Below, piece by piece: positions 1-29,841 of a stretch of 29,841 bases of DNA. Below the pieces are notes generated by a model, which was not told the DNA's origin, ran no database searches, and was given only the letters and a program-made list of their open reading frames with translations. Location: IMG/VR virus record IMGVR_UViG_3300020420_000045, positions 1-29,841 of that record. The stretch is one strand, 5' to 3'. Position 1 is the first letter of the stretch, and every line of letters starts with the position of its first letter. A program made the translations under genes and the position numbers. The stretch comes from a virus (Duplodnaviria > Caudoviricetes).

Positions 1-1156
1 GGCATATCTTGGATGGCCTAAAGGTAGCAAAACAAACTTTACAAGTTTGTACGGCTGGAGCTTTTTCATTTCTTCTTTTAGATCTAGGTTTGCATTGTAA
101 TGACCATTCTCTTGGCTCATCTACAAAACCATGTTCTCTTGTATTACCAACGTGATCTAATATTATGGCTGTCTTATTCTTTTGTGGTCTAAGGATACGT
201 CCTACTTGTTGCATATATAATCCCATCGATTTGGTTTTTCGCAGCAAGATTGCACAAGCAACTTCTGGAATATCAGTACCTTCAGAAACTATCATGCATG
301 AACATAAGACTTGAACAGAACCATTAGCTAAACCTTGTATAGCTTCATCTCTATCTTTTTCTTTCATCTTGCCATCAACAACAGCAGCTTTATATCCAGC
401 CTTCTTAAATTTTTCACAAGTAATTTTTGCGTGATCGATTGAAACACAAAAAGCTATAGCTGGTAAACCATCTGCGTGTGCTTTATATTGCTCTACTGCA
501 TCTCCAACAATATCTGCTTGTATTGTTTCTTCTGCTAACTGCTTAAGGTTATAGTCACCACCGATAGTTTTTATCTTAGATACGTTTAGGTTATTAGGTG
601 GGGCATAAACAATATGAGGAGCTAAGAATCCTTTTGATACAAGATGAGGAATATTTACACCAACTACTAAATCTTCAAAATAAAACCCTAAGTTATTTCC
701 GTCTAATCTTTCTGGAGTAGCTGTTACTCCTAAAGTAATTGCGTCTGGATATTTGTTAAGAACTTTAGTCCAAGTATTATTAGGTGCTACATGATGAGCT
801 TCATCAACAATAATTAGATCAGGTTGAAAATGACTCATAAAGTTAAGTCTATTTATCAAAGTCTGAACAGAAGCAACTTGAATGCTGCATTGTTTCCAAG
901 GTTTCCCAGATTGAATCACACCATGCTCTACATCAAAAGATGTAAGTTTATCGCTGGCTTGTTGTACAAGTTCTTTTTTATGAACAAGAATTAAGACGTT
1001 TTTATCGTTTTCAAAGCAATTTTTAGTAATTTTAGAGAAAATAACAGTTTTTCCAGCACCTGTAGGTAATACAAGCATTAACTTCTTCTTACCTTGATTT
1101 ATTTTCTTTTTTAAAGCATTAAGACAATCTTCTTGATACTTTCTTTTTTCTAGCAT
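1..1156 (-). CDS. Superfamily II DEAD/DEAH-box helicase (RadD/YejH-like), 3' end runs off the window
   Basis: Not in the ORF track; translated manually from ATG at 1156 (MLEKRKYQEDCL...). Shows motif I LPTGAGKT, motif II IIVDEAHH, motif III GVTATP, EGTDIP, motif VI QQVGRILR and a C-terminal CKVC...IC Zn-finger start. Confidence 0.93.
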   Translation of the reverse strand, partial: MLEKRKYQEDCLNALKKKINQGKKKLMLVLPTGAGKTVIFSKITKNCFENDKNVLILVHKKELVQQASDKLTSFDVEHGVIQSGKPWKQCSIQVASVQTLINRLNFMSHFQPDLIIVDEAHHVAPNNTWTKVLNKYPDAITLGVTATPERLDGNNLGFYFEDLVVGVNIPHLVSKGFLAPHIVYAPPNNLNVSKIKTIGGDYNLKQLAEETIQADIVGDAVEQYKAHADGLPAIAFCVSIDHAKITCEKFKKAGYKAAVVDGKMKEKDRDEAIQGLANGSVQVLCSCMIVSEGTDIPEVACAILLRKTKSMGLYMQQVGRILRPQKNKTAIILDHVGNTREHGFVDEPREWSLQCKPRSKRRNEKAPAVQTCKVCFATFRPSKIC

Positions 1157-1170
1157 TTTATCCTAAAAGG

Positions 1171-1199
1171 TTGCATTTTATATTAATAGCATATATGAT
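1171..1199 (+). promoter_or_regulatory. Putative sigma70-type promoter for the recombination operon
   Basis: TTGCAT (1171-1176), 17 bp spacer, TATGAT (1194-1199), about 20 nt upstream of ATG 1221. Confidence 0.6.
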
Positions 1200-1216
1200 A
1201 TAGCAAGATATGTCAA
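1188..1216 (-). promoter_or_regulatory. Putative sigma70-type promoter for the helicase, overlapping the divergent promoter
   Basis: Minus strand TTGACA (1216-1211), 17 bp spacer, TATGCT (1193-1188). Confidence 0.65.
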
Positions 1217-1220
1217 TTCT

Positions 1221-2060
1221 ATGTACAAACCAGTAGTCATGACAAATGACGACTATCACAAACACAAGAATTACTCCAGCACAAATGTTAGAGCTTTTCT
1301 TGATAACGATGAAAAAGGATTGGCTAGTTTAGTTCCGAGTACTAAACCGCCATCCAAAGCAATGATTGAAGGTACTGCTGTTCATGCATATATAGGAGAA
1401 CCTCATTTATTTAAAAGAGATTTTGTTTGCAAACCTGTGGATCTATCTCTTAGAACAAAAGAAGGAAAACAATGGGCTGCTGATAACGCAGATAAGATTG
1501 TTCTTGATACTGAGTTCTACAACAACTTACCTCATATCGCTGAGTCTTTTTATAGGAGTCCAGCTAAAGATATATATTTAAAAGATGGTTTAGTTGAAAG
1601 AAGTTTTTTCTGGGAAGATGATTACGGAGTTTCTTGCAAGTGCCGACCTGATTGGATTAGTAAAGACTTTCGTAGAATCATCGATCTTAAAACAACAGCC
1701 GATGCACATCCAAGAAAATTTAAAAGATCAATCGTAGATTACCGTTACGATATCCAAGCTGCTTTTTATATGAGAGGTGTAGAAGTTTGTACTAAGGTTA
1801 CTCCAGAAGTTTTTTATTTTATAGCAATAGAAAAGGTAGCACCTTTCTGTGTTGCTGTTTATCAGATTACTGATGATTGGTTATTAATAGGCCAAAAAGA
1901 TGTTCATGAAGCTTTATACCGAATAGATCGTGTTATTCAGTCAGGAGAACCGCAAGGCTATACCCCAGAAATTATGGCACTATCTCCTCCAGAGTGGATA
2001 AATAGTCCATCAAAGAAAAAGGTTACACCTTTAAATTATCATGAAATCCCTTTGTTCTAA
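1221..2060 (+). CDS. RecE/exonuclease VIII-like PD-(D/E)XK nuclease (DUF3799-like)
   Basis: Motifs GTAVH, E-x-S-x-FW, CKCRPDW, IIDLKTT, YRYDIQAAFY, FIAIEK; lies next to a RecT-like gene. Confidence 0.88.
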   Translation: MYKPVVMTNDDYHKHKNYSSTNVRAFLDNDEKGLASLVPSTKPPSKAMIEGTAVHAYIGEPHLFKRDFVCKPVDLSLRTKEGKQWAADNADKIVLDTEFYNNLPHIAESFYRSPAKDIYLKDGLVERSFFWEDDYGVSCKCRPDWISKDFRRIIDLKTTADAHPRKFKRSIVDYRYDIQAAFYMRGVEVCTKVTPEVFYFIAIEKVAPFCVAVYQITDDWLLIGQKDVHEALYRIDRVIQSGEPQGYTPEIMALSPPEWINSPSKKKVTPLNYHEIPLF

Positions 2061-2215
2061 TGTCTTTTGAAATTAAACGCATACAGCAAAGACTGGACGA
2101 ATTAGAAAAAGATTCTAAGGGCATCGAGATTATGAGGCTTGTTTTACTTGAAGTAAACGAAACCTTAATTGACATCAAACAAAGATTATTACAATTGGAG
2201 ATCAATCAAAAATGA
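2060..2215 (+). CDS. Small coiled-coil hypothetical protein (51 aa)
   Basis: MSFEIKRIQQRLDELEKDSKG...LEINQK; coupled to both neighbours by TAATG and ATGA overlaps. Confidence 0.75.
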   Translation: MSFEIKRIQQRLDELEKDSKGIEIMRLVLLEVNETLIDIKQRLLQLEINQK

Positions 2216-2871
2216 CATCAGAAATCACACCAACAACAAATGACGAGTCTTCTATCTATTTACAGGATTCTGCATTTGAAATGGCACAAAGACAAGCTAG
2301 AAGTTTAGCTGCTTCTACTTTAGTTCCAACAGAATATAGAGGAGAACAAGGTTTAGGTAATTGCATTGTTGCATTAGACATTGCAAAACGTATGAACATA
2401 AGTCCTCTTACTGTTATGCAAAATCTAATCATTGTACATAACAGACCATCTTGGAGTAGTGCTTGGATCATTGCACAAATACAAGGTTGTGGACGCTATG
2501 AAAATTTTAATTATGAATTATCTGGCGAAGGAGAAAAGATGAAATGTTATTGCACTGCTATTAGAGTTAGTGATGGTAAAAACATTAAAGGATCTACTGT
2601 ATCTATTGCAATGGCAAAAGCAGAAGGCTGGACTAGAAATAGTAAATGGAGAACAATGCCAGAGCAAATGCTTAAATATCGAGCAGCAACATTCTTTGGC
2701 AGACAATACATACCTGATCTACTATTAGGTGTACAAACAAGTGAAGAAGTTGTGGACATCACACCTCTTGATGTAACTCCTGTAGAGATTAATCCAAGTC
2801 TCAAGAAAGCAAAAGCAAGTGCTGAAGGTGCTAAAAACATTACGGAGAAACAAGATGACTTCGACTTCTAA
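2212..2871 (+). CDS. RecT-like single-strand annealing recombinase
   Basis: Motifs LVPTEYRG..GNC..A..., VMQNL.IV..RPSW, AKAEGW...SKW.TMPEQML.YRA..FF.R...PD.LLG; downstream of a RecE-like nuclease. Confidence 0.82.
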   Translation: MTSEITPTTNDESSIYLQDSAFEMAQRQARSLAASTLVPTEYRGEQGLGNCIVALDIAKRMNISPLTVMQNLIIVHNRPSWSSAWIIAQIQGCGRYENFNYELSGEGEKMKCYCTAIRVSDGKNIKGSTVSIAMAKAEGWTRNSKWRTMPEQMLKYRAATFFGRQYIPDLLLGVQTSEEVVDITPLDVTPVEINPSLKKAKASAEGAKNITEKQDDFDF

Positions 2872-3058
2872 TAATCCTGTTTACCTTACATCTAATGAAC
2901 TTGCCGAAAGATGGCGAGTTTCTATTAGTTCCGTTATCAGATGGAGAGAACAGGGTAAACCCCCTGCTTTCTATAAAATCAACGGCAACATCCTTTATAA
3001 GCTGGCCGATATAGAGGATTTAGAGAAGGCCAATCGTAAATCTACTACCTCTAACTAA
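2855..3058 (+). CDS. Excisionase/MerR-like helix-turn-helix DNA-binding protein
   Basis: YLTSNELAERWRVSISSVIRWREQGKPP.F.KING.ILY...DIE is an HTH_17-like pattern; ATG 2855 preferred over the track start. Confidence 0.8.
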   Translation: MTSTSNNPVYLTSNELAERWRVSISSVIRWREQGKPPAFYKINGNILYKLADIEDLEKANRKSTTSN

Positions 3059-3435
3059 TGACTTTTAAGATCAAATTAGCAGTCTTTTCTAACACAGATG
3101 AAGACCATAAAAGAGTTTATGGTGACAACTATGACTCAAGTAAAAACTATCCTAAATACTCAGGACAAATGCAAATCCCTGAGTCTGAGTTACCTAAATT
3201 TATCGAATACTTACAAAAATGTAAGCCTGATCACAATGAATACTTAGGTGAACCAGCAATACCTGTTAAAGTTAATGGATGGTTATCTACATCTAATAAA
3301 GGTGTAAAGTATCAAGGTCTTACTTTCGAACCTGTTTTTAAAAAACAGAAAGAAATTGAAGAAGGAACTAATCAAGCAGATCCTAAAGACTTCAAACTTA
3401 CGGAGAAAAAGCAAGACGAGGAGTTTCCCTTTTAA
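3058..3435 (+). CDS. Putative single-stranded DNA-binding protein
   Basis: Beta-rich core (PKYSGQMQI, VKVNGWLSTS..GVKYQGL), acidic-aromatic tail DEEFPF, position in the recombination operon. Confidence 0.55.
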   Translation: MTFKIKLAVFSNTDEDHKRVYGDNYDSSKNYPKYSGQMQIPESELPKFIEYLQKCKPDHNEYLGEPAIPVKVNGWLSTSNKGVKYQGLTFEPVFKKQKEIEEGTNQADPKDFKLTEKKQDEEFPF

Positions 3436-3439
3436 TTAT

Positions 3440-3554
3440 GTGGCATTAGTTTTCTATGTAAGCCCACTTTTTTGCTATAAGATCCCTTTCGGTCAGTTGG
3501 CTTGAATTATCTTATTATCCGTTCACTTACAAGTTTACCTGTACTTAACAGGTA
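3440..3554 (+). ncRNA. Structured repeat unit 1 (candidate guide RNA)
   Basis: 5' hairpin GTGGCAT-TAGttttCTA-TGTAAGCCCAC (3440-3467); 12 phased NNT-NN pentamers (3471-3530) ending CTTACAAG; 3' hairpin TACCTGT-actta-ACAGGTA. Confidence 0.75.
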
Positions 3555-3582
3555 TCTATATTTATTTACTATTTCTAAAATT

Positions 3583-4254
3583 ATGGCACTTTATAAAGTC
3601 CGTGGAACACTTACAGGTGTTACTCCAATACAACTTCAAAATTTTAAGTATCAGCATCCATCAGAACCGCTATACAAAATTCGTACACCAATCTCACAAA
3701 AAAGAAAAAAAACAGAAGAGGATCATATAACTCTTTCTAAATTAGATTTTCTTATGTCTTGTCATTGGCAAATTGATAATACAGATGATTGTGATTGCAT
3801 TGTTGATAGTAACGGCAATGTATCTTTTGCAGGGTTTAAAAATCCATATATGCCAGCAGAAATGTTGCGTAAATCAATTAGAAATTCTGCAAAAGCACTT
3901 AACAACAGAAAAGGCTCTGCATTTGATAGAGGTGTAACCGTTACAAAAGATATGCTTCTTAACTTTAAAGGTGAAAAAGATTGTAATACTATGTGGAATG
4001 ACAAATTATATGTAAGACTACGAGGTGAAAGAAATGGTAATTTGATATGGATTACTAGAGTAAAAATTCCTGATTGGTCTGTTAATTTTTCATTAACTTG
4101 TGATACAAGTCAAGTTGAATTATCAGAACTTGAAACCATGTTAACAGCAAGTGGTATGTATTCTGGGGTCGGCAGTTATAGACCTGAGAACGGTGGTAAT
4201 GCAGGGAAGTTTACGGTGTCAAACTTTGCATATGAGGAAACTGTTTTAATATAA
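3583..4254 (+). CDS. Stand-alone RAMP/Cas7-like RNA-binding protein (223 aa)
   Basis: N-terminal strand VRGTLTGVTPIQL, RAMP-like PYMPAEMLRKSIRNSAK, C-terminal glycine-rich loop GVGSYRPENGGNAGKFTV. ATG 3583 chosen because the track start (3502) lies inside repeat unit 1. Confidence 0.65.
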   Translation: MALYKVRGTLTGVTPIQLQNFKYQHPSEPLYKIRTPISQKRKKTEEDHITLSKLDFLMSCHWQIDNTDDCDCIVDSNGNVSFAGFKNPYMPAEMLRKSIRNSAKALNNRKGSAFDRGVTVTKDMLLNFKGEKDCNTMWNDKLYVRLRGERNGNLIWITRVKIPDWSVNFSLTCDTSQVELSELETMLTASGMYSGVGSYRPENGGNAGKFTVSNFAYEETVLI

Positions 4255-4258
4255 AAAT

Positions 4259-4378
4259 CTAGGCTTCTTCGGTGTAAGTCCTAGTTTTCCGTTATTATGC
4301 CTCTCCTTGGCTTGTATTCCCTTAATTTAAAATTTATTTTTATCCCTTAAATTACAAGTCCGCCTGTACTTAACAGGC
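4259..4378 (+). ncRNA. Structured repeat unit 2 (candidate guide RNA)
   Basis: CTAGGCTTCttcgGTGTAAGTCCTAG hairpin; 14 phased pentamers (4286-4355); GCCTGT-actta-ACAGGC hairpin. Confidence 0.78.
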
Positions 4379-4390
4379 ACAGAATTTTTC

Positions 4391-4520
4391 CTAGGCATCT
4401 TCGGTGTAAGTCCTAGTTTTATCTCCCCTTACATTCACTTCAGTTGTTTTGGCTCGTCTTATTTTGACTTCGGATGCCTTTATTTTTTATTACTTACAAG
4501 CTCGCCTGTGCTTAACAGGT
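4391..4520 (+). ncRNA. Structured repeat unit 3 (candidate guide RNA)
   Basis: CTAGGCATCttcgGTGTAAGTCCTAG hairpin; 16 phased pentamers (4418-4497); GCCTGT-gctta-ACAGGT hairpin; ACAGAATTTTTC linker on both sides. Confidence 0.78.
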
Positions 4521-4532
4521 ACAGAATTTTTC

Positions 4533-4636
4533 CTAGGCATAGATTATCTTGTAAGTCCTAGATCTTAGTCTCTTTGTAATTTCCTAATTTGGCTTTAGTT
4601 GACTTTGCTTACAAGTTTGCCTGTACTTAACAGGCA
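4533..4636 (+). ncRNA. Structured repeat unit 4 (candidate guide RNA)
   Basis: CTAGGCAT-AGAttaTCT-TGTAAGTCCTAG hairpin; 10 phased pentamers (4563-4612); TGCCTGT-actta-ACAGGCA hairpin. Confidence 0.75.
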
Positions 4637-4659
4637 CTCACTAACTTTATTTTTTTATC

Positions 4660-5166
4660 ATGCAAGAATTACCAATCCTGTCTATTGACTACCAAAAAAT
4701 ACGCAAAAATGACGTATTTACAGAAGAACAAGTTCTTCATCATTTTAAATATAATCTTTTAGGGGAAGAAGAATACAACAAACGTGTCGATAAATATCAT
4801 AGGAAAGAATATGTTTCTCATCCTGATGAATTTGCTTTTAGAGAAGTATCAAAAGCTATAGAAAATAATTGTAGAGAACTTGGTTATCCTGTTGTCGTAC
4901 AAACAAAGAGAAAACAAATTCATATTCTTGACGATAAGAATGCTGTTGAATATTTGTCTAACAGGGCTGATTTACATATGAAAAGCTTTGAGAAAAAAGT
5001 ACACAGACTTCACGTTGATATAGATGAAGATAAATTATCTGATTATGATAAAAAACAGTTTGAACATAAAAAAAATTACTATACCTTAGTGCAGGGACAT
5101 ATTTTACAAGGTCAAAAGTCCTTAAAAGAAATGAGAAAAAGGAAAAGATTAGAAGGTGACAATTAA
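4660..5166 (+). CDS. Hypothetical protein, candidate accessory of the RAMP/repeat system
   Basis: 168-aa charged, largely helical ORF starting 24 nt after unit 4; basic C-terminus. Confidence 0.75.
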   Translation: MQELPILSIDYQKIRKNDVFTEEQVLHHFKYNLLGEEEYNKRVDKYHRKEYVSHPDEFAFREVSKAIENNCRELGYPVVVQTKRKQIHILDDKNAVEYLSNRADLHMKSFEKKVHRLHVDIDEDKLSDYDKKQFEHKKNYYTLVQGHILQGQKSLKEMRKRKRLEGDN

Positions 5167-5254
5167 ACAAAAAATTGCAGCAGCAAAAAAACGAATAGCT
5201 GAATTAGAAGAACTAATTAAGCTATGGGAATTGAATGAAAATAAGCTAGACTAA
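5156..5254 (+). CDS. Small hypothetical coiled-coil peptide (32 aa)
   Basis: GTG start, MTIKQKIAAAKKRIAELEELIKLWELNENKLD; overlaps the end of the upstream gene and fills the gap. Confidence 0.55.
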   Translation: MTIKQKIAAAKKRIAELEELIKLWELNENKLD

Positions 5255-5274
5255 AAAAAACTATCTCTATCTTT

Positions 5275-5670
5275 ATGGCTTTAAATTTTTATAGTAAACA
5301 ATTAGGAAAAGAAATATGTCTCGATGCTTTATCTAAGATTAAAGGTGCTGAGTTAATTATTTTAAAAGATGAAATAGAATATGCTATTGAATCTATGAAT
5401 AAAAGTCTTATAGAAATAAAAGCACAAAAAGAAAGAGATAATGAACCATATGATAATGAATGGCATCAAAGAGTTAGAAGAAAACAAAAAGTATGTGAGG
5501 CTTTTCTACTAGAAATTGCAAAACAAGACGATTTGTTTGAAATTATTTATAAAAACTGCTTTGCTGAATTATTATTAGAAGTAATTAGCCATGAAGAATA
5601 TAGAAAAATAGAGCAAAGTGCAAAAGTTAAAACAGAATTTATTTTACTTGAAATGAAACAAAAATTATGA
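5275..5670 (+). CDS. Hypothetical protein
   Basis: 131-aa ORF with an ATGA overlap with the next gene. Confidence 0.75.
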   Translation: MALNFYSKQLGKEICLDALSKIKGAELIILKDEIEYAIESMNKSLIEIKAQKERDNEPYDNEWHQRVRRKQKVCEAFLLEIAKQDDLFEIIYKNCFAELLLEVISHEEYRKIEQSAKVKTEFILLEMKQKL

Positions 5671-5897
5671 AATCAAACAACTTTCCAGACAAAGAAATAT
5701 TAGCTATGACACCTGATATGGAAGGTGTTACCAGACCAGAAAAAAGTAAAAAAACAAAAAAATTTACTTTTATAGTAAAAGGAAATGGTATCGGATCTTC
5801 TCCTATGAAAATATCTACATATGCAGAGTCAATAACTAAAGCAATTAAATATGTAAAAGCACGATGGAAAAATTGTAATTGCGAACTTATCGATTAG
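5667..5897 (+). CDS. Hypothetical basic protein
   Basis: 76-aa ORF translationally coupled to the upstream gene. Confidence 0.7.
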   Translation: MKSNNFPDKEILAMTPDMEGVTRPEKSKKTKKFTFIVKGNGIGSSPMKISTYAESITKAIKYVKARWKNCNCELID

Positions 5898-6156
5898 TCT
5901 TTTTAGTATTCTTTGTTCTTGTTTTATCTATATGTTGTCCAGCTTGGCTTACAAGTTTTAATAAACGTAAATTATCGTTTGCGAGTTTTGATATTAAATC
6001 AGGCATCTCATCTGGATCTAATACGTCATACATATCTCTTAAAAACATTTCCACAGCAAACTCTTCTTCTAAACTAATTTCCACTATCATCCAATCGTCT
6101 GGTTTACGTCTACTTTTTTTAGTAAACCAACTCGACCAAGGAATTTGTATATCCAT
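5887..6156 (-). CDS. Hypothetical protein
   Basis: 89-aa ORF with natural composition; converges on 5667..5897. Confidence 0.7.
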   Translation of the reverse strand: MDIQIPWSSWFTKKSRRKPDDWMIVEISLEEEFAVEMFLRDMYDVLDPDEMPDLISKLANDNLRLLKLVSQAGQHIDKTRTKNTKKTNR

Positions 6157-6254
6157 GATGTCAGGAAACTGTAACTTATTATCAATTTATCTTAAATTTT
6201 TATTAAGTAAAGCTTATGAATTGTTATTAATATGAATAGATACACAACAAAATC

Positions 6255-6314
6255 ATGCCAGGACACTACGGAACAGGAAAAAAGAAAAAGAAAAAAGGGA
6301 CTAAGAAAAAATAG
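6255..6314 (+). CDS. Tiny lysine-rich peptide (19 aa)
   Basis: MPGHYGTGKKKKKKGTKKK; clean ATG to TAG in an otherwise empty gap. Confidence 0.5.
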   Translation: MPGHYGTGKKKKKKGTKKK

Positions 6315-6497
6315 TTAGTCTGGTAAAGAAGAAACTTTTCTACTAGGGAACAATTGTCTTTCTAAAAAATCAACAGCTTGATCATCTAAATTATTTGAAG
6401 TTTGCTTACAAATTGATCTAAGCAAATCAATGACCAATTGTTTACAAGCTGACGTAGAAAGAAACCTTATTAATAAAGGTTTTAAGATCTTTAACAT
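6315..6497 (-). CDS. Small cyanophage-type hypothetical protein
   Basis: 60 aa amphipathic; LKPLL..FL....KQLVIDLL......T.N.LDD.AV pattern recalled from cyanophages. Confidence 0.7.
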   Translation of the reverse strand: MLKILKPLLIRFLSTSACKQLVIDLLRSICKQTSNNLDDQAVDFLERQLFPSRKVSSLPD

Positions 6498-6549
6498 TTG
6501 TTTTACTTATAACATTTATTAGTCTAGCTTATTTAGCTATATTTAACAT

Positions 6550-6630
6550 AAGGGTAAGATCTGATCTGCTCTTACTCCTCACACACACTAAGCTCTAGTA
6601 TTTTTTAAGTTTTTTACTAGAGCTTTTTTA
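6550..6630 (+). ncRNA. Yfr1-like small RNA
   Basis: Exact Yfr1 core ACTCCTCACAC (6574-6584) between a 5' stem (GTAAGA/TCTTAC) and a terminator hairpin; TATATT -10-like box at 6538-6543. Confidence 0.65.
6590..6630 (+). terminator. Rho-independent terminator-like hairpin
   Basis: AAGCTCTAGTA (6590-6600) pairs with TACTAGAGCTT (6615-6625) and runs into a T tract. Confidence 0.7.
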
Positions 6631-6858
6631 TCGTTTTGGCCTAATTTCTGCAACAGCTATATCTAACGAATTTAGTCTTCCATAAATATCTCTCATATCA
6701 GCGTGCATATCATCCATCTTTTCTGATATTAATTCTACTTTGGTTAGTAAGCTAACTACATCTTCTCTATTTTTTTTGCCTCTATAGCTAAGTGAACCAG
6801 CAGAAACAAATACTGCTGTTAACACCGCGCCACCTGTTGCTGCAAGAAGTTCTACCAC
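6628..6858 (-). CDS. Membrane-anchored coiled-coil protein (possible lysis accessory)
   Basis: N-terminal hydrophobic helix followed by a heptad-like region. Confidence 0.65.
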   Translation of the reverse strand: MVELLAATGGAVLTAVFVSAGSLSYRGKKNREDVVSLLTKVELISEKMDDMHADMRDIYGRLNSLDIAVAEIRPKR

Positions 6859-6904
6859 TTTTCTGGTTTGTGTCTATAGTTATAGTATATATCATGTTAC
6901 TTGT

Positions 6905-7159
6905 ATGGAAGAACAACAAGAAAGCAAGATCGAAACTATTGTAAAAGTTTCAATTCTTATTTGGAGTGCTACGCTTCTGACATTAAGCTATATGGAACTT
7001 CCTAGTGGCAAAAAAATTGTAGATTTTGATCCAACTTTTATTGCTTCAATTTTTTCGGCATCTACAGCATCCCTGGGCTTAAGTATTGGCAAAAAAAGTA
7101 ATAATGGCAATACTCCCAAAATTGTGGATAATAAAGATAACAAAAACGTAACACAATGA
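6905..7159 (+). CDS. Small two-TM membrane protein (holin-like candidate)
   Basis: Two hydrophobic segments (ILIWSATLLTLSY; PTFIASIFSASTASLGL) and a charged tail. Confidence 0.65.
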   Translation: MEEQQESKIETIVKVSILIWSATLLTLSYMELPSGKKIVDFDPTFIASIFSASTASLGLSIGKKSNNGNTPKIVDNKDNKNVTQ

Positions 7160-7635
7160 AAAAATTTTTACCGCTTTTACTTTTACTGCCAACTGCAAGT
7201 TTTGCAGATATCACTTCATCAATCAGTTCAAGTATCCAACTAGAAGTCGCTGCACCCGGTACTACAGCAGATCGAATTGGAAATTCTTACTCTGTTTCTG
7301 GTACAGGTGTTACTACTACTGACGGAACAACGGCAGGGTCAGTGGGAGGTCTAGGAGCAGTGACTTCGGGGGTCAATGCTTATACAGCAATTACTGCATC
7401 ACAATTAACTGATGGCGAAAGTTTCACATATAACGTTTCTCACACTACTGGGGACACGATTGAAACATCTTTGACGGTAGGCGAGGTTAGCCCATTTGGA
7501 GATTTAACAAGTACTTCTGGAGGTACAGTAGGGGATTTAGATGGTACTGTTGACAATCATGTTATTTCAGTCACCGCTGGAGGGGCTGGTACTACAGCAA
7601 CAGCTTCTTATGTAACTTCTGTCACTTTGGATTAA
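7156..7635 (+). CDS. Secreted Ser/Thr/Gly-rich beta protein
   Basis: Signal peptide MKKFLPLLLLLPTASFA. Confidence 0.8.
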   Translation: MKKFLPLLLLLPTASFADITSSISSSIQLEVAAPGTTADRIGNSYSVSGTGVTTTDGTTAGSVGGLGAVTSGVNAYTAITASQLTDGESFTYNVSHTTGDTIETSLTVGEVSPFGDLTSTSGGTVGDLDGTVDNHVISVTAGGAGTTATASYVTSVTLD

Positions 7636-7644
7636 AAATGAGCT

Positions 7645-8067
7645 ATGCGGAAGCTTTTATTACTGTTTTTTATATATGCTTTACCAGCTAACGCAAATAT
7701 TGTCCCTAATTTTACAACCGGGACTATGTCGAGTACCACAAATACACAGACAACAATTACAGAATCAATTACTAGTAAAGATTATAAAACAGGATATGAA
7801 TATACCGTTACAGGTGTTGGTATTAGTGCAGATGGCGATATCTCGCCAGATGCAACTAACGTTACAGGAACAGTAGGAGGTCAAAGTTATACATGGAAAG
7901 GAGCAGATATGACAACAAAACCAGACTGGACACTAACAGATCCTACGTCAGGAGATGCCTTTCAATTCACAGAAAGTTATTCTGCGCCCGGTCTTCAGAA
8001 CGTCACGACTATAAATCGCACCATAGAAACAGAATCGGTAGTAACCTCTACATCTGTCTTTCAATAG
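7645..8067 (+). CDS. Secreted Thr-rich protein
   Basis: Signal peptide MRKLLLLFFIYALPANA, then IVPNFTTG..S. Confidence 0.8.
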   Translation: MRKLLLLFFIYALPANANIVPNFTTGTMSSTTNTQTTITESITSKDYKTGYEYTVTGVGISADGDISPDATNVTGTVGGQSYTWKGADMTTKPDWTLTDPTSGDAFQFTESYSAPGLQNVTTINRTIETESVVTSTSVFQ

Positions 8068-8699
8068 CTCTAATGCCTACAGGTGTTTTAGCTAATTCTG
8101 TAAGTCAATCAAATAGTGGAAGTGTAACTAATCAAAACTGGAATGTTAATAATGGAGGATTTCATACCAATCAATATGGAGGCGGTGTTGTTTGCCAAGG
8201 AGCAATGATGACCATTACTCCGTTCACTACATTCAATACAAATTATCGCAAGCCATATCGAGATTTTTATTACACCCCGGTGTACGATGAGACAGATATT
8301 GTTGGTGACTTTGATGATGACGGTAACCCTATAGGAGACGGAACGCCCGATAATCCTGGAGATATTCTTTTTTATCAACAAAACTATTCTGGTACTAATA
8401 AAGATAGTTTTGCACTTGGAACAGGTATCACATTAAATTTTAGTATTCCGTTAGATCGTCAATATACAAAACAATGCAAAGAAGCAGCGCAAGTACAAAA
8501 CGACTTAAACAAACAAAAGCTTAAGAACCTTGAGTTGGATTGGCATATGGCACGTTTACGTCATTGCGGAGAGAAAAAAATTGCCGGGATAGAATTTACA
8601 GCCGACTCTCCTTACTACAACTTATGTAAAGATATAAAAATCGTACCTAAAAAAGGTCAAGTTATTCCGCATCAACATTCTTTGACTTCCGAGAAGTAA
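7893..8699 (+). CDS. Secreted/envelope hypothetical protein; true start probably near 8030-8072
   Basis: Signal-like LYICLSIALMPTGVLA, then N.YGGGVVCQG, an acidic DFDDDG loop and a Cys-containing helical C-terminus. Confidence 0.7.
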   Translation: MERSRYDNKTRLDTNRSYVRRCLSIHRKLFCARSSERHDYKSHHRNRIGSNLYICLSIALMPTGVLANSVSQSNSGSVTNQNWNVNNGGFHTNQYGGGVVCQGAMMTITPFTTFNTNYRKPYRDFYYTPVYDETDIVGDFDDDGNPIGDGTPDNPGDILFYQQNYSGTNKDSFALGTGITLNFSIPLDRQYTKQCKEAAQVQNDLNKQKLKNLELDWHMARLRHCGEKKIAGIEFTADSPYYNLCKDIKIVPKKGQVIPHQHSLTSEK

Positions 8700-9315
8700 C
8701 TTTTTTTATAGCAGTCTTGATAAGGTTTTTGAGTAAATTAGCTATTATGGGACTTGTAGCAGCCGTAATTGCAATAAGGCTAGTGCTGATAATAAGAGGA
8801 GGAGATGGAATCCAACGGTCAATAAATCGACTTTCTTCGAATAAGGTAATACAGGTTTTGCCATCTTCTGAAATTTTATGACCTACAACCTTTTCTAACC
8901 TATCTTCTGATGCAAACATACCTACTCTTAAATCTTTGTCACCTGGGCATTTTATAAAAAACTCTTCTTCTTTTTTTTCTGGTAACTTAGGTGTTTCTTG
9001 GTTGTATTGAACTTGTTCTTCGTTATTAGTTTTTTTCTCTTCTTTTTTAGCTTCAGTAATTGTTATTCTCGTCCTGTCATACAATAATGGTTTAAATGTT
9101 GGCATTGAACCACTAGGACAAGAAATAACTGTACCTGTAGGATCATCTTCATATAATGCAGTATTTTTAGGCGAAGCATCTCTGTGATACCTTACACAAC
9201 CAGGTAATACAATAGACGGTAGTGGTATGTTTAAAACTTGGTATGGATTATGAGTTGGTACATTAATTTTTGGTATTTCTACCTTTGGTATATATATCTC
9301 AGGTATCTTTATCAT
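8662..9315 (-). CDS. Hypothetical protein with C-terminal membrane anchor
   Basis: Pro/Ile-rich N-terminus, paired cysteines, C-terminal TM and basic tail. Confidence 0.75.
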   Translation of the reverse strand: MIKIPEIYIPKVEIPKINVPTHNPYQVLNIPLPSIVLPGCVRYHRDASPKNTALYEDDPTGTVISCPSGSMPTFKPLLYDRTRITITEAKKEEKKTNNEEQVQYNQETPKLPEKKEEEFFIKCPGDKDLRVGMFASEDRLEKVVGHKISEDGKTCITLFEESRFIDRWIPSPPLIISTSLIAITAATSPIIANLLKNLIKTAIKKVTSRKSKNVDAE

Positions 9316-9520
9316 CTACATCTCCAATAGAAATAGACCAGTCATCTTCTCCAAATGTACCTTTTTCTATTACTTTAGGCTTTTTTATTTTTTTATCTAA
9401 CTCTTCATGATACTTTTTTATATCATTATCAAGTTCTAAATTAAACTTTTGCATTCGCATCCAATGAATAATTTTATCAATGTAATATTTCACAAGTTTT
9501 TTTAAAAATCCAAATATCAT
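9299..9520 (-). CDS. Hypothetical protein
   Basis: 73-aa ORF tightly packed in the minus-strand cluster. Confidence 0.65.
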   Translation of the reverse strand: MIFGFLKKLVKYYIDKIIHWMRMQKFNLELDNDIKKYHEELDKKIKKPKVIEKGTFGEDDWSISIGDVDDKDT

Positions 9521-9844
9521 TTATTGCTCCCATTTACCTTTTGTTTCCCATTCTATATATTGCCTGTTGCGTTGTTCTACAAGTTTCCAGAACCACGCAT
9601 TTGAGTCATCTGGATTAATTTTTGGCAAAGGTTTTAGTTTTTTTATCTGCTTTTCTAACTCATCAGCCACTAACCAATCCATATGTTTCATAACTTGTCC
9701 AAGTAACTGATTTTCAAAAGCTGGACTTTTCATGTATAAAAACACCATGAACCCCGATCCAAATGTAATTCCAGATGTAATTAATGCAAGAACAGCAATA
9801 AAACGAGTCCTTATACGACTTGATGTACGCTGTGATTCTGTCAT
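9521..9844 (-). CDS. Single-TM hypothetical protein
   Basis: Hydrophobic FIAVLALITSGITFGSGFMVFLY. Confidence 0.7.
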   Translation of the reverse strand: MTESQRTSSRIRTRFIAVLALITSGITFGSGFMVFLYMKSPAFENQLLGQVMKHMDWLVADELEKQIKKLKPLPKINPDDSNAWFWKLVEQRNRQYIEWETKGKWEQ

Positions 9845-10053
9845 AAGGGTAAAGATTTGCCTGTAAATTTAGGTATTTTATTTTCTATCAATTTTGGAAT
9901 TTTTTTCTCTATCTCTCCCATTAATTTATTTTTTACATTACGTTCAAATTCTGGACTTGTTACATATTTATATGTAAAGAATCCACCGCCTAAAATTCCT
10001 AAAACAAGAATTGTAGATAAGATTGTTAAAACGTCTAAAATTTTTCTATACAT
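9841..10053 (-). CDS. Single-TM hypothetical protein
   Basis: ILDVLTILSTILVLGILGGGFFTY; ATGA overlap with the next gene. Confidence 0.7.
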   Translation of the reverse strand: MYRKILDVLTILSTILVLGILGGGFFTYKYVTSPEFERNVKNKLMGEIEKKIPKLIENKIPKFTGKSLPL

Positions 10054-10188
10054 ATGTTTAGAGAAGCATTTTTAAAAGCATTAGTGCCAATGACTTTAAT
10101 TACATTTACAGCAATAATGGCATTATGTCCACTATATCTAACTATGAGTTTATTAACTAGACAACTCACAGAAAAAACTACCCCATAG
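10054..10188 (+). CDS. Small hydrophobic peptide (44 aa)
   Basis: MFREAFLKALVPMTLITFTAIMALCPLYLTMSLLTRQLTEKTTP fills the gap exactly. Confidence 0.5.
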   Translation: MFREAFLKALVPMTLITFTAIMALCPLYLTMSLLTRQLTEKTTP

Positions 10189-10447
10189 GAATAAATCTTG
10201 GGGGATTAGGTCTGTAATATTTTGGAGGAACACAAGGTCTTTTTAAACTGCATTTTTTGGGCTTTCTTGGCATACGGCATACAGTTACACCGCCACTCCC
10301 TTTGCATCTTTTCTTTTTCTTTGGTCTACCCTCTGGAAAATGATTTTTTGGTCTATTTGGATTACCTTCTGGAGATACACCAGCTTCAATGATTGTTGGG
10401 AATAATAACCCGATCAAAAGAAAAGTTGAAAATACTTTTTTTACCAC
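10178..10447 (-). CDS. Secreted basic Cys/Pro-rich peptide
   Basis: Signal peptide ending IEA; mature part K/R/P-rich with 4 Cys. Confidence 0.6.
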   Translation of the reverse strand: MVKKVFSTFLLIGLLFPTIIEAGVSPEGNPNRPKNHFPEGRPKKKKRCKGSGGVTVCRMPRKPKKCSLKRPCVPPKYYRPNPPRFIPMG

Positions 10448-10500
10448 AAAAATAATTAGTAAATATTTTTAATTATAATAATTAACTAATTTGCGTCAAA

Positions 10501-11088
10501 TTATGTTTCATTATTTTTATCTCCTATTATTACTTGACGCATACCTGAGAAAGGAGTAAACCATCCTGTCAGTATATATTTATCATTTTTTAAGGGAGGA
10601 TTTCCCCTGTGTATATGTGTCCAAGATCCTGGCCAAAGTAAAGCTGTATTTCTTTTTGGTTTCACTCTTTCTCTTTGATATAAAAACTCTGTTTCTCCAC
10701 CTTCTTCTACATCATTTAAATATATCATCCACACAACAGCCCTAGAAGTTTCGTAATACGATAAATTTTCACAATGCCATTCATGATATCCTTGTGAAGG
10801 AGAAGTTTTTTGTAATAAAGTACATGAACTTGTCCATTTCGGAAGTGAACTTAAATAAGGATATTTCTTTATATAACTAATTAAAGTTTTATGAATTAAT
10901 TGTTCATTAATCCATCTTGCTAAATCAGGAAAAAAAGGTTCAAGAACTACTTGTAAATCTTGTCTATAATGTTCAGTATTAAAATTATTATCAGTATAGT
11001 TTTTACTGCTATCAGCAATTTTTATAAGTTTATCAATATGTTCATCCTCTAAGACATTCTCAAACCGACAAAGAAAATTTTCCAACAT
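10501..11088 (-). CDS. 2OG-Fe(II) oxygenase (prolyl-4-hydroxylase-like)
   Basis: GYHEWHCE, WMIYLNDVEEGGETEF, WPGSWTHIHRG, KYILTGW. Confidence 0.92.
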   Translation of the reverse strand: MLENFLCRFENVLEDEHIDKLIKIADSSKNYTDNNFNTEHYRQDLQVVLEPFFPDLARWINEQLIHKTLISYIKKYPYLSSLPKWTSSCTLLQKTSPSQGYHEWHCENLSYYETSRAVVWMIYLNDVEEGGETEFLYQRERVKPKRNTALLWPGSWTHIHRGNPPLKNDKYILTGWFTPFSGMRQVIIGDKNNET

Positions 11089-11097
11089 AATTTAACT

Positions 11098-11472
11098 TTA
11101 TTCTGGTTTTGTAGGCCAAGTAACTGATGATAAATCTAACTCAAAATTTTCATCTAGTTTTGGTGTGGAATTAGCTGGTAAATCTCTTAATGCTTGTCTA
11201 TAAGTTTTCCATTCATTAGATATTGCAACTCCAGTTTCTTGTGATACGACAACCATCCAATCACTTTCAGAAATCAATTGATTTCTTTCATCACGCAATA
11301 ATTTCATTGGTTCTGCATTATCTAGTTCAGCAATTTTGTCGTTAACTTGTTTTTCTGTTGGCGGTGTTTGAGAACTATCTAACCATACAATGTCAGAATA
11401 CTCTGTGCCATCTATATTATATTGATAATCTGTCTCAAGTTGTTCTAATGCGTCAGCTATAGTGTATTTCAT
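11098..11472 (-). CDS. Tail fibre assembly chaperone-like protein
   Basis: LRDERNQLISESDW...WKTYRQALRDLP...WPTKP. Confidence 0.85.
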   Translation of the reverse strand: MKYTIADALEQLETDYQYNIDGTEYSDIVWLDSSQTPPTEKQVNDKIAELDNAEPMKLLRDERNQLISESDWMVVVSQETGVAISNEWKTYRQALRDLPANSTPKLDENFELDLSSVTWPTKPE

Positions 11473-11474
11473 GA

Positions 11475-11948
11475 TTAAGTAATAATTTCAATAGCCATAA
11501 GAGATGCGCCTTGTTCAACGGTTACACTTGTATTGTTACCGCCCCCAGATCTCTTTAATTTTAAACGATATGTAACATTATTACCACTATGATTTGTAGT
11601 ATCTATATACGCTTGACCTAATGGAGTAGTAAAAGTAGGGTTACCTTTGTTATGGAATTGTTCTTTTCCAACAGCACTATTTCCTCTAAAAATATTTGTG
11701 AAAGCGGAAGCTTGTTGCCCAGAACTGTTACCAGAACGTCTACCTAATGCAGCACCTACAGCAATCACTAGTATGTCTGAATTTGTTGTTACAGGGTTAA
11801 TAGTAACCTCTATTGCGGTCTGAAATGATGTTGAAGTTGTTGTAAAATCACTATTTCTACGAGTTTTTTCTGCTTTTACTAAAGCATCTTGATCACTAAA
11901 AGTAGGTAATGTTGCAATTGATGTACCATCACCAAAATGTATAGTCAT
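11475..11948 (-). CDS. Tail fibre-associated protein
   Basis: MTIHFGDGT N-terminus, beta-rich, located between fibre and chaperone. Confidence 0.6.
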   Translation of the reverse strand: MTIHFGDGTSIATLPTFSDQDALVKAEKTRRNSDFTTTSTSFQTAIEVTINPVTTNSDILVIAVGAALGRRSGNSSGQQASAFTNIFRGNSAVGKEQFHNKGNPTFTTPLGQAYIDTTNHSGNNVTYRLKLKRSGGGNNTSVTVEQGASLMAIEIIT

Positions 11949-11976
11949 AATAATTTTTCTTTTCTTTAATTATATC

Positions 11977-14900
11977 TTAAACAGGAATCATGGCTATTTT
12001 AAATTTTTTACCAGATCTGTTATTAATCATAAATATATCATTTTCTCCTTCTTGTAAAGTCCAATCTCCCCAAGTACCATCAACCGAGTTAGGATTTTCT
12101 GGATGGTTAGAAAAGTGCATATCGTTAACATATAAATTCTTCCACCTCAATGATGTAGAACCTAAATCATAAGCGTTATTTGTCCAAGGATATAAATGTT
12201 TTGACTTGTTACTGTTTGTTGTATCAGTTCTAAATACTTCTGTGCCATTTGAAAATAATCTTACATCAGCATCATCTTCACAAATAATTGAATTTTCGTC
12301 ATCTCTTGCCTGTATATAAATATTTGCGTTGTCGTTAGAGCCAGCATTTCTTATGTAAAGATGACTAGTATGATTATCAATGTAAGATTGACTCCCATTA
12401 TGATACAATCTCATATCTGCACCAGCCCCTAGACGGACTTCATAACTGTCTTGCCACTCTGTATGCCCAGTAACATTATCATTAGCATCTGATCTTATTA
12501 ATGTGCTGTAATCTGAAGCACCAGCTATTGTTCCACCAGTAAAGTTTCCAGAACCATTTATACCTTTAGTTGTACCATCAACAAAGAAACCAGCATCAGC
12601 CCTGATGTATCTTGGTGTATAAATATTCTTTGCTGTTTCTTGGTTAATTCTTAGCCATGTAGTATCTTCACAGCCAATCTCCCCCATTCTTGTAGTTCCG
12701 TTATAGAACTGAAGATGATCTGAAACATTGTTATCTGCTTTTTTAATATGTAATTCAGTTTGTGCAGAACCATCTCCAATCGTGAGAGTTCCTGTCATTG
12801 TGTCACTAGCATTTGACTTTAAAAAATTACCGCTAATTCTGGCATCAGGTATTGTTCCAGAGGTTAAAAGTGCTGCGGAATGATTAGGTAGTCTTGCTGC
12901 ATTAAGTGTTCCAGCGTTTATATTTCCAGCATTTCTGTAGTAAGAACCTTCTTGACCATCTAGTTTGTCTGAATCTAGACCACTACTAGAACCATCATTT
13001 CCAGCGTGCCAAACCTTGCTATTATTAACCCTTAGTTCTGCTGCTCCATCAAAATTGCATATATTGTCATTGTCATCATCAATTAAGATTAAAGTTAAAC
13101 CACTTTTAAAAATAATCCCTTCACCCGGATCGTTAAAAGCTAATGAATTTACACCAGTAATATCATAATTATTACCTGTAATTCCTCCATTAGCTAAATC
13201 CCCTACATTTATTCCATTACTAAATGTAGCAGCAGGGAAGTTCCATGTACTTGTATTAACATTTATACTTCCTAAATCTTTATTTCTTGCACCATCAACA
13301 CTTGTGTTCCAAAATCCATCAAATTCAATAGACTGACTAGAATCCCATCTTATTTTCATTCCGTATAAACTTTGCTCACCAATCCCTAAAAATGGTTGAG
13401 AATTTGTTGTACCACCCATCAGTTTTACACTTCTTGAGTCTCCAGAATCAACTATATGACCAGCTAAACTAAGTGTTCCTGTATAAGTATCATTAGCATC
13501 AGACCTTAAGAAACTACCAGAACCAATACCATCTAAAGTGTCGGCATCTAGTCCACTTCCATTGCCATCTACAGTTTTTATCTTAGTTAATAAATCTGAT
13601 GCCGATAACCTTGCTGCTGGTATTGTTCCACTAGCAAGATTAGAAGCATTAAGGTTTGATAATCCTGATCCACTTCCGTTAAAAATTTGAGCAGATATTG
13701 TTCCAGTAGAAGGTGTATAAGTTGCTCCCGAATTTGTATCTGCTTGTATAGTTACAGTTCCACTATCCGCACTAGCAAACACAATTCTTTTTGCACTACT
13801 GCCAGTACTATCATTACCAAGAACAAGACTAGCTGCTGACCCTGTTGTGTTTTGGTTAAGTGTTGCAACTCTAGCTGCTGCAAGTGTTCCAGCATTAATA
13901 TTTGATGCGTTTCTGTAATAAGACCCTTCTTCACCGTCTAATTTGTCAGCGTCCAAACCACTTCCACTTCCGTCATTACCTTGATGAAATACGGTATTTC
14001 CGTCAATTGTTATCGCTGTACCTGTTATAAGTGTCTGATTTGATGCTGTACCACCTTGCCAGTTTGCGTTAGCAGAATCAGGTGTATTAACACTTAGACC
14101 AGCTTCAGCATTTACATAAACATATTCTCCTGTTTGACCTGAGACTTTTCCGTTAGACTCACCAGCATTTAAAATTAACTGTTGTCCATTACCTGTTCTT
14201 ACTTCACTAGTTTGTACACGTGTAGCTGGTGTAATAATGTCAGGAATCCTTGCATCTGCTATTGTTCCTGTCAATTGACCAGCAGGGATATTTGTTAGTG
14301 AAGCACCAGAACCGCTAAAAGTTGTGGCTTTGGCAGTTCCAAATACTTCAAATTTTTCTGTATTGTTGGTATAACCACCAAAACGTGCGATTGCGGTGTA
14401 TGAATTAGCTGTACCATCAGAGGAATCTATATATAAAGGAATACCTCCACCTTTATCATCTTTTCTTATTCTTGTTCGATATCGACCATCTTCATAACCA
14501 GCATCAAACATTAAACCTTTAGTAGTATTAGTATTATCAATATCTCCAGTAACTATGCGAACATGACCTGTAAATTCAATATTTCCAGTAGCAGTATCAT
14601 TTGCATCAGACCTTAAGAAACTAGCACCTTCAATTCCATCAACAGTATCTGAGTCCAGCCCAGAGCCAGCACCATCTGAAGAAGATGTCCAAATTTCTGA
14701 CCATGCTCTTGTTCCACTATTATGTGTATTTCTTATATAAAATTTTTGATTGAAGAAATCACCAGCTATTTGCATTGAATAGTAATTAGTTGTATTACTA
14801 TGTGTACTTGCAATTAAGTGATACCAACCATTAGAAGTTACAGGCCAACCCTCACCAGTTGTAGCTGTAGAAGTCTCATAGAAGCCAGAATCAAATCTTG

Positions 14901-17103
14901 TGGTTAAATCGTTTTGAGTTTGTATTTCTCTAACATAATTGCCTTCTATAGCATCAAGTTTTGTACCGTCAGCAGCTACGTCACGACCATCTACTGTTCC
15001 TGTGACAGTTATGTTTCCTGTTACGTCAATTCCAGCAGAAAAGTCGTGATTTCCTACAGAAGTAATTGTTCCGTTTTTAGCAATCGTAAACTGGCTAGTT
15101 AATGTACCGCCATCACCTGACCAGCTATCGCCTATTCCAATAGTCAAAGCTGCGTTGCCAACATTAAATATTTTTGGACAATCAACACCAGCACTATCTC
15201 TGTTACCCATTAAAAGTCTTTGACCACCAGCCGAGTCAGATATTTTAAAAACATCTTCAACTGAGCCTGTTCCATCAACTGTAAGATTTCCTGATGTTGT
15301 TGTAATATTCCCTGTTACGTCAAGTCCCTCTTGAGCATTAAGGTTTCTAGCTACATTAACTACATTTCCTGACGTTGGAGATAAGGTAATATTATTCTTG
15401 GCATATATGAATCCGTCATGTGTAAATCTTATATCGTAGTCATCTGTTGCTGGACTTTTTAAATCAATAAAAGCACCTGTAGAACCACCAACTTCTATAG
15501 TTCCGTAATCATCACTTGATTTAATAGTTATATTTGCCGTACCTGATTTATCTATTGTTACGCTCCCAGTTAACGTACCACCAGCAAGAGGTAGTTTGGT
15601 TGCTATTGAGTTGGTGACAGTTGTTGAGAAGTTAGCATCATCTCCAAGTGCTGCTGCGAGTTCGTTAAGTGTATTTAATGTACTTGGGCTAGAGTCAACT
15701 AGGTTTGATATTGCTGTATCTGTATAAGCTGTTGTCGCAACTTTTGTAGAGTTATCACTTGCTGATTGGGTTGTTGCTGTAACTCCGTCAGTTAATACTC
15801 CAGAGCTAGAAGTAAGCCCACCAAATAAAGTATTTCTTGCTGCAATATCAACTCCGTCAACTGTTCCTGTAACGCTTATATTTCCTGTTACTACTACACC
15901 ATTAGTATTAACTTTAAATCGTTCTGTTGGAGTGATTACATCATTACTTCCACCAGTTACTTGATCATCAGCAAAAAATTGTGTAGCACCATTATTAAAC
16001 CTAATCATACTGCTACCGCCCCAATTGCCTTGAGTATATTGATAGGCTGATCCAGTTGAACCTGATGTAAGGTTCATGTTTATACTAAAAAATCTACCAC
16101 CACCTTGCCTGTATTCATAAATTGAGAAATGTCTATCATTTGTAGCACCATTATCATCAATCCTTAAAGCTTCTTGTAGTCCAAAACTTGTATTCGGAGA
16201 ATCGGGAGTAGTATCTATAATTAACGTGCCATCTGTTATGTCAATATTGCCTGTCACATCAATGCCAGCACCAACATCTAAATTGCCATCTATATCAACG
16301 TGTCCATCACCATTTATTTGTAGTCTTGTAGCACCATTAGTAACATCATAAAATCTTAACGCACCAGCATTATCATCTATCAAATAATCAGGATTATTAT
16401 TACTATCAGCAAAAGTAATTCTAGGTTGAGTATTTGTTATTGTTAAATTCCCAGTTGAAGTAATAGCTCCTGTTACGTCAATACCAGCCCCAACGTCTAA
16501 GTTGCCAGCTATAGTTGTGACACCAGCAGAAGAAATAGTTAGTCTATTTGTTGCTGCATCAACATCTCTTATTCTAAATAATCCACCAGCATTACCTACT
16601 TCGTAATCATTTTCATCTTCTGCATCTTGAAGTGATAAAAAAGGTTGTGAACCTGTAATAGTTATATTATTTGAGCCTATAGTTCCAGTTGTAACTATAT
16701 TCTGCGATCCAAAGTTAGGAGAAATCTTTGACCCTGCTATCGCTGCACTACTAGAAATATTTTCATTTTCAATAATTCCTGTTTGTAAATTATTATGATT
16801 TATTTTTAATCCTGATGGCAAAGTGCCAGTAGCAAGTTTTGATAAAGCTATAGCTGCATCTGAAGCTACTTTTGCATTATTAATAACCCCACTATCAATC
16901 GTAAAAGTTGTACCGCTATTACTTATTGTTAGATCTCCTTTATCTCCATCAGACAATCCAGTGCCTATTTCAGCTATATTACCGTCATCTTTTTTAGTAA
17001 ATAGTTTACCGTTATCAGTCCTTAAAGCTACTTCTCCTACAACTAAGTCACTGGTACTTGGATTACTGCCAGTTCCTCTCTTAAGTTTAATTCTGTTAGA
17101 CAT
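11977..17103 (-). CDS. Long mosaic tail fibre protein
   Basis: 1708 aa G/S/T/N-rich; IKLKRG...L..GE.A N-terminus; repeated GSGLDAD.LDG and NLDVGAGIDVTG modules; PSTLNTLNELAAALGDD motif. Confidence 0.88.
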   Translation of the reverse strand: MSNRIKLKRGTGSNPSTSDLVVGEVALRTDNGKLFTKKDDGNIAEIGTGLSDGDKGDLTISNSGTTFTIDSGVINNAKVASDAAIALSKLATGTLPSGLKINHNNLQTGIIENENISSSAAIAGSKISPNFGSQNIVTTGTIGSNNITITGSQPFLSLQDAEDENDYEVGNAGGLFRIRDVDAATNRLTISSAGVTTIAGNLDVGAGIDVTGAITSTGNLTITNTQPRITFADSNNNPDYLIDDNAGALRFYDVTNGATRLQINGDGHVDIDGNLDVGAGIDVTGNIDITDGTLIIDTTPDSPNTSFGLQEALRIDDNGATNDRHFSIYEYRQGGGRFFSINMNLTSGSTGSAYQYTQGNWGGSSMIRFNNGATQFFADDQVTGGSNDVITPTERFKVNTNGVVVTGNISVTGTVDGVDIAARNTLFGGLTSSSGVLTDGVTATTQSASDNSTKVATTAYTDTAISNLVDSSPSTLNTLNELAAALGDDANFSTTVTNSIATKLPLAGGTLTGSVTIDKSGTANITIKSSDDYGTIEVGGSTGAFIDLKSPATDDYDIRFTHDGFIYAKNNITLSPTSGNVVNVARNLNAQEGLDVTGNITTTSGNLTVDGTGSVEDVFKISDSAGGQRLLMGNRDSAGVDCPKIFNVGNAALTIGIGDSWSGDGGTLTSQFTIAKNGTITSVGNHDFSAGIDVTGNITVTGTVDGRDVAADGTKLDAIEGNYVREIQTQNDLTTRFDSGFYETSTATTGEGWPVTSNGWYHLIASTHSNTTNYYSMQIAGDFFNQKFYIRNTHNSGTRAWSEIWTSSSDGAGSGLDSDTVDGIEGASFLRSDANDTATGNIEFTGHVRIVTGDIDNTNTTKGLMFDAGYEDGRYRTRIRKDDKGGGIPLYIDSSDGTANSYTAIARFGGYTNNTEKFEVFGTAKATTFSGSGASLTNIPAGQLTGTIADARIPDIITPATRVQTSEVRTGNGQQLILNAGESNGKVSGQTGEYVYVNAEAGLSVNTPDSANANWQGGTASNQTLITGTAITIDGNTVFHQGNDGSGSGLDADKLDGEEGSYYRNASNINAGTLAAARVATLNQNTTGSAASLVLGNDSTGSSAKRIVFASADSGTVTIQADTNSGATYTPSTGTISAQIFNGSGSGLSNLNASNLASGTIPAARLSASDLLTKIKTVDGNGSGLDADTLDGIGSGSFLRSDANDTYTGTLSLAGHIVDSGDSRSVKLMGGTTNSQPFLGIGEQSLYGMKIRWDSSQSIEFDGFWNTSVDGARNKDLGSINVNTSTWNFPAATFSNGINVGDLANGGITGNNYDITGVNSLAFNDPGEGIIFKSGLTLILIDDDNDNICNFDGAAELRVNNSKVWHAGNDGSSSGLDSDKLDGQEGSYYRNAGNINAGTLNAARLPNHSAALLTSGTIPDARISGNFLKSNASDTMTGTLTIGDGSAQTELHIKKADNNVSDHLQFYNGTTRMGEIGCEDTTWLRINQETAKNIYTPRYIRADAGFFVDGTTKGINGSGNFTGGTIAGASDYSTLIRSDANDNVTGHTEWQDSYEVRLGAGADMRLYHNGSQSYIDNHTSHLYIRNAGSNDNANIYIQARDDENSIICEDDADVRLFSNGTEVFRTDTTNSNKSKHLYPWTNNAYDLGSTSLRWKNLYVNDMHFSNHPENPNSVDGTWGDWTLQEGENDIFMINNRSGKKFKIAMIPV

Positions 17104-17107
17104 TGGT

Positions 17108-17117
17108 TCACCTCCTT
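17108..17117 (-). promoter_or_regulatory. Strong Shine-Dalgarno site for the long fibre gene
   Basis: Minus strand AAGGAGGTGA a few nt before ATG 17103. Confidence 0.7.
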
Positions 17118-17133
17118 AAATACTGGTCAGCTA

Positions 17134-18435
17134 TCAATAAACCCCTCCATCTATATCAAAACCAGAAACTGTGCCATTTTCTAAAAATGTTATTAAATCA
17201 GACAAAGCAACTTGAACCATAGTTCCATTATCATTAATAACCATACGATCTGCTAAAGCTAAAGTTGTAGCAGTTGCTGATGTGCCACCGTCAATAATAT
17301 TTAACTCTGATGTAGTGACTGTTGCACCGTCAAGAATTCCAACTTCCACACTTGTTAAATCGGCAAGAGCAGATGCTGTAGCTGATGCCATTGTTGCAAG
17401 TTCTGTAAGCTCAGAATCTAATGGCTGTTTATTATCTAACTGTGTTTGCAAGTTAGAAGTAACACCATCTATATAATTTAACTCGGTAGTTGTAGCTGTA
17501 AGACCATCTAATTTGTTTATTTCTGCTGTAGAAGCAGTAACCCCATCAAGAATATTAATTTCTGCCGTTGTCGAAGTTACACCATCAAGAATATTTAATT
17601 CTGCTGTAGTTACAGTAGCGTCATCTAAAATTTGTACCTCATCTTGTGATAAATCTGCTAAAGCACTAGCAGTATTAGCAGCCATTGTTGCAAGTTCATC
17701 TAATTGAGGGTCATAAGCCTGTACGTCAGAACCTATAGCAACTCCAAGATTTGTTCTGGCAGAGCTTGCGTTTGACGCTCCTGTACCCCCATGTGCCACT
17801 CCTATATCTGTACCACTCCAAACACCTGATGTGATAGTGCCAACTGAAGTTAAACTTGACGCTAAAACTGTTGAGCCAAGTCCTGTCTTTGATAAAACAA
17901 CAGCACCATCAATACGGAAATTTTTAGATGCAACAAGTTCTATATGCTCTGAAGATGTCCAAGAATCAGTAGCGTTTAACCAATTAAATGTGTGATCCTG
18001 AGTTCCTTTTAAAGTAAGCCCACCACCGTTTGCAGTTGTATCAGTAGGCGAACTTACTTTACCTAATTCAATATTTTTGTCTGCGACATCAATTGTACTA
18101 CTGGAAATAGTAGTGGTAGTACCTTGAACTGTTAAGTTTCCAACAATTGTCAGGTTTTGATCTATAGAAAAACTTGGAATTGTAGCACTACTTAAATCAA
18201 CAGTTCCTGTAAAAGTTTTGTTACCTGATACTGTTTGATTTCCAGTTTTATCAACAAAAGCTCCAGAACCAGCTATAGCTTTAATAGATGAAGCTGAACC
18301 TCCAGCACCGCCTGACCCGATACCAAGATAAAGAGTGTCATCAACTGCGTTATATGCTGGTTCTGTTTCCATCAAAGAAGATGGTGCGCCAGCAGCACCT
18401 GATGCTCTTCTTTTAAATCTTAGAATGTTTGCCAT
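17134..18435 (-). CDS. Tail fibre/structural protein with 13-aa repeats
   Basis: GNLTVQGTTTTI, VAHGGTGA, tandem (T)TAE(L/I)N(I)LDGVT(S/A) repeats. Confidence 0.75.
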   Translation of the reverse strand: MANILRFKRRASGAAGAPSSLMETEPAYNAVDDTLYLGIGSGGAGGSASSIKAIAGSGAFVDKTGNQTVSGNKTFTGTVDLSSATIPSFSIDQNLTIVGNLTVQGTTTTISSSTIDVADKNIELGKVSSPTDTTANGGGLTLKGTQDHTFNWLNATDSWTSSEHIELVASKNFRIDGAVVLSKTGLGSTVLASSLTSVGTITSGVWSGTDIGVAHGGTGASNASSARTNLGVAIGSDVQAYDPQLDELATMAANTASALADLSQDEVQILDDATVTTAELNILDGVTSTTAEINILDGVTASTAEINKLDGLTATTTELNYIDGVTSNLQTQLDNKQPLDSELTELATMASATASALADLTSVEVGILDGATVTTSELNIIDGGTSATATTLALADRMVINDNGTMVQVALSDLITFLENGTVSGFDIDGGVY

Positions 18436-18474
18436 GAGCTTAGTTTAGGTAAAGGCTAGTGGTAGCAATGGATT

Positions 18475-18729
18475 TCAAAAATTTCCTCCATCCGTTAATT
18501 CAGTTGGAGTTACATCTGCGTCTGCCCTGTAAGATTGAGCCGAAGCATCAAACCTAATGATACTCCCATCTACCCTATTATTATCAATTAAATCTAATCC
18601 AGCAGCACCTTGACTACCTTGTGTTATTACAGAAACAACTTTTGCTTTCGATGAGCTTCCATTAATGTTAACTTGAGTTTCATTTACATGAATTTTATTT
18701 TTTACAGTAGTGACTTCAATTTTGCTCAT
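18475..18729 (-). CDS. Hypothetical tail-associated protein
   Basis: 84 aa ending in DGGNF, like the DGGVY end of the neighbour; ATGA overlap. Confidence 0.7.
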   Translation of the reverse strand: MSKIEVTTVKNKIHVNETQVNINGSSSKAKVVSVITQGSQGAAGLDLIDNNRVDGSIIRFDASAQSYRADADVTPTELTDGGNF

Positions 18730-19076
18730 CTTGTATAGCCTTGACTTACAGTTATTCTACCCTCTATATAATGTTCTTTCAAACCATTACTATTTGTTAA
18801 TAAAACATCATAATACAATTCATCTGGAAAGTTTTCAGTTTGTGAATCTGTTAAAACAAGTGTTATTTTTCCATTTTGTTTATCATCATAAACAACTCCA
18901 AATGTTGCATATTTACAATCTCTATCCTTATCCCAAGCTTCTGAAGCAACAGTAAAACCAGTAAGATCCATAGCTACTTCAGATCCATCAGCTTGTGTAG
19001 ATTTAAAAATATACTGCTCACTCCAATCCATACCTCTTTGAAGTGTAAAATTTCTTAAGGCTGGACTGATTGCCAT
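18726..19076 (-). CDS. Tail-associated beta-sandwich (baseplate adaptor-like) protein
   Basis: NFTLQRG.DW, DLTGFT, GKITLVLT..QT, YYDVLL, IEGRITV. Confidence 0.65.
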   Translation of the reverse strand: MAISPALRNFTLQRGMDWSEQYIFKSTQADGSEVAMDLTGFTVASEAWDKDRDCKYATFGVVYDDKQNGKITLVLTDSQTENFPDELYYDVLLTNSNGLKEHYIEGRITVSQGYTR

Positions 19077-19078
19077 AA

Positions 19079-19297
19079 TTATCCTTCAGTATCAGGTGCT
19101 GCGTTTGGAACGTCTTCTATAGGAGGTTCAATCTTATTATAAGCATTAATCTCACCATTCAAAGCATCAACTTGTTTTTCTATTTGTCTTTGTTTTGTTA
19201 AAATTTGATTTTTTTGAGTTTCAAGTTCTTGAAATTGTTTTACAAGTTCTTGACCTTCTGATTGAGCAGTAGCTCTTAGTTCTTGAATAGTTGACAT
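19079..19297 (-). CDS. Coiled-coil hypothetical protein
   Basis: 72 aa, Q/E/K-rich heptads. Confidence 0.7.
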   Translation of the reverse strand: MSTIQELRATAQSEGQELVKQFQELETQKNQILTKQRQIEKQVDALNGEINAYNKIEPPIEDVPNAAPDTEG

Positions 19298-19340
19298 AAA
19301 TAAAAATAAATATATGTAATCTTATTATATATTGTATTAA

Positions 19341-21026
19341 CTACATTTCCACTTCTATTAGATTAAATTTATAAGTTTTCCCATTTCTATGATTTTTTAA
19401 AAATAAATCATTTTCTCCCTCTTGAATTGTGTAATCACCCCATGTTCCATCAACATCGTTTGATTGACCTTTATTTGATAATTGCAAGTCATTAACATAT
19501 AAATTATTCCATCTATCATCTGTTGAACCTAAATTTTTAGAGCCATCTGGTATAACATCAGTATCAAAACTTAAAGCACTTCCTGTCCATTGTATCCTTG
19601 CAGCATGGTTATCGGTAGAACCATCAGTTGCATGAAAATCAAGCGTTTTTCCTATTTCTATAACCCCTGAACTATCAACATATGGCACTACACCCCATCT
19701 ATTACCACTTATTGATAATATTTTATTACCTAATCTTGTTGAATCACTAGCTGTTAAAGATATAGTTCCAGAGGCTGTTAAATCTTCACAACTTATATGC
19801 AATCCAGATAATGTCTTGGTAGATGGATTGTAATTCAAATGTGCATTATCAGTATCAATATATTGCCTGTTGTAGCCTGTATCGTTTTTTGTTGAAAAAG
19901 TTACTTGATATTCAACAGCATCATTTTTTTCATCAATATCAATATTATTAGCATTAGTAGCCGTTCCTGTGACATTACCAGTAATTTGACCATCAACTTG
20001 CAATGTAGAAGTGATTCTTGCAGTACCAGCAACGTGTAATTTATGAGAAAAAGATGTAGCACCAATTCCTAAACCTGTTGTAGTTAACCTCATAAGGTCG
20101 CTTGAACCATCTCTAGTTCTATACCTTTGAACATCAGCATCTATAAATGAATCATTTGAATCAGTACCAAACCTTGCGTAACCATCATTATTCTGAACTC
20201 TCATATATACAGCACTATTTGTTGCTTGCTTAATATGTAATCTATCGTCTGGACTTGTATCATCTCCAATACATACAGCACCTCCAGAATCAATAATCAT
20301 TCTAGCTGTGTTATCTGTTAAAAACTTCATATCTGCTGCCTCGTTAGCCTCAAATATCAAACTTCCTGTTCCTCTGTGAATTAAGCTTGTAGCTGTATTA
20401 GCACCACTATTGCCTCTAATAATTCTAAAACCATAATCTGTATAAGTTTCATCACCAACTAAATCTATATAAGCATTTCTATTACCAGAACCTCCAGCAC
20501 CTACCTCTAAATAGCTACTTGATGACCCATTTTGGATACGAAAAGTTCCTGTAATATCGAGACTATAGCCTGGATTTACTGTGCCTATCCCAACTTGGCC
20601 GTTTGACTCGATCGTAAATCTATCTCCACTATTAGTTGTAAATCTAAGTTCATTTGAAGCACCTAAATACATACCATTTGCTGGTTTTGTAGAGCCTGTT
20701 ACATTAACTCTTGCTGCTTGAAGCTGACCAGATACTGTATTATTTCCTGTCGTAGAAACATTACTTGTAGTTGTTAAAGCTCCTGTTTCTAAATTTACAA
20801 ACTTGTGAGTTCCACTTGCACCTTCTAATCTTTCAAATGCATTATTAGCTGCATTACGTCTTTCAAAATAACCAGCAGTATTCCACCTAACAGCCCTTAC
20901 AGGATAACTTCCACTATGATTAGTTCCATCAGAAAATAAAGATGATATTGTATTATCCCTTGCTTTAAGCTCAGTAATAAAATTTGTATATGTGCTATTT
21001 AAAGCTGGTTTTGTAAAGTCAGACAT
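19341..21026 (-). CDS. Tail fibre protein
   Basis: G.VGIGT..P...L.(I/V) repeats; C-terminal domain shared with the 1708-aa fibre. Confidence 0.82.
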   Translation of the reverse strand: MSDFTKPALNSTYTNFITELKARDNTISSLFSDGTNHSGSYPVRAVRWNTAGYFERRNAANNAFERLEGASGTHKFVNLETGALTTTSNVSTTGNNTVSGQLQAARVNVTGSTKPANGMYLGASNELRFTTNSGDRFTIESNGQVGIGTVNPGYSLDITGTFRIQNGSSSSYLEVGAGGSGNRNAYIDLVGDETYTDYGFRIIRGNSGANTATSLIHRGTGSLIFEANEAADMKFLTDNTARMIIDSGGAVCIGDDTSPDDRLHIKQATNSAVYMRVQNNDGYARFGTDSNDSFIDADVQRYRTRDGSSDLMRLTTTGLGIGATSFSHKLHVAGTARITSTLQVDGQITGNVTGTATNANNIDIDEKNDAVEYQVTFSTKNDTGYNRQYIDTDNAHLNYNPSTKTLSGLHISCEDLTASGTISLTASDSTRLGNKILSISGNRWGVVPYVDSSGVIEIGKTLDFHATDGSTDNHAARIQWTGSALSFDTDVIPDGSKNLGSTDDRWNNLYVNDLQLSNKGQSNDVDGTWGDYTIQEGENDLFLKNHRNGKTYKFNLIEVEM

Positions 21027-24000
21027 TTAAACTCCTCTTACAGTAAAGTCTACAGTGACGGCAGAAGTAGCACCACTATTTGGAACAGGATTGCCACTAT
21101 TATCAAACAAGTATATTCTAAATCCTTGTGAAGGATTCGCAGTATCTTCAAAATCATAAATCGCATATTTAGCAGCAGAACTTGATCCTCTTATTTGTAA
21201 AGTTATTGAATCTACGTCAATAAAAGTTTTATTGAAAGTAACTAACTTACCACCGCTAACATCACTTAATGTAACGCTTGTATTTCCTTGATCTGTAAAT
21301 TGTTTTAAAAATGTTTTTGTTCTAACAACATTTACTTTTGCTAGATCATCATTATCAGCACCATCAAATCTATGAGTAACTCGTATAAATCTAAAATTAG
21401 TTGCTATAACTTTATTTTTATTTTGACCAAAAGAAGTAAACGTACCAGCAGAACCACTACCATTATCTGGTGCGATTTCAATCTCTGTATTAAGTGATAA
21501 TCCATTTCCAACAGTAAAACTATCTTCAAATCCAACTGTCGCTTCTATTTTTGTTTTTGCAATAGTAGCTCCTGTATCTATTGTTTCTCTATATAATCCT
21601 GAGTTTAAAGTAGGTAAAGCATAAGGAGTCGAACTACCATATACTCCAAAAGTCCTAGATGTATCATTATTATTTGGATCAAAATGTTGTTTCCAAGTTC
21701 TAGAGGTATCTATACAATAAAATATTCCGCCACCTTCAAAAAAACCATTTGTTTTCGTTCCACTCAAATCACTAACATGATCTTGTTTTAAGATAAAATC
21801 AGGAGGTTCATCTACTTCAGCAATTACTGATTTTGATAAACCTTGATGACCAGCAGTATTGATAGGAAATATTTTATATTCAAAAGTACCACCAACTTGT
21901 TCAAAAACTGTTGTAAAAGTTCCTAGTTTTTGTCCAACTAAAGTAGTTAAACCACCTGCAATTTTATATATATTATAAAAAGCTATAGGAAGTTGCCCTA
22001 CACCTACAGAACTTTCCGTCCAGCGTAATAAAACATTATTGTCAATAACTTCATCATTAAAACTTGTAACTTGTGATGGTGCTACTACTTCAAACATCAC
22101 ATCAGCCAAATCTCCCTCATTACCATTAATATCAACAGCACGAACAAAATATTTTTGTTTTACCTGTGACCATGTTACTTCTTCAGTTACAGATGTACCA
22201 TTTTGCATAAATTTAGCTGCTCCCATATTTGATTGATTTGCATTTTCATTCGCACGATATATTTTATAAAAAGCAATTGGTAGTCCATTAATTTTAGTAG
22301 CATCAGAAGGGTTTTTTGCTTTTGGCACTTCATCCCAATCTACAAAAGCACTAACGCCAACTACTGTTGCTGAAAGGTTTTGTGGTGCTGGAGGAGGAGT
22401 AACAGTTACATCTGGATAATCTGGATCTGCCCCAGTACGACCCACATCTCCAACAGTATTATTAATATCTCTTGCTGCAACAAAAAACCTTCTTGCAGTA
22501 GATGTATTTAAAATTGCATGATCAACTTCAAATAAATAACTTTCAGAATTAATTACATCTAAGTTAGATGCAGCATTAAAGTTTGTATTGTTAGTAGCAC
22601 TTGATCTTATAATATAATCTTTTATTTTAGTAGCTCCTTCTGCTGGTTTTGCCCAAGATAACCTTATTTTTGAACCTTCATATGTATATGAAATATTAGG
22701 AGCAGCAGCTTTAGCAAAGGGTACAGCTAAAGATTTTTTACCGCTAAGTTTGCCAATAATATCTCTAGCTTCTACTTTAAATGTTTGCGCTGATGACCAA
22801 GTTACTGGAACAGTAAGAGTTGTTGAATTTGTAGTTGCTATAAGTGTACTTCCTTGAAATATATCATAATCTTGTATGGCAAATCTATTGCCATCAACTA
22901 CTGATGCAGACCAATTTAAAACAAGATTATCATTTGAATATGCACTTGTAAAAGTTGCTGGTTGTCGAGGAATACTTATAGCTAAACTTGCGGATCTAGC
23001 TAAATTGCTTTCGTTACCGTCTTGGTCAATTGCTTTTATTGAATAAGTTTTTGTTGTATCTCCACTACTTGGTAAAGTAGGCACGACTACAGATGTTGCA
23101 TTAAATTCTCCTAGTAAAGATCCAGTACCATAAGAACCTTCGTAAATCTTATATCCTCTTATATCAAGGTCAGAAAATGTTGGAAATTCTCCTTCTAATG
23201 GAGTCCATGACAAGACAATACCAAGATGCGGATCTAAAGATGCTGAAAAGTCATCCCTTACTCTTGAAGGTAATGAATTTTTACCTCTTACTTTTTTGTT
23301 ATTAAGAGATAATGGTTTTTTTGATTTCTTACCAGATGCACTTATACTTTTAACTCTTATGTCATATTCGACAAAACCTATTTGTGGTTGATTTTTTTTA
23401 GTTTTAGGAACATTAATATCATCTATTGAATAGGTTGGATCTTGTAATTCAACAGTCCGCCATCCTGTATTATTTTTTCTATATCGTAATTCATATCGAT
23501 TTACTCCAATAACTGGTTTCCATGCAATTAAAAGTCTTACTTTGACTTGATTTTTTTCTTTATATAATTGCTCAATTGGATAGGTAACTGGGTTAGATGG
23601 ATCTGTAGTACTATCAACTGCAAAACCTGTTGGGCTTGTTGGTACTAAATCTAAATTAGTAACATCTCTATGCTCAAGAGTTTCGTTTTCTTCAACTACT
23701 GCATATTTACTTTCATTATGTAATACAGCAGTAACTGTATAAGTAAAATCATCTTCTTCTTCTACTGAAATTACTTTATAAAGTTGAGATTGAATTGCAG
23801 CATTAGTGCCAGTAGTTTCAATAACCCAAAAAGAACCAATATTAGGATCTTGATTTTGAAATTTATTTGTATAAACAGGATTTTCTTGTAATGTGTTCTC
23901 TAAAAAAGGATCATGACCATCATCATCAGTTACTTTTTTTCTAAATCTCCCTGCTACTGTTATTTTTTTTGTTGTTGTGTTTATATTAGAAATTGCTCTT

Positions 24001-26087
24001 TCAGATAATTGACCATCAGGCAAAATAACAGTTAATGTCCCACCTAAATTTCCTGATAGTGTTGGTAAATCTGTAATACTATCTATTGTAATACGACTAT
24101 TACCGTTAACTGTTTCAACATTAGTAATTTGACCGCCTCTTCTAACTCCAGACTTTAATTTATCTTGTATCTCAATAATTTGACCTGGGGTTATTAAAGC
24201 TCCAGCAGATATTGTAGTAGTGAATGAAACAATATCAGTTTCAGTAGCAAGTGTTGTTAGTAACCATTTTGCAAGTCTTCTTGCTTGACTCCTCGAAGTT
24301 ACACCAAAACTATTTATGTTTTTAACAATTGCACCGTACTTCAACATCCCTTCAGTATCAAGAACTTGCTCGTATGCTGCATCTCTTAGCTCATTATCAA
24401 AATATTTAACAACGACTACGGTAGCTCTTGTTTTAGATGCACTTCCTGAGTATGTAAAACCATCTTGAGTTACATTTGCATATGTAAACAAATAAGAAGG
24501 AGTTATACCTTCTCTATCTTGTATAAGACTAATACTGCCAGCCATATATAAAGGCATAGCTCTAAAAACAGAACATAAACTATTAACAACTTTGAAAACA
24601 TCTTGTCTTGATTGTATGTTTACATTAAGGCTAAATCTTGGTTCAGTAATTGTTTCAACAACACCTGTATTTAACCTGTCTTCAAAAGATACAAGCTCTG
24701 ATGAATATACAGATGCAGCATAAAAACTATAAACATCTAATTGATTTGTTTTTATAAAATCTCCACATCCGTACCTCTCAGAAGTGAGCAAATTATATAA
24801 GCACCAGGCTGGATCTGTTGTCCATTGCGCTGCTCCAAGTGTTCCGTTAAAAACGTAATTTGATGGATATATTATTCTGCCGTTGTCTGGGTCAACTGTG
24901 ACACCATTTGGAATTTTTACTTTTATACCTTTTATTAAATAAGTTCTTTTTGGAACTGCATTAAATTGTTCAGCGTTAATTCTAAGTCCTACTAATGCAC
25001 TGTCAGGATAGTTAAATCTTCTCCCAAATTTAACAGTTCCAGAATTATCTTTAGTTTGATTATGTTCACAAGTAAATTTTTTACGATTGATCACAGAAGC
25101 AACTAGCATTATTCTGTTTTTAGTTTGATTTGGATTAGAACTTGCATTGTAAGGAGGAACAAATTCGCATCCAATACTATCCCCAACTTCTAAGTTATGA
25201 TTGTGTGCAGTTGTGATTGTTATAATTTTTCCGCTTCCACCACTTCCATCATCATGTATAAACGTACCATTGAAATTTTTTCCTTGTTCTTTAACAAGAG
25301 TTGTTGAAGATACAAAAAAACCACTTGTATGACTTATATAAGTATCAGAATTTGGTTCACCGTCATCATCATCAGCATTCATAAATGCTTGATCGTCAGC
25401 AAGATTTGTATCTCCAGCAGTGCCAGTTCTTACTACTTTAAATGCAATAGGAAAATTTGCATCTGAAAAATTACTAATATTAAATTCATATTGTTTTTGA
25501 TACAAATCAGGAGTTCTACCAGTTATTTCTTGATTAATACTTCCATTAATTCCAATATCAGAAAAAGCTCCATTTGCTAATGAACGTTGAAATTTAAATG
25601 TAAATTTTGTTCCTAAAGTATCACCATTATTTTTTATTTTTTGTAATTGTGGAACACTTATTAAAAAAATAATAGAATCTACACTTTCATCGGTAATACT
25701 AAAAGTTTGTCCAGTTGCATCTACTTGAACATTACTTTGTGGATTAGGAATTACATTTGCAGCTTGAACAAACCCACCTATTACAGATTGAGTTGAAGTA
25801 CCAGATCTTCTTCTAACAATTACATCATCAAAATTAAAACTACCATCAGAATTTTGCAACGGTGTATTATCTAAAAATATTGATTGCATAAATGAATCTT
25901 TTGCACCATCTATTGGATTAACAAACCCTGGTTCTACTAAACCTTGAATTTGTCCTTCACTTATCAAATCAACAATACGACCATAAGACCTACTATTTAA
26001 AGAGTCTTCATCCGTTGATGGTGTGCGTGACCCACCGCCACCGCCTTTACCACCGCTACCAGAACCAGCAATAAATTTATTAGTCAT
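21027..26087 (-). CDS. Central tail tip / host-specificity protein (lambda gpJ-like)
   Basis: DLISEGQIQGL, YPDSALVGL, WTTDPAWCLY.LLT..RYG.G, EPRFSLN, FN3-like repeats; follows gpI. Confidence 0.93.
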   Translation of the reverse strand: MTNKFIAGSGSGGKGGGGGSRTPSTDEDSLNSRSYGRIVDLISEGQIQGLVEPGFVNPIDGAKDSFMQSIFLDNTPLQNSDGSFNFDDVIVRRRSGTSTQSVIGGFVQAANVIPNPQSNVQVDATGQTFSITDESVDSIIFLISVPQLQKIKNNGDTLGTKFTFKFQRSLANGAFSDIGINGSINQEITGRTPDLYQKQYEFNISNFSDANFPIAFKVVRTGTAGDTNLADDQAFMNADDDDGEPNSDTYISHTSGFFVSSTTLVKEQGKNFNGTFIHDDGSGGSGKIITITTAHNHNLEVGDSIGCEFVPPYNASSNPNQTKNRIMLVASVINRKKFTCEHNQTKDNSGTVKFGRRFNYPDSALVGLRINAEQFNAVPKRTYLIKGIKVKIPNGVTVDPDNGRIIYPSNYVFNGTLGAAQWTTDPAWCLYNLLTSERYGCGDFIKTNQLDVYSFYAASVYSSELVSFEDRLNTGVVETITEPRFSLNVNIQSRQDVFKVVNSLCSVFRAMPLYMAGSISLIQDREGITPSYLFTYANVTQDGFTYSGSASKTRATVVVVKYFDNELRDAAYEQVLDTEGMLKYGAIVKNINSFGVTSRSQARRLAKWLLTTLATETDIVSFTTTISAGALITPGQIIEIQDKLKSGVRRGGQITNVETVNGNSRITIDSITDLPTLSGNLGGTLTVILPDGQLSERAISNINTTTKKITVAGRFRKKVTDDDGHDPFLENTLQENPVYTNKFQNQDPNIGSFWVIETTGTNAAIQSQLYKVISVEEEDDFTYTVTAVLHNESKYAVVEENETLEHRDVTNLDLVPTSPTGFAVDSTTDPSNPVTYPIEQLYKEKNQVKVRLLIAWKPVIGVNRYELRYRKNNTGWRTVELQDPTYSIDDINVPKTKKNQPQIGFVEYDIRVKSISASGKKSKKPLSLNNKKVRGKNSLPSRVRDDFSASLDPHLGIVLSWTPLEGEFPTFSDLDIRGYKIYEGSYGTGSLLGEFNATSVVVPTLPSSGDTTKTYSIKAIDQDGNESNLARSASLAISIPRQPATFTSAYSNDNLVLNWSASVVDGNRFAIQDYDIFQGSTLIATTNSTTLTVPVTWSSAQTFKVEARDIIGKLSGKKSLAVPFAKAAAPNISYTYEGSKIRLSWAKPAEGATKIKDYIIRSSATNNTNFNAASNLDVINSESYLFEVDHAILNTSTARRFFVAARDINNTVGDVGRTGADPDYPDVTVTPPPAPQNLSATVVGVSAFVDWDEVPKAKNPSDATKINGLPIAFYKIYRANENANQSNMGAAKFMQNGTSVTEEVTWSQVKQKYFVRAVDINGNEGDLADVMFEVVAPSQVTSFNDEVIDNNVLLRWTESSVGVGQLPIAFYNIYKIAGGLTTLVGQKLGTFTTVFEQVGGTFEYKIFPINTAGHQGLSKSVIAEVDEPPDFILKQDHVSDLSGTKTNGFFEGGGIFYCIDTSRTWKQHFDPNNNDTSRTFGVYGSSTPYALPTLNSGLYRETIDTGATIAKTKIEATVGFEDSFTVGNGLSLNTEIEIAPDNGSGSAGTFTSFGQNKNKVIATNFRFIRVTHRFDGADNDDLAKVNVVRTKTFLKQFTDQGNTSVTLSDVSGGKLVTFNKTFIDVDSITLQIRGSSSAAKYAIYDFEDTANPSQGFRIYLFDNSGNPVPNSGATSAVTVDFTVRGV

Positions 26088-26725
26088 TCGTCAACCTCTA
26101 CATCAACAGTATCAATTTTTGTTGATATTGGAACAGATCCAACCAAAGTTTTTCCATATACTACAGGTACTGCTGTACCAGATCTAGTTGTCTGCTGCAC
26201 TCCGCTAAATGAAAATGACTTAATAGGATCTGATTCATCATCTGGAAGTTCTGGTGTTGGAGTTAATAAACCAGCAACACCGCTTAAAATTAACAACATT
26301 CCAATCTTACCAGCCAAAGCACTGATATTTATAGCACTTGCAGCAGTACTTCCGATAAACATTCCTGGAGCTACTCCAGCACCTCCAACAACATTTACTC
26401 CCAAGATACCAGTACCTCCTGTCATAAATGCAAAACCAATTAAAGCAACACCAGCTAAAATTTTTCCAATATTTCCAGAACCAGCTACAACAGGTATTAT
26501 CTTTATATCTAATCCACCACTAGGAAAATCTAATAACTCTTCATCAATATTATATTTGCCCATATATACTTGATAGTTTTGAGTAGACATATGTTTGTCT
26601 AAACCAGCAAAGTTAACTCTTAAAAAACGAACTGCATCTATAGGTGTATTGACAACAGCTTCAAATTCATTATTACCGCCACAAAATTCTGCCAATTCTC
26701 CGTAGATTTTTATCTTACTTAACAT
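26084..26725 (-). CDS. Tail assembly protein (lambda gpI-like)
   Basis: IKIYGELA, IIPVVAGSG, SFSFSG, G..VPVVYG...VGS. Confidence 0.9.
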   Translation of the reverse strand: MLSKIKIYGELAEFCGGNNEFEAVVNTPIDAVRFLRVNFAGLDKHMSTQNYQVYMGKYNIDEELLDFPSGGLDIKIIPVVAGSGNIGKILAGVALIGFAFMTGGTGILGVNVVGGAGVAPGMFIGSTAASAINISALAGKIGMLLILSGVAGLLTPTPELPDDESDPIKSFSFSGVQQTTRSGTAVPVVYGKTLVGSVPISTKIDTVDVEVDE

Positions 26726-27422
26726 AACGCAACCTCTTTCCTGTGCATTTTACAAGCCATTCACCATAAAAATCCTTTGAACTAAGTCTACCTTCAATAT
26801 GATGTAATACCATCTGCTGTGGCAATAAAAATACACCAACATGATTTAATCCTGTACTATTTATAGCCATTAACAGACTATCTCCATGCTCCAGTCCCTC
26901 TTCTTCGCTCAGTTCTCTGAACCCTGTTTCTTTAAAACATTTATCAAAATATGGATGCATTCTAAAACTTTCTGAATCTATAGGTCTTTCCCAGTCTCTT
27001 AAAATAATACCTACAGATTCATAATAATCTTTTACTAAAGTCCAACAATCGTGAACTCCGAAAGAATAATGTCTACCTATTAAAGGAGCTTTATATCCTG
27101 ATGGTTCAAATTCATGCCATTGACCTAATGCAACTGCATATATGTACCAAACTTTTTTTGAATTTTCACAAGCAGTTAAATCAGCAGAACTGGGAAACGG
27201 AGTTTGATATGGATGTGAATGAAAAATTCCTACAATAGTGCCAGAGTCTTCTGCTTCTGCATAATCTATAGGATCAATAATAAAATGATCATATGTATTT
27301 GCAGCTATATTTCTACATTTTTTATATCTTTTACGGCCTTTTATTACAACAACTAAACCACAAACTTCAGAAGGAAACATATCTTCTGCGTGTTTTTGTG
27401 CTTCTATCCTCCAATTACTCAT
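26715..27422 (-). CDS. Tail tip assembly protein (lambda gpK-like, JAB/MPN + NlpC/P60)
   Basis: E.CGL, HSHP.....PS.AD, DCWTLV.DYY, NHVGV, LHH; ATG 27422 preferred. Confidence 0.92.
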   Translation of the reverse strand: MSNWRIEAQKHAEDMFPSEVCGLVVVIKGRKRYKKCRNIAANTYDHFIIDPIDYAEAEDSGTIVGIFHSHPYQTPFPSSADLTACENSKKVWYIYAVALGQWHEFEPSGYKAPLIGRHYSFGVHDCWTLVKDYYESVGIILRDWERPIDSESFRMHPYFDKCFKETGFRELSEEEGLEHGDSLLMAINSTGLNHVGVFLLPQQMVLHHIEGRLSSKDFYGEWLVKCTGKRLRYVK

Positions 27423-27993
27423 GAAAAGCTCCAACACCAGGGAATTGTCTTGGTAGCACTTGTCTTTTTGGAATTTTTACATTAGGTAAATCCCAAATTG
27501 CACTTAATTCAAATTCAACCATTTGACGATTTTCTGTGGATTTACGACTAATTATATAAATCTGATCTCTACTAGTTGCATTTGTATTAGCAGTTGTTTC
27601 TCCATCTAAAAACATGGCTAGAGTTTGTATCCTAGTGACCTTTGCATTTAATAAATCATTGCCTGGTGTTACTTGATTAACTTCTATAAGAATAGATGAA
27701 ACAGTTGACAATAGATTACTTACACGAAGTATAGGTCTAGGTATACCATCATTTTGACCAGCTTTCTGATCAAATCCTTCTGCTTGAATTGGCATAGGAG
27801 TATAATTTTGGCCTCTAAAACGCACAAGTCCTACAGCATTAGCTTTCATGCCAGAATGCCAATAATATTTTGTAGTTACATTAGATGGATTACCAGTCTC
27901 ATAATGTGTTCCTTCTACAAGTTCTAATTGAAATAATTCAATAACTGCACTTGGATCTGGTTTTTGTAATTCAGTTATATAAGAAGATGTCAT
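27415..27993 (-). CDS. Minor tail protein (lambda gpL-like), C-terminal Cys domain missing
   Basis: IELF.L, Y.P.PI.AEGF, PRP.L.VSNL, AKVTRI.T...FLD, VEFEL, P.RQ; position between M and K. Confidence 0.88.
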   Translation of the reverse strand: MTSSYITELQKPDPSAVIELFQLELVEGTHYETGNPSNVTTKYYWHSGMKANAVGLVRFRGQNYTPMPIQAEGFDQKAGQNDGIPRPILRVSNLLSTVSSILIEVNQVTPGNDLLNAKVTRIQTLAMFLDGETTANTNATSRDQIYIISRKSTENRQMVEFELSAIWDLPNVKIPKRQVLPRQFPGVGAFHE

Positions 27994-28358
27994 GCCTCAA
28001 ACACCTCTACAAATTCAAGTTGAATATCATTTAAATTAAAAGCAGTTATTGTAACTTGTGGATTTTCGCAAGTCCATTTCCCAGCAGAACCATAAGGAGG
28101 AGTCCAATCAAAGGATGATGCTCCATTGTTACCTTTTAAGGGATCTGATAAAAAATTTAAAATATTTGTTGTGGTTGTATTATCACGATTATTAAAACTT
28201 AGAGAATATATTCTTCTAGATGGATTAATTCCTCTTTGAATGCGTTGCTCATATCCATCCCCCAGTTCTGTTCGTAAAATATTATTTTGAATAGATAATG
28301 TTGGGGAATAACTTGGTGATACGTCAGAACCAACACTAGATGAATCAAATGTAGCCAT
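27990..28358 (-). CDS. Minor tail protein (lambda gpM-like, distal tail)
   Basis: LGDGYEQR...GIN, SFDWTPP, F.EVFE. Confidence 0.9.
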   Translation of the reverse strand: MATFDSSSVGSDVSPSYSPTLSIQNNILRTELGDGYEQRIQRGINPSRRIYSLSFNNRDNTTTTNILNFLSDPLKGNNGASSFDWTPPYGSAGKWTCENPQVTITAFNLNDIQLEFVEVFEA

Positions 28359-29841
28359 TATGTATAAAGAATACCTCCAGGTCGTTTTTGTTTGATAAGT
28401 TCTGCTTCTATAGCAGCACCAATCATTTTACCTAGTTGTGTTGCTTTCATATTACTGCCTTGAGCAGATGTGCCATTAGCATTTACAGAAACGTTAACAA
28501 CATTACCACCTCCTCCAGAGGCTTCAACCCCTAGCCGTCCTTGTCGTGTACGTTTGAGCGGCATGACCGCTTCTGGCCCAGCCTCGCCCATTAAGCCCAT
28601 TCCGTCTCGCATGGGAAATAGGGTGGGCTTGTTCACGATGCCCCCATAAGCGAAAGGTACAACTTTATTCTTAGCAAATACATTTCCTTTAGCACTTTCA
28701 AGCAACTCACCACCACTAACAACTCCACCATCAGCAAGATTTGGAAATATAAAACTAAATAAAGGCTTGGTAATTGCTGCTCTAACAAACATTCTTGTTA
28801 AATCAGATATTATAGAATTTGCTAAATCACGAAAATTTAATTTTCCTGTCATAACAAAACTTACAAGTGCATCTTCCATTTTTCTAAATCCATTAACAAC
28901 GATATTTTCCATAGCTGTACCAACATTTTCTAATTCTTCTTTAAAACTCTTAAGAACTCCAGCTTTTCCAAATTTTGTACCATCGATAGCTTCTTTATTT
29001 GCTTGCTTAAGTAACTCAATTAAATCTTTGATCTTGACCTTATTATCTTCTGTTACTAATCCATGCAATTTTAAAATATCTTTATGATCTCTTGCTATAA
29101 TTTTCGCTCTATTTTCAAGATCTAATTGTTCTTTTCTTTCGTCTGTTATAAGCCCAAGTTCATGCAAAACTGACTCATTAACTGTTTTTTGTTGCATTTT
29201 TAACTTAAATAAATCACTTTCATATTTAAGATTTAATTGATTTGCTTGATTCTCTTTATCTTGTTTATCTGCTTCACTAAGTTGTTTATCTTTACCAGTA
29301 CCTTTCATCTTCTTATCAAATCTTATATTTAATTTTTCTAAATCTATTTTTAATTTTTTCTCTAACTGTAATTCTTTATTTTTATCTCTCATTGCTTGAA
29401 TTAAACCAGTTTCTAAATCTAATAGCTTTTGTGTTTTGGTGTTAGCACCCACCGCAGGGGCAAATACATTTTTCTCTCCAAGAATGCCTAATGTATTTTT
29501 AATTCCACTTATTTTTCCTTGTTCTGCTTGTATTTCATCTAAAATTTCTTTTCGCAATGTTGCTTTGCTTTTAAAAACAGTTTTACCATCAGCATCCATT
29601 TGATATTCACCACCCAAAATATTTTCAAATTTAGTTCTTAGTCTTTTTATATTTTCTTCTGATGATTTTAAATCTAGTTTTAATTCAACTTTTGATTTTG
29701 TACTCAAATCACCGAAGCCTTTATTTGCATCATCTAAAATACCTTTTTGTTTCGCCTTGTAATCATCTATTAACTTAATCGCAGCAACAATACTTGCTGC
29801 TAAAATCACATATTTATTTTTAAGCACTGCAAGATTAAATC
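28358..29841 (-). CDS. Tail tape measure protein, C-terminal part (5' end outside the window)
   Basis: Helical; EDAL..FV.TGKL.F.DLA.SII.DL, AKGNVF, MGEAGPEAVMPL.R...G.LGV, KRPGG.L; frame open to the window edge. Confidence 0.92.
   Translation of the reverse strand, partial: FNLAVLKNKYVILAASIVAAIKLIDDYKAKQKGILDDANKGFGDLSTKSKVELKLDLKSSEENIKRLRTKFENILGGEYQMDADGKTVFKSKATLRKEILDEIQAEQGKISGIKNTLGILGEKNVFAPAVGANTKTQKLLDLETGLIQAMRDKNKELQLEKKLKIDLEKLNIRFDKKMKGTGKDKQLSEADKQDKENQANQLNLKYESDLFKLKMQQKTVNESVLHELGLITDERKEQLDLENRAKIIARDHKDILKLHGLVTEDNKVKIKDLIELLKQANKEAIDGTKFGKAGVLKSFKEELENVGTAMENIVVNGFRKMEDALVSFVMTGKLNFRDLANSIISDLTRMFVRAAITKPLFSFIFPNLADGGVVSGGELLESAKGNVFAKNKVVPFAYGGIVNKPTLFPMRDGMGLMGEAGPEAVMPLKRTRQGRLGVEASGGGGNVVNVSVNANGTSAQGSNMKATQLGKMIGAAIEAELIKQKRPGGILYT

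Follow-up and report, generated by a model that had tools for sequence, protein, structure and literature searches.

VIPR systems, as set out in the texts of 10.64898/2026.04.26.720920 and 10.64898/2026.04.26.720927, use one Vipr subunit for every five nucleotides of guide, and the two letters NN of each pentamer carry the information. For the Vipr protein of Escherichia phage SUSP1, the text of 10.64898/2026.04.26.720927 describes H17 and D177 as the residues that read the G at scaffold position 1 (G1), and K33 as essential for holding the skipped base. Non-canonical arrays of the forms NNNGG, YNNNG and NNNNG have been reported (10.64898/2026.04.26.720920), and the text of 10.64898/2026.10.21.760802 gives 21 clusters of non-canonical scaffolds, including GAC, CAC (without G), WGT and TGH; a changed scaffold is therefore not new in itself.

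The DNA analysed here, called the window and taken at its full length of 29,841 nucleotides, is a virus record of 29.8 kb, whose genes include those of a tail and a RecET-type pair. It carries four repeat units, one upstream and three downstream of a vipr gene, each ending in a covarying pseudoknot tail. We regard it as very probable that these units are guide RNAs of a VIPR system with an N-U-U scaffold, flanking vipr and predicted to bind the DNA of rival phages, with silencing as the likely outcome. This reading is based on the five-nucleotide period, the homology and fold match of Vipr, stems that covary on the + strand, the loss of the G1-reading residues, and in silico matches in codon phase. 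The features are as follows.

1221..3435, + strand: upstream context outside the system (exonuclease VIII, RecT, an HTH/excisionase-like gene and an ORF of unknown kind)
3440..3467, + strand: unit 1 leader, predicted bulged hairpin with outer stem GTGG/CCAC and bulge TAAGC
3471..3530, + strand: unit 1 repeat tract, 12 NUY/NN pentamers, predicted guide; 20 of 22 NN letters fit G001:4006-4038 at a 1-nt skip
3531..3553, + strand: unit 1 tail, hairpin with predicted AGY/RCU pseudoknot
3583..4254, + strand: vipr gene, 223 aa, RAMP (Cas7-like) fold with G-loop, between unit 1 and units 2-4
4259..4284, + strand: unit 2 leader hairpin, CTAGG/CCTAG with bulge TAAGT
4286..4355, + strand: unit 2 repeat tract, 14 pentamers; middle pairs common to a 12-member guide family of relatives
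4356..4378, + strand: unit 2 tail, hairpin/pseudoknot
4391..4416, + strand: unit 3 leader hairpin
4418..4497, + strand: unit 3 repeat tract, 16 pentamers; weak, non-significant lead to a prohead-protease motif
4498..4520, + strand: unit 3 tail, compensatory AGC/GCT form of the pseudoknot
4533..4561, + strand: unit 4 leader hairpin
4563..4612, + strand: unit 4 repeat tract, 10 pentamers
4613..4635, + strand: unit 4 tail, hairpin/pseudoknot
4660..5166, + strand: candidate accessory (vap) gene, 168 aa, after the array

Phased back from the common TTACAAG end, the units comprise 52 pentamers, with T at position 3 in 48 and C in the other four, and T at position 2 in 40. The hand counts of the preliminary description, which had proposed a strict NTT-NN code, were exact on recount. 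The 5-nt period is real, and comparison with sequences of the same composition confirmed it: among 10,000 mononucleotide and 10,000 dinucleotide shuffles, each scored at its best phase, the position-3 T count averaged 33.9 in both sets (maxima 43 and 42) and never reached the 48 of the window. The strictness of the triplet did not hold up, however, since position 1 is free (C 21, T 15, G 9, A 7) and position 2 only prefers T. Positions 4 and 5 are mixed in composition, as the earlier description of NN as variable had it, and the downstream cores do differ by whole pentamers, measuring 72, 82 and 52 nt from leader to tail in units 2 to 4. With G at position 1 in just 9 of 52 pentamers and at position 2 in one, the scaffold is not GGY. 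The repeat stretch recurs without change in one contig of run X1, from which it may have come, and in four identical pieces of run X2; it is therefore no assembly artefact. The units do not form a Class 1 CRISPR array of identical repeats and contiguous spacers, since their variable parts, 50-80 nt long, are themselves periodic at 5 nt.

Related loci numbered 45 (9 viral and 36 metagenomic). In 25 of the loci, window included, 97 units were read. Three of them were left out, two being out of phase (L008:740 and L022:2651, each with a one-letter shift in or beside a T run) and one a parsing fusion (L012:1211), and counts were made on the 74 distinct cores that remained, with 1208 pentamers. Across the 1208 pentamers, position 3 is T in 96.4% and C in 3.4%, and position 2 is T in 71%, A in 18% and G in 2.6%, while the entropy of position 1 in the relatives is 1.92 bits. 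The motif is thus of the form N-(U>A)-Y/NN, constrained at positions 2 and 3 only. As in VIPR, where a unit holds about 9-16, the pentamers stand in tandem, 10-16 to a unit in the window and 10-28 in the relatives, whose loci hold up to seven differing units.

Guides of the relatives fall into families, and the substitutions within them are unevenly distributed: position 1 accounts for 60 events, against 35 at N4 and 35 at N5 (p 0.013), and all eight events at position 3 are C/T exchanges. The lower number of events at N4 and N5 marks NN as the more constrained part of the pentamer, which supports the proposal, made when the window was first described, that NN carries the information. Compatibility of NN changes with synonymous change did not separate sense from antisense readings (5 versus 7 of 62). 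In L043:761, a guide of 28 pentamers combines the front part of the 12-member family with the unit-1 family, which suggests that guides may recombine in pentamer register.

The scaffold has evidently changed within one clade. In GC-rich relatives it is CGY, with G at position 2 in 93% and C at position 1 in 85% (18 cores); in an intermediate subclade position 2 is G in 19% and T in 54% (8 cores). Position-2 G thus falls from 93% through 19% to 2.6% as the GC content of the loci drops from 50-61% to 32-37%. In a midpoint-rooted tree the CGY subclade is sister to the other two, and judged by the GGY norm, G at position 2 would be the ancestral state. The GC-rich CGY/NN subclade (L009, L028, L030, L032, L033, L039, L040, L042 and L047) shares the first leader but has a different internal leader hairpin, and its tail pseudoknot is TCG/CGA or GCG/CGC. 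In two of these loci (L042:1080 and L047:959) extra CGY units lie 3' of the accessory gene, outside the main array.

Every unit in the window opens with a bulged leader hairpin, whose outer stem covaries among the relatives (CTAGG/CCTAG, GTGG/CCAC, CCTGG/CCAGG and CTTGG/CCAAG) in all three subclades. The leaders of L003 and L008 retain the outer stem and bulge around a long inserted inner hairpin, an indication that the inner stem tolerates insertion. Searches by term in the texts on VIPR, 10.64898/2026.10.15.759431 among them, returned no description of a 5' bulged leader. Promoter-like sites occur at chance level (5 versus 5.4 expected). One guess is that the leader hairpin has a role in processing.

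The structured 3' tail that characterizes VIPR is present as a hairpin with pseudoknot covariation. The hairpin stems show compensatory changes, all listed stems are fully paired, and their G-T pairs are valid on the + strand. In 104 tails (38 distinct), the AGY immediately 5' of the hairpin pairs with the loop RCT, the variable pair being T-A in 92, C-G in 9 and T-G in 1, with a mismatch in 2, from which we predict that the tails form a pseudoknot like that of the SUSP1 tail. A pairing between leader bulge and tail loop was also considered and was rejected, as it is absent from the GC-rich subclade; the local pseudoknot, in contrast, shows covariation. No family in Rfam credibly matched the window units; leader and tail are therefore not explained by a known ribozyme.

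The gene between units 1 and 2 encodes a RAMP homolog with the RRM core, thumb and G-loop expected of a Vipr. Its start codon (3583) was set from an alignment of homologs. The protein matches phrog_4652 (E 1e-24) and no Pfam family, and is 27% identical to the product of the SUSP1 gene (E 2e-9; pairwise E 6e-17). A structure model (pLDDT 84) matches Csm3 with E 2.4e-6 and superimposes on a Csm3/Cas7 structure with Z 10.4 and rmsd 4.2 over 161 aligned residues. The SUSP1 gene itself (NC_028808.2) was identified as vipr because nine of ten residues numbered in the structure paper are in place and GGY repeats flank the gene. Residue 175 of this SUSP1 vipr (L011:1180-1767) is V in NC_028808.2, versus T175 in the text of 10.64898/2026.04.26.720927. 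In a midpoint-rooted tree of 30 rows, SUSP1 stands outside a single branch (100/100) that unites 13 clade proteins. Two loci, L044 and L045, encode distant Vipr homologs (26-27% identity) followed downstream by arrays that look period-5 but have other scaffolds, by eye GT-rich in L044 and AG-rich in L045.

Residues were compared in an alignment of 170 proteins, with 141 distant homologs and 27 clade proteins covering the positions of interest. All 27 clade proteins conserve R138, R179, K82, G87 and R39. The SUSP1 readers of G1 are lost: at H17 the clade has Q or S (Q19 in the window), where 108 of 141 distant homologs have H, and at D177 all 27 clade proteins have S (S198 in the window), where 114 of 141 have D. 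The window protein therefore lacks the G1-reading residues of a canonical GGY VIPR, and the loss of both G1 readers fits the missing G at scaffold position 1. SUSP1 K33 aligns to T35 in the window protein, a point that we count against a simple VIPR story. No change in the protein was found that accounts for the switch from G to U at position 2, R159 being invariant and a W-to-Y replacement occurring also in 54 of 141 distant homologs.

The gene after the array (4660-5166) is likely to be an accessory protein of the system. It has tblastn homologs in 29 of the 45 related loci, covering all three subclades, and the locus thus holds the minimal set known from phage loci: vipr, an accessory gene and flanking non-coding units. 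Its product belongs to no Pfam or PHROG family, has no similarity to that of the SUSP1 gene after vipr (E 32), and was modelled with pLDDT 68. Elsewhere in the window, between 11977 and 21026, repeats both internal and C-terminal (families D4, D5, D11 and D13) are common to several long tail-fibre-like genes.

The gene at 7893-8699 matches 416 phage records, whose names are all Synechococcus, Prochlorococcus, cyanophage, marine or uncultured, and the window is accordingly assigned to a marine cyanophage. No members of the clade were found in the genome collection that would name a host; from the low GC content and the phage that is the probable target, we infer that it is Prochlorococcus.

Targets were sought by seed scans under a rule that skips one nucleotide after each pair of letters; of five viral scans and one genome scan, one gave a probable target. 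A 16-letter seed from the unit-1 family met 23 viral loci, nine of which are one small phage gene family. All nine agree in addition with two pairs that the seed does not cover: GC, and TC, which is the allele of four of the eight guide-family members. The gene is read antisense to the unit-1 guide. At the best site, G001:4006-4038, 20 of 22 letters agree with window unit 1, which mismatches at pair 7, and 21 of 22 with four relatives; all 11 skipped bases fall at codon position 3, the wobble position. With skips of 0, 2 and 3, no guide out of 75 reached 80% in this DNA, a set chosen through the unit-1 seed. A rough estimate, from about seven independent hit clusters and five seed scans, puts the probability of such a target by chance at 0.01-0.05 before habitat and codon phase are considered. 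From these sequence matches, G001:4006-4038 is the probable target of unit 1.

The site is situated in the early region of G001, a podovirus with a capsid 79% identical to its counterpart in Prochlorococcus phage P-SCSP2. The target gene is also present in G002, which shares tail-type genes with the window, and in G003; neither the window nor five partial records of VIPR phages yielded it. The gene (G001:3707-4063, L069) is phrog_37844, of unknown function, and occurs in podovirus and long-tailed phages; it looks like a mobile early gene. Unit 1 was also read in sense against the C-terminus of a cyanophage protein, and the score (z 4.3) was within the background range.

Among other guides, three unrelated ones from relatives (L017:3197, L020:2495 and L021:3470) match three sites in HK97-type capsid proteins of S-CBS1-like phages, all in sense. 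The matches, obtained by reading NN as codon positions 1 and 2, hold at the amino-acid level only, with 8-10 of 17-18 residues identical. They represent 3 of 150 tests on a subset of the 120 proteins, and when the whole set of 120 was used, 0, 0 and 1 of 1500 shuffles equalled them. With the phase set wrong as a control, none of 150 came to a z of at least 4; a z of 4-5 also arises as background, including in the VIPR phages' own proteins. In silico matches at a 1-nt skip that falls on the wobble base therefore comprise the unit-1 family and three guides of relatives, and none of units 2-4. The codon phase of these matches is further support, for some guides, for NN as the information.

Exact-seed or small scans gave no target for units 2, 3 and 4 or for the most widespread guide family. 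The pattern that unit 2 shares with the guide family had no match in the viral scan, the seed of the 12-member family had 11 viral matches of which none extends, and one exact pattern had none in the genome collection. Unit-3 seeds gave 3 and 5 matches, agreeing in at most 23 of 32 letters. Both unit-3 seeds meet a prohead-protease motif of capsid-protease fusions, but unit 3 did no better than shuffles against 120 proteins of this kind (28 of 200), and the match remains a weak lead. Handle searches gave 0 of 5 and 0 of 5. Local scans of the loci, the podoviruses, S-CBS1 and KBS-S-2A returned nothing beyond the unit-1 family; at 85%, none of 75 guides matched in 17 further podovirus loci, and in the VIPR phages themselves none of 75 had a self-match of at least 85% at skip 1. 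For a four-member guide family (L002:3961, L017:3482, L021:3337 and L022:2775) the candidate targets, both weak, are a gene of a podovirus near G001:8850 (20 of 26 letters) and a phage sigma-factor motif (z 4.0).

The preliminary description had also proposed that the triplet is a protein-bound scaffold with one subunit per 5 nt. The results support this proposal, which is the published VIPR mechanism: the gene beside the units encodes a Vipr homolog, and binding would follow by analogy. On the model of SUSP1, the units would be transcribed and processed to RNAs of roughly 100 nt, along which Vipr would stack, starting at the 3' pseudoknot and placing one subunit on each pentamer. The three scaffold bases would be flipped out and NN would pair with DNA, with every third target base skipped; the scaffold would be recognized mainly through a pocket for pyrimidine 3 and through the backbone, with a preference for U at position 2. 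The resulting R-loop triplex would block transcription without cleavage. A bolder reading, which we consider possible but rather doubtful, is that VIPR in this cyanophage lineage has given up almost all base-specific reading of the scaffold, takes its register from the 3' pseudoknot and uses the 5' hairpin to cut the array into guides, in an RNA-guided war among Prochlorococcus phages. If true, the lineage would be a distinct VIPR type with the least constrained guide scaffold known, and a step towards scaffold-free binding by Cas7.

The freedom at position 1 raises the question of whether NN is the whole of the code. N4, N5 and the following N1 might pair as three contiguous bases with only UU flipped out, as the 1.92 bits of entropy at position 1 and the loss of the G1 readers would allow. 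Position 1 equals the skipped target base in just 4 of 11 unit-1 steps, however; within families it shows almost double the changes of NN, and in the GC-rich subclade C occupies it in 85%. All of this makes a three-base code highly unlikely. We give equally little credence to a decaying system, in which the T-rich scaffold is AT-biased drift from a CGY ancestor and many guides are dead. Though position-2 G declines alongside the GC content of the loci and most guides have no target found, position 2 is 71% T but 18% A, unlike plain AT bias; vipr is intact in full-length relatives and the stems covary; and NN is under stronger constraint than the scaffold, in loci with as many as seven differing units.

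It is likewise very improbable that host genes, satellites resident in the host, or RNA are the main targets of the guides and not the DNA of competing phages. The SUSP1 guides do target satellites in the host genome (10.64898/2026.04.26.720920), and the 12-member family lacks a viral match that extends, host genomes having been probed by one exact pattern only. The matches found are nonetheless phage genes, one antisense and three sense, and this mixture of orientations favours DNA targets in phages or satellites.

The window system very probably belongs to VIPR in the broad sense and would work as VIPR does; its scaffold sets it apart from canonical type II. Like the SUSP1 type II system (10.64898/2026.04.26.720920), it has a homologous Vipr, one unit upstream and three downstream, 10-16 pentamers to a unit, a pyrimidine at position 3, a 3' pseudoknot tail, a second small gene and, in its predicted unit-1 target, a skip at the wobble base. 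It differs in its NUU scaffold (versus GGY), in the replacement of H17 and D177, in the length of Vipr (223 aa, of which about residues 60-87 hold an insert, versus 195 aa), in the 5' bulged hairpin that each unit carries, in its cyanophage setting, and in an accessory gene that lies after the array and bears no similarity to that of SUSP1. Searches for runs of GGY would miss NUU arrays.

With the non-canonical arrays the window shares a pentamer of fixed and variable letters beside a Vipr fold, and the CGY of the GC-rich subclade fits YNNNG. The texts on those arrays offer no target or residue correlate. NUU, cyanophages and Prochlorococcus are not named in the texts of 10.64898/2026.04.26.720920, 10.64898/2026.04.26.720927, 10.64898/2026.10.15.759431 and 10.64898/2026.10.21.760802, though their figures (S17; S10) and supplements may show them. 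What looks new is the NUU scaffold, its correlate in the protein, the 5' leader hairpin and the cyanophage setting. With this clade VIPR reaches marine cyanophages and gains candidate natural targets.

The Cas7/Csm3 backbone of Class 1 CRISPR-Cas has the same RAMP fold with thumb and G-loop and the same periodic flipping of bases along the guide; the window differs in having no CRISPR array, a guide split into dinucleotides, and a 5-nt step in place of a 6-nt one. VIPR has been proposed as an ancestor of Class 1 CRISPR, in which Cas7 binds RNA with no reading of bases. A clade that passes from CGY to NUU and has already lost its G1 readers offers a direct way to test, between close relatives, how scaffold specificity is lost.
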